DNA from: a virus
Lineage: Duplodnaviria > Caudoviricetes
IMG/VR virus record: IMGVR_UViG_3300011871_000002
Location: 32,001-96,000 of that record
Direction: 5' to 3' (one strand)
Length of the DNA: 64,000 nucleotides
Made by a program: the position numbers and the translations under genes. The notes under the pieces are model-generated. The model was given only the letters and a program-made list of their open reading frames with translations, was not told the origin of the DNA and searched no databases. This document shows, in pieces, positions 1-64,000 of the stretch. Within the stretch, counting starts at the first letter, position 1. Each line of letters starts with the position of its first letter.

Positions 1-1
1 G

Positions 2-343
2 GTTGCTCCTACCGACCCTAGAACGGTGGAGAATGTGGAGAAAGTGCAAGATGCACGCGCATCAACTAATCCAGTGATTCTTCCCAGTAAGACCAAGGGG
101 CAATTGGAACTGGAACTGGAATCATTGCTTCAGCGTCAAGCCGATGCGATCAGTAGCGAAACTGCGGTACTGGAAAGCGAGGCCAAGGCAGCCAAGGATG
201 CGAACGATCTTGCTACCTATCGCCTCAAAATCGATCTCATCCGTATTCGCACGGACCAGATCAATAATCTTTACAAACGTCTGGCCAGTACGATTCGGGC
301 CAATATCAAAATCTGGGAAGACCACGAGAAGCAGTCCAGCTAA
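2..343 (+). CDS. Hypothetical coiled-coil protein, 5'-truncated by the window edge
   Basis: Frame is open from position 2 to TAA at 343; helical, charged composition; followed directly by a terminator hairpin. Confidence 0.6.
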   Translation, partial: VAPTDPRTVENVEKVQDARASTNPVILPSKTKGQLELELESLLQRQADAISSETAVLESEAKAAKDANDLATYRLKIDLIRIRTDQINNLYKRLASTIRANIKIWEDHEKQSS

Positions 344-362
344 GCAGTCCTCTTTTACTCTC

Positions 363-400
363 CGGCATAAAGGACGGGCAAAGGCCCGTCCTTTATGCCG
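363..400. terminator. Bidirectional terminator-like hairpin clamped by CGGCATAA/TTATGCCG
   Basis: Perfect 17-bp stem CGGCATAAAGGACGGGC-AAAG-GCCCGTCCTTTATGCCG between convergent genes. Confidence 0.85.
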
Positions 401-410
401 ACTATGCCGC

Positions 411-2489
411 TTACCGCTCGACACCCTTGTAAAGTGCCGACAAGAGACGCGCCGGTGGGGCGTCACCAATGAAACTAGCGAAGTGGGTCGCACTCAAGAA
501 ACTATCCACGTTCTTTAAGCTACGTGTGATGTTCAGTTTCAGTTTACGCCATGAGTAAATCTGGTCTGGCAAACTCTGGCTGGCCAACACAGCCATGTAG
601 TCATTAAAGACCGAGTCATCCGACCAGAACCCTTTCCAAGCCTTCAGCGCCGCCACCCCTGCATCGACGGCTGCACCGGCAGCAGTACCAGCGGCACCAC
701 CTGCGGTCGCCCCCACTGCTGCACCTGGAATACCTCCTGCTACCAAGCCAGCAACGCCACCGCCAACAGCACCTATCGTGCCACCTGCTGCTGCGCCGGT
801 CCACTGCATACCTTCCGAGATTGGCATATGCATGATCGAGGACAAGTCTGTGATGGTGAACGTGACGTCAATTCCCATCGGTACGCCTTGGTTGTCAAAC
901 CCAAGATTACCTTCACCACGCGAGACTGTCATGCTGGTGATCATCGCCAAGCGCGATTGGCAACGACCTTGGTCATACACTTCGCACAGGAACGGACTCG
1001 TGTAGGAGTGCTTACCCGTGGACAAGGGCAGCGCTCCCGCCAAGAGCGTACACAGCGGCACGTAGATGTTGACCAAACGCGAGATCGGGTTATTGCTCCA
1101 GCTACGCAGCTGCACCGTGTAGGTCATCTGGGTGAGGTCGGCCGACGAACTCATCCAGTGCTTGGGGATGTCCACAAAAGCGGCACCACCCAGCGCTGCC
1201 AAACCGGAGGCACCAAGACCTGCGGCGACACCACTGGCCGCATCCTTGATGGTATTAGCAATGCCACCCAATACGTCGCCGACCGGACCACCTACTAAGT
1301 TACCATTGGCAATGGAGAAGTTGGTCGAGCGCGAAGAACTCGATACACTGTTGATCTGATTCGCAATGTCCGATTCCCCCACTTGGCTAGAGAATGATTC
1401 GCTCACTACGCCTGTGGAATTGACATGGTACGTAACAAATGCACCGCCATCGTTCAGTTCCGCATCGAGTAGTTCGAGCCAGCCCGCAGTCGCCCCTTCG
1501 TGGTTGTTGGCAGTTTCCGTATTGACGTCGGTTTTGCCGTCCGCTGTCTTCGGTTGTGACACGACCGCACTGAACCACTTCTTGAGGTATCCAGCAAACG
1601 TCGGCCGGGTGTCTTCCAGTGGCGTATTTTGCAGCTGCAAAACGCGCTGTCGGATATCACCCAGCTCGTCCCCATCAAACAGTTGCTTGAGGGCTTTACG
1701 GCGCTTCTGGGCTAAGCGCTGCGCTTGGGTGGCCATGGCAAAGACATCGACACCGCCGCCGGGACTAAAGATGGTGGGGGCGCGGCGCGCCAATTCCTTC
1801 AGTGCTTCTTCATCGAACTCGTACGGTTCCCCGAAACGTTTGTTGCCATTGTCGTTGCCACCGATACGTGGTACAATACCGGCGTTGACCGCGATGTGGT
1901 TGACCATGGTCTGCACGGCATTCCAGTACACCGGCATGGTGGGTTTCAAGTAATAGAACTTGGTCGAGGGCTTTTGCAGAAAGAACCGAATGCCGTTACC
2001 GACCATGTTGGCCACCAAGAGCGGCCAGTAAACAATACTGACCACAAAGCCCGCCGCCAGACCCAGCAGGTAGACCAAGTTCTTGGCGCGCCCTGTACGC
2101 GCCAGTTGCCCTGCTTCCGAGTTGTAAAAGCCCGTGAAGAAGGTCGTGAGCGAGTTGAACTCAGGCACACCGAAGCGCAGACTGATGCGCTGGGCATTGT
2201 TGTTAATGGCTTCACCGTAATAGCGCCCCATGCCGCGTGAACCAGCGTACATGGAGTAGACTTCCAGCGAATCACCGTTCTTGTCCATGAGCGTTGCTTT
2301 GGGATCAGCGTAGCGCGTGAACTGGGGTGGCGGATTGATCGACAAGTTACCACCAGGGGTAGTATCTTGGAAGTCGTCGAGAATGTTGGTCTTGGTACGG
2401 TTTTGGACGCTGAGCTTGGCCATGTCTTTGGCAGTGACCAAGAAAGCGCGTTTGACCCACTTTGAGTCCTTGAGCATTGCACCACTCAT
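411..2489 (-). CDS. Virion structural protein (phiKZ gp182-like, baseplate/tail-tip region) with a glycine-zipper segment
   Basis: 692-aa ORF downstream of the gp181-like gene; hydrophobic segment and long GxxxG repeat near the C-terminus; synteny. Confidence 0.65.
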   Translation of the reverse strand: MSGAMLKDSKWVKRAFLVTAKDMAKLSVQNRTKTNILDDFQDTTPGGNLSINPPPQFTRYADPKATLMDKNGDSLEVYSMYAGSRGMGRYYGEAINNNAQRISLRFGVPEFNSLTTFFTGFYNSEAGQLARTGRAKNLVYLLGLAAGFVVSIVYWPLLVANMVGNGIRFFLQKPSTKFYYLKPTMPVYWNAVQTMVNHIAVNAGIVPRIGGNDNGNKRFGEPYEFDEEALKELARRAPTIFSPGGGVDVFAMATQAQRLAQKRRKALKQLFDGDELGDIRQRVLQLQNTPLEDTRPTFAGYLKKWFSAVVSQPKTADGKTDVNTETANNHEGATAGWLELLDAELNDGGAFVTYHVNSTGVVSESFSSQVGESDIANQINSVSSSSRSTNFSIANGNLVGGPVGDVLGGIANTIKDAASGVAAGLGASGLAALGGAAFVDIPKHWMSSSADLTQMTYTVQLRSWSNNPISRLVNIYVPLCTLLAGALPLSTGKHSYTSPFLCEVYDQGRCQSRLAMITSMTVSRGEGNLGFDNQGVPMGIDVTFTITDLSSIMHMPISEGMQWTGAAAGGTIGAVGGGVAGLVAGGIPGAAVGATAGGAAGTAAGAAVDAGVAALKAWKGFWSDDSVFNDYMAVLASQSLPDQIYSWRKLKLNITRSLKNVDSFLSATHFASFIGDAPPARLLSALYKGVER

Positions 2490-2502
2490 GGTAGTTCCTT
2501 AT

Positions 2503-2889
2503 TTAAAGCCAGCGCAGCGCTGCGTAGTTGATGAGAAGGTGGAGGATATTGTCCGCGATCGTGATAAGCCAGAACGCGATGTGTGGCGGCATGGTGTTGG
2601 GATAGCCCGTCACAGAACAATCCGCCCACTTGGTGGTGTGAGGCTCACACACCCAATTCTTGAAGAACACCACATAACGGGCCAAGCGGAAATGGTCGAT
2701 GAGGAAATGGGTACTGAAAATGACAAACAGAGCCGCCGCAGAATCCGTCAAGAGGAAAAACGGCAGCATGTACGTAAATGCATGGACAAAGGCCGGCCAC
2801 CAGTGTTTGGTCTTGTTATTGGCCATCCAATTATTCTGGACGATGTAATCACCGAAAAGGTGGATTAAGAGCTGTTCCATGATAACCAA
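2503..2889 (-). CDS. DUF3307-like membrane protein
   Basis: HLFGDYIVQ, HAFTY, HFLID and DNILH motifs in hydrophobic helices. Confidence 0.75.
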   Translation of the reverse strand: MVIMEQLLIHLFGDYIVQNNWMANNKTKHWWPAFVHAFTYMLPFFLLTDSAAALFVIFSTHFLIDHFRLARYVVFFKNWVCEPHTTKWADCSVTGYPNTMPPHIAFWLITIADNILHLLINYAALRWL

Positions 2890-2944
2890 TACTCCGTTAA
2901 GAAAAAAGAAAAGGAAAAGAGGAGGGGCGAACCCCTCCCCCCGC

Positions 2945-5900
2945 TTATCTGTTCACTGCCATGGAGACAGGCGCAGATGTCATGGGTCGCGATGCCTGCA
3001 CCTTGGCAGGGCGTGCTACTTCAGCAGGCTTATCCAGCACCTGGGACTTCGGTGCTTGGTTAGTCCAGCCTTTGAGCGCATCACGCACTTCGATCATCAC
3101 CTCCAGTGACTTCTGGTGCACCTTGTGGGATGCTTCCAGAATCTGGTTGGTGGTCGTCAAACGTTCAGCAGCCATGTCGCGCTGCTGCTGTTGCTGTGCG
3201 TTGACGTTCAAACTACGTTGCGACATGTACGGACCAGTCGCTTCAGGTGGAACTTCACTGCCACCCACGGCAACGGCAGCAGCCACTACTGGTTTGGCCA
3301 CACTTGGCGCCGCTGCCGGACCAGTAAATGGCATGGGTGACTGATCCGATACCGGGATACTTACTGCTTTGGGCTTTTGCTGGAGATTGCCGTTAGCATC
3401 CAGAGAAACACCGTGATCACTGGCCTTCTTACTCAGCGCCGCAGTCAAGGCCGCAGCTTGTTTGCCGGTAGCCGTGGTAGGTTGCCCGGCTGGCACCGGT
3501 GTTGCGCCACCCGCTAAGAGTTTCTCCGAGCCATCGTTCAGGCCAAATCTCTGACCCTTAGCACGCACCAAGCCATTGAGCTTGCTGTAGACTTGCCCGA
3601 TGGTCAAAGGCGAACCATTGCTGTAGAAGATGCTCGCGTTCGCTGCTGCCTCTGCCGGCATGACGTTTGCTGCAATGGCATTCGGATCGGCCGAGAGGAA
3701 CTTCTTGGCACCACCTGCACCCAAGAAGTGCGCCAGATACAGATCGGTGTCCGTGATCTTGCGACCCAGGCCACTGAGCATCTTGGCATTCATCTTGAGG
3801 AACTCACCACCGAGAAGCGCATTGGCGCGCGCATCTGTCGGCGGGGTACCCGGTGCAATCCCGTACTTGGCGCCGAACTTACGCATCATGTCACTCCACG
3901 TGTCGCGGGTGAACTGATACAGACCGGTAGCCGAGCTAGTGGATGCCTTGACGGTTGGATTAAAGCCCGACTCAATGGCCGCCATGGTGGCCATCAGTTT
4001 CTCGTCGACACCCGTCATCTGGGCCGCTGCCGAAATAGTGCCCCGCAGCGCCTCCCACGAACCACTACCCTTTGGCAGTGGAATCGCATTGATGTCCCCG
4101 CCTGTGCCATTACCGGGGTGATTGATTTCTCGCCCACCACTGAATGCTTCACTGACCATGTCTTTCGCGTTGTTAAACACCCGCGAGAAGATATTGCCCG
4201 ACACAGGTTTGCCTTGGGAATCTTGACGTTGACCGAACAGTCGCGAGAAGAAGCCTTGCTGCTGCTGGTTCTTCACTTGGCTGCCCGTACTATTGTTGGT
4301 GATCCCAACTTGCACATTGGTCGACTCTTCAATAACCTTGGACTGCTTGGCTGCATCCTTGATGCTCTGGAAGTTGCCTTCGATGGTTTTCGCATCGTTG
4401 TTGAGCTGGTAGCCCGGCCACGGAGTGGTGGCCACCTGCCAGACCGACACAGGCGAGCCGTTTTCACTACCCTTGGCCGTATAGACCATGGTGGCGACAT
4501 CAACCGCTTGGGTCGGCATCAAAGCCAGTTTGGCTTGGTCCAACCTATTTTTCTTGGTGGCCGAAGCCATTGCCGTCACATAGGCCAAATACGTCGGCAG
4601 ATACCGGCTGTTAAACCAGTTAATCCACGAGTACGCATCGTCATTGGACAAACCCTGTACACCAAAGGCTGATCCCATGGTGGCGATCATGTTTTCCACC
4701 GACCCCGTCCAGGTGGCCACTCCGTCGCGGATGGTGAGGCCCTTGGCGACTTCGGCGTCCATCAGGAACAGTGTACGAACTTTGTCGGCTTCCAAGTCAC
4801 GCAGACCATAGGTGCGATAACGCAGCGCCGTCATGGCGTCCAAACGGCCGGTATTGAAGATGTCGGCCATGACACTAGGACCGCTCATGCTCGTTACCCC
4901 GGCACCAGTGGCAACCGCCGCCGCTCCAACTTTGGCTTGCTGGGTGAGCTGGTTGATTTTGGCCTTATCGGCACTTTGGTACAAATTACCGTTGGCGTCC
5001 ATCCGCACACCAGAATGACTGGCTTTGCGATCAAGCGCTGCTTTCAGTGCGGCAGCTTGGCCTCCGGTCGACGTCGCGGCCAGCGCGGCAGCGGCACCGG
5101 CAGTTCCTGCCGCAGGCTTTGCTGGAGCACTCGCTTCTTCCTTCTTGAGTGCCGCCTCTGCCACTTCAATTGCCGCTGCCACTTCGCGGGACCCGACTGC
5201 GAGTTGGCCCTGATCTGGGAAAGGCGAGGTAACGACATCGTACGGTCCTCCGGCAAACTTTGCGACGTTGAAGTATTGGCGTTTCTGTGCCGGTGTCAAG
5301 TCCTTCACATCTTGCAGGGACTTTTTGGCATCCACCGCCCGCAGTGCTGCCATGTTGTTCAGGAAGACTGGCTTGAAGCGGTTATCGAACCACTGGATGA
5401 AATTCTCCAGTTGCTGCGGGTTTTTGACATCGATACCAAACGCATTGACAAGATCTCGAATATTGATCTTCTTCTCGTCCAGCAGGGCTTTTCCTGCCGA
5501 GAACACCACAGCAGGTTCGAGCATCTTTTCCACACTGAACACCGCTTGCAGGTGGGTTTCATCCGACGCTAAGAAACCATACTGAGCATAACGCACGGTC
5601 GAGTAGGTATCGAGCTGGGCGCGAGTGAAATACTTGTAGCCGTAGTAGCCAGCAGCTCCAACAGCGGCAACTGCCAAACCAGTCAACACAACTGGTGCCG
5701 AAACCAACGCTACCAGGCCACTACCTAACGCACCCAAGCCACTCAGCGCGAGGCTACCCAGACCCGACACTGCGGCGCCAGCGCCTGACAAGAGGCCGCT
5801 ACCGAGGCCACCTAAGGCAAGACCACCCAGTCCGAGAGCACCCCGTGCGAGCATACCACCACCTCGCAACAGGCCACCCCCGGCACGGCCCAACAGGTTC

Positions 5901-8900
5901 TTGGTTTTACCCCAGATCCCACGCCCGGCCTGTCCTGCACGACCATTGCGCACTTGGCGTTGACGGCGACGCCGACGCGCTTCTCGCTCTCGGCGCTTCT
6001 TGCGCTTTTCTGGTGTATCGTTGGCCGCATCGATGTCGATGTTCAAGCCATCGTCGTCGTCGTCGTCCTCATCCTTTTTCTTGAACAAGTCGAGCAGTTT
6101 CTTCATCATACCGGCACCACCGAGTCCGGATGCTTTGTCGCGGGCGGCAGCCAGCTTTTCAGCCAACTTCTCTTTGGCAGCCTTAAGCTTTTCCTTTTGG
6201 CGCGCCATCAAGTCTTGATAACTACCCTCCCGGATACCGTCACCATCGCGGTCACCCAGTACCCGCTTCTTGCCAAAGTATTTCTCGAATAAAATACTGA
6301 GCTTGTCCTTACCGCGGTTCTTGCTATCACGCAGACGTTCTTTGAAGTTCGCTACCTTGTCCTTGAAGTCCAGCTCTTCGATTTTACTCTTGAGCTTACG
6401 GAAGCGATTCTTCACGCCTTCAACTACCTTCTTGCCACCTTCGCCAGAAGCTACATCCACCGTTTCTGCAAACGTCGTGCGCTCACCCGGCAGCCGGTCA
6501 TTGAGCATGTCGCGAATTTGCAAGAGCAGCATCGACTGACTACGGGTTTGGCGCGTGAGTGACATACCGAGATTGAATTCAAAGCCGCCAGCCAAGCCTT
6601 TGACTTTGCCCAGCATCCAATCCTTCATGCGGTTACCTGCATTCTGAATACGCTTGAGCGTACCCATCACCAGATTCTTCCCACGCTGGAACAAACCGCG
6701 GTAACCAGTCTTGAGTGGCTGGCCGTGCTTGTTAAGCAGGCCCGATGCAAGCTGCTCTTCCGTCAAGACCACATCACCCACGCTATTGAGCACTGGACCG
6801 TCGATCTGAGAAGGCCGGGTAACCGGGTCACCCGTCACACGTGAGCGGTAACCGCCAGCACGCATCGTGACAGCCAATAGCACTGGATCGGTTTTACCCG
6901 CCACATACACGTCCTGTGGTTGGTCGAGCAGTTCGCCCAGCTTCTTATACCCTTTTTCTGCGAGCCCCAGCGCCGTGCCGTAAATACCTGGCACCAAACG
7001 TTTGGTGAGTTCCCATGACTTTTGTCCTTGCTTTTTCAAGAAGCCAAACGCTGCCAAGGCGCGCTTGCCGACACGGGAACGCTCAAATGCTTTCATCGCT
7101 TCTTCGCGCGACATGATGATGTTGCCATTGGCATCCACCACAGCGCCTCGGATATCACGCAATGACTTGATGACTTGTCCACTGGCTTGGTCGTAATACT
7201 CACCAGCTTTGAGTCGCCATGACAACAACCGCGGCTTGGCCTCACCTTCAATGTAGATATCATTGAAGTCTTTCCACTTGTTGCTCAGCCAGTTACCGGC
7301 GTTCTTGGCACCACTCCAACCAGAAGTCATCCAGTTTTTAGCGACTTGGATGTGGCTCTTACGTTTGTTATTGAGCCACTTCAAGCCCTTGATGCCGCTA
7401 TCCCAAGCACCAGCGCCCAGACTACCCAGGCTGCGGTTCCACCAGCGACCACCCGAACCACCACCACCACCACCTGGGCCACCGCCCTGGGTGAGAATGC
7501 CGCGTTCGAGCATCTCGACAATGGTTGCCAAGAGGCGGTTGCTATCGTTCACAGCCGAAGTCGGATTGGCCGCTTCGATGGCGCGCACGATCTCGCTCAC
7601 CGATTCTTGTGACATGTTGCCACCCGGACCCACCGGAGGAGGCTCACCTTGTGCTTGCGGCGGTACACCGGGCTGTTGCAGGTTGGTCAAGCGCGGGATA
7701 GGGCGCCCCAGGCCACCACGGTTACCACCGCCCGCTGGTTCACCACGGCGGCGCGATGCACGGCGTGGATTACCTCCTGCACCGCCTGGTGCTGGCGCAT
7801 CATCGTCTTCCAGCAAATACTGACGCAGGCGCTCCATGTCGATTTGATCACCACCTTCAGTGAGCAAACCGAGCGACTCCAAGTGGTGACGCTGATTGAC
7901 GTTGACGAAGTCTTGGATGGTGGCGCGTTTGTCTGCCAAGCGCAAGCCGAGGTTTTGGAACTGCCTTGCAAACACATGGCGTTTTTGGTTGCGATTATCG
8001 TCGGCAAAGAAGTTCTTGAACACGTCTGCCATCTCTTGCGCATCTTGACGGTTCATGCCCTGGTAGACTTCCGAGCTACTATCGGAATACAGCGCTGGAT
8101 CACCCACCCCGTTTTTCAGGTTATGTTCCAGCATCAAGCGGCCGAGTGCGCGTTTTTGCGTATCGGAAAGTTTGCCCCCTTTGTCGATTTCCTTGACAAA
8201 ACTGTCCAGCTCGTACTTGAGCGCATCCTTGTCACTCTTACCTGCCAAGCGTTTAAGGATGTTTTTGGTCACGTCTGATGATTCTTGGAACTTGTTGCTG
8301 GTGTAGTCAAACTCCACCAGTTGCTGGTTCTCATCACCAGTACGCAAAATCTTCAGCTCACGGTAGATGCGTGCCAGATAGCCTGGAATGATATCCGTGA
8401 TCGAGCGGTTGGTACGGCGGTTGAAGGTATCGACATTGCGCACGTCTTCGAGTTTATCGATTTCCACATTGGTCGATTCTGGCGAGAGCACCGAACGGAT
8501 ACTATCCTTCAGGCTCCACAGCCACTCCGAGTCAGCCCCGAAATTATTCTTCCCGATACCACCCGTACCCTTGGCCCACTGGTAAGCGAGCTGCGGAGCA
8601 TTTTGCAGATAGTAGAGCAAGTTATTACCGCCACGGGATAACCTGTCGTTCTTTTCCAAACGCTTATTGAGCCAGCGTGCCAACTTGCCGGTATGGTGCT
8701 GCGCCAACATACCGCCGCCGAGTTCCGCAGCTTGCTGTCCACCGGTTTGTTGTTGGCCGAACTGGGCCTGCATTTCGCGCAACTCAGCCAGCGAGTCATA
8801 GGCCCCCAGACCGGCGCGGATTTGGTCTGCACCACCACGCACCTTGTCGTTGACTTGTTTCCCGATGCGATCGATCAAGTTCTTGATGAAGTTGCGGCGC

Positions 8901-9766
8901 TTATCCATCAAGGTGTCGCCCACGCCATTGATGAAACGGTTGCGGATGACTTCTTTAAGGCGTTCTGAGTTCTTCAGTTTCACGAATTCCGGCAAAGCCG
9001 TGTTTTTCATGATCGCTTCCAAGTGCGTAGTGGTCACTTGGTTTTGACGCTTGCTTTCTTCGAGCGACTCGGCGTGCACGTAGTAACTGCGCAGCGACAG
9101 TTCCAGCATCTTGCGCTGGTAGTTCACCCCGATCTTACGTTGGTACTGGGACAATTCTTGGATGCCGCGCACCATCGGCGCCAGCATCGACATGGTGTCT
9201 TTGTGGCGGGCAAAGTTCATGCCATCGCGCAGGCGTTCCCGTGCGTTGTTTTCAGCCCGGTTCTTCTGCTGCTCTTGCGCTTGCTCCTGGAAGATGTTGC
9301 CCAGTTCCGCCTGGATACTGGCTTCCTTCATCTGTTCCCGATCGAGCTGCGCTTGGTTACTGCTGGTAACTGACTGGGTCCAGTTCTTAAAGTGTGCTGC
9401 CATCTTGCGCGGCAGGATTTTCTCAGCTGCCGGAATCAAGCGCTGGGAGGTTTTCTTGATGTCATTAATGACCGGCCTGATCTCCTTGGCCGTCGTATTA
9501 ATATGATTCCTCAGTGTCCCCAGCGTCTGGTCCGTCACGTCCAGCGCTTCACCGTAACCGCGCGGCAACGACTTCTTGACGAACGAGCGGATATTTTCCC
9601 CACTCGCCAACGATTCGGCATATCCTTGGCCGGCAGAGAACAGCAACTTAGTTGCAGGCTTTCTGTCGTCTTGGATTTTTGGACCATCACCAAAGTCGAA
9701 ATCGGGTAGGTCAAGCTCTCCGTCGAAGTCGAAGGTGTCCAACTCTAACTTCTTGTTTTTGGCCAT
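2945..9766 (-). CDS. Giant tail-associated protein with C-terminal soluble lytic transglycosylase (phiKZ gp181-like; tape measure/virion lysin)
   Basis: 2273 aa from ATG 9766 (AGGAG RBS); SLT motifs AAIESGFNP, SSATGLYQF, LYLAHFLG; hydrophobic Gly/Ala region; divergent from the vRNAP genes as in phiKZ. Confidence 0.88.
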   Translation of the reverse strand: MAKNKKLELDTFDFDGELDLPDFDFGDGPKIQDDRKPATKLLFSAGQGYAESLASGENIRSFVKKSLPRGYGEALDVTDQTLGTLRNHINTTAKEIRPVINDIKKTSQRLIPAAEKILPRKMAAHFKNWTQSVTSSNQAQLDREQMKEASIQAELGNIFQEQAQEQQKNRAENNARERLRDGMNFARHKDTMSMLAPMVRGIQELSQYQRKIGVNYQRKMLELSLRSYYVHAESLEESKRQNQVTTTHLEAIMKNTALPEFVKLKNSERLKEVIRNRFINGVGDTLMDKRRNFIKNLIDRIGKQVNDKVRGGADQIRAGLGAYDSLAELREMQAQFGQQQTGGQQAAELGGGMLAQHHTGKLARWLNKRLEKNDRLSRGGNNLLYYLQNAPQLAYQWAKGTGGIGKNNFGADSEWLWSLKDSIRSVLSPESTNVEIDKLEDVRNVDTFNRRTNRSITDIIPGYLARIYRELKILRTGDENQQLVEFDYTSNKFQESSDVTKNILKRLAGKSDKDALKYELDSFVKEIDKGGKLSDTQKRALGRLMLEHNLKNGVGDPALYSDSSSEVYQGMNRQDAQEMADVFKNFFADDNRNQKRHVFARQFQNLGLRLADKRATIQDFVNVNQRHHLESLGLLTEGGDQIDMERLRQYLLEDDDAPAPGGAGGNPRRASRRRGEPAGGGNRGGLGRPIPRLTNLQQPGVPPQAQGEPPPVGPGGNMSQESVSEIVRAIEAANPTSAVNDSNRLLATIVEMLERGILTQGGGPGGGGGGSGGRWWNRSLGSLGAGAWDSGIKGLKWLNNKRKSHIQVAKNWMTSGWSGAKNAGNWLSNKWKDFNDIYIEGEAKPRLLSWRLKAGEYYDQASGQVIKSLRDIRGAVVDANGNIIMSREEAMKAFERSRVGKRALAAFGFLKKQGQKSWELTKRLVPGIYGTALGLAEKGYKKLGELLDQPQDVYVAGKTDPVLLAVTMRAGGYRSRVTGDPVTRPSQIDGPVLNSVGDVVLTEEQLASGLLNKHGQPLKTGYRGLFQRGKNLVMGTLKRIQNAGNRMKDWMLGKVKGLAGGFEFNLGMSLTRQTRSQSMLLLQIRDMLNDRLPGERTTFAETVDVASGEGGKKVVEGVKNRFRKLKSKIEELDFKDKVANFKERLRDSKNRGKDKLSILFEKYFGKKRVLGDRDGDGIREGSYQDLMARQKEKLKAAKEKLAEKLAAARDKASGLGGAGMMKKLLDLFKKKDEDDDDDDGLNIDIDAANDTPEKRKKRREREARRRRRQRQVRNGRAGQAGRGIWGKTKNLLGRAGGGLLRGGGMLARGALGLGGLALGGLGSGLLSGAGAAVSGLGSLALSGLGALGSGLVALVSAPVVLTGLAVAAVGAAGYYGYKYFTRAQLDTYSTVRYAQYGFLASDETHLQAVFSVEKMLEPAVVFSAGKALLDEKKINIRDLVNAFGIDVKNPQQLENFIQWFDNRFKPVFLNNMAALRAVDAKKSLQDVKDLTPAQKRQYFNVAKFAGGPYDVVTSPFPDQGQLAVGSREVAAAIEVAEAALKKEEASAPAKPAAGTAGAAAALAATSTGGQAAALKAALDRKASHSGVRMDANGNLYQSADKAKINQLTQQAKVGAAAVATGAGVTSMSGPSVMADIFNTGRLDAMTALRYRTYGLRDLEADKVRTLFLMDAEVAKGLTIRDGVATWTGSVENMIATMGSAFGVQGLSNDDAYSWINWFNSRYLPTYLAYVTAMASATKKNRLDQAKLALMPTQAVDVATMVYTAKGSENGSPVSVWQVATTPWPGYQLNNDAKTIEGNFQSIKDAAKQSKVIEESTNVQVGITNNSTGSQVKNQQQQGFFSRLFGQRQDSQGKPVSGNIFSRVFNNAKDMVSEAFSGGREINHPGNGTGGDINAIPLPKGSGSWEALRGTISAAAQMTGVDEKLMATMAAIESGFNPTVKASTSSATGLYQFTRDTWSDMMRKFGAKYGIAPGTPPTDARANALLGGEFLKMNAKMLSGLGRKITDTDLYLAHFLGAGGAKKFLSADPNAIAANVMPAEAAANASIFYSNGSPLTIGQVYSKLNGLVRAKGQRFGLNDGSEKLLAGGATPVPAGQPTTATGKQAAALTAALSKKASDHGVSLDANGNLQQKPKAVSIPVSDQSPMPFTGPAAAPSVAKPVVAAAVAVGGSEVPPEATGPYMSQRSLNVNAQQQQQRDMAAERLTTTNQILEASHKVHQKSLEVMIEVRDALKGWTNQAPKSQVLDKPAEVARPAKVQASRPMTSAPVSMAVNR

Positions 9767-9860
9767 TTGACCGCTCCTAATAAACGGGGGATGCTTCACC
9801 CCCTTCATATTTTAAGTCCTTGGCTCGCCAAGTACCGAGATATCCTCTTAAGGTGTCCGT

Positions 9861-11480
9861 ATGACAGAACGTTCCAAAATCCCTTTTAATATCGCCATCT
9901 TGGAGACCACGCCCGCTAAGTTGCAGGCTCTGCGCCCCACGACTGCCTTGGATATTTTCGATGGCAGTGGTAATTTCGCGGAAGATGGTTTCTTCTCTGT
10001 GCTCACCTTTGGTAAAGTGGGCGATCCGCGCCGGATGATGCGGTTTTCCTTTATCGACATCAAAGTCGACATCTTCCACCCGGCGGTGTACCGCGCGTTC
10101 GTCGCGCTCAAACGCATGTATGCGGGGATTCTCGCCGGCACCGAATACGTGTTGTGGAATGATGAACTGGGTGACTTCGAGCGCTCGGACGCTACCTCCG
10201 GCAAAACCGGCTTTGCGTACTTTGTCAAACACTGGAAGAACATCAAGTTTGCTGAAACCAAGTCGGTCACCCGGATGCAAAACATCCTGCTCTTGCAGAA
10301 CTACCGGGACCGCGCGACTACCAACAAAATCATCGTGATGCCGGCGGGCTTGCGGGACATCGAAGTCGGCGACGATGGCCGCACCCGTGAAGACGAGATC
10401 AATGGCCTGTATCGCAAGCTGCTGTCGGTAAGTAACACCATCGCTGAGTCGTCGATTGCCCACAACCCCGAGGTGATCGACACGGCCCGCTACACGCTCC
10501 AGATGACGTTTATCGAAATCTACGAGACGGTCGAACGCATGATCGAGGGCAAGAAGAAGCTACTGCTCGGTAAGTTCGCTACCCGTGCAGTATTTAACGG
10601 CACTCGTAACGTGATTACTGCGATGGACACTGGGGTGCCGTATCTGGGGGCGCCAGGTAGTGTGGACTTCAATACCACCATCGTGGGTCTCTACCAAGCC
10701 AGTAAGGCATTGCTGCCGGTGACGCAATACCTGATGCGTAACGGCTTCTTGTCGAAAGTGTTCCACACTGTCCACAGCCCAGCTACCTTGGTCAACAAGA
10801 AGACGCTCGCCAAAGAGCAAGTGCTACTCAAGCCTGAATACTTCACCCAGTGGATGACGGACGAAGGGATCGAAAAGATCTTAACGCGTTTCTCGGAAGA
10901 GACGCTGCGGGATGAACCCATCGAAATTGATGGCCGCTGGCTGGGCTTGATGTACAAAGGTCCGGACGGCACCTTCCGTTTCATGCAAGACATCAATGAA
11001 CTACCAGAAGGGCGCGCTAAAGAACACGTTACCCCGATTACGTTCTGCGAACTGATCTACTTGGCCGGTTACAACGAGTGGCGTAAATACGCCATGTACG
11101 TGACCCGTTATCCGGTAACAGGGCCAGGTAGTATTTACCCGAGCTGGATGCATGTGCGCACCACCATCAAGTCAGAAGTGCGCCGCGAGCTGGATGAAAA
11201 CTGGCAACCGATGGATGACCAGCACGTCGCGTACGAGTTCCCCACCCGTGGGCCGTATGTCAACAGCATGATGCCGCACTCGTCGCGCCTGGATCGCTTG
11301 ACAGCGGACTTTGACGGCGACATGACCTCCGGTAACGGCATCTACACGCTGGAAGCCTTGCAGGAAATCAAAGACTACTTCGACAGCCGTCGCGCTTACG
11401 TCGACACCAATGGCGAGTTCCTCTACAGTACGGGGGTCTCGACGGTGAACCTCGTACTTCACAACATGACAGGCGACTAA
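9861..11480 (+). CDS. Virion RNA polymerase beta' subunit, catalytic part (phiKZ gp180-like)
   Basis: ADFDGD catalytic motif, TRYP motif, RAVFNGTRNVIT; adjacent to the beta subunit gene. Confidence 0.92.
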   Translation: MTERSKIPFNIAILETTPAKLQALRPTTALDIFDGSGNFAEDGFFSVLTFGKVGDPRRMMRFSFIDIKVDIFHPAVYRAFVALKRMYAGILAGTEYVLWNDELGDFERSDATSGKTGFAYFVKHWKNIKFAETKSVTRMQNILLLQNYRDRATTNKIIVMPAGLRDIEVGDDGRTREDEINGLYRKLLSVSNTIAESSIAHNPEVIDTARYTLQMTFIEIYETVERMIEGKKKLLLGKFATRAVFNGTRNVITAMDTGVPYLGAPGSVDFNTTIVGLYQASKALLPVTQYLMRNGFLSKVFHTVHSPATLVNKKTLAKEQVLLKPEYFTQWMTDEGIEKILTRFSEETLRDEPIEIDGRWLGLMYKGPDGTFRFMQDINELPEGRAKEHVTPITFCELIYLAGYNEWRKYAMYVTRYPVTGPGSIYPSWMHVRTTIKSEVRRELDENWQPMDDQHVAYEFPTRGPYVNSMMPHSSRLDRLTADFDGDMTSGNGIYTLEALQEIKDYFDSRRAYVDTNGEFLYSTGVSTVNLVLHNMTGD

Positions 11481-11482
11481 CA

Positions 11483-14400
11483 ATGACGCTATCCCTTTAC
11501 GAACCGTATTTCCGGATTGTGGGTGTCCGGACCACATCACACCTGACCAAGCCGCCACTCATTAATGTGGCCAAGCTGCAACTACCGCGTGGTTCGGTGC
11601 TACACTACATGGGCACCAGTCAACTGGATGTGGCGCCGAAACCGGATGACCCAATCTTCAACGGCTACAAGAACCCGATCCTCATGGATCATGTCTTTAC
11701 GCTGGAAGACCCGGAAGGCCGCCCGATCCAAGTCAGCCCTACCCCGGCCGCTGAGATCAAGGACTACCACGCCAATGGCCGCAACCGGCGTTTCCGTCGA
11801 CTGTACGACCTCAAGTCGGCGATGCGGGAAGACACGTCGCTCATCGTCTACAACTACGGCTACCTGAACAAAGCGTACCGGTACCCGCGCTCGATGTACA
11901 CGGAATACTACCGCTGGAAGAACGATCAAAAGGCGATGTGGAAAAACATCGTCAATACGATCGCTGCTACCGAGCGTCAGCAATTCATCCGCTGCTATTT
12001 GCCCAAGTTGCTGCCCAGTGTGACAGAAATGAAATTGGGTGAAAAGCCTGTTTCGCAAGCCATGCTGGCCCTGTTCGACAATCCTGAAAGCCTGATGCTC
12101 TTGGAATTGTGGAAGTGGTTTGGCAAAGAGCGTCACGAATCGCTCCTCTCGGTACTGAACGAGCAACAGGCCAAGATGGTCAACCTGGTGTTTGTGGAGT
12201 CGGGTCGCTGGTTCGTAGTGAACTTGGGCCTGCTCAACTCCTGGCGCAAGTCGACCGAGGAAGAACTCAAGGCCAAGAGCGGCACCAACACCAAGGGCTT
12301 GAATCCGTCGGATGTGCAGATTCGCTTCCTGCGCCTCATGATGGCCTTGTTTGAAGTGCGTACGGTGGCGGGTCCAGAAACGGCTGACCGCGATGCGGCG
12401 CAAGCTGCGGTCGATGCTGGCAAACCTAAAACGGTGGTACAAAAGACGCCGGCGGTACCCGTGTTTAACCGGGAAACCGGCAAAGTCGAACTCAAGGGCG
12501 AAGAAGACACCTTGTCCTTGGTCGGTACGGGTGACCAAGCCCCGCCAACGGAAACCGGTGCGGATCTGAAACACGATCCGAAAGCCACCGAGGAAATGGA
12601 AGAAGCACTCAACAAGCTTGAATTCTTGGCCAAGCAGCGCTTGGCGGCAATGCAGGAAATTCCAGACGAAGAGGAAGGCGTGTCGGTGGCTGCCAAGACA
12701 CCGGCCGAGCGCATGATGGATGTGCTCGACGCGAAAGCCGCGCAAGGCGTCATCTCGGGTGCGGAGTACAAACGCTACAGTGAACAAGCCCAGGCGTACA
12801 AAAAACTGCTGGCACCGGATGGCTCCACGACCTTGGAGAACTTTGCCAAGATCGATCCAGCGTCGGTAAAAATCAGTGAATCCCCTTCGATCCCAGATAT
12901 CCCAACGGTGCTGGACAAAACCATGCTCAAGTCGAGCCTGCTGGAATTCGACCCGCGCTATGTCAAGGAAATCTTCCAAAAAGACGTGGCCAACATGGTA
13001 CTGGCAGTGCAAGCAGCAGGGATCGCAGTGACAGGTTACGAAGTGGAAGAAATCGAAGACATCGTGGGTGCCTACCGCAGCTACACGGTGCGTCTCTCGC
13101 CGATTGACGGCGCCGCTTCGACACTGCGCTTCAAACTGCCGATCGTGGATGAGGAGGGCACGTATCGTGCCAACGGCATTAACTACAAATTGCGTAAGCA
13201 AGATGTGGACATGCCGATCCGTAAAGTGGCCCCTGCCAAGGTGGCCTTGACGAGTTACTACGGCAAGACGTTCGTCACTCGTAGCGATAAACGCGTCAAC
13301 GACTATACTGTCTGGTTGCGTAATGCCATCATGGCCAAAGGACTAGACGAGGGTGACAACACGGTGGTGGAAGTGTACCCAGCTGACGTATTTGACAACC
13401 ACCTCGTGGCACCGCGTCTGTACACCGCCATGGCCATGACGTTCCGCGGCTTCACGGTGGCGGGTTTTGCCATGAACTTTGACCACACCAAGCGCGAAGA
13501 ACTCTACACCAAAGAAGTTTTAGCTCTGTATGAAAAAGACGGTGCCATCGTGGTCGGGTCGAACACCCAAAACGAATTCATGGTGATGGACAAAAATGGC
13601 GTGCTCTACAAAGGCATAGCCGGGACCCTCACTGACATGGGGAGCCTAGAATCGCTCGTCCATCTCGATAGCAGCAATGCGCCAGTGGACTTTGCCGAAC
13701 TGAAGGTGAAGAACCGCACCGTGCCGCTTGGCGTGGTGCTCGGCTACGAAATGGGCCTGGGTAAACTCATGCGCCTGTTGCGAGTCGAGCCTCGCCGGGT
13801 ACCTGCTGGTGGTCGCAAACACATGCAGCCGAATGAGTACGCACTGGAATTTAGTGACGAGACCTTGATCTTCAACCGCGAAGACCAAAAAGCGGCGCTC
13901 GTACTGGCGGGGTTCCGCGAGTTTCATCGTGCGATTCGTAATTACAGCGTCTACGAGTTCGACCGGCCAGCGGTGTATCTGAACATCTTGGACGCACGCG
14001 GCGGTGCAACTTACATTCTGCGGGAAATCGATCTGATGTACCAAATGTTCATCGATCCGATCACCAAGGAATTGCTGGAAGAGATGAAAGAACCCACGGA
14101 CTTCCGTGGCCTGTTACTGCGTAGTGCCGAACTGCTGTTGGTGGATTACCACCCGGACGAAATCGACGATGCGTTCAAACGTAAGCGTGGTTACGAAAGG
14201 ATGGCAGGCGCGGTCTACGCCAACTTGGTCGATTCGATTCGTGCCCACAATTCCCGTGGTGCCAAATCGAAACTACCCATCGAACTGCACCCGTATGCAG
14301 TGTGGAAAACGATTGCGGAAGACCCGTCGGTCTCCTTGGTATCGGAAATCAATCCGATTCAAAACCTGAAGGAGATCGAAGCCGTTACCCATGGCGGCAC

Positions 14401-14641
14401 CGGTGGCCGGAGTAGCCGCAGCATGACCAAGGGCACGCGAGCATTTCACCGCAATGCCATGGGTACGATTTCAGAATCGACCGTCGATAGCTCGGACGTG
14501 GGTATCAACACCTACACGAGTGCTGACCCGCAGTTCACCTCGCTGCGCGGCACATCCAGGCGCTATGAAGTTGGCACCACCGGCGCAACAGCACTACTGT
14601 CGACCTCGGCACTGGTGTCAGTTGGCTCGGATGTGGATGAT
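11483..14641 (+). CDS. Virion RNA polymerase beta subunit (phiKZ gp178-like), exon 1
   Basis: 1053 codons with GGTGGRS and GTISESTVDSSDVG beta-type motifs; ends ...SDVDD at the intron 5' splice site. Confidence 0.9.
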
Positions 14642-16053
14642 TAAGCAGTATTTTGAATACGACTGAAGTTTACACGCCTATCCTGTGAGAAATCGCTAGG
14701 AGGCAAACATGTTAAAAGATGAACCAAAGGAAGTCGACGGATTTCCTGGGTTTTATGAAATACCTGGATTTGGAAATTACGCTATCTCTCGCCAAGGAGT
14801 GGTAATCAATTTGCGTGCTGACAGAAAATTAGTCGGCAGTACAAATACCAACGGTTACCATCACTACCGTATCAGAAAAGACGGTGGTGATTTCTTTACA
14901 ATTGGCCGGCATCGATTACTTGGTTTCGTTTTCAAAGGAGCCAAAAAAACTGTACTCGACAGGGTAATCAATCACCTCAACGGAATTAAAGGTGATGATG
15001 ATCTTGATAACTTGGAATGGACTACATACCAAGGAAATGCCGAACACGCTGGTAAACTGGGACTGACACAGTCTTGTTTACCCATCGTAGTGAGAGATGT
15101 AGAGTCTGGTAAAGAAACAGAATACCCAAGTATGGTGGAGTGTGCACGTCACTTTGGCGTGACAGAAGATTTTATCCATTATCGCGTGCGTAGCGGGGGT
15201 AGTCGAGTTTTCCCAGAAAAGAAACAGTATCGGTTAGCAAAGATAGAAGGTCCATGGTTTGTGCCAGAAAACGTCGAAATGGCGCTACTTAAAAATGGAA
15301 CTTCTAAAAAAGCAAGGGTGAAATATGTTCTTACGGGCGAAGTGTTTGAGTTTGACCAGCTAACAAAGTTAGCGGAGTTTCTTAAGATACCACCCCCTAC
15401 CCTGACACTGTGGTTAAAAGCCACGGGTCAACCGGTATTACCAGGTTACATTCAACTCAAAAAAGCAGAGGACACCACTCCGTGGCGTATTGTCGAGGAC
15501 CCTTATCGGGAACTTGATCGGTACACAGGTAAAAGATCGGTTGTGATCACGCACGCAAAAAGCAGAACACAAACGATCTTCTCTTCCAGTATCGAGTGCG
15601 CAAAACTCATGGGTTTAAGTGCCACTACTCTTCATTACCGTCTACAGTCAAAAGGAATGGTAGCATTCTCTGACGGTTACATGTACAGTTATTATTCGGA
15701 TAAAGTCTAAACAAAATATTGCATGGTCCTGTTAGGTAGCGATGCTTAACAGAATTTCCTTTAATTGACGGGGACCCCTTTAGAGCCTTGTACACCAACT
15801 TACTACAGCAATGCGGTAAGGGCCAGACTAACTACCTGGGTACGGTAACAGAGACAAGGATTAGGAAATCCGCAGCGAAGCCCCCACTGGGGAGAACGTT
15901 CAACGACTATGGCCTTATCAGCCAGTACCACCAGGCGGTGGGAAACAGGGAACCTCCCATGTGGAGGAAGATATAGTCTCGACATCCGGGGAAAGCCCGG
16001 AGCTGCGCGTAATGGCGCGGGCAGAGGTGTAGCGCCCTCTGCTGAAGATATCG
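14642..16053 (+). mobile_element. Group I self-splicing intron with HNH homing endonuclease
   Basis: Exon 1 ends in U and intron ends in G; core elements AATTGACGGG (15763), AATCCGCAGC (15867), GTTCAACGACTA (15898), AAGATATAGTC (15968); P7 GACTA/TAGTC; splicing restores ...DVDD-PRRVNFIG in frame. Confidence 0.92.
14709..15710 (+). CDS. Intron-encoded HNH homing endonuclease (NUMOD4-HNH with C-terminal HTH repeats)
   Basis: IPGFGNYAISRQG, HRLL, INHLNGIKGDDDLDNLEW; repeated S-x-x-ECA-x-x HTH modules; GGAGG RBS; lower GC than flanks. Confidence 0.9.
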   Translation: MLKDEPKEVDGFPGFYEIPGFGNYAISRQGVVINLRADRKLVGSTNTNGYHHYRIRKDGGDFFTIGRHRLLGFVFKGAKKTVLDRVINHLNGIKGDDDLDNLEWTTYQGNAEHAGKLGLTQSCLPIVVRDVESGKETEYPSMVECARHFGVTEDFIHYRVRSGGSRVFPEKKQYRLAKIEGPWFVPENVEMALLKNGTSKKARVKYVLTGEVFEFDQLTKLAEFLKIPPPTLTLWLKATGQPVLPGYIQLKKAEDTTPWRIVEDPYRELDRYTGKRSVVITHAKSRTQTIFSSSIECAKLMGLSATTLHYRLQSKGMVAFSDGYMYSYYSDKV

Positions 16054-17172
16054 CCAAGAAGGGTGAACTTCATCGGTATTCAAAACGGGCACACGGTGGC
16101 TTGTAGCGGATACCGTCAAATGCCAGTGCGTACTGGTTACGAGCAAGTCATCGCGCACCGCACGGGTTCGCTCTTTGCCAGCACGGCCAAGAAAGATGGT
16201 CGGGTGGTGTCGGTATCCGAAGACGGTATCGTGGTGGAATACAGCGATGGCGAGACCAAAGGTTTCCCGCTCGGCCGCAAGTACGGTTCGGCAGCGGGCC
16301 TGACGATTCCACACACCCTCATTTCAGAAATGAAAGAGGGTCAGAAGTTCAAGGCCGGGGAAGTGATTTCCTATAACCCCGGTTTCTTTGAGCGCGATAT
16401 CCTCAATCCCACCAACGTGGTATGGAAGCAAGGCGCCCTGGTAAAGGTAGCCCTGATGGAACGCGCCGACACGCTGGAAGACTCTTCCGCCATCTCTCCA
16501 CGGGTGGGTGAGTTGCTGCGTACCAAGGTTACCAAGATTCGCATGGTCAAAATGAACTTTGACCAAAAGATCACCCTCAAGGTAAAAACCGGTCAAGCGG
16601 TGAAAAGCGAAGATATTTTATGTGTAATTGAAGACGCCGTCACTGCAAATCAAAACTTGTTTGACGAAACGTCGCTCGATACCTTGCGTGTGCTGAGTGC
16701 GCAAACACCCACCGCGAAAGCCAAGGGTGTGCTGGAACACATCGAGATGCGCTACCACGGTGACAAAGAAGACATGTCCGAATCACTGCGCCAGTTGGCC
16801 AACACCTGTGATAAGGAATTGGTCAGGCAGCAAAAGGCCGCCGGGAAGAAACCCTATACCGGCAAAGTCGACGACAGCTTCCGGGTCGAAGGTGACCCCT
16901 TGATGCTGGACACTCTGGTCATCACGTTCTATATCACGAGTGAGATTCCAGCAGGTGAAGGCGACAAAGGCGTGTTCGGGAATCAGCTGAAGACGGTGTT
17001 TGGTAAAGTCTTCACCGGTGAAGTCAAGAGCGAAAGCGGGGTCGAGATCGACGCCATCTTCGGTCAGAAAAGCGTGGATGACAGGATTGTGAACAGCCCT
17101 CCTGCCATGGGTACCACCAATACCCTGCTGAAGGTACTCGCCAAGCGAGTCGTGAAAGCCTATCGCAGTTAA
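16054..17172 (+). CDS. Virion RNA polymerase beta subunit, exon 2
   Basis: TLEDS and GDKGVFGNQLKTV motifs; 372 codons; spliced product 1425 aa. Confidence 0.9.
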   Translation, partial: PRRVNFIGIQNGHTVACSGYRQMPVRTGYEQVIAHRTGSLFASTAKKDGRVVSVSEDGIVVEYSDGETKGFPLGRKYGSAAGLTIPHTLISEMKEGQKFKAGEVISYNPGFFERDILNPTNVVWKQGALVKVALMERADTLEDSSAISPRVGELLRTKVTKIRMVKMNFDQKITLKVKTGQAVKSEDILCVIEDAVTANQNLFDETSLDTLRVLSAQTPTAKAKGVLEHIEMRYHGDKEDMSESLRQLANTCDKELVRQQKAAGKKPYTGKVDDSFRVEGDPLMLDTLVITFYITSEIPAGEGDKGVFGNQLKTVFGKVFTGEVKSESGVEIDAIFGQKSVDDRIVNSPPAMGTTNTLLKVLAKRVVKAYRS

Positions 17173-17179
17173 AGGACAT

Positions 17180-17216
17180 ACAGGTGAGGGCAACCCCCTC
17201 ACCTGTAGTCTTGTTT
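17180..17216 (+). terminator. Intrinsic terminator
   Basis: ACAGGTGAGGG/CCCTCACCTGT stem followed by T-rich sequence. Confidence 0.7.
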
Positions 17217-17257
17217 TATTTCGTCTCTTCCGCAGAACTTTTTTTAAGGAATTTTCC

Positions 17258-17458
17258 ATGAAGCATCCAGAAAGCGTGACGAGTACCTTGACCCTGGCCA
17301 ATGCCGGGGAATTGGTGAATAACATCGCCCGCGGTGTTCTCGGCAACGATGTCGCCGACACTTTCCAAGGCAGCGTGATCTCGCGTGGCCTCATCTACAA
17401 CCTGGTGCAAACCCACGCGCAAGAGCGCCTGAGCGCCCACCTCCAAGCGGGAGCCTAA
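17258..17458 (+). CDS. Small hypothetical protein
   Basis: 66 aa, AAGGA RBS, phage-like codon bias, 3 nt before the next gene. Confidence 0.7.
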   Translation: MKHPESVTSTLTLANAGELVNNIARGVLGNDVADTFQGSVISRGLIYNLVQTHAQERLSAHLQAGA

Positions 17459-17461
17459 GCC

Positions 17462-18895
17462 ATGCTGACACGTGATGCAATCGAAGCTACCCTGCCGCTG
17501 GTCGACATGCTCGACGCGCGCGGCCTGGTGCTGCGCCCGGTACCGGGTTCGCATCTGGAAGCCCTGAACCGCGCCACGCGCGCGTCGTCGCGCTTCGTGG
17601 TCGAACTCGGCAATGGCGAAATCATGCCCGATGTGGGTAACATCGAGTACGTCGCCAACGCCAAAAACGAGCAAGGTTTCTCGGAGCACGACATCCTTTG
17701 CGATGAACTGTCCACGCTCTGCGCGGGCCACGTGCAAAACCACATTTCGTACGCCCGCACGGTGGTGGCGCCCTCGATCATGGACATGGTCGAGAAAGTC
17801 AAGACTGCCCAGTCGATCAGCCCGAGCATTTCCTCGATCCTGGGGCTGGAAGTGGTGGTGTGGGAAACCCCGGTACCGATGACCAACGTGGCGGTGCAAG
17901 AAATGGTGCGCGAATACGAAGGCGTGAGCTTCCGCGACCCAGCATTCCTGTTCCGCATGGAAGCGAAGTCCTATCCGGAACTGGTGACCCTGATGGAAAC
18001 CGGCAGGTCGTCGATCGACTCGGATATCCGTGCCTGGGCTGCTGCCAAGGGCGAAAGCTTCTTCCTCGAAGTGTGGGCGCAAGTATTCCAGGGCGTCGTC
18101 GCTGACGGCCAAAGTGCCCGCAGCTTCTACCAGATGACAAGCAACGACGACAACGGCGCTGACACTGCGCTGGCCGTGTTCCTGATGGCAAGGCGTCTGG
18201 TCGACGAGGTACCAGAAGGCACTGGTATGGGCCTTAATGCCTATACCGACGCCATGGTCGACTTCCGCGACCAAGCTGGCCTGCGCCTGAGCGTCATGAT
18301 CAACGAACTCCAGCGCGATATCCAGGCCGGCCGCCTGGTGCGTAATGTCATCGGGACCAAGACCATCGTGACTGGTCCGGTGTACAAGAGCTGGATCGAA
18401 TCCGGCGGCAGCAACGAAATCCTGTTCGGCAACATGCTGTCGAACGCGCCGCTGTACAACCTGGCCCTGATCAACGAAAACGCCGCCTCCCTGCGTGCTT
18501 ACTGGCACCGCCACGAAACTGCGACCGTGGTGGCAGAATCGCGCCAGAAGTTCAACCGTGACATCGCGACGCTGCGCAAGGTGTTCATGGGCCAGCTGCA
18601 CGAGCTGACCGACCCGGAAGAGGCCAACCAAGCCAATCTGACGGTGGTACAGCGCCTGTTCGAAGAAGAACTGGGCCGTACCGAACCGGAAGACTTCAAG
18701 AACCTGTTCAGCCTGTGTGCGCGCCTGATCTGCCGTTCGCGCTTCTACCAGACCGACGCAGAATTCATCCTGGTCGGCGGTGAACGCATCAAGCAAGACT
18801 TCCCGAACATCGATCCGCGGGAAGCCTATGCCATGGTGACCATCGAGTACATCATTCGCTGGGTGCTGTCGCAAACCAAGGTCGGTCAGGCCTGA
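17462..18895 (+). CDS. Conserved phiKZ-like protein, probably structural (gp177-like by position)
   Basis: 477 aa, strong codon bias; lies between vRNAP beta and the protease. Confidence 0.6.
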   Translation: MLTRDAIEATLPLVDMLDARGLVLRPVPGSHLEALNRATRASSRFVVELGNGEIMPDVGNIEYVANAKNEQGFSEHDILCDELSTLCAGHVQNHISYARTVVAPSIMDMVEKVKTAQSISPSISSILGLEVVVWETPVPMTNVAVQEMVREYEGVSFRDPAFLFRMEAKSYPELVTLMETGRSSIDSDIRAWAAAKGESFFLEVWAQVFQGVVADGQSARSFYQMTSNDDNGADTALAVFLMARRLVDEVPEGTGMGLNAYTDAMVDFRDQAGLRLSVMINELQRDIQAGRLVRNVIGTKTIVTGPVYKSWIESGGSNEILFGNMLSNAPLYNLALINENAASLRAYWHRHETATVVAESRQKFNRDIATLRKVFMGQLHELTDPEEANQANLTVVQRLFEEELGRTEPEDFKNLFSLCARLICRSRFYQTDAEFILVGGERIKQDFPNIDPREAYAMVTIEYIIRWVLSQTKVGQA

Positions 18896-18897
18896 TC

Positions 18898-19623
18898 ATG
18901 GAAATCAGAAAACTCGTGCGCGATCCCGCACGGGTGAAGGCGTGTCTGCGGGAACTGCCCAACGAAAGTTTGGTGGCCACCCGCAAACTGAAGATGTACA
19001 TCCCGGCGCGCTTTGCCGAGCACAGCTTGGCGCAAATCGGGATTGAAACCTATGTAGTCGGAATCGTGATGTACGTGGTGGACGATAGCCATTACGCCAT
19101 CTCGATGATCAATGCGATGATGCGCATCACCCCTACCTCGACCTTGAAAGTGAAGGTTGGGGACGAAGAGTATTACGAGTTCTACTTTGAACCGGGTAGC
19201 ACCGTCATGCCTACCCTACACTTCGTGCGGACCGACACCTTGGTGTACAAAATCTTCAGCGAGCTGTTTTCCAAAGGTCGCGTGCCGGAGTACATCACGT
19301 ACGACGACATGTCGCGTATCTTTGAATCGGCACGTAAGCACGCCAACGCCAACGTGGGTGCGGAACACGAAGTTACGGAAATGATGGTCTCGCTCATTGC
19401 TCGCAATAGCAAGAAGCGGCAAGAATACTACCGCCAAACCATCAAGGCCGCGACTGACCTCATCACCAACCCGCCAATCTGGACGTCGCTCTATAGCGTC
19501 ACTGATGGCGCGACCAATACGCTCAATAAGCTGGCCGGGTCGTACTTCCACGAAGGCGTGGTCAGTGCACTCAATAGCCCAGCTGAACGCACTGAGCGGA
19601 TCGAAGAACTACTGAGGAGGTAG
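18898..19623 (+). CDS. Conserved phiKZ-like protein (gp176-like by position)
   Basis: 241 aa, coupled to the previous gene; synteny. Confidence 0.6.
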   Translation: MEIRKLVRDPARVKACLRELPNESLVATRKLKMYIPARFAEHSLAQIGIETYVVGIVMYVVDDSHYAISMINAMMRITPTSTLKVKVGDEEYYEFYFEPGSTVMPTLHFVRTDTLVYKIFSELFSKGRVPEYITYDDMSRIFESARKHANANVGAEHEVTEMMVSLIARNSKKRQEYYRQTIKAATDLITNPPIWTSLYSVTDGATNTLNKLAGSYFHEGVVSALNSPAERTERIEELLRR

Positions 19624-19668
19624 TAAAACACACGTATAGTATGTCAAGTAAAATTTGAGGTATTATAC

Positions 19669-20559
19669 GTGAAACATTTTTCTGATTTAGAAAAAATCTT
19701 GCAGTTCAACAGTGATCGCTACTTGGGTAGCGATCACTGTGTTAGCATTAATAACAAAGATTACTCTTTTTTCAAATGTAATTTGGATATTTATCCAAAG
19801 AAGATTAAACACTTTCTTTACGATGTAAAGAAGAGACAGTTCGGAACTTATATTTTGCGCGAAATATTGACCGGATATGTCTACGTAGGAAGTAGTGAAG
19901 AGATTTATAAACGTATATCTAAGCACAAATATCTTATCGCAAGAAGAAAGCACGACAACTCTAAGTTTACTGAATTGTTGAAAACTACTAATATTCAGAA
20001 TTTTGAGATGATCGTCTTTTTCACAAATAACCGCGATGAGGCTTATCAGCTCGAACAGTATCTCATTGATCGGTATAAAAAGAGCCAACGGTTATTGAAC
20101 ATCGCTAATGACGTTCGTTACGCCATGCTAGGACATAAGCAGACCGAGGAGCACAAACAAAAAATAAGAAAAGCACTCCTTGGAAGAGTTCATAACGACA
20201 ACTCAAAACGCCTAATGTCCGAGCACAGAAAAAATAACCCTCTAGCTCAAGCACAGCAACGTGCTGCTTCTGAGTTAGTCAAAAAGAAGATTATACTCAA
20301 TGGAACGCTGTACCAATCAATAACCGAGGCAGCAAAACAAACAAGATTAGGTGAGTCCACGCTTCGAAGAGAAATAACGAAAAAAAAGAAAAAGTCACTT
20401 GATGGGGCATATGTCTTAAATTATTCAAAGCCGGCTAGGAAACGTATCATTGTCAATGGAGTCGAGTACGTTAATGTTTCCATAGCCGCTAAAGAACTTG
20501 GAATAAAAGATGGTGATGTCAGAAACGCCATTCGAACAGGCAGGGCATTTTATGTATAA
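19669..20559 (+). CDS. Free-standing GIY-YIG homing endonuclease
   Basis: GTYIL...YVGSS, R..KH, E..LI, LNI motifs; NUMOD3-like GHKQTEEHKQKI; C-terminal HTH repeats; AT-rich. Confidence 0.88.
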   Translation: MKHFSDLEKILQFNSDRYLGSDHCVSINNKDYSFFKCNLDIYPKKIKHFLYDVKKRQFGTYILREILTGYVYVGSSEEIYKRISKHKYLIARRKHDNSKFTELLKTTNIQNFEMIVFFTNNRDEAYQLEQYLIDRYKKSQRLLNIANDVRYAMLGHKQTEEHKQKIRKALLGRVHNDNSKRLMSEHRKNNPLAQAQQRAASELVKKKIILNGTLYQSITEAAKQTRLGESTLRREITKKKKKSLDGAYVLNYSKPARKRIIVNGVEYVNVSIAAKELGIKDGDVRNAIRTGRAFYV

Positions 20560-20578
20560 TCAACTTTAAGGTACTGAC

Positions 20579-21370
20579 ATGAAAAATTCTGTACGTTTCG
20601 CCTGTACGTCGCTCAAGGGCACGAACAAGGTGGGCATCCTGCCGGTGGATGAGAACGGTTACCGCACCATGATTGTGGGTGCGCTCAACATGTTCAACTC
20701 GGCAGGTGAACTGTATGTGGCGCAAGAAGCCAAGGAACTGTTCGAAGGTTCCAGCGCGTTCATGCGCCGTGTAGCGCGGGGTGTGCTCAAAGCTGAGTAC
20801 GGTCACCCCAAGCTGCTGCCTGGCCAGTCGGAGCGCTCGTTTGCAGCGCGCGTGCTGAACATCGACGAAGACCGCGTCTGCGCCCACCACAAGGAATTGT
20901 GGCTGCAAGACATGACGGGACCTGACGGTCGTCCGGTTCTGGCGATCATGAGTAAAGTCGGTGTGAGTGGTCCTTTTGGCGCCACGCTGGAACGTTCCCT
21001 GAACAACAAGGATGAGAACGTCTGCTTCTCGATCCGGGCGTTCACGGACGACCGCATGATCGGCGGCATCAACCACCGCACCCTGCGCCAGATCATCACG
21101 TTTGACTACGTGAACGAACCGGGTATGTCGGTGGCAGAGAAGTTCAAGTCGCCAGCGCTGGAAGCGTTCGGCAAGACCATCATCGACCCGAGCCAGTTCA
21201 CGACCGACTACGAGCGCACCATCACGCGCAGCATGCTCGAAGCCGGTCTGGCGGAAGACACCAAAAATGGTGTGGCAACCGAATCGGTTCTCCTGACCGC
21301 GGCTGATCTGTACCGCACCATGGGTTGGGGTCCGGTGAAACAAGAAGCACCGATCTGGTCCAAATGGTGA
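20579..21370 (+). CDS. Prohead (head maturation) protease, phiKZ gp175/T4 gp21-like
   Basis: AEYGHP (His), FSIR (Ser), TFDYVNEPG (Asp) motifs; synteny. Confidence 0.88.
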   Translation: MKNSVRFACTSLKGTNKVGILPVDENGYRTMIVGALNMFNSAGELYVAQEAKELFEGSSAFMRRVARGVLKAEYGHPKLLPGQSERSFAARVLNIDEDRVCAHHKELWLQDMTGPDGRPVLAIMSKVGVSGPFGATLERSLNNKDENVCFSIRAFTDDRMIGGINHRTLRQIITFDYVNEPGMSVAEKFKSPALEAFGKTIIDPSQFTTDYERTITRSMLEAGLAEDTKNGVATESVLLTAADLYRTMGWGPVKQEAPIWSKW

Positions 21371-21376
21371 TAGCGT

Positions 21377-21410
21377 AAAAGGGAGGCTTCGGCCTCCCTT
21401 TTTTATGCCG
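21377..21410 (+). terminator. Intrinsic terminator ending in TTATGCCG
   Basis: AAAAGGGAGGC-TTCG-GCCTCCCTTTTTT then ATGCCG. Confidence 0.85.
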
Positions 21411-21425
21411 GATCAAAAAAATCAT

Positions 21426-21438
21426 AACCACATATCAC
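21426..21438 (+). promoter_or_regulatory. Putative early promoter motif AACCACATATCAC
   Basis: Recurs at 40864, 47052, 55544, 58226; resembles the phiKZ early consensus TATATTAC. Confidence 0.7.
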
Positions 21439-21525
21439 CGCATTGTCCTAAAGCGAATGAAGGATTTTTTTACCACGTTGCTACCGTGTTATGAGTTACA
21501 ACCTTTTCTGAGGAACCCTGAAAGA

Positions 21526-22095
21526 ATGATCAAGAATCCATTGAATGTCTTGGTGCTCGACGGCACCATGTACGACATCGCGAAAGTAAAGAACGCCACG
21601 GGTATCGTGGTGGAGATCGACCGCGCTGAACTCAATACCGACATCAACTGTTCGGAAATCGAGTTCGGTCTGCACGCGCTCGTTATCGAGCGCGCAGCGG
21701 AAGGCCAGGTCCAGAAGCTCGGCGAGAACGCCCAACTGTACGAACCCAGCAAGGACGATCACGTGGTGGCCATCAAGTACAAACGCAGCTTCCTGCTGCT
21801 GCTCGGCCACCAGCGGGTCGAAGGCGGCATCAGCGCCAAGGTGAAGGTGTTCCTCACCAGTACCGTGGCGCTCAAAAATGCCCGCGCCAAGATCGACACC
21901 ACTGCACCAGCCGCAGCAGCGAAACCGATCCCGGCACCAAGCCACCCGTCGGAATTTCGCAATGCACCGCGTATCGTGACCGCTAACAGCACCGCGCACG
22001 TCCGTATCGAGCCGCGCAAGGAACCCTGGGGCGGTGAAAAGAAAGTCAAGCACTACGGCGGCCGCCCTCGCAACGGCCTCGTCGGCAAATCGTAA
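21526..22095 (+). CDS. Hypothetical protein
   Basis: ATG 21526 after GAGGA; codon bias. Confidence 0.7.
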   Translation: MIKNPLNVLVLDGTMYDIAKVKNATGIVVEIDRAELNTDINCSEIEFGLHALVIERAAEGQVQKLGENAQLYEPSKDDHVVAIKYKRSFLLLLGHQRVEGGISAKVKVFLTSTVALKNARAKIDTTAPAAAAKPIPAPSHPSEFRNAPRIVTANSTAHVRIEPRKEPWGGEKKVKHYGGRPRNGLVGKS

Positions 22096-22173
22096 TTCGT
22101 AGCACCTGTAGCACCCTCTTAGCAGTACCCATCGACCCGTAAGGGCATTAACCACCTGAAGAAGGAAAGAAAC

Positions 22174-22701
22174 ATGAACACCGAAACCAACGAAACCGCA
22201 GCAAGCGAAGTCGTCGTCAAAGAAGTCGTCGAAATGAAGATCACCGCACCGACCGACAAGCTCAACGCCGAGACCCGCCACATCGCCCAAGCCGCCAACA
22301 CCGCCATCACCGGCAAGATCGACAGCAACGGCGTCGGCAAGCTCGACAAGGACGTGTACCTGACCCAGATGCTGACCGACGGCCTGGACGAAGCCAGCGT
22401 GCGCCGCTTCACCGGCCACCACCGCAACGCCATGGCCGGCCTGGCCCTGGGCGTGGGCGAACCGGCCCTGCAATTCATGCAGGACAACCCGGACGTGAAC
22501 GTCGTGCGCGTGGACATCCCCACCGTCGACAAGGACTACTACTCGGTCAAGGTCACCAAGCAACGCGACGTCGCCGGCACCACCAGCTACGGCCTGGTGC
22601 AGGTCTCGCACGAGATGCACGGTGGCGGCAAGGAAGACCAGCTGGTCCAGGTCAAGTCGATCATCGGCAACAAGGCCCGCGAGATCTGGAGCAAGATGTA
22701 A
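22174..22701 (+). CDS. Hypothetical protein, probably highly expressed
   Basis: 175 aa; extreme C/G third-position bias; leader GGAAAGAAACATGAAC shared with phuZ. Confidence 0.8.
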   Translation: MNTETNETAASEVVVKEVVEMKITAPTDKLNAETRHIAQAANTAITGKIDSNGVGKLDKDVYLTQMLTDGLDEASVRRFTGHHRNAMAGLALGVGEPALQFMQDNPDVNVVRVDIPTVDKDYYSVKVTKQRDVAGTTSYGLVQVSHEMHGGGKEDQLVQVKSIIGNKAREIWSKM

Positions 22702-22712
22702 TCCGACCTGGT

Positions 22713-22755
22713 CGGCATAAAGGAAAACCCTCATCCTTCGGGGTGAGGGTTTTTT
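22713..22755 (+). terminator. Terminator preceded by CGGCATAA
   Basis: AAAACCCTCATCC-TTCG-GGGTGAGGGTTTTTT. Confidence 0.8.
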
Positions 22756-22793
22756 GTCGGCTTATGTTTTTTCATTAAGAATAGGAAAGAATC

Positions 22794-23513
22794 ATGGACA
22801 AGAACGACGAACAACCACATGATGCACGCAAAGCCAGCGCAGGCGCTCAAAATACCGCCGCACCCGAAAAGAAAGAAGCAAGGTGGGAAATCCCATACCA
22901 AGCATGGCCAGTGACGAGCATGAATGTCGAGTTCGTGACCAATCTCGGCTTCAAGCACGCCGGCGTGGCGGTCGTGGTCAATAACGGCAATGAACGCCCT
23001 GGACCGCAATTCTCCTACGGCGGCCGCGCCATGGGAGAAGTGGTCCTCATGGCTGAAGATTCCGAACAGCCCGAATACTTCACCCGTCACCAAGTCGAGA
23101 AGTGGCGCGAAACGGAGCAGTTTCCGAAAAGGCGCCTCCTCGGCCGCTTCACCGAAGTTGAACGTCAGCACGCTGGCGTCCTCGGTCAGCTGTTTGCCAC
23201 GTACTTCGCCCTGCGCATGCGCGAAAAGCTGAAGGATACCGACGGCAGTCGGGGTGAAGTACGCGTGGGTGACTGCCTGCACTTCAAGGAAGTGGATGGT
23301 CGGGACATGTGGGAAACCGATGCCTACTTCTATGCTCTCGCCGGATCATTCCATGTGCGCTTCACCGAATTTACCAATTCGGAGGAAGTCACGATCGAGG
23401 TGCTGAGCGCCCCGGTTCATACGCTTCCTGCAATGACCTGGGCTGGATTCAAGCAGGTTGCGATCGTGTGCGAAAAACTGGCGCGTCTCGCGCTCGGTGA
23501 GCAGCAACAATAA
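22794..23513 (+). CDS. Hypothetical protein
   Basis: 239 aa, AGGA RBS. Confidence 0.7.
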   Translation: MDKNDEQPHDARKASAGAQNTAAPEKKEARWEIPYQAWPVTSMNVEFVTNLGFKHAGVAVVVNNGNERPGPQFSYGGRAMGEVVLMAEDSEQPEYFTRHQVEKWRETEQFPKRRLLGRFTEVERQHAGVLGQLFATYFALRMREKLKDTDGSRGEVRVGDCLHFKEVDGRDMWETDAYFYALAGSFHVRFTEFTNSEEVTIEVLSAPVHTLPAMTWAGFKQVAIVCEKLARLALGEQQQ

Positions 23514-23564
23514 TCGATACCAAGAACGGGGCATCTTGCCCCCTTCTTTTTTTAGGAGAATACC

Positions 23565-24272
23565 GTGGCATTGGATGCAAACAAAAATATCGACGGCGAA
23601 TTCGTGGGTCGCTTCGATGCAGGTACCAAAATCGAAGTCGATGCCAATGCGCTGCTCGACCTGCTCAACGCCAACCTGTCCGGTCAAACGCACCGCGTGC
23701 TGGAACTGTTCGTGCTGCGCAACCACCACGATAGCGCCGTGCGCAAACTGCACGACGATGTGTTGAAACACACGGTGGCCAGTAACGGCATCACCTTGGA
23801 AGAACCACAAGATGGGGACGAGGTGACGCTTGAAGAATTGGTGTCGGCCACCAAAGAAAGGCAAGGGTCGGTACTCAACGACTTCGTCGGCGACATGATG
23901 GATATCGTCAGCGTTTATCCCAAGTCGCTTCCGATTCGAAACCTCGGCCAAGCGGAAGAAATCGATATCGCGGGCACCTATCCGACCGCATTCCCGAGTG
24001 GCTTCATGGAATGGGAAATCGTGAAGAGAAAAGACGGCAACCGGTTCTTCCTCGGTGGGGAGAAATTCGTGGAATTCGCCGTGCTGGTGAAAAGTCGACC
24101 GGAACACGGCCTGCTGTTCTTGGGCACCACGGATGACTTCTCGCTGACCTGGACAGCGCCCATCGAGCTGCTCGATGATGTGGAATCGACTGGTACCTAT
24201 CTTCACGAATCACTGAAGGGCCAGATGATCGCCGCATACGAAACACTGGTCGGGCGGCAAGATCTGCAATGA
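23565..24272 (+). CDS. Hypothetical protein
   Basis: 235 aa, GTG start with AGGAG RBS. Confidence 0.7.
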   Translation: MALDANKNIDGEFVGRFDAGTKIEVDANALLDLLNANLSGQTHRVLELFVLRNHHDSAVRKLHDDVLKHTVASNGITLEEPQDGDEVTLEELVSATKERQGSVLNDFVGDMMDIVSVYPKSLPIRNLGQAEEIDIAGTYPTAFPSGFMEWEIVKRKDGNRFFLGGEKFVEFAVLVKSRPEHGLLFLGTTDDFSLTWTAPIELLDDVESTGTYLHESLKGQMIAAYETLVGRQDLQ

Positions 24273-24670
24273 CTAGACGCATTCTCGTTTGGACCGCCCA
24301 AATTGCCAAGCACCGTCGTGCAAAAGCGCTGGGCGTGTTCTTTCTCGATTCGACCGCGATGAGCGGAAATAAGGCATTTGCGCCAGAGATGCGTAATGTC
24401 TTGCGGTATAAGAACAATGAGCTGGATGAAGAAGACTACACCAAGCTCTATGTGGCCAAGATGCGGCACTCAGTCATGACCAAAAATAGCGAGTGGGAAA
24501 AGCTTCTTGGTCATGACAAATTCATCATTGCCTGTTACTGCCGAGCTGGCAATTTCTGTCACCGGCACATCTTGCTCGACTTGTTCACGAAGTACGCAGC
24601 AACACAAGACACCGAAGTCATCAACATGGGTGAATTCTTGGAAGACGCTGATCTATCCAAGCAACCGTAA
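24269..24670 (+). CDS. DUF488-like protein
   Basis: FAP...YTKLY and IIACYC...FCHRHIL motifs; ATGA overlap with the upstream gene. Confidence 0.65.
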   Translation: MTRRILVWTAQIAKHRRAKALGVFFLDSTAMSGNKAFAPEMRNVLRYKNNELDEEDYTKLYVAKMRHSVMTKNSEWEKLLGHDKFIIACYCRAGNFCHRHILLDLFTKYAATQDTEVINMGEFLEDADLSKQP

Positions 24671-24709
24671 CTAAATTTCGGATCATTTTTAACTACTTAG
24701 GAGCACACC

Positions 24710-24982
24710 ATGGCAAACTCGACTTTCTTCCTCGACAACCTCAACTTCATCATCGGCGGCATTCTCCTTACGCTCTGGATGCTGTTCGGCTGCATCATGT
24801 ACGAATCGCGTGAAGACGATGTGAAAGTCATCGTCGATGCGCGTCAAGCGCGCTTCAAAGAAGACAAGGCCTATCGCAAGGCACTCGTCCTCGACTGGCT
24901 GGCATTCGTGGTACTGGGACCGTTCGCCCGGATCGCAGTGCACTACAAAGCCAAGAAAGCCCGCACGTACCTCTCGGCATAA
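24710..24982 (+). CDS. Small membrane protein
   Basis: 90 aa, two hydrophobic segments, AGGAG RBS. Confidence 0.7.
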   Translation: MANSTFFLDNLNFIIGGILLTLWMLFGCIMYESREDDVKVIVDARQARFKEDKAYRKALVLDWLAFVVLGPFARIAVHYKAKKARTYLSA

Positions 24983-24994
24983 AAGGAGAAAACA

Positions 24995-25237
24995 ATGAAT
25001 ACCCCTGACATCGTCATCGGCGCCATCATCTACTTGTTTATTGGCGTTTTCTGGTTGGTGAAGTTTGGCATCCATACCGTCGGCAGCATCATCATGATTG
25101 AGGTATCCGGTTACAAGCTCTACGGCGCGCTGATGCGCCTGCTGTGCTTGCTCCTTTGGCCGATCCACAGAATCGTCTCGACCCTGATGCTGCTGGCTTA
25201 CATGAAGTACAAGAAGATCCCTATCAAAAAAGAGTAG
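24995..25237 (+). CDS. Small membrane protein
   Basis: 80 aa, hydrophobic, LLWP motif, AGGAG RBS. Confidence 0.7.
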   Translation: MNTPDIVIGAIIYLFIGVFWLVKFGIHTVGSIIMIEVSGYKLYGALMRLLCLLLWPIHRIVSTLMLLAYMKYKKIPIKKE

Positions 25238-25272
25238 TAGGGAAAAGATCACTGTCAATAAGGAATCAAGAA

Positions 25273-25788
25273 ATGTACACAGTAGAAAAGTATCCTGCCG
25301 TAGTAGGGATGCAATCGCTCATCGGGGTTGGTGGTAAAGCACCCCACCGGTGGGGCAATTACTTTGCCCTTGCCGTGCCAGAAATCCGGGTGCTGAACTT
25401 CTGGGCTGAGAATCTCAAGGCGGCAGTAAAGCAGGGCATCCTGAGCGACGGGTACGTTCAGGTTCGTGTGTATACCTGGGAAAAAGAAGGCCAGACCTAT
25501 AAAGCCTGTATCGTCGATGATCCCCGTATTCCACAGGACTGGTACTACAACAAACTCTGCTATACAGGGTCCAGAAAGCCGCCGGTCGAAATCGCCAAGG
25601 AAATCTACGACTACCTTGGTGACCCCGATAACGAGCTGGAACAGTTCACCGATCCAGCAATGTACCACGCCAAGCGCGGCTGGGAGTATAACGAGCGGGG
25701 GTTTGTTTCGTACTGCTTGGGGTCAGATCGTAAGACAACAGAACAACTGGTGGAAGAACTGCTTAAGAAAAGAAAGGAAGTACAATGA
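25273..25788 (+). CDS. Hypothetical protein
   Basis: ATG 25273 after AGGA; 171 aa. Confidence 0.65.
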   Translation: MYTVEKYPAVVGMQSLIGVGGKAPHRWGNYFALAVPEIRVLNFWAENLKAAVKQGILSDGYVQVRVYTWEKEGQTYKACIVDDPRIPQDWYYNKLCYTGSRKPPVEIAKEIYDYLGDPDNELEQFTDPAMYHAKRGWEYNERGFVSYCLGSDRKTTEQLVEELLKKRKEVQ

Positions 25789-26102
25789 CCACGATGCGCG
25801 ATGACCAAATCACGGACTTCAACAAAGAATTTCTCCGATACCTCCGTAGCGAAGGAGAGTTGCCGCGTGAAATCCGTGAAGAGCTGCAAGAAGCAACCAG
25901 CGTGGCAATACAGTCGACGCCGACCACGCTGGTAATCCATATCGTCAGTAAAAACGGCACCCAGACTGCATATCGTTTTTCCTGTGGCTCCAGTCCAGAC
26001 TTAGTAATAATGAAAGCTCCGGACAGCACGCCTTCCGATTATCGCAACTGTAATCAAATCGCGGGCGACAACATGCTAAACTTCAGGCCGCATTTAGAAT
26101 AA
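25785..26102 (+). CDS. Hypothetical protein
   Basis: 105 aa, ATGA coupling, AAGGA RBS. Confidence 0.6.
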   Translation: MTTMRDDQITDFNKEFLRYLRSEGELPREIREELQEATSVAIQSTPTTLVIHIVSKNGTQTAYRFSCGSSPDLVIMKAPDSTPSDYRNCNQIAGDNMLNFRPHLE

Positions 26103-26104
26103 AA

Positions 26105-26158
26105 CGGCATAAAAGGAAAAAAGAGCAGAGCCCCGCAAAGGGCTCTGCTCTTATGCCG
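26105..26158. terminator. Bidirectional terminator clamped by CGGCATAA/TTATGCCG
   Basis: AAGAGCAGAGCCC/GGGCTCTGCTCTT stem between convergent genes. Confidence 0.85.
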
Positions 26159-26194
26159 CGAAGAAAGGACGTGTCCTTTTTTTTCTTTGGCTGT

Positions 26195-27070
26195 TTACAG
26201 ACGAACTGCGCGTGCGCCCAGGTTTTCGACGTTGGCTTTGTAGCCAGCGGCGGCGGCCTGGACAGCAGCGTCGATCTGGGTCACGAACGCCGGACGGTTG
26301 TACGGGTTTGCGCCGGTGATCTGCACGCTACGCAGGATGTCGCGTGCGAACGCTTTCACGCCCGCACCTTGCTGGGTCAGCGCCGCGAACGAGATGTCCA
26401 CGGTACGGGTGTCCGACGCCTGGGTCAGGTCACGCTTGGCGGTCATCTCGCCCGTGCTCTTCGGCCAGAAGTTGGTGGTGAGGTACGCTTGCACCGGGTT
26501 CAGCATCGTCGCGTCCGGCTCGACCCACAGGACCGTACCTGCGTACAGGTCAGCCAGTTGGTCAACTGGGCGGTTGATGCCAGCCATGGTCATGATGTCC
26601 GGATACTGGGTATGCGGGTTCATCATGAAGGTACGGATGAAGTTCGACCAGAAGTTACCGATCGACATGCCGTACTTCTCGATCCAGGTACCTTGCGGCT
26701 GGGTACGCTGCTCGTTGGCCTTGGTGAAGTCCTCGAACATCTGGCCCGCACCGCCGACCGGATTTTCCACCACGTCCAGCTCGATGCCGGAATTGAAGCC
26801 GGTCCACGATTGGGCGTGCAGTTCGATGACAGCCTTGTACGCTTGAATCCACGCACGGCGGTCAGCATCCGGCAGGAAATCGAAACCTTTTGGGGTTTGG
26901 ATCACGAACGGGATGAGGTTCTTCTGGATGTACGCTTGCGCGCTGATCCACTCGGCCCAGTCCGGCGACAGGCCGTTCATGCCGCCGTATTTGGGGTCCA
27001 GGGCGCTGTTGAGCATACCCGTGGTCGGGCCTACGCCCGTTTTCATCAGGGTGTCTGCGAAACGGCTCAT
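26195..27070 (-). CDS. Tail tube protein (phiKZ gp30-like)
   Basis: 291 aa, coupled to the sheath gene; strong codon bias; WIEKYG and NFWPKSTG motifs. Confidence 0.8.
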   Translation of the reverse strand: MSRFADTLMKTGVGPTTGMLNSALDPKYGGMNGLSPDWAEWISAQAYIQKNLIPFVIQTPKGFDFLPDADRRAWIQAYKAVIELHAQSWTGFNSGIELDVVENPVGGAGQMFEDFTKANEQRTQPQGTWIEKYGMSIGNFWSNFIRTFMMNPHTQYPDIMTMAGINRPVDQLADLYAGTVLWVEPDATMLNPVQAYLTTNFWPKSTGEMTAKRDLTQASDTRTVDISFAALTQQGAGVKAFARDILRSVQITGANPYNRPAFVTQIDAAVQAAAAGYKANVENLGARAVRL

Positions 27071-29160
27071 GCCGATGCTCCTTCAGTCAGTGCTTCGATG
27101 CGTTGACCCTCGATGGACAGCGTCTGGACCGTCTTCATGCCTGGGGCACCGATGACGATCTTCGTTGTCCAGCTGTAGCCACGGGCTTCGTCGTGCGCCG
27201 TGATGTACGCTTGGGGCTGGATGATGAAGCGGTTGTCGTAACGACCGGCGATGCGCTCGGTCATGAACTTGTTGACCTCGGTGACGAATTCGAGGTTGGT
27301 CAGGTCCGAACGGCCGCTGAACTTGCGACGGGTTTCTTCACCGATGACTTGCAGGTCGGCGATCGCGAGCATGGTGACGAACGAATTCAGCACCGAGTCG
27401 TCGCGGTCGTAGACGGTCTGGAAGGCCGGGAAGTAGTACAGCGTACGGTCGAACGATTCCGGGGTCACGAGGCCGACCATCCAGTTGGCATCGCGGGTGT
27501 CGTCCGAACGCGCATTCACGTTCAGGTCCGTGAACAGCTTGATGTCGCGGCCCGAATCGACGTCGAAGCGGGCAGCCGACTTCCAGTTGCCGTCGCCAGC
27601 GCCGGTGTACTCGGCGACCTTGTCCAGCAGTTCCAGGGTCAGCGGCAGGTGCTGACGCACGGCGCTATTCATCAGGCGGCCCGAACCACCGATGAGGATA
27701 CCGCGCATGGTCGAGGTACCGAAGTACTCCGATTCCGGGTAGTTCTGGATGTGGGCCAGCAGCGTCGATGCCATCGCGGTCTCTTCAGCCGCAGTGAGCG
27801 GCCGGGCGCCGAACACGTGGGTGCTGAGGCCGACCCAGGTGTTCTTGCGCTGGGCGAGGATTTGGCACAGGGCCTTCTTCGTTTCCAGCGGGAAGCCCGA
27901 GTCGTAGATGCACGAATACGGGTACTTGGCCAGGTCCTTCAGCGGGCTGGCCGGGTTGGCGAACTCGGCGCAGGCTTCCTTGACCAGATTGGCGTACACC
28001 TCGTTGTTCATGGTACCGTCGGTACCGCCGGTGGCCATCAGGTTGCTGTTCTCGGCCAGGCGCACCGCGCCGCCCGTACCGGTAACGATCTGGTAGGTGT
28101 GGTACGGCACGCCGGTGGACGTGGTGCCGCCGAACAGGTTGAAGCGGTGCTTTTCGTCGCTCGAACCATCGAAGTCGCTGAACGGATTGGCGATCGCGGC
28201 TTCTTTCGGATACACCATGTTCAGCAGGGTCTCGACTTGGTTGTCGTAGATGTGGATCTCGCTGAGCGGGCTGTAACGCACGGCACCTTCGGCGGCGTTC
28301 AGGTTCTGGTAGTTTTCCAGGAAGATGTCGCCCAGGTACAGTTCCTTGTCCTTGCTGCGAACGAAGGCGCCCGGCTTGAGCGAGAAGTCGATGAATTGCA
28401 CGCCCGAGCGGGTCGAGACGATACCCGGTCGCGACAGTTCATCGACACGCTCCACCAGCGACAGGCGGTACGGGAAGATTTTCTCTTCCTCGACGATCGA
28501 TGGATCGATCGGATTGCGGCCGCCGGTGGTCGGCGACCACAGACGCAGGCCGGCGTTGTTGCCGCCTTCGCCGAAGAACGGTGCGCGCAGGTCGAGCAGC
28601 GGGTAACGCGAAGACTGGGTTTCGGTGTCTTCGTCGGTCTGGTCACCGGCGGTAACAGTGGCTTTGCCGAAACCATCGGAACCGTCGAGGGCAGCGGTAA
28701 CCTGGGTCAGGAGGAACTTGACCTTGAAGCCGTCGATCGGGGCACCATTCGGTACCGGTGCGCCAGCGACGAGTTTGATGCTGCCGTCGTCGTTACGCTG
28801 GTAATCCTGGACTTTGGTGGGGAGCACGTCGGCCCACAGTCGTACCGACGCAGGCGGCGCCGCGTCGACCGGTTGCAGGCGCTTGACGAACATCGAACCG
28901 GCGCGAGCGTTGTTGCGTTTTGCGAACTCCGTGGCGTGCGTCGCGAACTTCTTGCGCGTGTCGAAGGTGTTGGCACCGAAGATCGTCATCGCTTCGGTAG
29001 CGGTCACGAAAGTAGGTTCCAGCGGTCCTTTCTCTGCGAACAGAAAGAAGAACGGAACATGCTGCGGACGCGACTCCTGTACTGCCGGCTGTGGCCGGGT
29101 ACTGTTGTCGTCCGTACCGAGCATTACCGAACGAGGAGTGGCGCGGATAATAGTATCCAT
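27067..29160 (-). CDS. Contractile tail sheath protein (phiKZ gp29-like)
   Basis: 697 aa; N-terminal FAEKGP; YDSGFPLETKK; sheath-like C-terminus; strong codon bias. Confidence 0.88.
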   Translation of the reverse strand: MDTIIRATPRSVMLGTDDNSTRPQPAVQESRPQHVPFFFLFAEKGPLEPTFVTATEAMTIFGANTFDTRKKFATHATEFAKRNNARAGSMFVKRLQPVDAAPPASVRLWADVLPTKVQDYQRNDDGSIKLVAGAPVPNGAPIDGFKVKFLLTQVTAALDGSDGFGKATVTAGDQTDEDTETQSSRYPLLDLRAPFFGEGGNNAGLRLWSPTTGGRNPIDPSIVEEEKIFPYRLSLVERVDELSRPGIVSTRSGVQFIDFSLKPGAFVRSKDKELYLGDIFLENYQNLNAAEGAVRYSPLSEIHIYDNQVETLLNMVYPKEAAIANPFSDFDGSSDEKHRFNLFGGTTSTGVPYHTYQIVTGTGGAVRLAENSNLMATGGTDGTMNNEVYANLVKEACAEFANPASPLKDLAKYPYSCIYDSGFPLETKKALCQILAQRKNTWVGLSTHVFGARPLTAAEETAMASTLLAHIQNYPESEYFGTSTMRGILIGGSGRLMNSAVRQHLPLTLELLDKVAEYTGAGDGNWKSAARFDVDSGRDIKLFTDLNVNARSDDTRDANWMVGLVTPESFDRTLYYFPAFQTVYDRDDSVLNSFVTMLAIADLQVIGEETRRKFSGRSDLTNLEFVTEVNKFMTERIAGRYDNRFIIQPQAYITAHDEARGYSWTTKIVIGAPGMKTVQTLSIEGQRIEALTEGASA

Positions 29161-29379
29161 GGTGGTATCCTGTCACTGGTGAATAAATGGTATGGTTTCT
29201 TGGACGATGCTTTGCATCATAATAATCTAAATTTTTACTGCCTGTGCCGCGGACATAAAGCAGCCGCCGCCCGGTAAAATAAATAGGCCGAAAACGTATT
29301 TATTTAACATAGGATGCTGCAAAACACGTGGTATCTTGCCGTCATCGTTTTAGTACAACTCTTTTCAGGAATAAAGATC

Positions 29380-30330
29380 ATGACGATTTATCGTACCCCT
29401 TACGCCACTTCCCAGTGCGAAGGTTTCGCACCTGGCGTGAGTAAGACCCAAGTGCAGCTCAAGGCGGCCGCCGCGACCGGTGCACTGAACTACATCGCGC
29501 CGAATCTCGTGGTGGTGGAAGATGGCGACAACTACCGCAACGCGATCCCAAGTTTTACCCATCCGATGCTGCTGGACCCGAAGCAGTCGGGAGAGAAAGA
29601 AGCACGCCCCACGCTGGCCATGGACGCGCGCCCCTTTGGTCAGTGGAGCCGCAACCAAGAAGCATTCATCGTGCGCAACGAATCGGAAATGAACATGGCC
29701 AAACTGCGCCTGCGCCTCAGTTCGATCTGGCTGGGTGAAGAACGCAACTACCTGCGTAACGTATCGGCGATTCCGGTCAAGATGTTCACCAGCTGGATCA
29801 GCGAAGGTCTGCAACGCAAGTTCGCGCTTGAACCAATCGACCAAATGCGCCTGTCGATCTTGTCCGGTATCTTGTACAACTCGAATTTCAGCGACGCGAC
29901 GGATCTGGACGAAACTGACAAGGTGCGCGCCGCCGGCTCCCTCGGCCGTGACCTCGGCATCGATGTCAAGGAAATCCTGACGGTGATGGACAAGTATCCC
30001 GTGCTCCCCTCGATCGACGCCTTCTGCCGGGCAGCGGGTGACGTGGTGGGTGTGCGACTGCAAGAGTTGAACCGTGGCGTGCTGTACGCGTCGCTCGGTG
30101 GTTCGTGGTTCGGCTACAACTTCAAGGAAATCCTGGCCGTCGCACTCGAACACCCGCCGACTTGGCTGGCCATCGTCTACACTGCCGGCAGCGACCGTAG
30201 CTACCGTAACACTGGCCTCATGCGCCTGTTCGAACGGGTCAGCCGCGGTGGCGCCGACCAACTGTTCTACGGCTCGATCAAAAAACTGGTGGAGAATTTC
30301 GCACCACTGAACGAATCGCTGAGCGAATAA
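29380..30330 (+). CDS. Virion structural protein (phiKZ gp28-like)
   Basis: Divergent from the sheath gene; ALEHPPTW motif; synteny. Confidence 0.7.
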   Translation: MTIYRTPYATSQCEGFAPGVSKTQVQLKAAAATGALNYIAPNLVVVEDGDNYRNAIPSFTHPMLLDPKQSGEKEARPTLAMDARPFGQWSRNQEAFIVRNESEMNMAKLRLRLSSIWLGEERNYLRNVSAIPVKMFTSWISEGLQRKFALEPIDQMRLSILSGILYNSNFSDATDLDETDKVRAAGSLGRDLGIDVKEILTVMDKYPVLPSIDAFCRAAGDVVGVRLQELNRGVLYASLGGSWFGYNFKEILAVALEHPPTWLAIVYTAGSDRSYRNTGLMRLFERVSRGGADQLFYGSIKKLVENFAPLNESLSE

Positions 30331-30391
30331 TTCTTTTGCCACTCTGTTGCGTTAAGCAATAGGGTGGCTTTTTTTCTGTCAAAGGTTCGTC

Positions 30392-32962
30392 ATGAGCGTC
30401 GACTACATTGTCAACCATGCCATCTTGAACGTCTGGTGCAATCCACAGCAAGACTTGCAGTCGATTGTGAAGCCCAAACGGATCACTCGCGCCATTGGCG
30501 TATGGCAAAATTTTGAAGCCGGGAAGAATACCTATTCCTTGCCGGACAACACCAGTCGTTTTCACGTATTTCAAGTGGGTCAACTCAGCCCCGCTCTGAT
30601 GGGTCTGCTCGAAACCCATGGCCTGTGGAAACTGGTGGCCGATACCTGCCGTGAACGCAAAGTCATGGTGGATATTTACAGCCAATTCGGTATCGAGTTC
30701 CCGCGTACCCAAAGTTGGTACATGGTGACGAAAAACCGTAACCTGCTTTTTGCAGTGAAGGAGGTGCCGGGCTTACTGAGTCTGCGCGAGAACGACATCT
30801 TCTTGCGCGTGTACACCAATGCATTCTTCCAAAGTCGGCGCGCCGGCATCATGGAAGATGATATCCAAATCTATGGCAGTTCGCCAGCCACGCGAAACGA
30901 CATCGTCGCCATCCAGGATCTTTTTAACGCCTGGCAGCAACGCGATGGCGCTACGTACGCGTTCGTCAACGGTTACAAAGTCTCCTTCTTGAACCTGTTC
31001 ACGGTGGCGGTGGGTGACTATGTCGAAATCGTACACGACAATTCGATCCGTGACATCATCGAATTCCCAATCAAGGATTTGAAAGCGTTCACCAGCACGC
31101 TGGACAACAAGCAAAAGTACCTGCTCCACTATCCGGGTCAGGGTGGCGGCACCATCGACTACCACGATGATGTGGACTTTTTCTTGGTACGCAAGAATCC
31201 CTCGACGGGCAGACATCGTGGTGTGTATTACCACCGCAATGCCGCAGGAGGCGACGCGGTGCGCATGGTTACCCACAAAGACTATGCGATCCCTGTGGAC
31301 TACATCGAAAGCTACGCTGCCAAGAATCCCACTTGGCCCGTAAGTGAACTCGTTCTGGTGGCACACATCCGCTATTCCGGATACCATCGTCCGTTGATTG
31401 ACGAAAATAACCGCATCAAAGAACTGTACAAGATGCACGACGACGACCTGATCGACGCCATGCTCTCTAGCAGTGCCGTGGTGGATAACTGGACGGCAGC
31501 GGTGCTGGAACAATCCGCCTACACTGAGATCATGCGTTCCCTGTCGGCAAACATGACGGCGCGTCTGGTACAGGACGCCTATGGCTACAACGCCATCACC
31601 AAAATCTTGGCGGACTCCCCGCACTTTGTCAAGCTCTCGTCGAACCAGCGCACGATCGAATTGCCCTACGGACTGCAACAGGATTCGGCCATGTTCGAAT
31701 ACGATGCCAATGGCCACCTCTTGGGGTATTACCAACATACCCAAGGCGCGGTGTATTCTTGCCGCAATAATGCTGCACGCCTGGTGGAAGTGCTGGCCGG
31801 CACAATCAGTACGCGACTCGATGAAACTTACGGCCAGCAAGTGAGTGACCTTGACATGACCGCGGACTACCGGTTCTACACCTGCGGGATCGAGGTAGGT
31901 GGCGTGGTGAACAACCGCTGGGAAGACGTCACCGATAGCGGCAAGTACAGCATCTTGAACGGCAAGGTACAGTGGCTCACCAACCCGGCCACCACCTACA
32001 CTTTGGTGCGTGGTAACCGCCACATCTTGGCCTACAACTTGGAATTGGATAGCAGTAGCGGGGTGGTGGAATTTAGCCTGACGCATCTGGCCAACCGGGG
32101 CGGTTCGATCACCAACCGGGTCATGCAAATCCCGATGGGCGAACTCGACGTGTTCATGAACCGTCGCTCTTTGGTTGAAGGGGTGGACTACTACGTCAAC
32201 TTCCCCCAGATCGTGATCGTCAATAAGGCATACCTGAACGACAACGGCAAGCAGCAGATCACGGTCCGCTTTACGGGGCTGTGTAAGTCCGATCTGTCCA
32301 GGGAAGCATTTAACGAAAGGGGCTTTATCGACCACGGCTTGCTTTCGGCCAACGATCGCTTTGATATCCGCGACGACAAGGTGCAGCGCATCGTGGTGGG
32401 TGGTGCACTGTATGACCGGCGTGAACTGCTTTTTGCTGAAGAAGATGCTGCGGTCCGGGTACCGGATGCCCGTAATGGCCTTCCTTACCTCATCCGCGAT
32501 CTGGTGGTACCGGTGCGCGGTCTGGCAGCGGACGACACGTACGAGCTGCGTGCCAAGTCGCTCGTGATCGACAAGAAGGTGAGCGACTACCTGACGGAAA
32601 AACTGCCGCAGCAACCGTTCACCAACCCCAACGCGATCGTCGACCTGTACCCGGTGGTCAGTCCATTCTGTGCCAAACTGCTGTTCGATCTGAAGAACGG
32701 TTTCTTGGTCGACCCGCGCATCAAGAGCTTCTATGCGGATGCAGATGTGTATGAAATCTGTAAACCGTATGAGTATCTGCTCGCGTTTGACCCCACTCAG
32801 GATGCATTGCGCCCTGATCCAAAGTATGTCGCCATCCATCCGCACCACTTGAAAACGGTGGTGGAAGTGGATCTGTACTGCTATAAATTCCTCGCCCGTG
32901 CGGTGAAGCTGTATCTGAAAGACCGAGTGAACTTGTCGCACTTCCTCGTGCTTTCGGCTTAA
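30392..32962 (+). CDS. Virion structural protein (phiKZ gp27-like, probably baseplate)
   Basis: 856 aa; NVWCNPQQD N-terminus; synteny. Confidence 0.72.
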   Translation: MSVDYIVNHAILNVWCNPQQDLQSIVKPKRITRAIGVWQNFEAGKNTYSLPDNTSRFHVFQVGQLSPALMGLLETHGLWKLVADTCRERKVMVDIYSQFGIEFPRTQSWYMVTKNRNLLFAVKEVPGLLSLRENDIFLRVYTNAFFQSRRAGIMEDDIQIYGSSPATRNDIVAIQDLFNAWQQRDGATYAFVNGYKVSFLNLFTVAVGDYVEIVHDNSIRDIIEFPIKDLKAFTSTLDNKQKYLLHYPGQGGGTIDYHDDVDFFLVRKNPSTGRHRGVYYHRNAAGGDAVRMVTHKDYAIPVDYIESYAAKNPTWPVSELVLVAHIRYSGYHRPLIDENNRIKELYKMHDDDLIDAMLSSSAVVDNWTAAVLEQSAYTEIMRSLSANMTARLVQDAYGYNAITKILADSPHFVKLSSNQRTIELPYGLQQDSAMFEYDANGHLLGYYQHTQGAVYSCRNNAARLVEVLAGTISTRLDETYGQQVSDLDMTADYRFYTCGIEVGGVVNNRWEDVTDSGKYSILNGKVQWLTNPATTYTLVRGNRHILAYNLELDSSSGVVEFSLTHLANRGGSITNRVMQIPMGELDVFMNRRSLVEGVDYYVNFPQIVIVNKAYLNDNGKQQITVRFTGLCKSDLSREAFNERGFIDHGLLSANDRFDIRDDKVQRIVVGGALYDRRELLFAEEDAAVRVPDARNGLPYLIRDLVVPVRGLAADDTYELRAKSLVIDKKVSDYLTEKLPQQPFTNPNAIVDLYPVVSPFCAKLLFDLKNGFLVDPRIKSFYADADVYEICKPYEYLLAFDPTQDALRPDPKYVAIHPHHLKTVVEVDLYCYKFLARAVKLYLKDRVNLSHFLVLSA

Positions 32963-32974
32963 TGGAGAAAGAGT

Positions 32975-34654
32975 ATGTCTGAAATTGCGCTTCAAGGCGT
33001 AGCAGGTAGTGTGGACAATATCCCGCCTGTCTACGACCCCAACCGTGGTTTTCGTCTCTGGGCACTGTTTGAAATCTTTGATGGCTTGATCGGTGAAAAC
33101 CGGTTTGTCCCGAACGTCAAAGACCGCGTGCTCGATACGGACACCGAAACCATGTACCGGGTCACCGCCATCAACCCGACCACCTATGTCCCGACCTTGG
33201 TGAAAGCCACCGCAACGGTCTACGACGGGGTGCTCCCGGAAGAAGATGTGTTACTGGGCGTGGGGCCAGGTCCCCAGAACAACACCTACCGTGCCTACCT
33301 CAACACCAAGGTGATGCCTTTCCACATGGAAGTCGACCATCGCTGCTTCGTCTGGGGTAGCCGGGCGAAATACATGCGTCTGTTCCGGGGCAGTGTGCTC
33401 AATTCGTCGAGCAAGGTCATCAGTGCTGTGTACGACTCGGCCGGAAACTACCTCGGCCAAGATGTGCCGTTGGAACTGGCCCAGATCGAAGGCAACAAAA
33501 CGCGCATGAACGTCACGTCGTTCAAGTGCACCGAAAAGGTGCCGGATGGCGAAGTGGTGTATGCGGTATTCTACTCGTCGGGTAACGAGGTACTGTCCAA
33601 ACAGCAGCTATTGGTAGAAAACACGGATGTGATTGCGCGTCCGAATAGCGGCGTGAAGTACGTCACCGACATCTATCTCGACACGCCATTCCTGTCCGAC
33701 GCTGACAGCGCCCTGATCCAGTATCCGATTAACGTGCTGATGCAGGGCCTGAATCTGATGGGTGTGGTCAAGTACAGCGATGGCGAAACCCGTCGCTTGC
33801 CGATCGACGGCACCAAATTCGAACTCTTCGGCCTGGAGGATTATCTCCTGACGGTGGTGGGCGAGGAAATCCCGGTGCTGCTCAACTACAACCTGTCGCC
33901 AGAAGAAATCGCCATCGGCCTGACCGTGGGAGAAAATCGCAACGTACCGAAGCATTACCGCGCGCAGTCGCTCACCGCCAACGGTTCGTACTCGGTGAAA
34001 CTGTTCGCCTACCCGGTTTGGCTGGGACCACAGGACGGCTACCGTCTGGAATGGTTCCTCGCCAATCTGGAGCGCACCAATATCTGGCGCGCTACGCCCT
34101 ACGTGCGAATGAACGAAGGTGGCCCGACCTTCAGCCCACGCGCTTACGGTACCAACCAACGCCTCGTGGTATCGGTGGACCTGCAAGCGGTGAACGCGTC
34201 GTTCAACAAGTACAAGCACGTCGAGACGATCGACGTCACCTTGCTGCGGCCCGGTACCGAGCACGAAACCAACTGGCAGATCGGCTTTGAACCAAGCCAG
34301 AATCCGCCGTATGGTGTGCAGAACTATGCCTCCTCGACTTTCGTTGACACCAACAACTGGAAGATCAAGGTGGACATGGGTGCTGCAACGCTCGACGACT
34401 GGCTGGCGCGGCTGTACTTCCGCACCATTCCGTTGTACGACCCGCAAAAGGAAGCGGCGCCACCGCTGCCAACGCACTTCGCGTTCGTCTTCACCAACCG
34501 CTCGATCGAATTCCCGATCGCCGAGTGGAAAATGCAGCACACCATCAGCGAAGCCGTCCCCAATGGCGGCACGCTGTTTGTGCGCTTCTTCAAGCGAACG
34601 CCTGACAACGACATCCAGCTGAGTATCGCTGGTGTGCCGATCTACCAAACGTAA
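32975..34654 (+). CDS. Virion structural protein (phiKZ gp26-like)
   Basis: 559 aa, beta-rich, precedes the terminase; GGAG RBS. Confidence 0.7.
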   Translation: MSEIALQGVAGSVDNIPPVYDPNRGFRLWALFEIFDGLIGENRFVPNVKDRVLDTDTETMYRVTAINPTTYVPTLVKATATVYDGVLPEEDVLLGVGPGPQNNTYRAYLNTKVMPFHMEVDHRCFVWGSRAKYMRLFRGSVLNSSSKVISAVYDSAGNYLGQDVPLELAQIEGNKTRMNVTSFKCTEKVPDGEVVYAVFYSSGNEVLSKQQLLVENTDVIARPNSGVKYVTDIYLDTPFLSDADSALIQYPINVLMQGLNLMGVVKYSDGETRRLPIDGTKFELFGLEDYLLTVVGEEIPVLLNYNLSPEEIAIGLTVGENRNVPKHYRAQSLTANGSYSVKLFAYPVWLGPQDGYRLEWFLANLERTNIWRATPYVRMNEGGPTFSPRAYGTNQRLVVSVDLQAVNASFNKYKHVETIDVTLLRPGTEHETNWQIGFEPSQNPPYGVQNYASSTFVDTNNWKIKVDMGAATLDDWLARLYFRTIPLYDPQKEAAPPLPTHFAFVFTNRSIEFPIAEWKMQHTISEAVPNGGTLFVRFFKRTPDNDIQLSIAGVPIYQT

Positions 34655-34722
34655 GCATCACCGCCACCACTCGCCCGCTACCATAGGGACGAGTGGTGGC
34701 GGCTTTTACCTTGGAGGAGAAC

Positions 34723-36972
34723 ATGATTCTCTTTAAGAAAGACTGGCTTAAATATCCGACCGCACAGGCGGACTGGGATACGCGCAACCAAAGCTTTGTG
34801 CGCATGGCGCTACTCCTGCACTCGATGGGTGTGGAAAACTGCGTCTTCATGCTCGCTCTCATCAATCCGCGTCTCAAGGGAGTCGACCCCCATAGCAAGA
34901 ATTTGACGGTTGAGCAAATGACCGACATCGGTGTCGAGTGCAAACTCAATCCCTGGTACTTCTTCCGCGAAGTCGCCTTAGCGCCGGGTAACGGTAGCAA
35001 CGAGGGCGTCATGGTGGAAGCGAACCGCGGCAACATTTGCCTGTGGTGGTGTTTCTTCAACCACATCACGATCTTCCTGATCCAGATTCGTCAGACCGGT
35101 AAATCCTTTTCCACTGACGTCTTGATGGTGCTCCTGATGGAATTCATCTGCGAGAAGACCACCATCAACCTGTTGACCAAGGACGATACGCTGCGCCGTT
35201 CGAACATTGAGCGCATGAAGTCGATCATCGCCGACTTGCCAAAGTACCTGCAACACAAGCACCCGGACGACGCCAATAACACGGAAGAAATTACCGTGAT
35301 GTCGCACGGTAACCGTTACAAGACGCACGTGCCGCAGTCTTCACCTAAGCGCGCCATTAACATGGGTCGCGGTCTGACCTCGCCGATCTTCCAGATTGAC
35401 GAAGCCCCGTTCCAGCCAAACATCGAAATTGCATTGCCAGCAGCACTGGCAGCAACGGGTGCAGCAGTGGACCGCGCCAAAGCACAAGGTTCGCCTTACG
35501 GCACCATCTTCACCACAACGGCTGGTAAAAAGGACGACAAAGACGGCGCCTACATGTACCGCTTAATTTCCAATGCCGCGGTGTGGTCGGAAGCTTTCTA
35601 CGACTGTGTCGACCAAGCGGACTTGGAAAAGACCGTGCTGTCAGCCTGCCGTGTGGAGGGCAAGGTCAAGAAGGCGGCGATCAATGCTACTTTCAACCAC
35701 CGCCAGTTGGGTAAAACCGACGAGTGGCTGGCGGGCAAACTGGCTGACTCGTTTGCCACAGGTGAAGACGCGAACCGAGACTACTTCAACATGTGGACCT
35801 CGGGTAGCCAAACGTCGCCACTGCCGATTTATGTCCTCGAAGCCATGGCACGCTCAGTCAAGGATGTGGCCTACACTGAGATTACCAAGCCATACAACTA
35901 CATCACGCGCTGGTACATCCCGAAAGACCAGATTGCACAGCGCATGGCGAGCGGCAAGTTTGTCATGGGTATGGATACCAGTGAAGCAATTGGCCGAGAT
36001 GAAATCTCGCTTGTGCTGATGGATGTGGAGACGCTGGAAGTGATCGCGGCTGGTTCGTACAACGAACTGAACCTGATTACTTTCTCCGAGTGGCTCTGTA
36101 CGTTCATGATTCGGTTTGAAAACGTGACCGGCATCATTGAGCGTAAATCCACGGGCGGCATGATTCTGGACTACCTGATCCTGAAATTGGCATCGGCCGG
36201 CATCGACCCCTTCAAGCGACTCTTTAACTGGGTAGTCAACGATAACGCCTTGCATAAGGACCGTTATCGGGAAGTCGCCTGCACGCCGATGCATCGGCGC
36301 CAGCACGGTTGGATGGATCTGTACAAACGCCTGTTTGGCTTTGCTACATCGGGTAGCGGCGCCACTAGCCGTAATGAACTCTACTCGACTACGCTGCAAA
36401 ATGCGGCACAGTTGGGAATGAACTGCATGAACGATAAACCACTCGTGGACCAGACCGCGGGTCTTATCACAAAGAATGGTCGCGTGGACCACCCGCCGGG
36501 CGAGCACGACGACATGACCATCGGTTGGCTGCTGTGCAACTGGATGCTGTCGCAGGGTACGAACTTGGTGCACTACGGTATCGATCCTGGTCGCATCATG
36601 TGCAAGGTTTCCCGTGGCGGGAAACAGAAATCCCAAGAAGAACAGTGGATTGAAGAAGAGCAGGCAGCTTACCGCCAGCGCATGGATGTGCTGATGGAGC
36701 GCCTGAAGAATGAACCGGACGAGTACGTTTCGCAAAAGCTCGAACAAGAACTGCGTATGATCGACTCGCGCTTGGTCCGCGAGATCGGTGAAACGTTCAG
36801 CTTGGAACAACTGTTGCAAAACGTCAAGGACGCGAAGTGGAATAAGCGGCGTCAGAACAAGACTGACCCCTACGGCCACCTGCGTCATTTCACGGGTAAC
36901 CATTCGTACAGTAATAACGAGCACGGGTTCATATCGAGTGAGCCAGCATACCGCTCAAGCCGCTATTTTTGA
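34723..36972 (+). CDS. terL: Terminase large subunit
   Basis: Walker A RQTGKS, Walker B FQIDE, TTT coupling motif, nuclease MGMDTS and HDD; GGAGG RBS. Confidence 0.93.
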   Translation: MILFKKDWLKYPTAQADWDTRNQSFVRMALLLHSMGVENCVFMLALINPRLKGVDPHSKNLTVEQMTDIGVECKLNPWYFFREVALAPGNGSNEGVMVEANRGNICLWWCFFNHITIFLIQIRQTGKSFSTDVLMVLLMEFICEKTTINLLTKDDTLRRSNIERMKSIIADLPKYLQHKHPDDANNTEEITVMSHGNRYKTHVPQSSPKRAINMGRGLTSPIFQIDEAPFQPNIEIALPAALAATGAAVDRAKAQGSPYGTIFTTTAGKKDDKDGAYMYRLISNAAVWSEAFYDCVDQADLEKTVLSACRVEGKVKKAAINATFNHRQLGKTDEWLAGKLADSFATGEDANRDYFNMWTSGSQTSPLPIYVLEAMARSVKDVAYTEITKPYNYITRWYIPKDQIAQRMASGKFVMGMDTSEAIGRDEISLVLMDVETLEVIAAGSYNELNLITFSEWLCTFMIRFENVTGIIERKSTGGMILDYLILKLASAGIDPFKRLFNWVVNDNALHKDRYREVACTPMHRRQHGWMDLYKRLFGFATSGSGATSRNELYSTTLQNAAQLGMNCMNDKPLVDQTAGLITKNGRVDHPPGEHDDMTIGWLLCNWMLSQGTNLVHYGIDPGRIMCKVSRGGKQKSQEEQWIEEEQAAYRQRMDVLMERLKNEPDEYVSQKLEQELRMIDSRLVREIGETFSLEQLLQNVKDAKWNKRRQNKTDPYGHLRHFTGNHSYSNNEHGFISSEPAYRSSRYF

Positions 36973-36982
36973 GTAGTCGGAA

Positions 36983-37027
36983 ATAAACCCTCCTCCCGGC
37001 TTTACGCTAGGAGGAGGGTTTATGCCG
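36983..37027. terminator. Bidirectional terminator ending in TTATGCCG
   Basis: ATAAACCCTCCTCC/GGAGGAGGGTTTAT stem between convergent genes. Confidence 0.8.
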
Positions 37028-37041
37028 CTAAACTTACTGGA

Positions 37042-37431
37042 TCAAGATGTAGGCAACCGGGCAATCACCAAATCGAGATAAGCCGATACCGCTGACATGC
37101 GCTGCAAGTTATCGTCCACAAACGACGGTAACTGGGCAGGTATATCGGCTTCGATCTGGCATGCTTGGATTACACTACCAGGCGCACCTGCACTTGCTCT
37201 GCTAAAGACACGGTAGAGGACGAACGTACGGTTAGGTACAAACCATCGTCGGTACACGCGGCAGTATTGCTTGCGCTGGCAATAAATGTGGATTTCATAA
37301 TCAGCAAACGAATGCCCGACCAAGTGACTCATGTGTTTCTGGTCGGTCTTGGTCAGGGTAAAGGTTTGCTCCCCTTTGATTCTCTCCAGAAGCAGGACAA
37401 GCGCGGATACCAACTTTGCGATGATAGCCAT
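37042..37431 (-). CDS. Hypothetical protein
   Basis: ATG 37431 with GGAG RBS just downstream of the 411-aa gene; 129 aa. Confidence 0.55.
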   Translation of the reverse strand: MAIIAKLVSALVLLLERIKGEQTFTLTKTDQKHMSHLVGHSFADYEIHIYCQRKQYCRVYRRWFVPNRTFVLYRVFSRASAGAPGSVIQACQIEADIPAQLPSFVDDNLQRMSAVSAYLDLVIARLPTS

Positions 37432-37462
37432 AACTGTACTCCAGAGAGCCGAATGCAAGAAG

Positions 37463-38698
37463 TTAAGCGTGCGTCTTGTAGTAGCGCATCGTGAAGGACC
37501 GAAGCACGACGTACAGGAGCACCCCGGTGCGAATACTGGCAATCACGTTGTCATTGCGATTTTTGGTAGCGCGCCCCACGATGCGCTCGGCTGTTTCACG
37601 CAAGTAGAACAATTCCGGGTCCGTCGAGCGGGAGGAGGTGTACACGCCTCGCAGCCTGCTAAGTAACTCTGCCAGATCCGTGTTCTTGTTTACGAGTTCG
37701 CGGTTATCAGCGAGGTACGCAAAACTATGGATCAGGGTTTTGTCTAGGAGCAACTCGATGTCCTGCGACTGGCGATGTCGGTAGTTATCCGACATGTACT
37801 CCAGCGTCTTGCGAAAGAGTGCCTCAGGCATCGTCGCCATGGCGGACATAACGACATTGACCAATTCTTCACGAATGAACGAGTTACGATCCGTGATGAT
37901 CGAGTGGATGTAACGCGTATAAGCCGTAAGGTTCTTGGTCTTGTCACGTAAGATCTCGGCGCCATCGTGTTCGACCACCGAACTGGTCGACAAAATACGG
38001 CTACCTTGTTTGTGCACGATCATGAATTCGGCGTAAATATTCTTCATGATGTCACGGATGCGCCCCTGGATATCGTTGAGCACATACTGGCAATCCTCGT
38101 CGTTTTCCATCTTCTTGATGGTATCAAAGTGGATGCCATCCTTCTTGATGATTTCTTCCGCACGGCCACGGAACAAATCAAACCAATTCTTGTACTGCTT
38201 GATCAAGAATCGACCCGACAGTGACGCATAAGTCGCTTCTGCGACACTCTCGTCAGCCTGGTAGGCAAAGTAGTGGCCGAGCAAACTCGTAAAGAGCTTG
38301 TACTGCAAAGCAAGCATTGCATCGACCATGGCGGCGTGTTTTTGTTGCTCACTGATGTATTTGCTGTGCATAATCGCATGGGCGAGCCACAGCGCCGACA
38401 GGTTCATGGTATCGCTACCGACGATGCGGTTGGTATAGTCAATGACTTCCAATTTCGATAATCGACTGGTAAGCGGACCTTCTTCGACTTTCATGACTTC
38501 TTCGAACCACCGGCTACGGTCGCCCGAAGTAAAACGCACCACTTGAACACCTAGGAGATGTCCACCAAAGAACTGGATGTGGTCGCGGTTCTTGTTGACA
38601 AACGAGACTTGGTACAGATGCAGCGCTTTCACAAAGTGCGCATCGATCTTCAACGACGCACATTCTTCGTCAAAGATACTTTTGATGGAATCAGGCAT
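37463..38698 (-). CDS. Conserved phiKZ-like protein (gp32-like)
   Basis: 411 aa; FFGGHLLGV motif recalled from this family; synteny. Confidence 0.65.
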   Translation of the reverse strand: MPDSIKSIFDEECASLKIDAHFVKALHLYQVSFVNKNRDHIQFFGGHLLGVQVVRFTSGDRSRWFEEVMKVEEGPLTSRLSKLEVIDYTNRIVGSDTMNLSALWLAHAIMHSKYISEQQKHAAMVDAMLALQYKLFTSLLGHYFAYQADESVAEATYASLSGRFLIKQYKNWFDLFRGRAEEIIKKDGIHFDTIKKMENDEDCQYVLNDIQGRIRDIMKNIYAEFMIVHKQGSRILSTSSVVEHDGAEILRDKTKNLTAYTRYIHSIITDRNSFIREELVNVVMSAMATMPEALFRKTLEYMSDNYRHRQSQDIELLLDKTLIHSFAYLADNRELVNKNTDLAELLSRLRGVYTSSRSTDPELFYLRETAERIVGRATKNRNDNVIASIRTGVLLYVVLRSFTMRYYKTHA

Positions 38699-38798
38699 AG
38701 GCGGCTCTCAGAAAGAGTAGGGTACACAAGATTAACGCGTTTCGTGCATTCGTTGCAACGTGCGGCATAAAGGCCAGCGCGTACGCGCTGGCACCTTA

Positions 38799-39296
38799 TT
38801 AGCCGAAATGCGCTTTGGCAAACGCTTCCAGGCTCGGGTACACCTGGATGCCAAACACCTTGGCAAACGACTCCATCGCCGAGACAGCTTCGACGCTGGC
38901 TTCGCTTTGCTGAGTGTCGGGCTCTTCTTTGATGATGAGCACGTATTCGTCGCGGTGTTCGGATGGCAGGGCGGCCACGTCTTGCGTCATTTGGATCACG
39001 TCTTCTTCGGTGGCTTCGGTTTGCGATACCCCGAACACTTGCAGGACGCTTTGGTTGGACGAGACTTCGCCACCAGTGAGCATCAAAGCGACGCGCTTGA
39101 GGGTTTCCTCTTCGAGCTGCTGGCTTTCGGTAGCGAGCTGACCTTCTTCGGTAGCTTCCGGGTCTTTCTTGGCGTACTCGTGCTGGAGCATCTCGGTGAA
39201 TGCTTGGCCGAGGGGGCCAGTCAGTTTGATGGGGCGCGCTTCAGTTTCGGCTTCTTCGAGCGCGCGGCGCAGATGCGTGGTAAGACGTTGGGTCAT
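38799..39296 (-). CDS. Acidic protein, putative prohead/inner-body component
   Basis: 165 aa; several A/S-x-E sites (ALE, ATE x3, AME, SLE); AAGGA RBS. Confidence 0.6.
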   Translation of the reverse strand: MTQRLTTHLRRALEEAETEARPIKLTGPLGQAFTEMLQHEYAKKDPEATEEGQLATESQQLEEETLKRVALMLTGGEVSSNQSVLQVFGVSQTEATEEDVIQMTQDVAALPSEHRDEYVLIIKEEPDTQQSEASVEAVSAMESFAKVFGIQVYPSLEAFAKAHFG

Positions 39297-39993
39297 GGCG
39301 TGTCCTTAGTAAGAGACGAAAAAGGGCTGTCACATAATGAGTGGCTCTGCCTACAAAGACATTAAAAGAGACAAGATGCATTTAAACGCGTTCTAAGCGT
39401 TTATAATGGAGGTTGGTAGATTGTGTCGTCCACCTTCTCAGTATGGCCACAGAAGGCTCCTGATGAGCTGCTAGGGGTATTCGCGCGGCCGCCGCGAGCC
39501 GCCCGGCCCGGCCCGCGCGCCTATCAATATCACTTTTTTTTCACTAAATTGTATCAGGTAGTCTTTCAACAAAAACATGTAATGTGTTTCCAACTTCGTT
39601 TGCTGTTTTCCTCGTATGTTGGGTGTTCTGTTGCGAAGCAAACAACTACCTAAAGGGATTTTTCTCCTAGAAAAAATCCCGTTTAAAATATTTTTATACT
39701 TGAGTTTACCTACCTTATGTGTAGACTTGTAGTTCCCAATTTTTCATGTTGAAAAATCGTCTACTCATAAATAAAGAACCGTGGCGATGGCTTGCGTTGG
39801 GGGTGGGGGGCCTTTATTATAGAGTAGGAGGCTCCAGAGGGCCTCCTACTCTCTATATTTTACGAGTGAAATTTTGGGGGGAGGGAATCCCTTTTTTATT
39901 CCGAAATTGTAGAGTTGCCGAAGTGACATCTTACACAAGGTGAAAACTTACTGAAGGAAGGGATGGTGTAGACATTTAACTTGGGGACCCATC

Positions 39994-40608
39994 ATGGCAC
40001 TGATTGCACGCGATACATCGCTCGAACCAGCTCTTGGAAAGGGCGCACCACAAGACGGCACGATCTTTTTTGGCCCCAAGATCGAGATGCCGAAAGGTTT
40101 CGGTAGCCAATTCAACGATCAGTGGATCGCTCTAATGAAACAGGCCGCAGAAGAAGCCTTTGGTGCGACGAAAGACCAAGTCATGGGTTTTGACTTCGGT
40201 GACGATGGCCGTGTCACGGCAATGGCGGCTACGATCGTGAATGTGTCCGAGAGCCTTAAGCAGCGGGTGGAGGAATTCACCAAGAAAGTGGACGGAGCCG
40301 TCAAGGAGGCTACCGAGAAGTTTTTCAAGCGCGATCTTGTCGTGGTGCGGTTGGACTTTGTGGGTTACGGTGTGGGTAAGCGTTTCCAGCAACGTTCCTG
40401 CTCGATGCGGCATAAAAAGCGCCGCCGCAGCCGCGCACTGGAACGGGTCTACAAAGAACGCCGCTTCCGGGAGTTCAAGAATATCTGGCCAAAAAGTATC
40501 GAACCTAGCGGATCGCTCAACTTACCAGAAATGCTCAAGCAATACAGCGCCGGTAATGTCACGCTCAATTTTGCTTTCCAACCAGGATCTTCTCCACAGC
40601 CCAAATAA
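39994..40608 (+). CDS. Hypothetical protein with basic patch
   Basis: 204 aa, GGGGA RBS. Confidence 0.7.
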   Translation: MALIARDTSLEPALGKGAPQDGTIFFGPKIEMPKGFGSQFNDQWIALMKQAAEEAFGATKDQVMGFDFGDDGRVTAMAATIVNVSESLKQRVEEFTKKVDGAVKEATEKFFKRDLVVVRLDFVGYGVGKRFQQRSCSMRHKKRRRSRALERVYKERRFREFKNIWPKSIEPSGSLNLPEMLKQYSAGNVTLNFAFQPGSSPQPK

Positions 40609-40609
40609 C

Positions 40610-40774
40610 ATGCCACTCAACCACAACATGGAAGCGCTCATCCGGCGCATGAAAGAGGAAGGTTTACTTCCCGACATGCCGCCATCGTCCAACCTGAAAG
40701 AACAATATGCGCTACCTGCTCGATCTCTCCATGAGACGCAGCGCGAAGTTTGTCTCTCGGTCGATAGTGTATAA
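40610..40774 (+). CDS. Small hypothetical protein
   Basis: 54 aa starting 1 nt after the previous stop; followed by a terminator. Confidence 0.4.
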   Translation: MPLNHNMEALIRRMKEEGLLPDMPPSSNLKEQYALPARSLHETQREVCLSVDSV

Positions 40775-40807
40775 AAGTGTCATGTTCGACCCTGAGTAGG
40801 GAATCAC

Positions 40808-40838
40808 GGCAGAGGGCGACCCCCTCTGCCTTATGCCG
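40808..40838 (+). terminator. Hairpin ending in TTATGCCG
   Basis: GGCAGAGGG/CCCTCTGCC stem. Confidence 0.75.
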
Positions 40839-40863
40839 TAAAACCTTGATTGAAGGAAATTAT

Positions 40864-40876
40864 AACCACATATCAC
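40864..40876 (+). promoter_or_regulatory. Putative early promoter AACCACATATCAC upstream of tnpB
   Basis: Identical 13-mer to 21426-21438. Confidence 0.7.
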
Positions 40877-40904
40877 GCACTGGATAAACCACTAGGGAGG
40901 TCTT

Positions 40905-42077
40905 ATGCAAGAGAATCAAGACCTTCAGCAAGGTCAGGTAAATATTCACAAAACTTTTTGCTATCGCCTTCAACCAACAAAAAAGCAAGAACAACAGTTG
41001 AAGCAGTTTGCTGGATGTTGTCGTTTTGTATATAATTGGGGTTTGGCACGTTGGCAAGAACGATACGCAGCTAATGAATCAACTAGCGTTTTTGCTATTA
41101 GCAATGAATTGGTTTTGTTGAAGAAAGAAACTGAATATGCTTGGCTAAATGAATGTTCAGCACAGGCACTGCAACAGTCATTAGCAAATCTTGGTTCAGC
41201 ATTCAAAGCGTTCTTTGAGAAACGTTCCTCTTATCCGGTTTTCAAAAAGAAAGGAAAAAGAGAAGCATTTCGTTTTATGCAATATTTCAAAGTTCTAGAC
41301 AGGCACCTACAGTTACCTTTACTGGGTTTTGTAAAGTATCGAAAAAATCGTCCTGTCGAAGGTACTGTAAAACATGTTACGATATCACTGTCTGGCGAGC
41401 ACTGGTACGCTAGTGTAACTTGTGAAGTCAGAGTTGAAAAGAAGTACAACAATCCAAGAACTATCGTAGGTGTTGATGTTGGCGTAAAGAACTTTGCGAC
41501 AACGTTTGATGGTAATGAATCAAAACACCATCATCATCTTTTAAGCTTGCAACAAGAAACAGATAAACTCAAGAAACTTCAGAGACAGTTTTGTCATAAA
41601 CAGAAAGGATCAAATAACCGTAACAAAGCTCGATTGAAGCTCAGTAAGCAACACCAACGCATTAAACACATTCGCCACGACACCATCCACAAACTCACTA
41701 CTGCATTATGCAAAAACCACGCAGCAGTAGCGGTTGAGGATTTGTGTATCAAACACATGACGAAAAGTGCACGCGGTACAAAAGAGTATCCTGGTAAAAG
41801 AGTAGCCCAAAAACGTGGTCTTAACCGATCCATCGCTCAGCAAGGTTGGGGTATTCTTTTTCGTCAACTACTTTACAAATGTAACTGGTACGGTTCGTTG
41901 TTTGTGTTAGTTTCAGCAAAAAATACCAGTCAGATGTGTCCTTGCTGTGATTTCATTGCAAAAGAAAATAGACCAACACAATCTGGTTTTAAATGCATAG
42001 ACTGTGAATATACACAACACGCCGATATCGTTGGTGCAATGAATATTCGCCGCCGCGGTATGTCGTGTTTTGGCTAG
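40905..42077 (+). CDS. tnpB: TnpB RNA-guided endonuclease (IS200/IS605 family), no tnpA
   Basis: N-terminal HTH (YRLQPT...CRFVYN), RuvC residues GVDVG, AVEDL, HADIVGAMNI, CPCC/CIDC zinc finger; GGAGG RBS; AT-rich. Confidence 0.95.
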   Translation: MQENQDLQQGQVNIHKTFCYRLQPTKKQEQQLKQFAGCCRFVYNWGLARWQERYAANESTSVFAISNELVLLKKETEYAWLNECSAQALQQSLANLGSAFKAFFEKRSSYPVFKKKGKREAFRFMQYFKVLDRHLQLPLLGFVKYRKNRPVEGTVKHVTISLSGEHWYASVTCEVRVEKKYNNPRTIVGVDVGVKNFATTFDGNESKHHHHLLSLQQETDKLKKLQRQFCHKQKGSNNRNKARLKLSKQHQRIKHIRHDTIHKLTTALCKNHAAVAVEDLCIKHMTKSARGTKEYPGKRVAQKRGLNRSIAQQGWGILFRQLLYKCNWYGSLFVLVSAKNTSQMCPCCDFIAKENRPTQSGFKCIDCEYTQHADIVGAMNIRRRGMSCFG

Positions 42078-42191
42078 AGTCTTAAAGGGTCGGGCAGACC
42101 CGGTTCGCCTGTGAAGTGAGGGATGTAGTAGTGTCTCCAGCAGCAGGAATCTCGATTTTAGGGAATGTCATCACGCCACTGAGTAGAGTAA
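42030..42191 (+). ncRNA. Putative omega/reRNA scaffold plus guide (guide about 42172-42191); 5' end uncertain
   Basis: GGGTCGGGCAGACCC hairpin, GCCTGTGAAGTG...CAGCAGCAGGAA scaffold and TTTAGGG..TGTCA right-end remnant typical of IS605-group ends. Confidence 0.7.
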
Positions 42192-42237
42192 CATCTGCTT
42201 CTTAACAATCATTCAAGAAAATAGGAGAATAGCAACT

Positions 42238-42804
42238 ATGGCCGTTTCACTCACCTTTGATCTTCAAAACGCTACGACTGACTGGCAAATCTACTGGCGT
42301 CTCGTGATGGAGAACCCAGAAAGCTTCTTGTCGGATGAACACCGCAAGACCATCCGTGAGCAACTCCCGCAGGAAATTCTCGACATGGAGATCTCGCCTG
42401 CCGAAAAGGAACGAGTCATTACCATGGCCGCGAAAGCGTGGGAGGAAGTCAAGACTCCGTCCAATATCTGGAGAAAGCATATCTACGCTTCTCAGCCGGT
42501 CGCTCGTGAGGAAAAGCCGCTGGCTGAGTACAAGAAAATGTTGCTCGGTGTCGCGGATGAGTTTATTGCTGAAGTCGATAAGATCGCGGAGATAAAGCAA
42601 CGCGTTGCCACGGCCAAGACCTTCCGGGTGAAGTTTTCGCAAGCCTTCCACAACGCCATGGTTAAAGCGCTGGTTAAAGAGAATTATCCGCACCTCAACC
42701 AAGGTGGCACCAGCCAGCGTAAACGTCGTCGTGTCAAGTCGATCATCGCCGCCAATCGCGCTCGTCTCAAAATGAAAATCATCAAGAAAGAAGGGAACAA
42801 GTAA
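42238..42804 (+). CDS. Hypothetical protein with basic C-terminus
   Basis: 188 aa, AGGAG RBS. Confidence 0.75.
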   Translation: MAVSLTFDLQNATTDWQIYWRLVMENPESFLSDEHRKTIREQLPQEILDMEISPAEKERVITMAAKAWEEVKTPSNIWRKHIYASQPVAREEKPLAEYKKMLLGVADEFIAEVDKIAEIKQRVATAKTFRVKFSQAFHNAMVKALVKENYPHLNQGGTSQRKRRRVKSIIAANRARLKMKIIKKEGNK

Positions 42805-42806
42805 TC

Positions 42807-44396
42807 ATGGACAAGAATAAAACAATCTACAAACTCATCGGAAAAGAGTTCGAGATCAAAACGAGCAACATCGAAAAGATCTTGCTGGAAGGCGATTACC
42901 ATGCGATCCCGGCGATCATGTTGGGCATGCGGGTACTGCCGCAGCAAGAGCAAGACGACATCTTCGAGATCGTCTCGAACTGGGTCGCGCACGAAGTTCG
43001 CCGTGGTCGCTTCACCAAGCAAGTGGACGTCGATTCGCGGATGCTGAACGAAGAAGGCGAGCAGTTCCAGGCCATGCTTGACCGGCTCGATCAGGACGGT
43101 TTGCGTAACCCACGCCCGCGTATTAATGCGAAGATGGAATCTGGTTGGAAAGGAGATGATTACGTTTTTTCCCACATTCCACCAGCCCGTGATCTGGGTG
43201 AAAAGTTTCACATCAAGGGTGTGCACCTGACATCCTCAAATATGAAGATGAACAGGCACGTCATTGCGTCGATCAAACCGTGGCTGGCGCAAGGCGATTT
43301 CATCCACCCAAGCCAGCCAGACGTTGATATCGTGAAAGATATTGCAGCCAGCAGTCTCGACCTCGATGGCGACATGTCGACGTCAAAAGGAATCGCACGC
43401 AAACACCTGTCCGCGGTCCAGCCGCGCACCGTAATGCGTGCGACATTGTACACAATTCAAGGTGAAGGTGCTTACATGAAGTTTACGTTCGGTGAAGAAA
43501 AGATCACCCTGTCCAAGGACACGATCGCCACCATCCTCAAAAAAGGTGGCGCCCCGGCAGCCCAGGCCATCACGGGTGAGCGCCACAAGTTTACCCGTGA
43601 AGACTGGGAGCAGTACAATGACGCGATCCTGACCTGGATCAACAAGGATCGCGACGTGAGCGTGGCACCGGCACCGTACGATCTCAATTTCTATGGCATC
43701 GGTTACGGTAGCCAATTCGATGAGTTCGGTGATCCGGCATCCGAGTCCTACCGCACACTGACCTGGACCGACCGGACCAAACGTGACGCCTGCCGGGTAC
43801 CACTCGAAAACCGTACCATGATCGTGACGGAAGACCGTGATGAACATCGCCGTAAGTTGGATGAGATCGTGGAGCGGATGAATATCCAAAATCCGCCGCG
43901 TAGCCTACAACCACCTATCTTCAAGCTGGATATCGGTAACGGTGATAAGCCGCTCAGGCATTTCGGTGTGCTGAGCAGTGTATCGCAAAATCACGCCGCG
44001 AACATGCAGGGCCTGTCTCGTCTGAAACGCCCGCTGACCTACGAAGAACGCTTGAACAACAAGCGCAAGGGTACGCGCAAGAAACTGTTGGCGGCGACGA
44101 TCAGCCCGATCAAGGCGTACGGTGAAATCGAATCGCGCTACAGCAATCCGTATCGCTACATTACCAAGTACTTCAACGGGCAGATGAAAATCAGCGCGTC
44201 GCCAGGCGGGAGCGTCTTCGAACCCAATAACTACCATGGCGTTACGATGGTCCGTATCAAGCATCGTAAGCAAACCGGAGGCTCGATGCGCAAGAAAGCC
44301 AAGTTTCGTTCCCTCACTAGCAATACCAGTTGGATGGGGAATTTGTTCTCATTCAGGGATACGGTTCAGTCTATCCTTGATCAACCATCGCAGTAA
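42807..44396 (+). CDS. Hypothetical protein
   Basis: 529 aa, coupled to the previous gene. Confidence 0.75.
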   Translation: MDKNKTIYKLIGKEFEIKTSNIEKILLEGDYHAIPAIMLGMRVLPQQEQDDIFEIVSNWVAHEVRRGRFTKQVDVDSRMLNEEGEQFQAMLDRLDQDGLRNPRPRINAKMESGWKGDDYVFSHIPPARDLGEKFHIKGVHLTSSNMKMNRHVIASIKPWLAQGDFIHPSQPDVDIVKDIAASSLDLDGDMSTSKGIARKHLSAVQPRTVMRATLYTIQGEGAYMKFTFGEEKITLSKDTIATILKKGGAPAAQAITGERHKFTREDWEQYNDAILTWINKDRDVSVAPAPYDLNFYGIGYGSQFDEFGDPASESYRTLTWTDRTKRDACRVPLENRTMIVTEDRDEHRRKLDEIVERMNIQNPPRSLQPPIFKLDIGNGDKPLRHFGVLSSVSQNHAANMQGLSRLKRPLTYEERLNNKRKGTRKKLLAATISPIKAYGEIESRYSNPYRYITKYFNGQMKISASPGGSVFEPNNYHGVTMVRIKHRKQTGGSMRKKAKFRSLTSNTSWMGNLFSFRDTVQSILDQPSQ

Positions 44397-44429
44397 TTTC
44401 AATCAATTTAATCAAGAAGGAGTTTTACC

Positions 44430-45218
44430 ATGAACCAAGCCAATTCCGATCTGGACCTGTTCGCCACCATCTACGAAGACGTGGAGCGTCGCAAGCAAGA
44501 GCGCCAAGCGCAAGACACCGCCGACAAGCGCGCCGACTTCACGCTGGAAGACCTGTGGCACTTCCGCCCCGGCCACGAGGCCGAGCTGTCGTTCTCGCTG
44601 TTCCGCAACCACGAACGCGAGCGCATGGCTGAACGCATCGAGCACCGCCAGCGGCGCGCCACCCTCATCGCCGACACGTTCTACGACATCATCATCAAGG
44701 TGACCGAAGAAGACACCGGCCGGGCGTTCTTCACGGATGCTGGCGAAGAGCGTAGTAATCTTGCGCTTGTGCTGCACGACGCCGCCCTGTTCGACTACCG
44801 TGGCATAAACTTCGACCGGACGTTCGACATCATCGAGTTCTCGCTCACCCACGAGAACCCGGTGTTCGTCTACGAAGCCGTCACCTGGCTCGTATCCAAC
44901 GTCATCCAGCCGGCAATGTCAGTACCCGCCGCGAACGAGAAGTATGAAATGCTGATGAGGACGGTTGGCGTCGACGCACCCAACTTCGTGCAGATGCTGC
45001 ACGATGCGTTCATGCTGAACGAGGGCTTCGAATCCAAGCGCCTCGGCAAAACGGAATACGGTTACGATTTCGACTTCAATGCGTTCGAATCCGACACTGC
45101 CGCCGACGCTGCCCAGAACACCGCAACGCCCGATCCTTCGACCACCAGTGACAAGCCGGAATCGACCGTCGTCGTCGATGCCAAGCCGGTGCAAGAAGGT
45201 GCGCACCAGCAGAAGTAA
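44430..45218 (+). CDS. Hypothetical protein
   Basis: 262 aa, AAGGAG RBS, codon bias. Confidence 0.75.
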   Translation: MNQANSDLDLFATIYEDVERRKQERQAQDTADKRADFTLEDLWHFRPGHEAELSFSLFRNHERERMAERIEHRQRRATLIADTFYDIIIKVTEEDTGRAFFTDAGEERSNLALVLHDAALFDYRGINFDRTFDIIEFSLTHENPVFVYEAVTWLVSNVIQPAMSVPAANEKYEMLMRTVGVDAPNFVQMLHDAFMLNEGFESKRLGKTEYGYDFDFNAFESDTAADAAQNTATPDPSTTSDKPESTVVVDAKPVQEGAHQQK

Positions 45219-45373
45219 GAATTAACACAACCAGCGTGGGGTATGAAAGCCCCACACATTTCTTAAAGGAAAAGAGCATGTAGCCGTTTGTCTGTTTTCG
45301 TGCAACACCCACGTAGACCTTTACTGTTACCGCTTTGGTAACTTGGATTGACTTCTTTTGGAAGGAAGAAAAA

Positions 45374-46123
45374 ATGGAAAAGAATTCCGAGATCGCAGCA
45401 CAAATGAACGACTTCGTGTCGCTCTTCAATCGCATCGAGAAAACCCTGAGCTTTAACCGCCAGTGGCTCGGTGAAAAAGGTACGCTCGCCGGCGTCGTTA
45501 CCGACGAGAACCATCGCCTGATCATGGAACACGGCGAACTGGCCCGTACCACTGACCAGTACAAGCGCAAGGTCATCCTGATCGGCACCCATTTCGGCCT
45601 CGTCGCAGTGTATCCAACCATGATCCAACCGAGCCGCTCGGGCCTGCCGACACTGTCGTACTACATGACCGAAAGCCTCGCCAGCGCCTTCGGCCTGTAC
45701 GCTGGTAGTGGCACCGCACTGCCGGTCACGGCAAAGCTGGTCGACCACCTGGACTTCCCGGTGCTCGATACTGAAGCGCTGTTAAAGCTGGTCGGTGAAA
45801 TCGCCGAGTACTACCAAGAGCGCCACATGTACGTGGGCGATGGCATGAAGAAAGCCAAAGCCAAACGCACCTTCCACAAGAAGCCGGCCCAAGCGAAGAA
45901 GCCGGAAGCAGCAACTAACAAGACCAACAACCAGCCGAAGAAGCACGGCAAACCCAAGCCGAACAAACAAAAGCAGGTAAGCAAGACGAAACCGGCAGAA
46001 ACGCAGGAAATCGGCATCATGGAATTCGGCACCACAACGGTGACCCCTGAAGACCTAACACCGCCAGCCGCGGCATCGATGGAAACTGCGAAGTTCGACG
46101 ACGCAGCTGCACTGGCCGCATAG
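45374..46123 (+). CDS. Hypothetical protein with Lys/Pro-rich, histone-like segment
   Basis: ATG 45374 with AAGGA RBS; KKAKAKRTFHKKPAQAKKP... region. Confidence 0.75.
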   Translation: MEKNSEIAAQMNDFVSLFNRIEKTLSFNRQWLGEKGTLAGVVTDENHRLIMEHGELARTTDQYKRKVILIGTHFGLVAVYPTMIQPSRSGLPTLSYYMTESLASAFGLYAGSGTALPVTAKLVDHLDFPVLDTEALLKLVGEIAEYYQERHMYVGDGMKKAKAKRTFHKKPAQAKKPEAATNKTNNQPKKHGKPKPNKQKQVSKTKPAETQEIGIMEFGTTTVTPEDLTPPAAASMETAKFDDAAALAA

Positions 46124-46126
46124 TGC

Positions 46127-46215
46127 GGCATAAAGAGCTAGGGAATATCCTAGCTCTTTTTTTTTTGTCTATTCGGCAAAGGAGGACGGGAAACCCCGTC
46201 CTCGGTTTTATGCCG
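46127..46215. terminator. Tandem terminators flanked by CGGCATAA and TTATGCCG
   Basis: AAAGAGCTAGG/CCTAGCTCTTT plus poly-T; GAGGACGGG/CCCGTCCTC. Confidence 0.8.
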
Positions 46216-46220
46216 CACGT

Positions 46221-47030
46221 TTAACGGTGGCCACCCACCAGCTTGCGTAAGAAACGGGTGTGCGATTCCACATCGTTCATGAGTGCAATCTTGGCCCACT
46301 TGGTTTTCAAGTAGGTACGGTAGAGTTCGTTACATTCGCGATACTCTTCCACCATGGTCTTGATCGCGCCGAGTTCTTTACCACCCACCAGCACCCCCAT
46401 GTCCATTTCCAGAATGAGTTCTTTGTAGATGTGGCTCTTGACCGCATAGAGCACGAGTTCTGAAAATGCCAGGTAACTCTTCAGTTGCAGGTGGCCCATC
46501 TGTTCGTCGTTAGCGAGCAGGCAGCGCAAGAAGCAATATCCTGGCATCATGATGGGGTCACGCACGGCTACCACGTTTTCACCGATGAGGGAAATCTTGG
46601 CGGTGGAAATGTTAGGAATATTGCCATGCGCATCCATCATGCCTTGCGCCAGGTTCATGATGGCCGAACCCGAGGCAGTGGCCATGCCGCCTGCGTAGTT
46701 GAGCGAATCTGGACTCGTGAAGGTGATGTTCATCACCGACAAAATACTGCGCCCTTGCGTCAAGGATTTGGGAATCCGGTACACGGTAGCGAAGTCTTGG
46801 GTCTTATCGGTCTGTAAGCCAGCCAGATTGATGTACGTTTCCGTACCCCCCATGAGGTTGCAATCCACCATCACGCGTGGTCGAATCACTTCATGCATGA
46901 TCCGTTCGTCGAGCGACACAGGTGGTGCGTTTCCCCACAAGCTGGCGTGTTGGGGTTTGAACGCGAGGTCGAGAATACGCAAGGGAATCTCGCGTTTGCA
47001 CTCGTCGATCGCTTTTGAAATAGGGTTCAT
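46221..47030 (-). CDS. Conserved phiKZ-like protein next to tubulin, probably structural
   Basis: 269 aa, AGGAGG RBS, divergent from phuZ. Confidence 0.65.
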   Translation of the reverse strand: MNPISKAIDECKREIPLRILDLAFKPQHASLWGNAPPVSLDERIMHEVIRPRVMVDCNLMGGTETYINLAGLQTDKTQDFATVYRIPKSLTQGRSILSVMNITFTSPDSLNYAGGMATASGSAIMNLAQGMMDAHGNIPNISTAKISLIGENVVAVRDPIMMPGYCFLRCLLANDEQMGHLQLKSYLAFSELVLYAVKSHIYKELILEMDMGVLVGGKELGAIKTMVEEYRECNELYRTYLKTKWAKIALMNDVESHTRFLRKLVGGHR

Positions 47031-47051
47031 ATACCCCTCCTAAAAAGATTT

Positions 47052-47064
47052 AACCACATATTAC
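47052..47064 (+). promoter_or_regulatory. Putative early promoter AACCACATATTAC
   Basis: Motif copy upstream of phuZ. Confidence 0.7.
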
Positions 47065-47169
47065 CCTTGTGAAGTCACATACGATTTCAATTGTCGTAGC
47101 ACTATTTTTTAACAACGTTGTGCTAGGTTATGTACCAAACGCAACACCATAACGAAAGAGGAAAGAAAC

Positions 47170-48183
47170 ATGAACGAACAAAAGAAAACCGGTACTGTCC
47201 AACTGTTTGCCAATGGCGGCTTGGGCTTCAACATCGGTGCCCAGCTGCAAGCCTTCTGTGACAACAGCGTCGCCGGTGCCGCGCACCTGAAGATCGGCTA
47301 CATCGACACGTCGGATTCGAACATGACCGACACGATCGACGCCAGCAACTGCTACTTCCTGCCGAAAACCGACGGCTCCGGCAAGAACCAGGGCGAACAC
47401 CTCGACCTGATCGACCAGCACGCCAAGCAGATCCTGCAAAAGTTCCCGCCATCGAACGACCTGAACATCGTCCTGTCCTCGGCCGGCGGCGGCTCCGGCG
47501 CCGTGATCAGCAGCACGCTCGCCTCGATCATGATCGAGGAAGGCCACAACGTGATCGCGATCGTGGTCGGTTCGACCGGTGACCTGAAAGAAATCCGCAA
47601 CACCAAGAACGTCATCACGACCTACCAGAACGTCTCCGACGAACTGGGCAAGCCGATCTCGATGGCCTACTTCCAGAACAGCGAAGCCACCCCGCAAGCG
47701 AAGGTCGACCGCGCGATCGTGTCCCTGGTCGGCGCCCTGTGCGTGCTGTTCTCGCGCCAGAACCACGGCATGGACCGCCAAGACCTGAAGCACTGGCTCC
47801 AGTTCAGCGAGAAGAAGATCACCAACTACGGCCCGCGCCTGGCACTGCTGAGCATGTTCGAAGGCAACCAGCCGCTCGGCGACATCGGCGCTGTCATCAG
47901 CGTAGCCACCCTGACCAACGCACAGTCGGGCAGCGGCATCTCGCAGACGCCAGAATACCAGTGCGTCGGCGTGATCCCGGACTACGCGGACAAGGTCGTC
48001 ATCGGTGCCGCGCCCGTGCACTTCGTCAACTCGACCGGCAAGTTCGCCAGCATCAAGGACTCGCTCGACGAGATGAAGAAGAACATCGACCGGCAGCGTG
48101 AAGCGTTGGTCGAAGAAGAATCGGTGAACCTGGCCGCAGTCAAGGGCAAGGCAAACCGCCGGGGCATCGTCGTTGACGATTAA
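47170..48183 (+). CDS. phuZ: Phage tubulin PhuZ
   Basis: GGLGFNIG, IDTSDSN, GSGK, tubulin signature GGGSG; C-terminal GIVVDD knuckle. Confidence 0.95.
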   Translation: MNEQKKTGTVQLFANGGLGFNIGAQLQAFCDNSVAGAAHLKIGYIDTSDSNMTDTIDASNCYFLPKTDGSGKNQGEHLDLIDQHAKQILQKFPPSNDLNIVLSSAGGGSGAVISSTLASIMIEEGHNVIAIVVGSTGDLKEIRNTKNVITTYQNVSDELGKPISMAYFQNSEATPQAKVDRAIVSLVGALCVLFSRQNHGMDRQDLKHWLQFSEKKITNYGPRLALLSMFEGNQPLGDIGAVISVATLTNAQSGSGISQTPEYQCVGVIPDYADKVVIGAAPVHFVNSTGKFASIKDSLDEMKKNIDRQREALVEEESVNLAAVKGKANRRGIVVDD

Positions 48184-48583
48184 ACCCCGCATCCTGGTGT
48201 TAGGGGGTGGCCGGCTCGGCGTGGAATTACTTGTCCGGTTAAGGGAGATGGCGGATGTGGTAGTTTACCACCCCGACGAAGTCGCTTTGGTTGATGAAGC
48301 CATCGAGGACAAAGTCGCCCAGCTCGAAGAGTTGTGTGCGCCTCACTTCTCCCCTGTGCCCCGTCTCGCTGAGCAGTTTGACAAATGTCTTCCTGCGTAT
48401 ATCGACTATGGCTGGGGCACTGACCCGGCTGTGCTGTCGAGACCCATCGAGAACACCATGCCTACCAATCCCCGTGTGTGGTCAACACGGGGACAAAGCG
48501 ACAACCTCCGGAATGCCGGCTGCCACAAGGTAAAGGGCCTTGTCAGGCAAGTGATCATGCCGGTCCGTCGTGTACGTGTTTAA
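48173..48583 (+). CDS. Hypothetical protein with Rossmann-like N-terminus
   Basis: ILVLGGGRLG; TTG start overlapping the phuZ stop. Confidence 0.5.
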   Translation: MTIKPRILVLGGGRLGVELLVRLREMADVVVYHPDEVALVDEAIEDKVAQLEELCAPHFSPVPRLAEQFDKCLPAYIDYGWGTDPAVLSRPIENTMPTNPRVWSTRGQSDNLRNAGCHKVKGLVRQVIMPVRRVRV

Positions 48584-48721
48584 AAAATAGGCTTTAGACC
48601 GTAGCAAAGGCGAGTGCCACCATCACTTCGCGCCCAAAGGTAACTTGACCCTTTTCGCAATTGACAACCTGCCTCCACCGGAGGGCAGAGGTCGCGTTAC
48701 ACTTGATCAGTTCCGCCCGGA

Positions 48722-48879
48722 GGTCACCGCGCTACTTAGACAGACTGAGTAGCCGCTGAGCCAGACGCCGAGTACTCGATCTGAAACGCAATGACCAGCA
48801 AGGGAGAGGGATAATTCGAGCCGCTGACCACATTCGTGTGGAAAGCATCTAGTGCCGTCACGCCCCTCCCCTTGCACCA
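48722..48879 (+). ncRNA. Two tandem structured RNA modules
   Basis: GGTCA/TGACC and GCAAGGG/CCCTTGC closing stems, both ending ACCA; shared AGCCGCTGA-stem-AAA core. Confidence 0.45.
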
Positions 48880-48898
48880 CCGCAGTAGTTATATCAAA

Positions 48899-49002
48899 GT
48901 CGAGACGGGCGGATGTTGGTGGACGCACAGCCAAAGATGGGAAACCATGCGAGTAGCTGCGATCCTTTTTAGGACCCGGAGGTTCGATTCCTCCTCTCGA
49001 CA
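48899..49002 (+). ncRNA. tRNA-like RNA with no canonical anticodon loop
   Basis: Acceptor GTCGAGA/TCTCGAC-A; T arm GGAGG-TTCGATT-CCTCC; class II-like D arm; long variable arm; 24-nt insert in the anticodon arm. Confidence 0.75.
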
Positions 49003-49021
49003 TCATTGAAATGAATAAAAC

Positions 49022-49568
49022 GTTTCTTGTCACTCTTCTCACGAGGGGTAGCAGGAAACGTTTTATGTTCGATTAAGGAGATTTGAATTATGGCCAATGT
49101 TACCCCATATGGTGTTGATCCTGAAAAGGACAACGCTATTTTGCGTTTTCCTACTGGATTGACTGATTCGGAAGAACATCAAGGCCTCAAGAAACTCATG
49201 CAATTACAATTACAGGCACTAGAACCTAATTTCTTGCTGGAAACCAACCCAAGAGGTGTTCGACTCAAATGCCTACCAATTCCCGCAGTCACGAGCGGCT
49301 TTACCACTATGCTGACAGCGTGGATCACACAGCTTGTCATGAATCCTGCACGTAATCTGCCGCGACAAGATATCGCAACCGACCCTAAGCACTACTCGCT
49401 CAGTGTCTTTTCGAAAGGAATTGTGTTTGTCAATATTGTTCCACTGACAAATACTCCTGACGAGGAAGGTTTCTTTTTGTTCTCGTGCGGTGACGCCGTA
49501 ATAGTCTAAGGTTTATGGGTTTCCTGCTACTCTTCGTTAAGAGGGGTAGCAGGAAACGTTTTATGCCG
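49022..49568 (+). repeat. Direct-repeat hairpins flanking ORF 49090-49509
   Basis: GAGGGGTAGCAGGAAACGTTTTATG identical at 49043-49067 and 49541-49565. Confidence 0.8.
49090..49509 (+). CDS. Hypothetical protein
   Basis: 139 aa, TAAGGAG RBS, lower GC. Confidence 0.75.
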   Translation: MANVTPYGVDPEKDNAILRFPTGLTDSEEHQGLKKLMQLQLQALEPNFLLETNPRGVRLKCLPIPAVTSGFTTMLTAWITQLVMNPARNLPRQDIATDPKHYSLSVFSKGIVFVNIVPLTNTPDEEGFFLFSCGDAVIV

Positions 49569-49634
49569 TGTAATAAAAAACACCATGCACCTATTTTATG
49601 GAGGGGTACCCCTCCCTGTTTAAGGAAAAAAGAG

Positions 49635-50003
49635 ATGAAACCACACGCATGGATCATCCAGAACTTAAGCGGGTACTTGGCTTACCTTGAACCTGTATTA
49701 ACAAACGTACTGAAAGACTATCCAGCGGTTGAACGGAAGGAATTCATCCAGTGGGTAGTACGGCGCGAGCTGACAGAAATCTATTGTCTTTACGAGATGG
49801 AGAACTTCTGCTTTCCTTACGAGTATTTCAAGGTGTACCAAGCGCTTGCTGATTCTGTCGACTTCAATATCCAAGCCTGCTTTAGTCATTACTTCAAGGC
49901 ACCACACTTATTCGACAGCAGTAACGCCATCAGGATAAAATTCTACCCCAACAATGTAGTTTGTGTTGGGTACCTAACAAACCAAACGAAGTACGTACCC
50001 TGA
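49635..50003 (+). CDS. Hypothetical protein (possible paralog-array member)
   Basis: ATG 49635 with TAAGGA RBS. Confidence 0.65.
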   Translation: MKPHAWIIQNLSGYLAYLEPVLTNVLKDYPAVERKEFIQWVVRRELTEIYCLYEMENFCFPYEYFKVYQALADSVDFNIQACFSHYFKAPHLFDSSNAIRIKFYPNNVVCVGYLTNQTKYVP

Positions 50004-50004
50004 C

Positions 50005-50772
50005 ATGTTGCCATCCAAATATCCAACCAAGAAAACCGCGATCATCGAACTCTTGCCGTACGCGCAGATGTTCCATGATCAGTTTGAGAAGTATTTGATT
50101 TCACCAGCACCGGGCGTGTATGTACGAGGGGAAATCGCACCGCGCATGCGTGCTGGCACGGTGTATCGCCAAACCGTGGTGAGTGACGCGCCAGACGGCA
50201 AGGGCGTGAAAGCAGAAGTGCCGGTCACGTATCTGGATATCGACCAGATCGAAAGCCCGGTGTTTGACGACGTCGGAGAAGTCGTCATCGGGTCGCGTCA
50301 CCTGCATCTGCTCTCCTCGACTCCAACCGCGCCGGCCGTGGCATTGCAATTGATTTACAAGCTCATGGACTTCGAACTGGAAAAGCTCCAAGAGTGGACG
50401 AGTTACGGTCGTGGCCTCGGTCGACCCAAGCTGGCTATCGATGGTGACCGTGTCGTGGAAATCGAGCCTGAACACCGGCAGTACGATCTCATCATGAAGT
50501 TTTTGAACCAAGCAACGATTGATGAGTTGCGCCGAGTGTATGGGGAATTCGAGTACCAGAATAGTGCCGGCGACGTGATGGTTGATCTGCTCGAAGACAT
50601 GATCAAGTCGCTCGCAACGCTACGCATGAAGGTGGCGTCGTTCGTGGGTGACGACAACTGGTGCGTGCATTTCATGCACATGGACCATCCCCATACGCTC
50701 GTGATCAACAAGAGCGTCGATTACCGGATCATCGACTGGCATGTCAAGAACAATGTGCCGGTGGACTACTAA
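50005..50772 (+). CDS. Conserved hypothetical protein
   Basis: 255 aa; C-terminal DYRIIDW. Confidence 0.75.
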   Translation: MLPSKYPTKKTAIIELLPYAQMFHDQFEKYLISPAPGVYVRGEIAPRMRAGTVYRQTVVSDAPDGKGVKAEVPVTYLDIDQIESPVFDDVGEVVIGSRHLHLLSSTPTAPAVALQLIYKLMDFELEKLQEWTSYGRGLGRPKLAIDGDRVVEIEPEHRQYDLIMKFLNQATIDELRRVYGEFEYQNSAGDVMVDLLEDMIKSLATLRMKVASFVGDDNWCVHFMHMDHPHTLVINKSVDYRIIDWHVKNNVPVDY

Positions 50773-50784
50773 GAAGGAACTAGC

Positions 50785-51243
50785 ATGAAAAAGCGCAGGG
50801 CTGTGTTGTTAGATTTGACCGGCCCTGTGGCCGTGCTTGCTCAGGATTTTTACGAATGGGCGATCACTTATGTGAGTAATCCGGCCTGGGTGTCGTCGCC
50901 TTTTGCCATGATCCAGACCGAGATGTTCCGGCACTTCATCGAGTCGGTGCTCTACGAGATTTTCAAGGAACACCACCATTCGCTGCTTATCGATGTGGAA
51001 CCGGAGTCGAACAAGTTTTTGCGTGAGCAAGGCATGCCACAGGAACTCGTGCTCAAGCTCAAGTGTGAATTTCTCAATAGCGTATTGGCCATCATCTACC
51101 GTGCCTTGCCTGACATTTACTTTGCGGAAATCGAAGCTTGTGATTACGGTTTGACAAATAGCAGTACGCTCATGATTCATATCAACGAAGACGCCGATCA
51201 GCCGATGTTTTTGGCAGCAACACCACCGCCTTCGCGTGTTTAA
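50785..51243 (+). CDS. Hypothetical protein (possible paralog-array member)
   Basis: 152 aa, AAGGA RBS. Confidence 0.7.
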   Translation: MKKRRAVLLDLTGPVAVLAQDFYEWAITYVSNPAWVSSPFAMIQTEMFRHFIESVLYEIFKEHHHSLLIDVEPESNKFLREQGMPQELVLKLKCEFLNSVLAIIYRALPDIYFAEIEACDYGLTNSSTLMIHINEDADQPMFLAATPPPSRV

Positions 51244-51289
51244 TATCCCCCACCGCAGCTTGTTTAGTGCGGTGGCTTAGGAGAATTCC

Positions 51290-51784
51290 ATGATCAATGT
51301 TTTTATTCTGGATTGTCATGATGCCATCAAACAGTTTGTAGGAGAGACAGTGGATTTGGATTTTCCTGTCATTGAAATGCCTACCATTATGCGAGATGTG
51401 ATGGCGGTTTTGGAAAATGAAGAACCCGAAGCCACCGATCTTCATAGCGCAGCCTGCCACTACATTTATGACCATACCGGCCACATCGATCACTTTGATC
51501 CGTATGTGTACGAAGGTATGGAAGATCGTCTTTATTCCGCAATGTTAAAGCTGGCTGGCCGCGTTAGAAATAAACTGCGTCACCACCATGCGTATGCAGA
51601 CGGCCACTTCCCATTTACTTTTACGAAATTCGTCAACGATGGCACATTCATACTCACCCGAAAACGAGAAGCAGACGGCTCCTTCGCACATCATCCTCGA
51701 CACACGGGTGATGCTGAACGAGCTGATGCCGATCATGATGCCGTATCTAGAAGAAACCGAGAGCGCGCCTACGCGTACCGCTAA
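51290..51784 (+). CDS. Hypothetical protein (paralog-array member)
   Basis: 164 aa, AGGAG RBS. Confidence 0.7.
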   Translation: MINVFILDCHDAIKQFVGETVDLDFPVIEMPTIMRDVMAVLENEEPEATDLHSAACHYIYDHTGHIDHFDPYVYEGMEDRLYSAMLKLAGRVRNKLRHHHAYADGHFPFTFTKFVNDGTFILTRKREADGSFAHHPRHTGDAERADADHDAVSRRNRERAYAYR

Positions 51785-52112
51785 GCAGTTCTGGCGGGAA
51801 GACATGGACAAGGTGCTGACTGAGATCATCCAGATCATCGCATTCAAGAAGGATGCCGAACTGTCGCTCCAGTACGAGAGCATGCAGATTGTGCAAGAAG
51901 CCATGCAAGAGCGCGACATTGCCCAAGTAGTGGAGTACACCCGCTTCTTGGTCAATCTTGGCATGGCCTTGGTCGGCAAACTCCAGTGCATCGGTGCGTA
52001 CAGTCACGGTAAGCTGATGTATGCGTACAAGTGCATGCAAAACGAAAATATCGTGCTGGAGCATGTGTTGTTCACTCCCCGTGACCAAGATGCACCCCAC
52101 GCCACCAGTTAG
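51639..52112 (+). CDS. Hypothetical protein (paralog-array member); start uncertain
   Basis: IILD and AYSHGKLMY motifs shared with neighbours. Confidence 0.65.
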   Translation: MAHSYSPENEKQTAPSHIILDTRVMLNELMPIMMPYLEETESAPTRTAKQFWREDMDKVLTEIIQIIAFKKDAELSLQYESMQIVQEAMQERDIAQVVEYTRFLVNLGMALVGKLQCIGAYSHGKLMYAYKCMQNENIVLEHVLFTPRDQDAPHATS

Positions 52113-52476
52113 GGTGATCGTAGAAGTGCCGAAGTACTATTTTGTCTTTCTGACCCACTTCTACGACTCCCCGCCATGTATCGAAGATTTTCAAGAACTG
52201 TTGCGGCAAATCTTAAACGAGATGCTCAACTACCCGTATGAAAAGGTTATTCAGCATGTGGGGTTTCTCATCCCTGACGCCAATCTTATGCGAGACAAGC
52301 GATTACAGCAAAGTGCTGTACACGCCAATCATTTAACTTTGGCAACGGCAGAAATCACTGCCATGCTGTGCAATTTCTTCCGCAGTGCCGACTTGTTCGA
52401 TATTGACGGAACATTGCCCTATACCCCACATACCGTAGACCAAGATGTCATGGTACTGCACTACGTGGGGGAGTGA
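52090..52476 (+). CDS. Hypothetical protein (paralog-array member)
   Basis: LFDIDGTLPY motif; overlaps the previous stop. Confidence 0.6.
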   Translation: MHPTPPVRVIVEVPKYYFVFLTHFYDSPPCIEDFQELLRQILNEMLNYPYEKVIQHVGFLIPDANLMRDKRLQQSAVHANHLTLATAEITAMLCNFFRSADLFDIDGTLPYTPHTVDQDVMVLHYVGE

Positions 52477-52501
52477 ATAACCATTTCTTCAGGAAACTAT
52501 A

Positions 52502-52909
52502 ATGGCTGCCCCATTTGAAATCGATAGCGTTTATTCGTTTGACCTTTGGCCAGCTGCGGTCTTGGGTTCCAGCCACAAGAACGTCACTTGCATGGGGGTG
52601 ATGACCGAGCGCAGCGCAATTCGTCTGGGTTGTAATACCCGCGAACTGCATGCGCAGGTCTATTCATCCCTGCCCGCAGGTACGCCGAATAATCCGGCCG
52701 CCTACAGTTACGCCGAGTTCAAAACTGAACTGGGTGTGAGTTTTATCGTAGGCATTCCTTGGATCAAGGAAGCCAGCATCCAGAAAATTCTGTCACGTTC
52801 GTATAACGTCAAAGTGGGTAACACGACCGCCGAAGACTTGCCACGTCTGCGTAACGCGTTGCTCACGAGTGGCTTCAAGGATTTTGTCATCGAACTGGCT
52901 GAAGACTAA
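52502..52909 (+). CDS. Conserved phiKZ-like protein upstream of the DNA polymerase
   Basis: 135 aa, AGGA RBS; YSFDLWPAAVLG and GIPWI motifs. Confidence 0.7.
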   Translation: MAAPFEIDSVYSFDLWPAAVLGSSHKNVTCMGVMTERSAIRLGCNTRELHAQVYSSLPAGTPNNPAAYSYAEFKTELGVSFIVGIPWIKEASIQKILSRSYNVKVGNTTAEDLPRLRNALLTSGFKDFVIELAED

Positions 52910-52993
52910 GAACAGTGCGCTGTATGTTATGCGCAAACAAAACGTGGTAGGAACGCTTGGTTTTTTTACTGGGTTACTACATGTTTTGAGTAG

Positions 52994-53246
52994 TAAGAGG
53001 GGTTAGGCTGACCCCGCTGCTCACCCCTAGCACCAGCTGTCTCTCCCACGCTAGGGGCGAGAACCTCTTAACGCATGGAGGATGCCAACAAACACCGCCA
53101 ATGCCCGATAGCTCGTCATTCCTTCTTCAGCGAGTTAGTCCTAATCGATCGACTAGGCGCTTGCGCTTTGCCTGTTTCCCCCTCTTTCCAGGCGAATTGA
53201 TGCGCGCTACGGTTGACGGGTGGCGTGGTTTGTGACGTGATGCGTT
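52994..53246 (+). ncRNA. Candidate structured ncRNA (two domains)
   Basis: Nested complementary stems in an ORF-free gap followed by a terminator. Confidence 0.55.
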
Positions 53247-53248
53247 TT

Positions 53249-53294
53249 AGGGGACAGGGCTTTCGGGTCCTGTCCTCATTTTTTCTTTTATGCC
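53249..53294 (+). terminator. Terminator followed by TTATGCCG
   Basis: GGACAGGGC/GTCCTGTCC stem plus T-tract. Confidence 0.8.
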
Positions 53295-53363
53295 GCATGC
53301 TTCTTTTTTTGCAAAAAATACCCGCAGTAGTAATCTTGTGTTACCGTAAAGGAGTTTCCCAGA

Positions 53364-55529
53364 ATGAACGCACTAGCCGACAATCCATTTGTTCTGCCTA
53401 TCGAGGCGTACACCCGCGACCTCGACGTAGTGAAGCATTACAAATCCGATGCTGCCTGCTATTTGTCGATCATGTCTGGTCGCCCAGTCGAACACTGCGC
53501 GGCGTGGATCGAGAAACAACTGGCCAAGGGTGGCAAGTTCGAATTCAAAGACCCCAAAGTGATGTTCCTGCACCGTCAGGAAAATGGCGACCGCATCAAG
53601 CGTGCCATGCCATTCATGGGTTACCTCAACGAAGCGATCCGTAACCAAGAATTGATCGCAGCTACCTTTACCACGTATATTCATCCGTCGAAGAAGCAAT
53701 CACTCCTCGTGGACTATATCGACGATAACGTGGCAATGCGCAGCAAAGCCAAGAAGGCGATGTTCGCCGCCGATGCTGCCGGCGACAAGGCCACGGCAGT
53801 GCTCAAGAAGATCGAGCAGAATAACCGCAAGATCCGTAACAACGCTATTTCCGGCTCACACGTGACTCCGTCCACTCCGATGTATAACCCGACCGGTCAC
53901 AGCACCCTGACCTCGACCTGCCGTGTCACATCTGGTTATGGCAACGTCAACAACGAAAAACTGGTGGCAGGCAATCGCCATTACTGGTCACCGCAGATAG
54001 TAGTCAACAACATTATCTCCATCGTCAACCACAGTGACTACCAGGCCATCCGCGCGGTGATGGAAAAGTACGACCTGCATTATCCAACAACGGATGAGAC
54101 GATGGCGTGCATTCGGTATTCGACCGACCTGTACTGGCCGCGTAACCTCCAAGCACTGGCGCGCATTCGTCTGTTGGTCGACAAACTCACTCCGATCCAG
54201 CGCGCTGCATTCATGTACACGGGTGATATGTATCACCTCATGAAGCACAATGAAGCATTCGTGCGTTCGTTCCTGGATCAGTTGTCGTATCGTCCGAGCG
54301 AACCCCATGCGCATCCAGAAAAAATCATTTCTAAGGTGCGAGGCGACTATCTGAATCTGGCCGGCGTCATTTGTGCTGACATCATCATGGCGGTCAACCC
54401 TGGCAAAAACCAAGAACCGCCGTATGCGAACCTGAAAGGCACCCACGTCTATGGCATCATTGCTGCCACGTCGGAAAATATCGCCAACGTGCTGCAAAAG
54501 TATGCGGACCTGATCAAAGCGTTCTGGGTGACATCTAACGTACCAGCATCTTTGGCCAAACTGCCAGATAGCATCCGTCGTGTGGCACTCGTGTCCGATA
54601 CTGACTCGACCATTTTCACGGTTCAGGATTGGGTGATCTGGCACCAAGGCCGCCCTGGCTTTGACCCCAAGTGTAAAGCCATCGGTGGCTGCATGATCTT
54701 CTTGGCGTCGCAAACCGTCACACACATCCTGGCCAAGATGTCGGCGAACTTTGGTATCGAGCAAAAGCGCTTGTTCCAAATCGCCATGAAGAACGAGTAC
54801 TACTTTGACGTGTTCGTCCCGACCCGTGTGGCTAAGCACTACTATGCGATCAAGTCGGTACAGGAAGGTCAAATCTTTGCCAAACTCAAAGACGAGATCA
54901 AGGGTGTGCACCTGAAGTCCTCCAACGTGTCCAAAGAAGTCATCGAGGAAGCTGCGGTGATGATGCGCGACATCATGGATTTGGTTATGAATGAGCAAAA
55001 GATCAATTTGCTCACCATGGTCCAGCGCGTAGCGGATATTGAACGTCGGGTGATTGCGACCATCAAGCGTGGCGACGAAGATTATTTTAAGTCGACCCAG
55101 ATCAAGGCTGCTGAATCGTACACCAAGGCCAAAGAGGATTCGCCTTTCCAGCACCATACCTTCTGGCAAGAAGTGTTCGCACCCAAGTACGGCTATGCAG
55201 AAGAACCGCCGTATGCAGTGCTGAAGATTTCGGTGGACTTGTCCTCGAACGTGAAGATGCGCCAGTGGATGGACGGCTTTAAGGATCGCGCATTAGCCGA
55301 TCGTATGGAGAAGTATATTGCGAAGACTGGTAAGATGAAGAACATCACCACCTTCCAGTTGCCGCAACCGGTCATCGCCCAGTGCGGCATTCCGGAAGAA
55401 ATCTTCGAAATGATCAACTACCGCCGCATCGTCATGGATACCGTCAAGGTGATGTACCTCGTCCTCGAAACATTAGGTTTTTATATGGCCAATGATCGTA
55501 TCACCAAACTCGTCAGTGACGATTATTAA
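53364..55529 (+). CDS. Family B DNA polymerase, catalytic subunit (phiKZ gp50-like split polymerase)
   Basis: KIRNNAISG (motif B), SDTDS (motif C), KHYY and KGV; AAGGAG RBS. Confidence 0.88.
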   Translation: MNALADNPFVLPIEAYTRDLDVVKHYKSDAACYLSIMSGRPVEHCAAWIEKQLAKGGKFEFKDPKVMFLHRQENGDRIKRAMPFMGYLNEAIRNQELIAATFTTYIHPSKKQSLLVDYIDDNVAMRSKAKKAMFAADAAGDKATAVLKKIEQNNRKIRNNAISGSHVTPSTPMYNPTGHSTLTSTCRVTSGYGNVNNEKLVAGNRHYWSPQIVVNNIISIVNHSDYQAIRAVMEKYDLHYPTTDETMACIRYSTDLYWPRNLQALARIRLLVDKLTPIQRAAFMYTGDMYHLMKHNEAFVRSFLDQLSYRPSEPHAHPEKIISKVRGDYLNLAGVICADIIMAVNPGKNQEPPYANLKGTHVYGIIAATSENIANVLQKYADLIKAFWVTSNVPASLAKLPDSIRRVALVSDTDSTIFTVQDWVIWHQGRPGFDPKCKAIGGCMIFLASQTVTHILAKMSANFGIEQKRLFQIAMKNEYYFDVFVPTRVAKHYYAIKSVQEGQIFAKLKDEIKGVHLKSSNVSKEVIEEAAVMMRDIMDLVMNEQKINLLTMVQRVADIERRVIATIKRGDEDYFKSTQIKAAESYTKAKEDSPFQHHTFWQEVFAPKYGYAEEPPYAVLKISVDLSSNVKMRQWMDGFKDRALADRMEKYIAKTGKMKNITTFQLPQPVIAQCGIPEEIFEMINYRRIVMDTVKVMYLVLETLGFYMANDRITKLVSDDY

Positions 55530-55543
55530 TAGTAGGTTATTTT

Positions 55544-55556
55544 AATTACATATCAC
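55544..55556 (+). promoter_or_regulatory. Putative early promoter AATTACATATCAC
   Basis: Motif copy upstream of the GIY-YIG gene. Confidence 0.6.
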
Positions 55557-55593
55557 CTCAGTGAAACTAACACTTTCACTGAGGAATATTTCC

Positions 55594-56271
55594 ATGATAG
55601 AAAACTTTCGAGCATTTCCGGAATTCAACGAAGGAAAAATATGCGGCGTGTATGTTCTTGTTCATGTCGCTAGTGGGAACTGGTACATAGGTAGCTCTGA
55701 TGATTTGTATTCACGCCGAGCTAACCACGAAAGCCAGTTACGTCGCGGTGTGCATTATAATCACGCACTTCAAGAAGCATACAACATACACAATCAAATT
55801 GACTATATCTGTCTTCATACCCCTACGCGCGACATTGCGTTTGAGATAGAAGAAATGATTATTCAAAGTCATCGCGCATCGGGATTTTTGTTCAACGTTG
55901 CTGATGATGTATATTCCCCTAACAAAGGAAGAGTCTTTTCGGAAGAAACCCGGAGAAAAATCAGCGAAGCAAGAACCGGCATGACACTTTCTCCGGATCA
56001 TGTAGAGAAAGTCAGATTGGCCAATATCGGTAAGAAACGCACGCCTGAGTTTTGTGAACAGATGCGTCAACTTAACATCGGCAGAGAACGTACTCCTGTC
56101 CAGCTGGAAACGATGCGGAAGTACAACACCGAGATATCAAAGAAAGTATCTGTTGACGGTATTATTTATGAAAGTATGAGCGCGGCGGCTCGCGCGCACG
56201 AAGTAGCTGTATCTACTGTCAGGCAACGTGTTAATAGCCAAAATTTTCATAATTGGAAAAATGCTGAATAA
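55594..56271 (+). CDS. Free-standing GIY-YIG homing endonuclease with NUMOD3 repeats
   Basis: GVYVL...WYIGSS, RRANH, GRVFSEETRRKISEA repeats, C-terminal HTH; GAGGA RBS. Confidence 0.9.
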   Translation: MIENFRAFPEFNEGKICGVYVLVHVASGNWYIGSSDDLYSRRANHESQLRRGVHYNHALQEAYNIHNQIDYICLHTPTRDIAFEIEEMIIQSHRASGFLFNVADDVYSPNKGRVFSEETRRKISEARTGMTLSPDHVEKVRLANIGKKRTPEFCEQMRQLNIGRERTPVQLETMRKYNTEISKKVSVDGIIYESMSAAARAHEVAVSTVRQRVNSQNFHNWKNAE

Positions 56272-56286
56272 GAAAAGGAATCACGA

Positions 56287-56469
56287 ATGCAACCAACCAG
56301 CAACGAACACAATAAGGTCGAACCCAAACCCGCGCACAAGCAGGTACCGATCCCCGTTAAACGGGTGCCGCCTGACCACCGTTTGGTCGGCAATGACGAT
56401 CGCGACTACCTCGCGAGCTATACCAGCGTACGGGTGAACTACCACTACGCCGGCCCAGACGGAGCATGA
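56287..56469 (+). CDS. Small hypothetical protein
   Basis: 60 aa, AAGGA RBS. Confidence 0.55.
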   Translation: MQPTSNEHNKVEPKPAHKQVPIPVKRVPPDHRLVGNDDRDYLASYTSVRVNYHYAGPDGA

Positions 56470-56470
56470 G

Positions 56471-56659
56471 ATGAAGATCATTTACGAACAACCCGGCAAG
56501 ATCGTTGACGTCTCCAAAATTGGCGTTACCCCGACAGCCGGTATCGGAACCATCAACCACGGTCTGGACCGGGTCAACCACGAAAAACGCGATGAGCTGC
56601 TGCACAGTGGCCAACTGAGCAAGCGCGGTGAAGACTGGGTCAGGAAGAACCGACCGTAA
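56471..56659 (+). CDS. Small hypothetical protein
   Basis: 62 aa, GGAG RBS, coupled to the previous gene. Confidence 0.55.
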   Translation: MKIIYEQPGKIVDVSKIGVTPTAGIGTINHGLDRVNHEKRDELLHSGQLSKRGEDWVRKNRP

Positions 56660-56880
56660 CTCATGCGGCATCAAGGGGAAACGCTTATGTCAGCTGAAGA
56701 TGACAAAAAAGTTGGAATCTATTCTCCAGCAACCCGGTTCTTTTAATCGTAGCCGCCCTACAGCTAAAGGTGGCTATCTTTGGCCCAAACATTCTTGTGG
56801 ATTTCGCCGTCTTACTGAGAACGGGAAGAGTGAGTGGGTCGCCCCGGAAGAAGTACTGGGTTTGCCAGAAATAAAGTAAG

Positions 56881-56923
56881 CGGCATACAGGAGAGGCAAG
56901 CGCCTCTCCTGTCTTTTATGCCG
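56881..56923. terminator. Bidirectional terminator clamped by CGGCATA/TATGCCG
   Basis: ACAGGAGAGGC/GCCTCTCCTGT stem between convergent genes. Confidence 0.85.
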
Positions 56924-58015
56924 TCAATTGTAGGACTTGTCGAAAATCTCATCGAGTTCAAGTGCTACCTCGATGTAGTCTTCAATCGGCAATACACTGC
57001 TTAGCAAGTTATCAGCCCGGTATGAAGTGATGGCACGGCGTACCGCATTGATTTCTAGTTGGTTGAGAGTATTGACCCGCTCGCGTCCTGCTCGGAACAA
57101 GAATGCAGTGGTTTGGAGCCGCGCTACCAACAGTGCCCAGACCACTTGACGGGTGGCTGGAACATCTGGCATTTCCATGACTTCAGCCATTGTCGGCTTG
57201 ATGGCGGCCGGAATGGTTTTGAGTACCCCCAGAAAGTCTTGGCGCTTCTTGTGGATATACGTCAAGACTTCAGTGTGGACTTCAGTGACGCGCTTGGTAT
57301 AGTCAACCAGAGCAAACGAGTGCTTTAGTTTGCTCTCCCCCAAGGGCGCACCCTTTTGCATGTTGTCGATGCGATTGAAGAGTGCCACATCCAAGTGCGA
57401 AGGCAACATGTTGGGTAACACATACATGCGCAAGAAATGGTACACTGACAGTTGCGCGCTTTCATTGGCAGTAGCAGCTTCATAGTTACAGAAGGCGCGG
57501 TACATGATCGCCAGCATCGGGATGTTGATGGCAATGACGGCCATCCCGGTTTCACTACCCGTATTCTTGCCATCCGGTAGATTCATCATCAAGTCCGAAC
57601 GCGGGTGCTTGAGTACCTTCACCGGCTGCAAGTTGCGCCAATCCTTGTCAGCTTCGTAGATATCGAAGTAGTCGTTATGGGCAAGAAGGATTTCCTTGCA
57701 GCCTTCGCCGTAGAAGATACCCTTGTGCAACACCCCTCTAGAAACAGGTGATGTCAATTTTAACGCACTTGCGGTATTGAATGTACCAGCGTCGACATTC
57801 TCGAAATAGCGCTCCAAGTTCAGTGCATGCGGCACCGTGATCGCATACAGCAGACGAACTAAAAAGTGCGATCCCTGTACTGCTTGGGGATTTCGGCGAT
57901 GGTAGCGCAAGATGACTTCAAGGTTGCGTCTGAGTCCATCTCGCACGTAGGGCCAGTGGACGGACTGCAACACACCGTATTCACTTGGTGGTTTGAGATT
58001 AAACAAAGTACGCAT
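56924..58015 (-). CDS. Conserved phiKZ-like protein divergent from chimallin (gp52-like by position)
   Basis: 363 aa from ATG 58015; synteny. Confidence 0.65.
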   Translation of the reverse strand: MRTLFNLKPPSEYGVLQSVHWPYVRDGLRRNLEVILRYHRRNPQAVQGSHFLVRLLYAITVPHALNLERYFENVDAGTFNTASALKLTSPVSRGVLHKGIFYGEGCKEILLAHNDYFDIYEADKDWRNLQPVKVLKHPRSDLMMNLPDGKNTGSETGMAVIAINIPMLAIMYRAFCNYEAATANESAQLSVYHFLRMYVLPNMLPSHLDVALFNRIDNMQKGAPLGESKLKHSFALVDYTKRVTEVHTEVLTYIHKKRQDFLGVLKTIPAAIKPTMAEVMEMPDVPATRQVVWALLVARLQTTAFLFRAGRERVNTLNQLEINAVRRAITSYRADNLLSSVLPIEDYIEVALELDEIFDKSYN

Positions 58016-58225
58016 GGGGGATTGTCCAGTCGATAGATGAGAGGAAACACATAACATGAATCATCACGCTACTCTCACCACAGAAATGACAGTGCAATAA
58101 TTTTTTACTGTCCAACTGCTATGTTATAGGAATAGACTTGACCGTCTTGCCTACTGCTTCTAGATGCGTCTAGAGGCGGGACCTTAACAAAGGGAGTTAT
58201 GATTTCCATGAATGAAAAAATTCAT

Positions 58226-58238
58226 GGACACATATAAC
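58226..58238 (+). promoter_or_regulatory. Putative early promoter GGACACATATAAC
   Basis: Variant motif upstream of chmA. Confidence 0.55.
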
Positions 58239-58325
58239 CTAGGTGAGCATGTAGCACCACACTGCTCTAATAACGTTTGTTTGCGCAAACATAAATCGTT
58301 AAACTAAGTAAAGAGGAAAAAAACC

Positions 58326-60287
58326 ATGGCAATCAAAGACGACAACCAGCCGACCGCACTGGGCGCTGCAATGGCCAATGCAGGCGTGAAGTCGAACAAC
58401 AGCAACCAAGCCGATACCCAGCAATCGTCGAACACCAGCACCGACCAGGGCTTCACCAACACCGGCACCGGCAACAACGGCAAGATGTCCTTCTCCAGCA
58501 TGGGCATGGGCCTGGCGGCACCGATCCCGCTGAGCAACACCAGCGAAACCCTGGGCAAGTTCCAGCGCGCGATCCAGGAAGTGATCGACAGCTACAAGCA
58601 AGACACCGCCGCCGTCCAGACCACCCTGATCCCGGTCGATCGCCACGACGGCGCCATCGGCGTGCCGATCTCGTACCTGATCGTCGCTGTCCAGCTGACC
58701 AAGAACCGCGAGGCCGGCGTCGGCTACCTGCCGCTGATCATCGAAGGTTCGATCGACCCGATCCCCGTCACCGAAGAATACGTGGCCGGCGCCCCCGGCG
58801 GCAAGGTGCAGGTGCTGCGTACCGCAGGCGACGCCGACGTGCCAGCAGTGCGTGAAAAGATCCACAAGATCGTCATGGCGCGTTTCCAGACCGACAAGGC
58901 TTACCCGGCCATCGGCATGGTCGTGCCGCGTGACTTCACCGACAACCTGAACGATCCGCTGGCCCTGAAGAACCTGGCCAGCCGTGCCAGCTACGCTGCC
59001 GCCATCGCGCTGCAAACCCAGCTCGGCACCAAGCCGCTGAACCTGGCCGACTACATCGGCGGCGCCGACACGCTGCAAGCCCGCCTGAGCCTGGACTCGC
59101 GTCCGGTGATGAACCTGTTCAAGCAGCCGGTGCGTTCGGACATGAAGGTCACCGTCGTGTCCGAGCCGGTCGCCAAGCAGCAGGTGCCGGGCTTCAGTGC
59201 CACTGGCGGCACCGAGATCGCCAATACCTCGGCCTTCGTCAACGTGATCTACCAGCCGAAGAACGTGGCACAGTCGATCCCTGGCTTCAGCAGCATGACC
59301 CAGCCGTCGCCGGACATGTACATGAAGTACCTGGCCCGCATCGTGCTGACCGACCTGCGCGCTGAACGTATCCAGACCATCGGCGGCCAGCTGCTGGCCC
59401 TGGTATCGGCCATCTCGCTGCGCAACAACGACCTGTGGAAGGCCGCGTTCCTGCCGCGCCGCGACATCGATCCGAACCAGCTCGACCTGCGTGACGTCGG
59501 CGTGCTGAATCAGGAAGTGAACTTCGGCGGCGACCCGAACGTGCCGGGTCCGGTCATGGACATCAAGGCCGACAGCTTCGGTACCCCGCAGCTGATGACC
59601 TTCCTGCGCGCGATCTTCCATCCGGGCGTCGTGTTCGCAGTGGACGTGTCGCTGCGTGGTCCGGACACCTCGTACAACGGTGTGCTGGCCGCAGCAGACG
59701 ACGGCGATGCCGGCGCGATCGCAGCGATCAAGAACGCCGCGAACGCCCTGACCAACGGCGAGTTCCTGAAGATCTTCCCGGCCAACGGCGAAATCACGCT
59801 GAAGAAAGGTGAAAACATCCACCTGGGCTACTACCGCGCCGCCAACGGCGAAGTGCGTGACCTGCGTGACGTCGACGACTACCTGACCATCATGGCCCTG
59901 TTCGGCAAGTCGGCGCCGAACCTGGTGCGTGACTACTCGGACAGCTACCTGAAGACGGCCTACCCGGAAGCCCAGCGCATGGCTGGCCGCCTGGAAGTCC
60001 TGAAGCAGGCTGCACCGAACCTGGTGGTCACCAGCACTGCCCGCCGCGTCACCTTCGCCGGCGTCTTCATCGATTCGCTGGTGCAAGCTGTCGAGAAAGT
60101 CGGCGCCGCCATGCCGATCACCGGCAACGCCTACCTCGACACCGGCACGGCCGATCGTGCAGTGGGCGACTTCAGCAGCGGCCTGACCAGTGCTGCTTCG
60201 TCCGTCCTGTTCACCCGCGCACCGGTCGGCGGCCAAGCCAACAACAGCGCACCGGGCAACCAGTTCGCTGGCATCTGGCGTCCATAA
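58326..60287 (+). CDS. chmA: Chimallin, major phage-nucleus shell protein
   Basis: 653 aa; disordered N-terminus; PVRSD and LRDVG motifs; extreme codon bias; directly upstream of nvRNAP beta' as for phiKZ gp54/gp55. Confidence 0.85.
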   Translation: MAIKDDNQPTALGAAMANAGVKSNNSNQADTQQSSNTSTDQGFTNTGTGNNGKMSFSSMGMGLAAPIPLSNTSETLGKFQRAIQEVIDSYKQDTAAVQTTLIPVDRHDGAIGVPISYLIVAVQLTKNREAGVGYLPLIIEGSIDPIPVTEEYVAGAPGGKVQVLRTAGDADVPAVREKIHKIVMARFQTDKAYPAIGMVVPRDFTDNLNDPLALKNLASRASYAAAIALQTQLGTKPLNLADYIGGADTLQARLSLDSRPVMNLFKQPVRSDMKVTVVSEPVAKQQVPGFSATGGTEIANTSAFVNVIYQPKNVAQSIPGFSSMTQPSPDMYMKYLARIVLTDLRAERIQTIGGQLLALVSAISLRNNDLWKAAFLPRRDIDPNQLDLRDVGVLNQEVNFGGDPNVPGPVMDIKADSFGTPQLMTFLRAIFHPGVVFAVDVSLRGPDTSYNGVLAAADDGDAGAIAAIKNAANALTNGEFLKIFPANGEITLKKGENIHLGYYRAANGEVRDLRDVDDYLTIMALFGKSAPNLVRDYSDSYLKTAYPEAQRMAGRLEVLKQAAPNLVVTSTARRVTFAGVFIDSLVQAVEKVGAAMPITGNAYLDTGTADRAVGDFSSGLTSAASSVLFTRAPVGGQANNSAPGNQFAGIWRP

Positions 60288-60317
60288 GCTACGGGTTGCA
60301 ATGACGCGTAGTTAAGT

Positions 60318-60352
60318 AAAATAAGGAACCCTTCGGGGTTCCTTATTTTTTT
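60318..60352 (+). terminator. Intrinsic terminator
   Basis: AAAATAAGGAACCC-TTCG-GGGTTCCTTATTTT. Confidence 0.9.
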
Positions 60353-60382
60353 CTATTTTGTATGGACTGACAGGAGAACACT

Positions 60383-61906
60383 TTGGGCGTTGGAATTTCA
60401 CTGGAAAATTTCGATAACCTGCACCGCAACCAAAGTCGTCGGATACGGGTCTACATCAATGATCTCGATAACTCCACCACAGGAGATCGCGAGCGCATTG
60501 AAAAGCTGCTGTGCACACGGTATGACTCCACGGACTTCTTGTCCAATATTCCGTCGTGTGGCTGTGGTAAAACCACGGGTAAATATGCGGAAGGACTGGT
60601 GGGTTTTGTGTGCCCGTTTTGTGGCACCCATGTGACGAACCAGTTGGAGCAGGATCTGGAACCCTTGGTGTGGATACGCGCACCAAAAGGCGTGGACGCA
60701 TTGCCCAATCCGAATTTCTGGATCATGGCAATCGAGCGGTTCAAGCTGAAAGGGTTTGACGTTATTAACTACCTGACGGATCGCACCTACAGGGCAACAG
60801 TTAAAACGCCGATGGAAATTGCACAAGTTGATGCATTGTTGGCGTCGCTCAAGGTCGAGCGCGGCTACAATAACTTCGTGCGCAACTTCGACGCCATCAT
60901 GGATGGTTTGTTGAAGATGAAGGTATTTAAGAAGGGTACCAAGAAGAAGGAAGTGTTCGATGGCTTCCCGATTCTTATCAAGGAACAGCGCGAGTGCTTG
61001 TTTGCGCAGTACCTGCCAGTACCTAACCGGGTACTCTTCGTGCTGGAGAACACGAACCTCGGTGAGTACGGTGACCTGACGATGAATGGTCTCATCGATG
61101 CAGTGAACATGATGACCAACATCGATTCGGACCTGAACATCGTGAAGCCGGCGAAGAAAGAAACGCTGGTGGTCAAGATGGCCAATAGCCTCTGTGCGTT
61201 TTACGACGAGATTTACCGCAATCGTATTTCGCCCAAGGAAGGCTGGTTCCGGAAGCATGTCTTCGGCAGTCGTTCACACTTTAGCTTCCGTGGTGTGATC
61301 GCGTCGCTGACGGACAAACACGACTACGACGAGATCCATGTGTCGTGGGGTATTGGTGTGTCGGTGCTGTCCCTGCACCTGACCAACAAGCTCCTGAAGA
61401 TGGGGTGGAACAATTACGAAATCAACAATCTCCTGTACGAGTACGCCCAGAAATGGCACCCGTTGCTGGACAAGTTGTTCAAGGAACTGATCGACGAAAG
61501 CCCCTACAAGGGTATCCCGGTCATCTTCCAGCGTAATCCATCACTGGAACGCGGCTCCGCGCAAGCCATGTTCATCACGCAGGTTAAGGGTTCGGCAGAA
61601 CGTCCACAGGACGCTGAAATCCCGACGGTGTCAATGAGTATTCTGTCGGTTACCGGCTTTAATGCCGACTTCGATGGCGACCAGCAAAATGGTACGTTGT
61701 CGATTGACCACATGACGACGGAACAACTCGAACGACTGGCACCGCACATGAGTGCTTGTGGTTTCGATGGCGTACGTACGCTGTCACGTAACCTGTCCAT
61801 TCCGAAGACAGTCGTGGCAACGATCGCCAACTGGCTCCACTATAAAGAAGAACCACTGACGGAAGAACAGCAACAAAAAATGGCGCTGATTCCGACACTG
61901 GACTAG
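60383..61906 (+). CDS. Non-virion RNA polymerase beta' subunit (phiKZ gp55-like), uninterrupted
   Basis: CGCG...CPFC zinc site, RKHVFGSR, QRNPSL, FNADFDGD; TTG start with AGGAG RBS. Confidence 0.93.
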   Translation: MGVGISLENFDNLHRNQSRRIRVYINDLDNSTTGDRERIEKLLCTRYDSTDFLSNIPSCGCGKTTGKYAEGLVGFVCPFCGTHVTNQLEQDLEPLVWIRAPKGVDALPNPNFWIMAIERFKLKGFDVINYLTDRTYRATVKTPMEIAQVDALLASLKVERGYNNFVRNFDAIMDGLLKMKVFKKGTKKKEVFDGFPILIKEQRECLFAQYLPVPNRVLFVLENTNLGEYGDLTMNGLIDAVNMMTNIDSDLNIVKPAKKETLVVKMANSLCAFYDEIYRNRISPKEGWFRKHVFGSRSHFSFRGVIASLTDKHDYDEIHVSWGIGVSVLSLHLTNKLLKMGWNNYEINNLLYEYAQKWHPLLDKLFKELIDESPYKGIPVIFQRNPSLERGSAQAMFITQVKGSAERPQDAEIPTVSMSILSVTGFNADFDGDQQNGTLSIDHMTTEQLERLAPHMSACGFDGVRTLSRNLSIPKTVVATIANWLHYKEEPLTEEQQQKMALIPTLD

Positions 61907-61923
61907 CAAAGAGGAGGATTTAA

Positions 61924-62559
61924 ATGTCAAAGTATTCCGGAATGCTGGATGAGTTCGGTGTTCTGGCGTATGCACAGAAGAACCCCGCAACGATTCAGTT
62001 CATGCAGAATCGGTTCAATGAAACGATCACCAACATGGGCCACATGCTCACGGACTATGGTCGATCGTTCATGGAAACGAGTAAGAAGGCATTCGATTAC
62101 GTGGTCGGTTCCGAAGCAATGCGCTTTAGTAGTGGCGTGCTGCGCAAGATGAAGGGACTGTTCGAGCGTAACGAATTCCGTGATCTGGAAACGGTGGCTG
62201 ACATTCAGCAATCGCCCCAGGTCATGCATCGCTGGCTCATGGCGGTACCTGAACTGCGTACCATGTATCTGGATCAACGGGTGTGCGGCTTCGAAGAAAC
62301 GTACGTAAATACCGAGGGCAATGCGGTGGGCGCCGATCAACGCGACTACCGACTCATTAACCACGGCCTCGTGCACGACGACGAAGAACACGGCTGGCGT
62401 CAAAGCTATTACTGCGATGGCATGGAGGAGGTGACGGCGGTGGATCGCGTCCACCCTGACATGAAGTTCACCATCCAGTCGGCTGCGGCGCTGATTCGGC
62501 ATGCGCTCGAACAACCTAACGGTGACGACCCTTCGTCGCCGCTGGGTGATAAACTGTAA
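61924..62559 (+). CDS. Conserved phiKZ-like hypothetical protein
   Basis: 211 aa, GAGGAGG RBS; MHRWLMA.P and C-terminal DPSSP..L. Confidence 0.75.
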   Translation: MSKYSGMLDEFGVLAYAQKNPATIQFMQNRFNETITNMGHMLTDYGRSFMETSKKAFDYVVGSEAMRFSSGVLRKMKGLFERNEFRDLETVADIQQSPQVMHRWLMAVPELRTMYLDQRVCGFEETYVNTEGNAVGADQRDYRLINHGLVHDDEEHGWRQSYYCDGMEEVTAVDRVHPDMKFTIQSAAALIRHALEQPNGDDPSSPLGDKL

Positions 62560-62670
62560 GGGAACCCGAAGAAGCCCCTATTTACCGAAAAACGGTAGAT
62601 AGGGGTTTTTTTTTTTCCTCGATTCTATGAGTCGTTTTCGTTGTTTTCCCTTACTCTTACAGGTGCCTTC

Positions 62671-63087
62671 ATGCCAAAAAATGATGTAGCCACGCTCTCG
62701 CCAGCGGGCTTTCTTTCCACGCCCGCTGAAAAAGCCGACGCCTTGATGGCGCATGCGGCCGCAGCCGACAAAAGCCAAACCCGGCTTTTCGGTAGTCAAG
62801 TCATGAGCCTAGCGTGGTTATTTGAACGCCACAGCGCCGACCTGATGGATTTGACGCAAGCGATCCGACAGGGTTATTCGACCTTGTTTTCCCGGCACTT
62901 TGACGATGTGGATGTCGAGGTGTACATGCAACCGACCCGCGAAAACAATGACAACATCTTGACCTTGCGCTTGTCGATCCGGTTTAGCCAAGACGGTAAG
63001 CGTTATAGCGTTGCCCAAGAACTCTACGGTCTCAACGGTAAATTCCACGGCACGCAAAAAGTCAAAGAACAAGGCCTCACCTCTTAA
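62671..63087 (+). CDS. Conserved hypothetical protein (possible gp25-like sheath-initiator fold)
   Basis: 138 aa from ATG 62671; the fold guess rests only on a helix then three-strand pattern. Confidence 0.55.
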   Translation: MPKNDVATLSPAGFLSTPAEKADALMAHAAAADKSQTRLFGSQVMSLAWLFERHSADLMDLTQAIRQGYSTLFSRHFDDVDVEVYMQPTRENNDNILTLRLSIRFSQDGKRYSVAQELYGLNGKFHGTQKVKEQGLTS

Positions 63088-63111
63088 TGAACTAGAAGAA
63101 AGGATACACGA

Positions 63112-63711
63112 ATGAATCAGCAAGAACAGTTGCGCGATCCGGCGGATGAATTGCGCGAAGAAATGCTCGCGCAATCCTCCGAGCAAATTCACGCCATTGC
63201 CAATAGCTTGGCCAATACCCGCCCCAAGGAACAAGAAAAGACCCGGCTTTACGAACCCATCTTCCGTGATGTGTTCTTGCCGATGTTCCTGAACCAACCC
63301 AATGCGCGTTACCCAGACATCACCGGCGGCAACTGGGTGACCGTGGCCGGTTCGCCGTACATGGAAGTCGACGTCATCGACCAAGCAGGCAAGGTGCTCT
63401 TTACGGTACCACCTTTCATGGAAAATGGCATGGTGCAACCGGTGACGGGCCAGGCCGATACCGACATGAGCTTCGTGGTCAAGCAGGCCCAGCTCTACGA
63501 AAACACCCTGCCCATGGTGGCTGAACGCTACCTGAGCGAAGAATTAACTAAGAGGCTAGACACTATGAAGGGCAATGTCGACACCTCCAAGATGGCCGAA
63601 GCGTGGTTCAAAATCCTCGCACACTACAACATCAAGGTCCAGTCGACGGCGCCGGGCAAGACTCCCGAATCCACTGACCCGACCGACGATTATGAAGAAA
63701 TCGCACCCTGA
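63112..63711 (+). CDS. Conserved phiKZ-like hypothetical protein
   Basis: 199 aa, AAGGA RBS; FLPMF, WVTVAG, VLFTVPP motifs. Confidence 0.75.
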   Translation: MNQQEQLRDPADELREEMLAQSSEQIHAIANSLANTRPKEQEKTRLYEPIFRDVFLPMFLNQPNARYPDITGGNWVTVAGSPYMEVDVIDQAGKVLFTVPPFMENGMVQPVTGQADTDMSFVVKQAQLYENTLPMVAERYLSEELTKRLDTMKGNVDTSKMAEAWFKILAHYNIKVQSTAPGKTPESTDPTDDYEEIAP

Positions 63712-64000
63712 GCTTTACATCGTGAATATTGGCGATGTGCACCTGCTGCATCGCCAAACATCCACCGAGCATATCCTCAGTAATCTAAACCAAGTCTTGG
63801 CCGATCCCGTGGAAACTGCCAAGATCGATATGCTGTGTTTTACCGGAGACATCTTCGATACCCGAGGAAGTTTGTCTGACCCCGCTGTTCCCCGCATCAA
63901 TGAATGGATCGCCAACACCTTGAAGAAGGCGAAACAACATGACATCGTGGTGCGCGTGCTCAAGGGCACGCCACTACATGACTGGGAGCAATCCCAGTTG
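63692..64000 (+). CDS. SbcD/Mre11-like metallophosphoesterase nuclease, 3'-truncated (absent from the ORF track)
   Basis: Manual translation MKKSHPELYIVNIGDVHL...FTGDIFD...LKGTPLHDW shows DxH, GDxFD and G-x-x-x-HD motifs. Confidence 0.85.
   Translation, partial: MKKSHPELYIVNIGDVHLLHRQTSTEHILSNLNQVLADPVETAKIDMLCFTGDIFDTRGSLSDPAVPRINEWIANTLKKAKQHDIVVRVLKGTPLHDWEQSQL

Follow-up and report, generated by a model that had tools for sequence, protein, structure and literature searches.

How does a tnpB gene with no transposase beside it come to lie inside a promoter of a nucleus-forming phage, and how might it persist and spread there? The locus that raises this question lies on a 218.7-kb IMG/VR virus contig (G000, estimated to be 82% complete), of which we analysed a window of 64,000 nucleotides, bases 32001-96000. 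Because the contig encodes a chimallin-type nuclear shell protein, a PhuZ tubulin (Table 1) and a phiKZ-type DNA polymerase, the host of the insert is a nucleus-forming jumbo phage. The chimallin shell of such phages keeps many proteins out. The shell protein encoded here is at most 30% identical to that of any GenBank phage. The two proteins encoded downstream of tnpB found no matches by tblastn against GenBank phages or in single-protein IMG/VR scans, and megablast and blastn searches of the locus against GenBank phages matched solely the scaffold core of the Dimitile and Cimandef elements. The one route to three related phages (G001, complete at 224 kb, G002 and G003) was the upstream gene at 37463-38698, which is conserved.

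We found that the low-GC insert listed in Table 1 is a solo TnpB/omega-RNA element that lacks a transposase and sits inside a resident promoter. TnpB is absent from G001, G002 and G003, and in all three the site is uninterrupted: the terminator of the upstream gene is followed by the promoter core ...CACATAT and then by a leader homologous to the DNA past the right end of the insert. The terminator is kept together with the promoter in these relatives, and the stretch from the terminator to ATAACCACATAT is about 85% identical to window 40808-40876. G001 runs from the promoter core straight into AAC-CGCAG-TGAGTTGAGT, with close variants of this sequence in G002 and G003. The window sequence from 42172 onward, CAC-GCCAC-TGAGTAGAGT, matches G001 and G003 at 13 of 18 bases with zero offset from ...ATAT, and the leader homology with G001 and G002 reaches the RBS. 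On the left, similarity to the tnpB-less relatives thus ends at 40876-40878; it restarts at 42172, and this break at the core together with the restart sets the limits of the insert. A sequence-only reading of this DNA had placed the junction between 40873 and 42172, and aligning the locus in related phages bore it out, with empty alleles in all three that read ...CACATAT/(A)AC..TGAG.. (slash, junction). The same reading saw no clear left-end hairpin, and indeed we detected no significant hairpin in the 31-nt left end (DNA fold z -1.1). It had also considered that relatives might show another junction, for example at TTGAT 40846-40850. We rejected this pentamer as a TAM or left boundary, as it is resident promoter-region DNA that is conserved in G001 and G002 and reads TTGAA in G003. 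A metagenome scan for the exact empty allele returned 23 matches, all by chance and none in a phage context. We also rejected an IStron, as an Rfam scan at gathering thresholds places a group I intron only at 15692-16001 and the left end here is just 31 nt long.

Table 1. Coordinates of the insert, its resident surroundings and the nucleus-related genes in the window of contig G000.
Feature	Coordinates	Strand	Details
Resident terminator hairpin of upstream gene	40808-40830	+	9-bp stem, 5-nt loop, then TTATGCCGT
Resident promoter, upstream half	40844-40873	+	A/T-rich stretch and core ATAACCACATAT; final TAT is the candidate TAM
Insert	40874-42171		1,298 bp, low GC; tnpB and omega-RNA scaffold, without transposase
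Left end of insert	40874-40904	+	31 nt; starts CACGCACTGG, then RBS AGGGAGG
tnpB	40905-42077	+	390 aa; intact RuvC triad and zinc finger; predicted RNA-guided nuclease
Omega-RNA scaffold 3' domain and right end	42078-42171	+	four helices; right-end stem TCTC/GGGA as the final one, followed by GTCAT
Right flank / guide segment	42172-42191	+	CAC-GCCAC-TGAG; displaced 3' half of the promoter
Resident leader remainder, RBS and gene 42238-42804	42192-42804	+	gene product of 188 aa, no family
PhuZ tubulin	47170-48183
Chimallin-type nuclear shell protein	58326-60287

The tnpB product matched three Pfam families, all past their curated cut-offs (HTH_OrfB_IS605, E 2.5e-19; OrfB_IS605, RuvC, 9.8e-24; Cas12f1-like_TNB, 3.3e-18), and aligned over its full length with ISDra2 TnpB (8h1j; E 2e-53). 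D191, E278 and D374 align to the RuvC catalytic residues of ISDra2 TnpB, and two CxxC pairs, C345/C348 and C364/C367, form the zinc finger. The earlier observation that the three RuvC acidic residues and the zinc finger are kept is therefore correct, and the triad and the zinc-finger cysteines are invariant across 14 relatives (46-68% identity). We rejected an identity as TldR, as the RuvC catalytic residues are intact and not lost. A scan of contig G000 for the Y1 TnpA (PF01797) gave no match in this estimated 82% of the genome, with positive controls matching, and agreed with the earlier claim that tnpA is missing. The contig also carries no serine recombinase. A tnpA and multiple tnpB copies elsewhere in the genome would have counted against that reading; the whole 218.7-kb contig holds one tnpB and no TnpA. 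GC content is 0.396 in tnpB against 0.523 in its flanks, and 0.38-0.40 across the insert against 0.50-0.55 in its surroundings.

We aligned the 94 nt past the tnpB stop codon with the corresponding region in eight relatives, giving nine members in all. Across this alignment, 13 of 21 scaffold pairs show a compensatory change (34 compensatory cells), and 97.9% of cells are paired. None of 500 shuffles reached this pairing, and all slid controls collapsed. Folding the window copy as a single sequence gave the same four helices, at an energy no better than that of shuffles (z -0.15). The right end reads ...GGAATCTC-GATTTTA-GGGAATGTCAT, ending at 42171, and is homologous to that of the TnpB element of Ralstonia phage Dimitile, which ends ...GGATGTCAA. 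The sequence-only reading took this right end for a collapsed IS605-type end. We dropped the idea of a decayed, collapsed end: the short stem covaries, and a stem of 4-6 bp followed by (G/A)(T/C)CAT is the norm of the lineage. Because TnpB guides are established as deriving from DNA flanking the right end (PMC13565253), the guide is predicted to be 42172-42187/91 (16-20 nt). These bases have no second match in the contig. The three known empty alleles have 5 mismatches to the guide over 16 positions, as compared base by base in G001 and G003, where positions 1, 4 and 5, beside the TAM, are among those mismatched; these alleles are too diverged to be plausible targets.

Considering that the insert interrupts a promoter, we examined how the two junctions compare with other copies of the motif. 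ATAT(C/T/A)AC occurs at 13 intergenic plus-strand sites, although intergenic DNA makes up only 7.5% of the contig. These sites include those upstream of phuZ and of the shell gene, and the phuZ copy is kept in four related phages. A promoter matrix was built from 12 of the sites, with the tnpB site left out. Their consensus consists of an A/T-rich stretch, CAC, ATAT, nAC, C, four free bases and T-G-a, in which the G is invariant, and the 12 sites themselves score 29-45 bits. An AT-rich motif centred around -10 of the early genes is present in each of the jumbo phages that encode RNA polymerases of their own (PMC7598289). By analogy, the motif found here would be an early promoter of the virion polymerase, and its conserved TG would lie near the start site.

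The insertion point lies between the core ...CACATAT and the downstream half (nAC-C-N4-TGA). Joining 40873 to 42172 rebuilds an empty allele that scores 40.2 bits, which substantiates the claim that this joining yields an intact promoter motif. At the left junction, in front of tnpB, the score is 32.7 bits, low but in the range of the 12 sites. The upstream half is intact there, whereas the downstream half, CAC-GCAC-TGG, scores 1.2 bits against 8.7 originally. Against the genome background, this left-end half lies at the 97.8th percentile and the right-flank half (42172 onward) at the 99.98th. These values suggest that the start of the left end, CACGCACTGG, imitates the displaced 3' half of the promoter. 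The sequence-only reading had the element sitting inside an early promoter and restoring it with a cleavage-resistant variant. Its position inside a promoter is confirmed; 'cleavage-resistant' adds nothing, since the target is broken by a left end of whatever sequence. A score of -15 bits rules out the right-end junction as a rebuilt promoter for gene 42238 and means that this gene has lost its own promoter. Gene 42238-42804 probably relies on read-through from tnpB. No terminator-like site was detected by a simple scan of the stretch from 42171, the right end, to the start of this gene; the one weak candidate that it listed is a 5-bp stem within the 3' end of tnpB (42054-42067).

A second verified insertion belongs to the sister element (P0002, element L021), whose TnpB is 68% identical to that of the window and whose host is a syntenic relative phage with a 78% identical DNA polymerase. 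This element sits between orthologs of window genes 50785-51243 and 51290-51784, where the window carries the empty allele. Filled and empty alleles of the same site therefore occur in related genomes at both insertion sites. The sister insertion follows ...GCTTTTAT and interrupts the downstream gene within codons 6-7, and its left flank ends ..TTTAT. Its TnpB ORF also encodes 390 aa. The right-end stem of this element has an enlarged loop with GGAGG and a start codon, and the loop re-creates the N-terminus of the interrupted gene (..KIVI/LDC replaces ..NAFI/LDC). Thus both sisters would preserve expression of the interrupted unit, each in a different way. From CACGC onward, the left end in the window and the inner left end of the sister share homology.

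We then compared the junctions of nine elements. The left flank ends in TAT in seven, and our assignment of the TAM rests on two verified junctions (CATAT and TTTAT) and five inferred from the motif (..TATAT in L022, L023 and L030, GTAT in L024 and CTAT in L025). The right ends are CAT in five elements, CAA in two, and CGT and GAT in the others, so that TAT occurs in none of the nine. Left flanks ending in TAT and right ends that are not TAT fit a predicted (N)TAT TAM with avoidance of self-targeting. The arrangement ..TATAT/YAC.., the form of the promoter core, holds four of the nine elements. TATATTAC was found just 7 times in G006, the genome that carries L030, so we do not claim the L030 motif as the general promoter of that phage. 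For the L030 and L025 insertions, a search for empty alleles gave no close relatives.

In many of the elements, the opening bases of the right flank recur in the left end (2-10 nt), and in five of the nine the best match lies directly after TAT. The repeat measures 5 nt in the window (about 10 of 13 bases with one gap), 8 nt in L025 (p 0.004), 6 nt in L024, 5 nt in L022 (11 of 17 overall), 3 nt each in L023 and L030, and 2 nt in L021. IS200/IS605 elements create no target duplications (PMC13565253); such repeats are unexpected for this family, and homing does not account for them. The promoter consensus appears to account for part of the repeat in the window, and the left-end CACGC, common to the sister element, may have travelled with the element. 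One crossover of a circular copy with a look-alike site may have produced the repeats, or selection for restoring the split signal may have done so. In L114 we observed a 10-nt repeat, but this lies 145 nt upstream and not after TAT.

To place the element among other TnpBs, we searched 5.8 billion proteins for homologs, the closest of which are metagenomic. The nearest TnpB relatives on long contigs (45-68% identity) all lie in jumbo phages, mostly nucleus-forming. Besides the sister, they include L030 (58% identity), whose complete 322.6-kb genome (G006) encodes a chimallin homolog and has one tnpB copy and no match to PF01797; P0006 (52%), which adjoins phiKZ inner-body genes; P0008 (50%), immediately upstream of phuZ; and P0016 (45%), on a 255-kb contig with a divergent DnaB. 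In P0014, the genes beside tnpB match phage protein families. No homolog above 45% identity was found in GenBank phages. In a quick maximum-likelihood tree, which is unrooted and in which some branches are long and uncertain, a branch with 100% support parts 21 phage-lineage sequences from 61 bacterial or prophage TnpBs. Lineage members of known context are single-copy and occupy different loci, and GC content is below that of the flanks in nine of nine lineage tnpB genes examined. The element belongs to a TnpB lineage whose members of known context come, so far, only from jumbo, mostly nucleus-forming, phages. A full-text literature search found no paper on TnpB in nucleus-forming phages.

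Taken together, we consider it somewhat probable that the solo TnpB element homes between phages without TnpA, by cutting the uninterrupted promoter. Transcription of tnpB would start from the hijacked promoter, with the first 12 nt of the left end serving as the substitute downstream half. Early expression of tnpB, as the sequence-only reading also proposed, and entry of the nuclease into the phage nucleus would form part of this route. The transcript would read through the scaffold into the flank, and the guide would consist of the 16-20 nt with which the displaced promoter half and leader begin. The TnpB-omega RNA complex would then use the TAT that closes the promoter core as its TAM and cut uninterrupted copies of the promoter, whether in a co-infecting sibling phage or in a revertant, and recombination with the filled allele would copy the element in. 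The filled allele itself would be immune, as the TAM there is followed by the left end and the right end (..CAT) is no TAM, and gene 42238 would be expressed by way of read-through. In keeping with such a route, an insertion can spread among plasmid copies independently of TnpA, and TnpB promotes this spread (PMC13565253).

Alternatively, the nuclease may be kept as a weapon that destroys co-infecting relatives with an uninterrupted promoter, the element not being copied into the victim. The persistence of the lineage in jumbo phages with triad and scaffold intact would suit this role, as would single-copy elements that are co-oriented with their neighbours and the homing endonuclease gp210 of PhiPA3, which is said to mediate interference between nucleus-forming phages. 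Killing and homing can also coexist (PMC13565253). We nevertheless think a weapon of this kind unlikely: one fixed 16-nt guide would hit near-identical siblings only, the known relatives being mismatched as described above, while the different loci in different phages point to mobility and not to one retained weapon, and a GC content below that of every host phage suggests repeated transfer. An active nuclease of either kind would be missing if the element were a stranded IS1341-type relic, inserted once by a host TnpA in trans and now an inactive passenger. Its lack of TnpA, single copy and short, hairpin-less left end are what a relic would show, and two stem-loops of the Dimitile omega region are lost; the unremarkable fold energy of the scaffold points the same way. 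Against this, the catalytic residues and zinc finger are invariant among the 14 relatives, the scaffold helices keep pairing through their compensatory cells, the short right-end stem is a lineage norm instead of decay, and the ORF equals that of the sister in length. Shell-enclosed phage DNA would presumably also be a poor substrate for a host TnpA. A relic is, in our judgement, an improbable account of these data.

The repeats bear on how new loci are reached. In one scenario, which is compatible with homing at occupied loci, a circular copy in which the right end is joined to the left crosses over with look-alike sites independently of TnpA, using the promoter core (..AT-YAC..) as microhomology and leaving variable direct repeats. 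The position of the repeats directly after ..TAT, where five of nine elements have their best match, and the four elements in ..TATAT/YAC.. motifs are what it would predict. Repeat lengths vary widely, however, several are individually non-significant, and both the promoter consensus and a left-end start shared with the sister, whose CACGC may have come with the element, offer other sources for the repeat in the window; we give this scenario little credence. We give even less to an RNA-guided regulator, in which the complex would bind at or near the promoter without cutting, in a TldR-like or autoregulatory manner. The left junction does present TAT and a 5-nt guide match at the promoter of tnpB itself, and TldR proteins repress promoters (PMC13565253), but TldRs are nuclease-dead, whereas the triad is intact and invariant here, and the partial guide match shrinks to 2-3 nt in L021, L023 and L030. 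TnpA-free homing is thus the reading that we prefer. A more far-reaching version of it, which is conceivable although we doubt it as a whole, holds that the lineage is adapted to nucleus-forming phages. The early-promoter core of the virion RNA polymerase (...TAT/YAC...) would be both landing pad and TAM, and the left end would carry a substitute 3' half, so that each insertion would capture an early promoter and have the displaced half and leader as its guide. Such elements would act on phage DNA despite the chimallin shell, home between co-infecting phages without a transposase and reach new loci by recombination that leaves repeats.

The element combines features of several known systems. 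Like ISDra2 TnpB with its omega RNA (IS200/IS605; PDB 8H1J, 8BF8 and 8EXA), it has the same domain order, D-E-D triad and zinc finger, a scaffold at and after the 3' end of tnpB and a guide, here predicted, from the right flank. Unlike ISDra2, it has no TnpA partner and no left-end hairpin, its candidate TAM is TAT instead of TTGAT, and it is single-copy in a lytic jumbo phage, inside a promoter. It likewise differs from IS200/IS605 transposable elements in lacking a Y1 TnpA and the subterminal hairpin pair, of which it has the short right stem only. The ISAba30-like IS1341-type element of the Ralstonia phages Dimitile and Cimandef resembles it at 40% protein identity, 83% nucleotide identity in the scaffold core and a homologous right end. 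In contrast to the window element, however, the Dimitile element has hairpins at both ends, the right one long and G+C-rich and the left one matching it, as well as an additional stem of about 45 nt and a TGTCAA end, and its TnpB falls on the bacterial and prophage side of the tree. With phage homing endonucleases (T4 Seg/Mob and, reportedly, PhiPA3 gp210) the element shares low GC and a presence/absence polymorphism at one locus; its predicted target is likewise the empty allele, and it would be expected to act during co-infection. It differs from them in that recognition is predicted to depend on an RNA guide and a 3-nt TAM and not on protein, and the insertion is predicted to destroy the target.

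[quoted passage not shown] TnpB homing has been shown so far only as transposon maintenance in bacteria, and that review treats TnpB spread between co-infecting phages as a case in theory alone. With its verified empty alleles, the present locus is a concrete candidate, which supplies a filled/empty allele pair and a defined guide, together with a candidate TAM. The promoter matrix and the conserved TG in its downstream half can also help to annotate the early genes of these phages. The whole lineage resides in jumbo phages, mostly nucleus-forming ones, in which most nucleases are kept from the DNA. Were the lineage active, an RNA-guided nuclease would reach DNA inside the phage nucleus or en route into it, and would do so as a compact 390-aa enzyme with a short scaffold and a 3-nt TAM. 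It would also mean that a selfish element feeds on a viral promoter signal.

In the sister element (L021, in a syntenic phage), the loop of the right-end stem is enlarged to 17 nt and contains GGAGG and a start codon. These provide the interrupted downstream gene with a replacement N-terminus that has the same character as the original one. On the left, a remnant of the former start, ATGAAAAATGCTTTTAT, persists upstream of the element.

Coordinates of the features compared in the window and in other contigs
Feature	Position	Sequence, source or comparison
Conserved promoter and leader, with the differing gene behind them	window 42172-42804	L017:2177-2390; L019:2543-2755; L004 (− strand) around 6645
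Early-type promoter motif copies	window 21432, 47058, 55550, 58232; eight further sites in the contig	
Post-terminator octamer	window 40831-40839; L114:1500-1560; L017:2135-2143	TATGCCGT or variant
Sister element right-end region	L021:7237-7300	contig from Logan SRR27258064; set against window 51280-51320
L114 repeat copies	L114:1464-1490 and 2894-2920	TAGGGGGGTG
Two TnpB genes	L120:1-1113 and 4001-5170	NCBI GCA_020049715.1 contig

In L114, a contig with another TnpB element, TAGGGGGGTG forms an exact 10-nt repeat (about 18/22 with gaps), one copy lying 145 nt upstream of tnpB and the other immediately past the right end. The unit between these copies contains a terminator hairpin as well as an ATATTAC promoter of its own, and no TAT precedes the repeat. 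A single phage-like contig (L120) carries a pair of TnpB genes 3 kb apart, both of the broad lineage of the window TnpB; their omega regions are unlike those of the window sub-lineage. Terminator hairpins lie directly 5′ of TATGCCGT or a variant in the window phage, its relatives and the unrelated L114, in agreement with the ‘clamp’ described in the sequence-only reading.

Rfam gave one match in the window, a group I intron at 15692-16001 that scored 51.9 bits, just over the gathering score. A potential 7-bp stem at window 40898-40924, pairing the tnpB ribosome-binding region (AGGTCTT) with codons 4-6 (AAGACCT), folded no better than shuffled sequences (z −1.1).

The early-type promoter motif continues downstream past its core, with nAC, C, four free bases and TGa, in which the G is invariant; this extension may mark the transcription start. 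A promoter matrix of 54 columns set genuine sites (29-45 bits) apart from background. Four phages have a conserved promoter and leader, yet the gene downstream differs among them: the window encodes a 188-aa ORF of no family behind the leader, and in G001 and G003, the two tnpB-free relatives in which it was read, the ORF is about 50 aa. The cargo gene appears to have been exchanged behind a fixed expression signal.

Follow-up and report, generated by a model that had tools for sequence, protein, structure and literature searches.

A gap of 506 nt without a gene (48584–49089) lies behind the phage tubulin gene of an uncultured virus, and the question is what this gap encodes. It belongs to the window, that is, the whole stretch of 64,000 nucleotides analysed here (positions 32,001 to 96,000 of IMG/VR virus record IMGVR_UViG_3300011871_000002), and it is bounded by a 136-aa ORF after phuZ and by the next ORF. 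An earlier note, made from the letters of the window, had placed a cluster of structured RNA modules at 48590–48879 and had read it as a processed array of small RNAs sharing one duplicated motif. Comparison with related phages answers the question as follows: positions 48594–48879 are a plus-strand, multi-domain structured non-coding RNA, conserved within one clade of uncultured jumbo phages that form a nucleus. It is well supported that this RNA is a new family, of a known general kind, whose position in the early phuZ operon is fixed. Nucleus-forming jumbo phages have been studied almost wholly through their proteins, and a 2026 review of them gives non-coding RNAs one sentence (PMC13282480).

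Genomic Setting

The source record is a 218.7-kb IMG/VR virus record that is 82% complete. The window encodes the PhuZ tubulin and a divergent family-B DNA polymerase of the type usual in phiKZ-like phages, and the phage is therefore taken to be a nucleus-forming chimallivirus. Cultured phages are only distantly related to it, the best PhuZ identity being 35% (Ralstonia phages RP31/RP12). The gene phuZ (47170..48183, plus strand) matches PHROG 4733, tubulin PhuZ, with E = 1.8e-77, and its product also gives weak Pfam matches to Tubulin and TubZ_C_2. The 136-aa ORF (48173..48583, plus strand) follows, and it stands directly before the RNA in 9/9 contigs of the family. Its product carries the conserved block W-x-TDPAVLSRPIEDTMPT; the N-terminus is hydrophobic and rich in Gly, and the C-terminus is basic. 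Pfam and PHROG searches with the product gave no match, and its AlphaFold model has a pLDDT of 49.5. No tRNA genes were found by ARAGORN in the window or in the whole genome.

The 9-mer ACATATTAC, which resembles an early promoter, lies upstream of phuZ in the window (47056..47064, plus strand) and is located 75–128 nt upstream of phuZ in 8/8 phages. In these 8 phages it was not found between the small ORF and the RNA, and a sigma-70 promoter scan found no promoter. Downstream of the RNA, the window carries a tRNA mimic (48899..49005, plus strand), which is a separate finding with weak Rfam matches to tRNA-Sec and mascRNA, and then a terminator-like hairpin followed by TTTTATGTT (49017..49064, plus strand), read from the sequence. 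Of the members with known downstream sequence, only the window and L004 have the mimic (L101 is cut off by its contig end). In L010, an equivalent terminator hairpin with TTTTTATGCC comes directly after the last domain of the RNA, so that a terminator and a promoter-like TTTATGCC motif lie between the RNA and the next gene. Since the promoter-like motif occurs only upstream of phuZ and terminators stand downstream, the element is assigned to the end of the phuZ unit. The RNA is inferred to be transcribed as the tail of an early unit composed of promoter-like motif, phuZ, small ORF and RNA.

The arrangement is different in L005–L009, where the next start codon follows 17–21 nt past the tail of the last domain with no terminator between. 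This spacing would suit a riboswitch or leader regulating the downstream gene, which is nevertheless a very unlikely reading: the tRNA mimic and a terminator intervene in the window, a terminator and the TTTATGCC motif intervene in L010, the Shine–Dalgarno sequences lie outside the structure, and no Rfam riboswitch family was matched. Because of the terminators before the next gene in the window and L010, the element cannot serve the downstream gene as a dedicated leader.

When the whole gap is folded, the non-conserved spacer GUGCCACCAUCACUUCGCGCCC (48612–48636) pairs with the D-arm side of the mimic, GGGCGGAUGUUGGUGGAC (48907–48925), in competition with the acceptor stem of the mimic. This pairing is probably due to chance, because L004 has no such spacer.

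Members of the Family

The relatives were reached through PhuZ homologues in a collection of 5.8 billion proteins, which led to long syntenic contigs. The family consists of nine contigs of related uncultured chimalliviruses with a PhuZ identity of 41–57%, and the RNA occurs once per genome. They have a common gene order, namely DUF7484 (minus strand), phuZ, the same small ORF and a gene-free gap; the small ORF is uncalled in three of the syntenic contigs, yet it is clearly there. Positions 48662–48879 align in all six of L004–L009. The first covariance model was built from seven sequences, and two sequences unseen by it were then found by covariance model: L010, whose PhuZ is only 41% identical, at 74.6 bits (E = 3e-21), and L101 at 91.6 bits with the match cut off by the contig end.

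Beyond the nine members, model R2 found nothing in the more distant relatives L011–L013 except a P1-like hairpin in L013, a metagenomic contig, and it had no match in four cultured phages searched over their full length, namely Ralstonia phages RP31 and FLC4-4C, Burkholderia phage FLC9 and Xanthomonas phage LucasX. Rfam searches of 48590–48879, at gathering thresholds and at E <= 10, returned noise only. A BLAST search of the gap and the surrounding 10 kb against 50,697 phage records, as well as direct IMG/VR searches with the two flanking small proteins and PhuZ, gave no match. The 18-base structural pattern of hairpin P1 was found in 82 metagenome (JGI) stretches, among which one fits the model and is the known L004 phage, while the other 81 do not; in IMG/VR the pattern was found in three stretches, all on contigs already known, so no new members were added.

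The more distant relatives also have gene-free gaps of 660–870 nt after phuZ (L011:4139–4797, L012:4997–5869, L013:5006–5747 and, in Burkholderia phage FLC9, L104:3500–4270), which hold other structured-looking sequence. The gaps of L012 and L013 have CCTTCGATGGAC in common, a hairpin followed by (C)ACCA is seen at L013 5524–5570, L011 about 4556–4599 and L012 about 5625–5678, and all the distant gaps end with a hairpin and TTTATGCC; the models of the RNA family do not match them. A scan for a stem of at least 7 bp followed by ACCA found the last domain of the RNA in five members and missed the looser candidates in L011–L013; therefore, conservation of the tail is not claimed beyond the nine-member family.

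Overall Fold and Covariation

The comparative fold consists of five hairpin domains in a row, H-1, P0, P1, D1 and D2, with the single strand UUGACAACC between P0 and P1. The minimum-energy fold of 48605–48883 in the window gives P0, P1, D1 and D2 (z = -2.65). Covariation was assessed on ten matches, that is, the nine members and the P1-like hairpin of L013, refitted to a model carrying the proposed structure. Standard pairs occupy 80% of cells, as compared with 37–47% when the partners are slid by 1–3 columns, and 27 pairs are changed on both sides, as compared with 9–15 after sliding. A covariation score of 0.258 was obtained, which was reached in 0/500 shuffles (0.148 ± 0.011), while slid partners score 0.07–0.11; some of these counts reflect shared ancestry, because the family is known from only nine sequences of one clade. 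Since a fitted alignment favours its own structure, the figure from the unfitted alignment is also given: RNAalifold counts 21 compensatory pairs there. The structure-carrying model aligned D2 poorly because this domain has two variants, and D2 was accordingly dissected by anchored motifs in the eight complete members.

These results bear out the general picture of the earlier note, namely a structured RNA of a class absent from Rfam, made of independent modules, the last of which is acceptor-like at its end. The conservation and covariation in relatives that it asked for are seen in the nine contigs, where compensatory changes keep the helices. Its outer bounds were about right as well; the conserved region reaches to about 48594 on the 5′ side and extends 5′ of the two modules that had been described through two more hairpins.

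It would be extremely improbable, in the light of these changes, that the locus is not an RNA gene but an overlooked protein-coding gene or a site acting at the DNA level (an origin, or a site of packaging or recombination). Pairing is preserved by compensatory changes, and an excess of G-U pairs in the hand-dissected helices fits the plus strand. The lengths of alignment gaps are not confined to multiples of three (12/82 are), and no frame is conserved. The observation that the region has no convincing ORF holds: there are only frames of 32–41 aa on either strand, together with one of 111 aa on the minus strand, which cannot be conserved. As for the strand, a hand count in well-aligned helices gave 7 G-U versus 1 A-C pairs, whereas the model-fitted alignment has 39 versus 36 and does not separate the strands; the plus strand is thus favoured because G-U outnumber A-C in the hand-dissected helices only.

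The 5′ Part: H-1, P0, P1 and the Single Strand

The 5′ end (48594..48634, plus strand) is the weakest part of the structure and consists of the conserved block GACCGTAG and the tentative hairpin H-1. The block, GAC[CT]GTA[GC], aligns in 8/9 contigs, L010 being the exception. The stem of H-1 (GGCG AGTG / CACT..CGCC, 48609–48634) is predicted in the window, and other stems stand at the corresponding position in relatives. The next hairpin, P0 (48636..48654, plus strand), is closed by AAAGG / CCTTT in the window and is formed at the same place in relatives by other sequences, such as CCAAGC/GCTTGG, ACTGAGC/GCTCAGT, ACTGG/CCAGT and ACCAGT/ACTGGT; 4/6 of its pairs (helix 1) are changed on both sides.

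Hairpin P1 (48669..48688, plus strand) has 4 + 4 bp, an NCC loop and a bulged base, which is G except for U in L008. The hairpin proposed at these positions proved exact: as helix 2 of the alignment it is paired in 100% of cells, 5/8 of its pairs are compensatory, and all pairs stay intact across 10 sequences. The distant relative L013 carries it too.

Between P0 and P1 lies the nearly invariant single strand TTGACAACC (48661..48669, plus strand), which reads T[G/A]ACAACC in all members. Unpaired, invariant over 9 nt and set between covarying hairpins, it has the usual look of a small-RNA seed, and the element might then be a trans-acting, base-pairing sRNA in which UUGACAACC is the seed for phage or host mRNA. 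This is improbable in view of the target searches. The complementary 8-mer GGTTGTCA has 4 plus-strand copies in the 218.7-kb genome, which is about the chance number, and no complementary 9-mers recur within ~4 kb in 8 phages, each locus having 3–9 of them against an estimated ~8.6 expected. Apart from this, a plus-strand enrichment of ACAACCTG (11 vs 2) was considered and set aside as a codon effect; the other genomic copies lie in coding sequence and have no hairpin.

Domain D1

D1 is an irregular hairpin of 107 nt (48690..48796, plus strand; fold z = -2.4), which is composed of P2a (GGTC/GACC), P2b (GCGTT/AACGC), conserved internal loops and a cap, P3. P2b covaries, with GCGT/ACGC in one clade and GCAG/CTGC in the other. 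All strings quoted by the earlier note are present where it placed them, and its GCTACTTAG/CTGAGTAGC stem (48731–48753) is in fact the cap P3 of the conserved hairpin, the sequence of which differs in every clade. Its module 1 folds better than shuffles when taken alone (z = -3.2). However, the GGTCA/TGACC closure from 48722 does not survive the comparison: in the conserved fold, GACC (48793–48796) pairs with GGTC at 48690–48693, followed by GCGTT/AACGC, and neither GGTCA at 48722 nor the CAGA/TCTG stem has a counterpart in relatives or is used in the best full-domain fold of the window. That both modules end in ACCA is correct for D2, but not for D1, whose ACC lies within a helix; relatives have GACCT, GATCT or GATCC at this place.

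The core of the small-RNA array reading, in which D1 and D2 share a duplicated AGCCGCUGA-stem-AAA(C)GCA and act as a multi-site protein sponge, has to be judged at this point. The 9-mer of the duplicated core, AGCCGCTGA, does occur twice in the window, 68 nt apart, and 13/300 shuffles equal this, but the duplication is not conserved in relatives. In 7 relatives, the longest words common to D1 and D2 are 5–7 nt long, lie at different places and are no better than those of shuffles, so the two domains have nothing in common beyond chance. In addition, the two copies differ by homology in their structural roles: AAACGCA forms the 3′ strand of P2b in D1, whereas AAAGCA forms the P5b strand in D2. 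With a core that is not conserved and two domains of different architecture, the array or sponge is largely refuted and would be quite a surprise.

Domain D2 and Its tRNA-like End

D2 (48798..48879, plus strand) is a rod-like hairpin of 82 nt with the 3′ tail ACCA at 48876–48879. In the window it consists of P4 (7 + 5 bp with a bulged A), CGAGC/GCCG, GCT/AGC, a GA/AA internal loop and P6 (CCACA-TTCG-TGTGG). It folds in the way that had been proposed for module 2, with z = -3.7, and 8 phages retain every one of its helices. The order of elements is the same in all eight complete members: P4, a junction, CG-N-GC, (C), GC[A/U], G[A/C] and P6, and then on the 3′ side [A/G]A, [U/A]GC, 6–7 nt, GCCG, a junction, P4′ and a four-base tail. 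P4, P5b and P6 covary, and the length of the domain ranges from 74 to 85 nt.

The terminal helix P4 begins with G-C, and its first 6–7 pairs from G+1 are standard in 8/8 members. It has 12 bp in the window (one bulge), 10–12 in L004, 12 in L006–L008, 11 in L009 and 8–9 in L010; in L005 it has 11 bp by hand (6 + bulge + 5), and the greedy count of the script is 9. The tail is ACCA in 6/8 members, AACA in L009 and AACC in L010, and in every member the CCA leads into an A/U-rich single strand. The D2 of L007 measures exactly 76 nt, and its pairs G1-C72 to G7-C66, A73 and CCA74–76 match the standard tRNA numbering. D1 and D2 are separated by 1–4 nt, a spacing that resembles dimeric phage tRNA precursors.

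The features of a canonical tRNA that are found in D2 are a 7-bp acceptor from G1-C72, the discriminator A73, an encoded CCA and a length of 74–85 nt. A canonical anticodon loop (7 nt, U33, purine 37) is seen only in D2 of L006–L008, and no cloverleaf is recognised, since 48590–48879 has no Rfam match to RF00005 at E <= 10. ARAGORN, run on 12 loci with relaxed, intron and mitochondrial settings, called no tRNA in any RNA element; its single call in mitochondrial mode is in L004, on the opposite strand and downstream of D2. The possibility that D2 is a decoding tRNA was rejected, as it has no D arm, T arm or elbow, ARAGORN and Rfam are negative, and the distal loop is not conserved. This loop is AUCAUGA or AUCAUAA, 7 nt long and anticodon-loop-like with U33, CAU and purine 37, in L006:5620–5693, L007:3918–3993 and L008:5615–5689; L004 has UGUCAUG at this place, L005 and L009 have GUCA, and the window has a UUCG tetraloop. 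The anticodon-like form may be a trace of tRNA ancestry, or it may be chance.

D2 occurs in two variants, one with a tetraloop P6 and GTGCCGTCACG, the other with a 3-bp P6, a 7-nt loop and AGAGCCGTAAG. The modules are separable, since the grouping by D2 does not follow that by D1: by D2, the window, L005 and L009 stand against L004, L006–L008 and L010, while by D1 the window, L004, L101 and L010 stand against L005–L009. This mismatch suggests that co-infecting phages have recombined at the junction of D1 and D2.

Proposed Processing of the Element

The reading that is favoured here, with a probability just short of even, is that the RNA is a tRNA-like processing element, which in addition gives rise to stable small RNAs whose conserved internal loops probably bind protein. 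D2 would copy the minihelix formed by the acceptor and T arm of a tRNA, with G+1, a coaxial helix of 11–12 bp and a single-stranded A-C-C-A, and from this mimicry it is inferred that D2 is recognised by the tRNA-maturation enzymes of the host. RNase P is predicted to cut between A48797 and G48798, and RNase E together with 3′ exonucleases would trim the RNA after CCA. Such cuts would punctuate the early polycistronic transcript, setting the 3′ ends of D1 and of the phuZ message, and in five relatives the same cuts would set a leader of 17–21 nt for the next gene. A stable, tRNA-sized RNA of 74–85 nt would be released, and the nearly invariant loops of D2 (CG-N-GC / GCCG; GCA-GA...AA-UGC) and of D1 would most likely bind a protein.

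It has been reported that the ruler of bacterial RNase P is the 12-bp stack of acceptor and T stems, that the 3′ RCCA pairs with its P15 loop, and that the enzyme also cleaves hairpin substrates, such as pre-4.5S RNA, phage M3 RNA and the C4 RNA of P1/P7 (PMC11143913). D2 has both features of such hairpin-type substrates, namely a helix of ~12 bp and a single-stranded 3′ RCCA (ACCA in 6/8). Three points count against this reading. The CCA is not universal, given AACA in L009 and AACC in L010; D2 is without the T-loop/D-loop elbow, which is the normal contact of the specificity domain of the enzyme; and transcription takes place inside the phage nucleus, which may affect when host RNase P meets the RNA. 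A gene for a CCA-adding enzyme is absent from the genome.

The main rival of the processing reading is that the element is purely a cis-acting mRNA structure, whose hairpins stabilise the 3′ end of phuZ or insulate it from the downstream cistrons; the ACCA would then be incidental and no free functional sRNA would exist. The element always stands at the end of the phuZ unit, a terminator comes after it in both L010 and the window, 2/8 members have a tail other than ACCA, and a nearby search found no trans targets, all of which would suit such a structure. However, plain stabilising hairpins need no near-invariant loops, no helix fixed at 11–12 bp and no invariant 9-mer, and the reassortment of D1 and D2 variants as separate modules is also hard to reconcile with it. 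On balance the cis-acting structure is considered unlikely, though it deserves serious weight.

Comparison with Known RNAs

The nearest analogue in layout is the pair formed by species 2 (rnaD) and species 1 (rnaC) of phage T4, which are phage-encoded, non-decoding, stable RNAs arranged head to tail in a cluster processed in the manner of tRNAs. The T4 rnaD is not tRNA-shaped and ends ...GCACC, and rnaC, which has a T arm, follows 6 nt later; in the window, similarly, D2 ends ...GCACCA and the tRNA mimic follows 19 nt later. To our knowledge, the function of the T4 species 1 and 2 RNAs has still not been established. There are differences as well: rnaC and rnaD sit among eight real tRNA genes, whereas the phage of the window has no ARAGORN tRNA gene, and the mimic partner is present in only 2 members with known downstream sequence. 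Homology is not indicated, as model R2 had no match in the T4 tRNA/rnaC/rnaD locus (L102).

C4 RNA of P1/P7 (RF01695), pre-4.5S RNA and M3 RNA are small RNAs of phages or bacteria that are not tRNAs, yet RNase P generates their 5′ end by acting on a terminal helix that has a CCA-type 3′ tail (PMC11143913). The element described here is much larger than such substrates and has several domains. C4 RNA is cut out of its own operon transcript. For the C4 family, no Rfam match was obtained at E <= 10, and no complementary targets were found within ~4 kb in 8 phages. In plant mitochondrial t-elements and in the mascRNA of MALAT1, an embedded tRNA-like fold recruits RNase P or RNase Z, and the processing sets the ends of the flanking RNA and frees a small tRNA-like RNA (PMC1920247, PMC8457004). 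These RNAs are cloverleaf-like with an elbow and are eukaryotic or organellar, whereas D2, which lacks D and T arms, is a straight rod. C4, the t-elements and mascRNA are analogues in mechanism only.

Two further classes were compared. For bacterial Y RNA (YrlA), there was no Rfam Y-RNA match, and TROVE and RtcB are absent from the 218.7-kb record (82% complete). For tmRNA, ARAGORN was negative, including permuted forms, there was no Rfam match, and the terminal helix closes D2 only.

Possible Role and Minor Observations

D2 imitates the part of a tRNA that is recognised by RNase P, the CCA-adding enzyme, synthetases and several anti-phage toxins. A speculative and rather doubtful extension of the processing reading is that D2 is a rod-shaped, non-decoding stand-in for the acceptor arm of tRNA, which, after its maturation by RNase P and CCA trimming, occupies or distracts proteins that act on the tRNA 3′ end. 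The candidate targets are host defence toxins that cut or modify the acceptor stem or CCA end, or proteins of CCA addition, aminoacylation or elongation-factor function. If this were true, a phage shielded by its nucleus would also protect translation, a process that it cannot shield, and, together with the neighbouring tRNA mimic, the element would be the first tRNA-style transcript punctuation in a nucleus-forming phage. If the RNA is processed as predicted, it would show how nucleus-forming jumbo phages cut their long early transcripts, and it would provide a defined, testable RNA for the manipulation or shielding of the host tRNA machinery by giant phages. The cultured Burkholderia phage FLC9, which has unrelated structured sequence after phuZ, offers an experimental entry point.

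Two minor observations were made outside the element. In L006:1–35, ~4 kb upstream of phuZ, a gene fragment has a weak Pfam match to ribosome modulation factor (PF04957). In the window, 15692–16001 is a Group I intron, which matches Rfam RF00028 at 51.9 bits, more than the gathering score, and spans the junction of ORFs 14709–15710 and 16063–17172.
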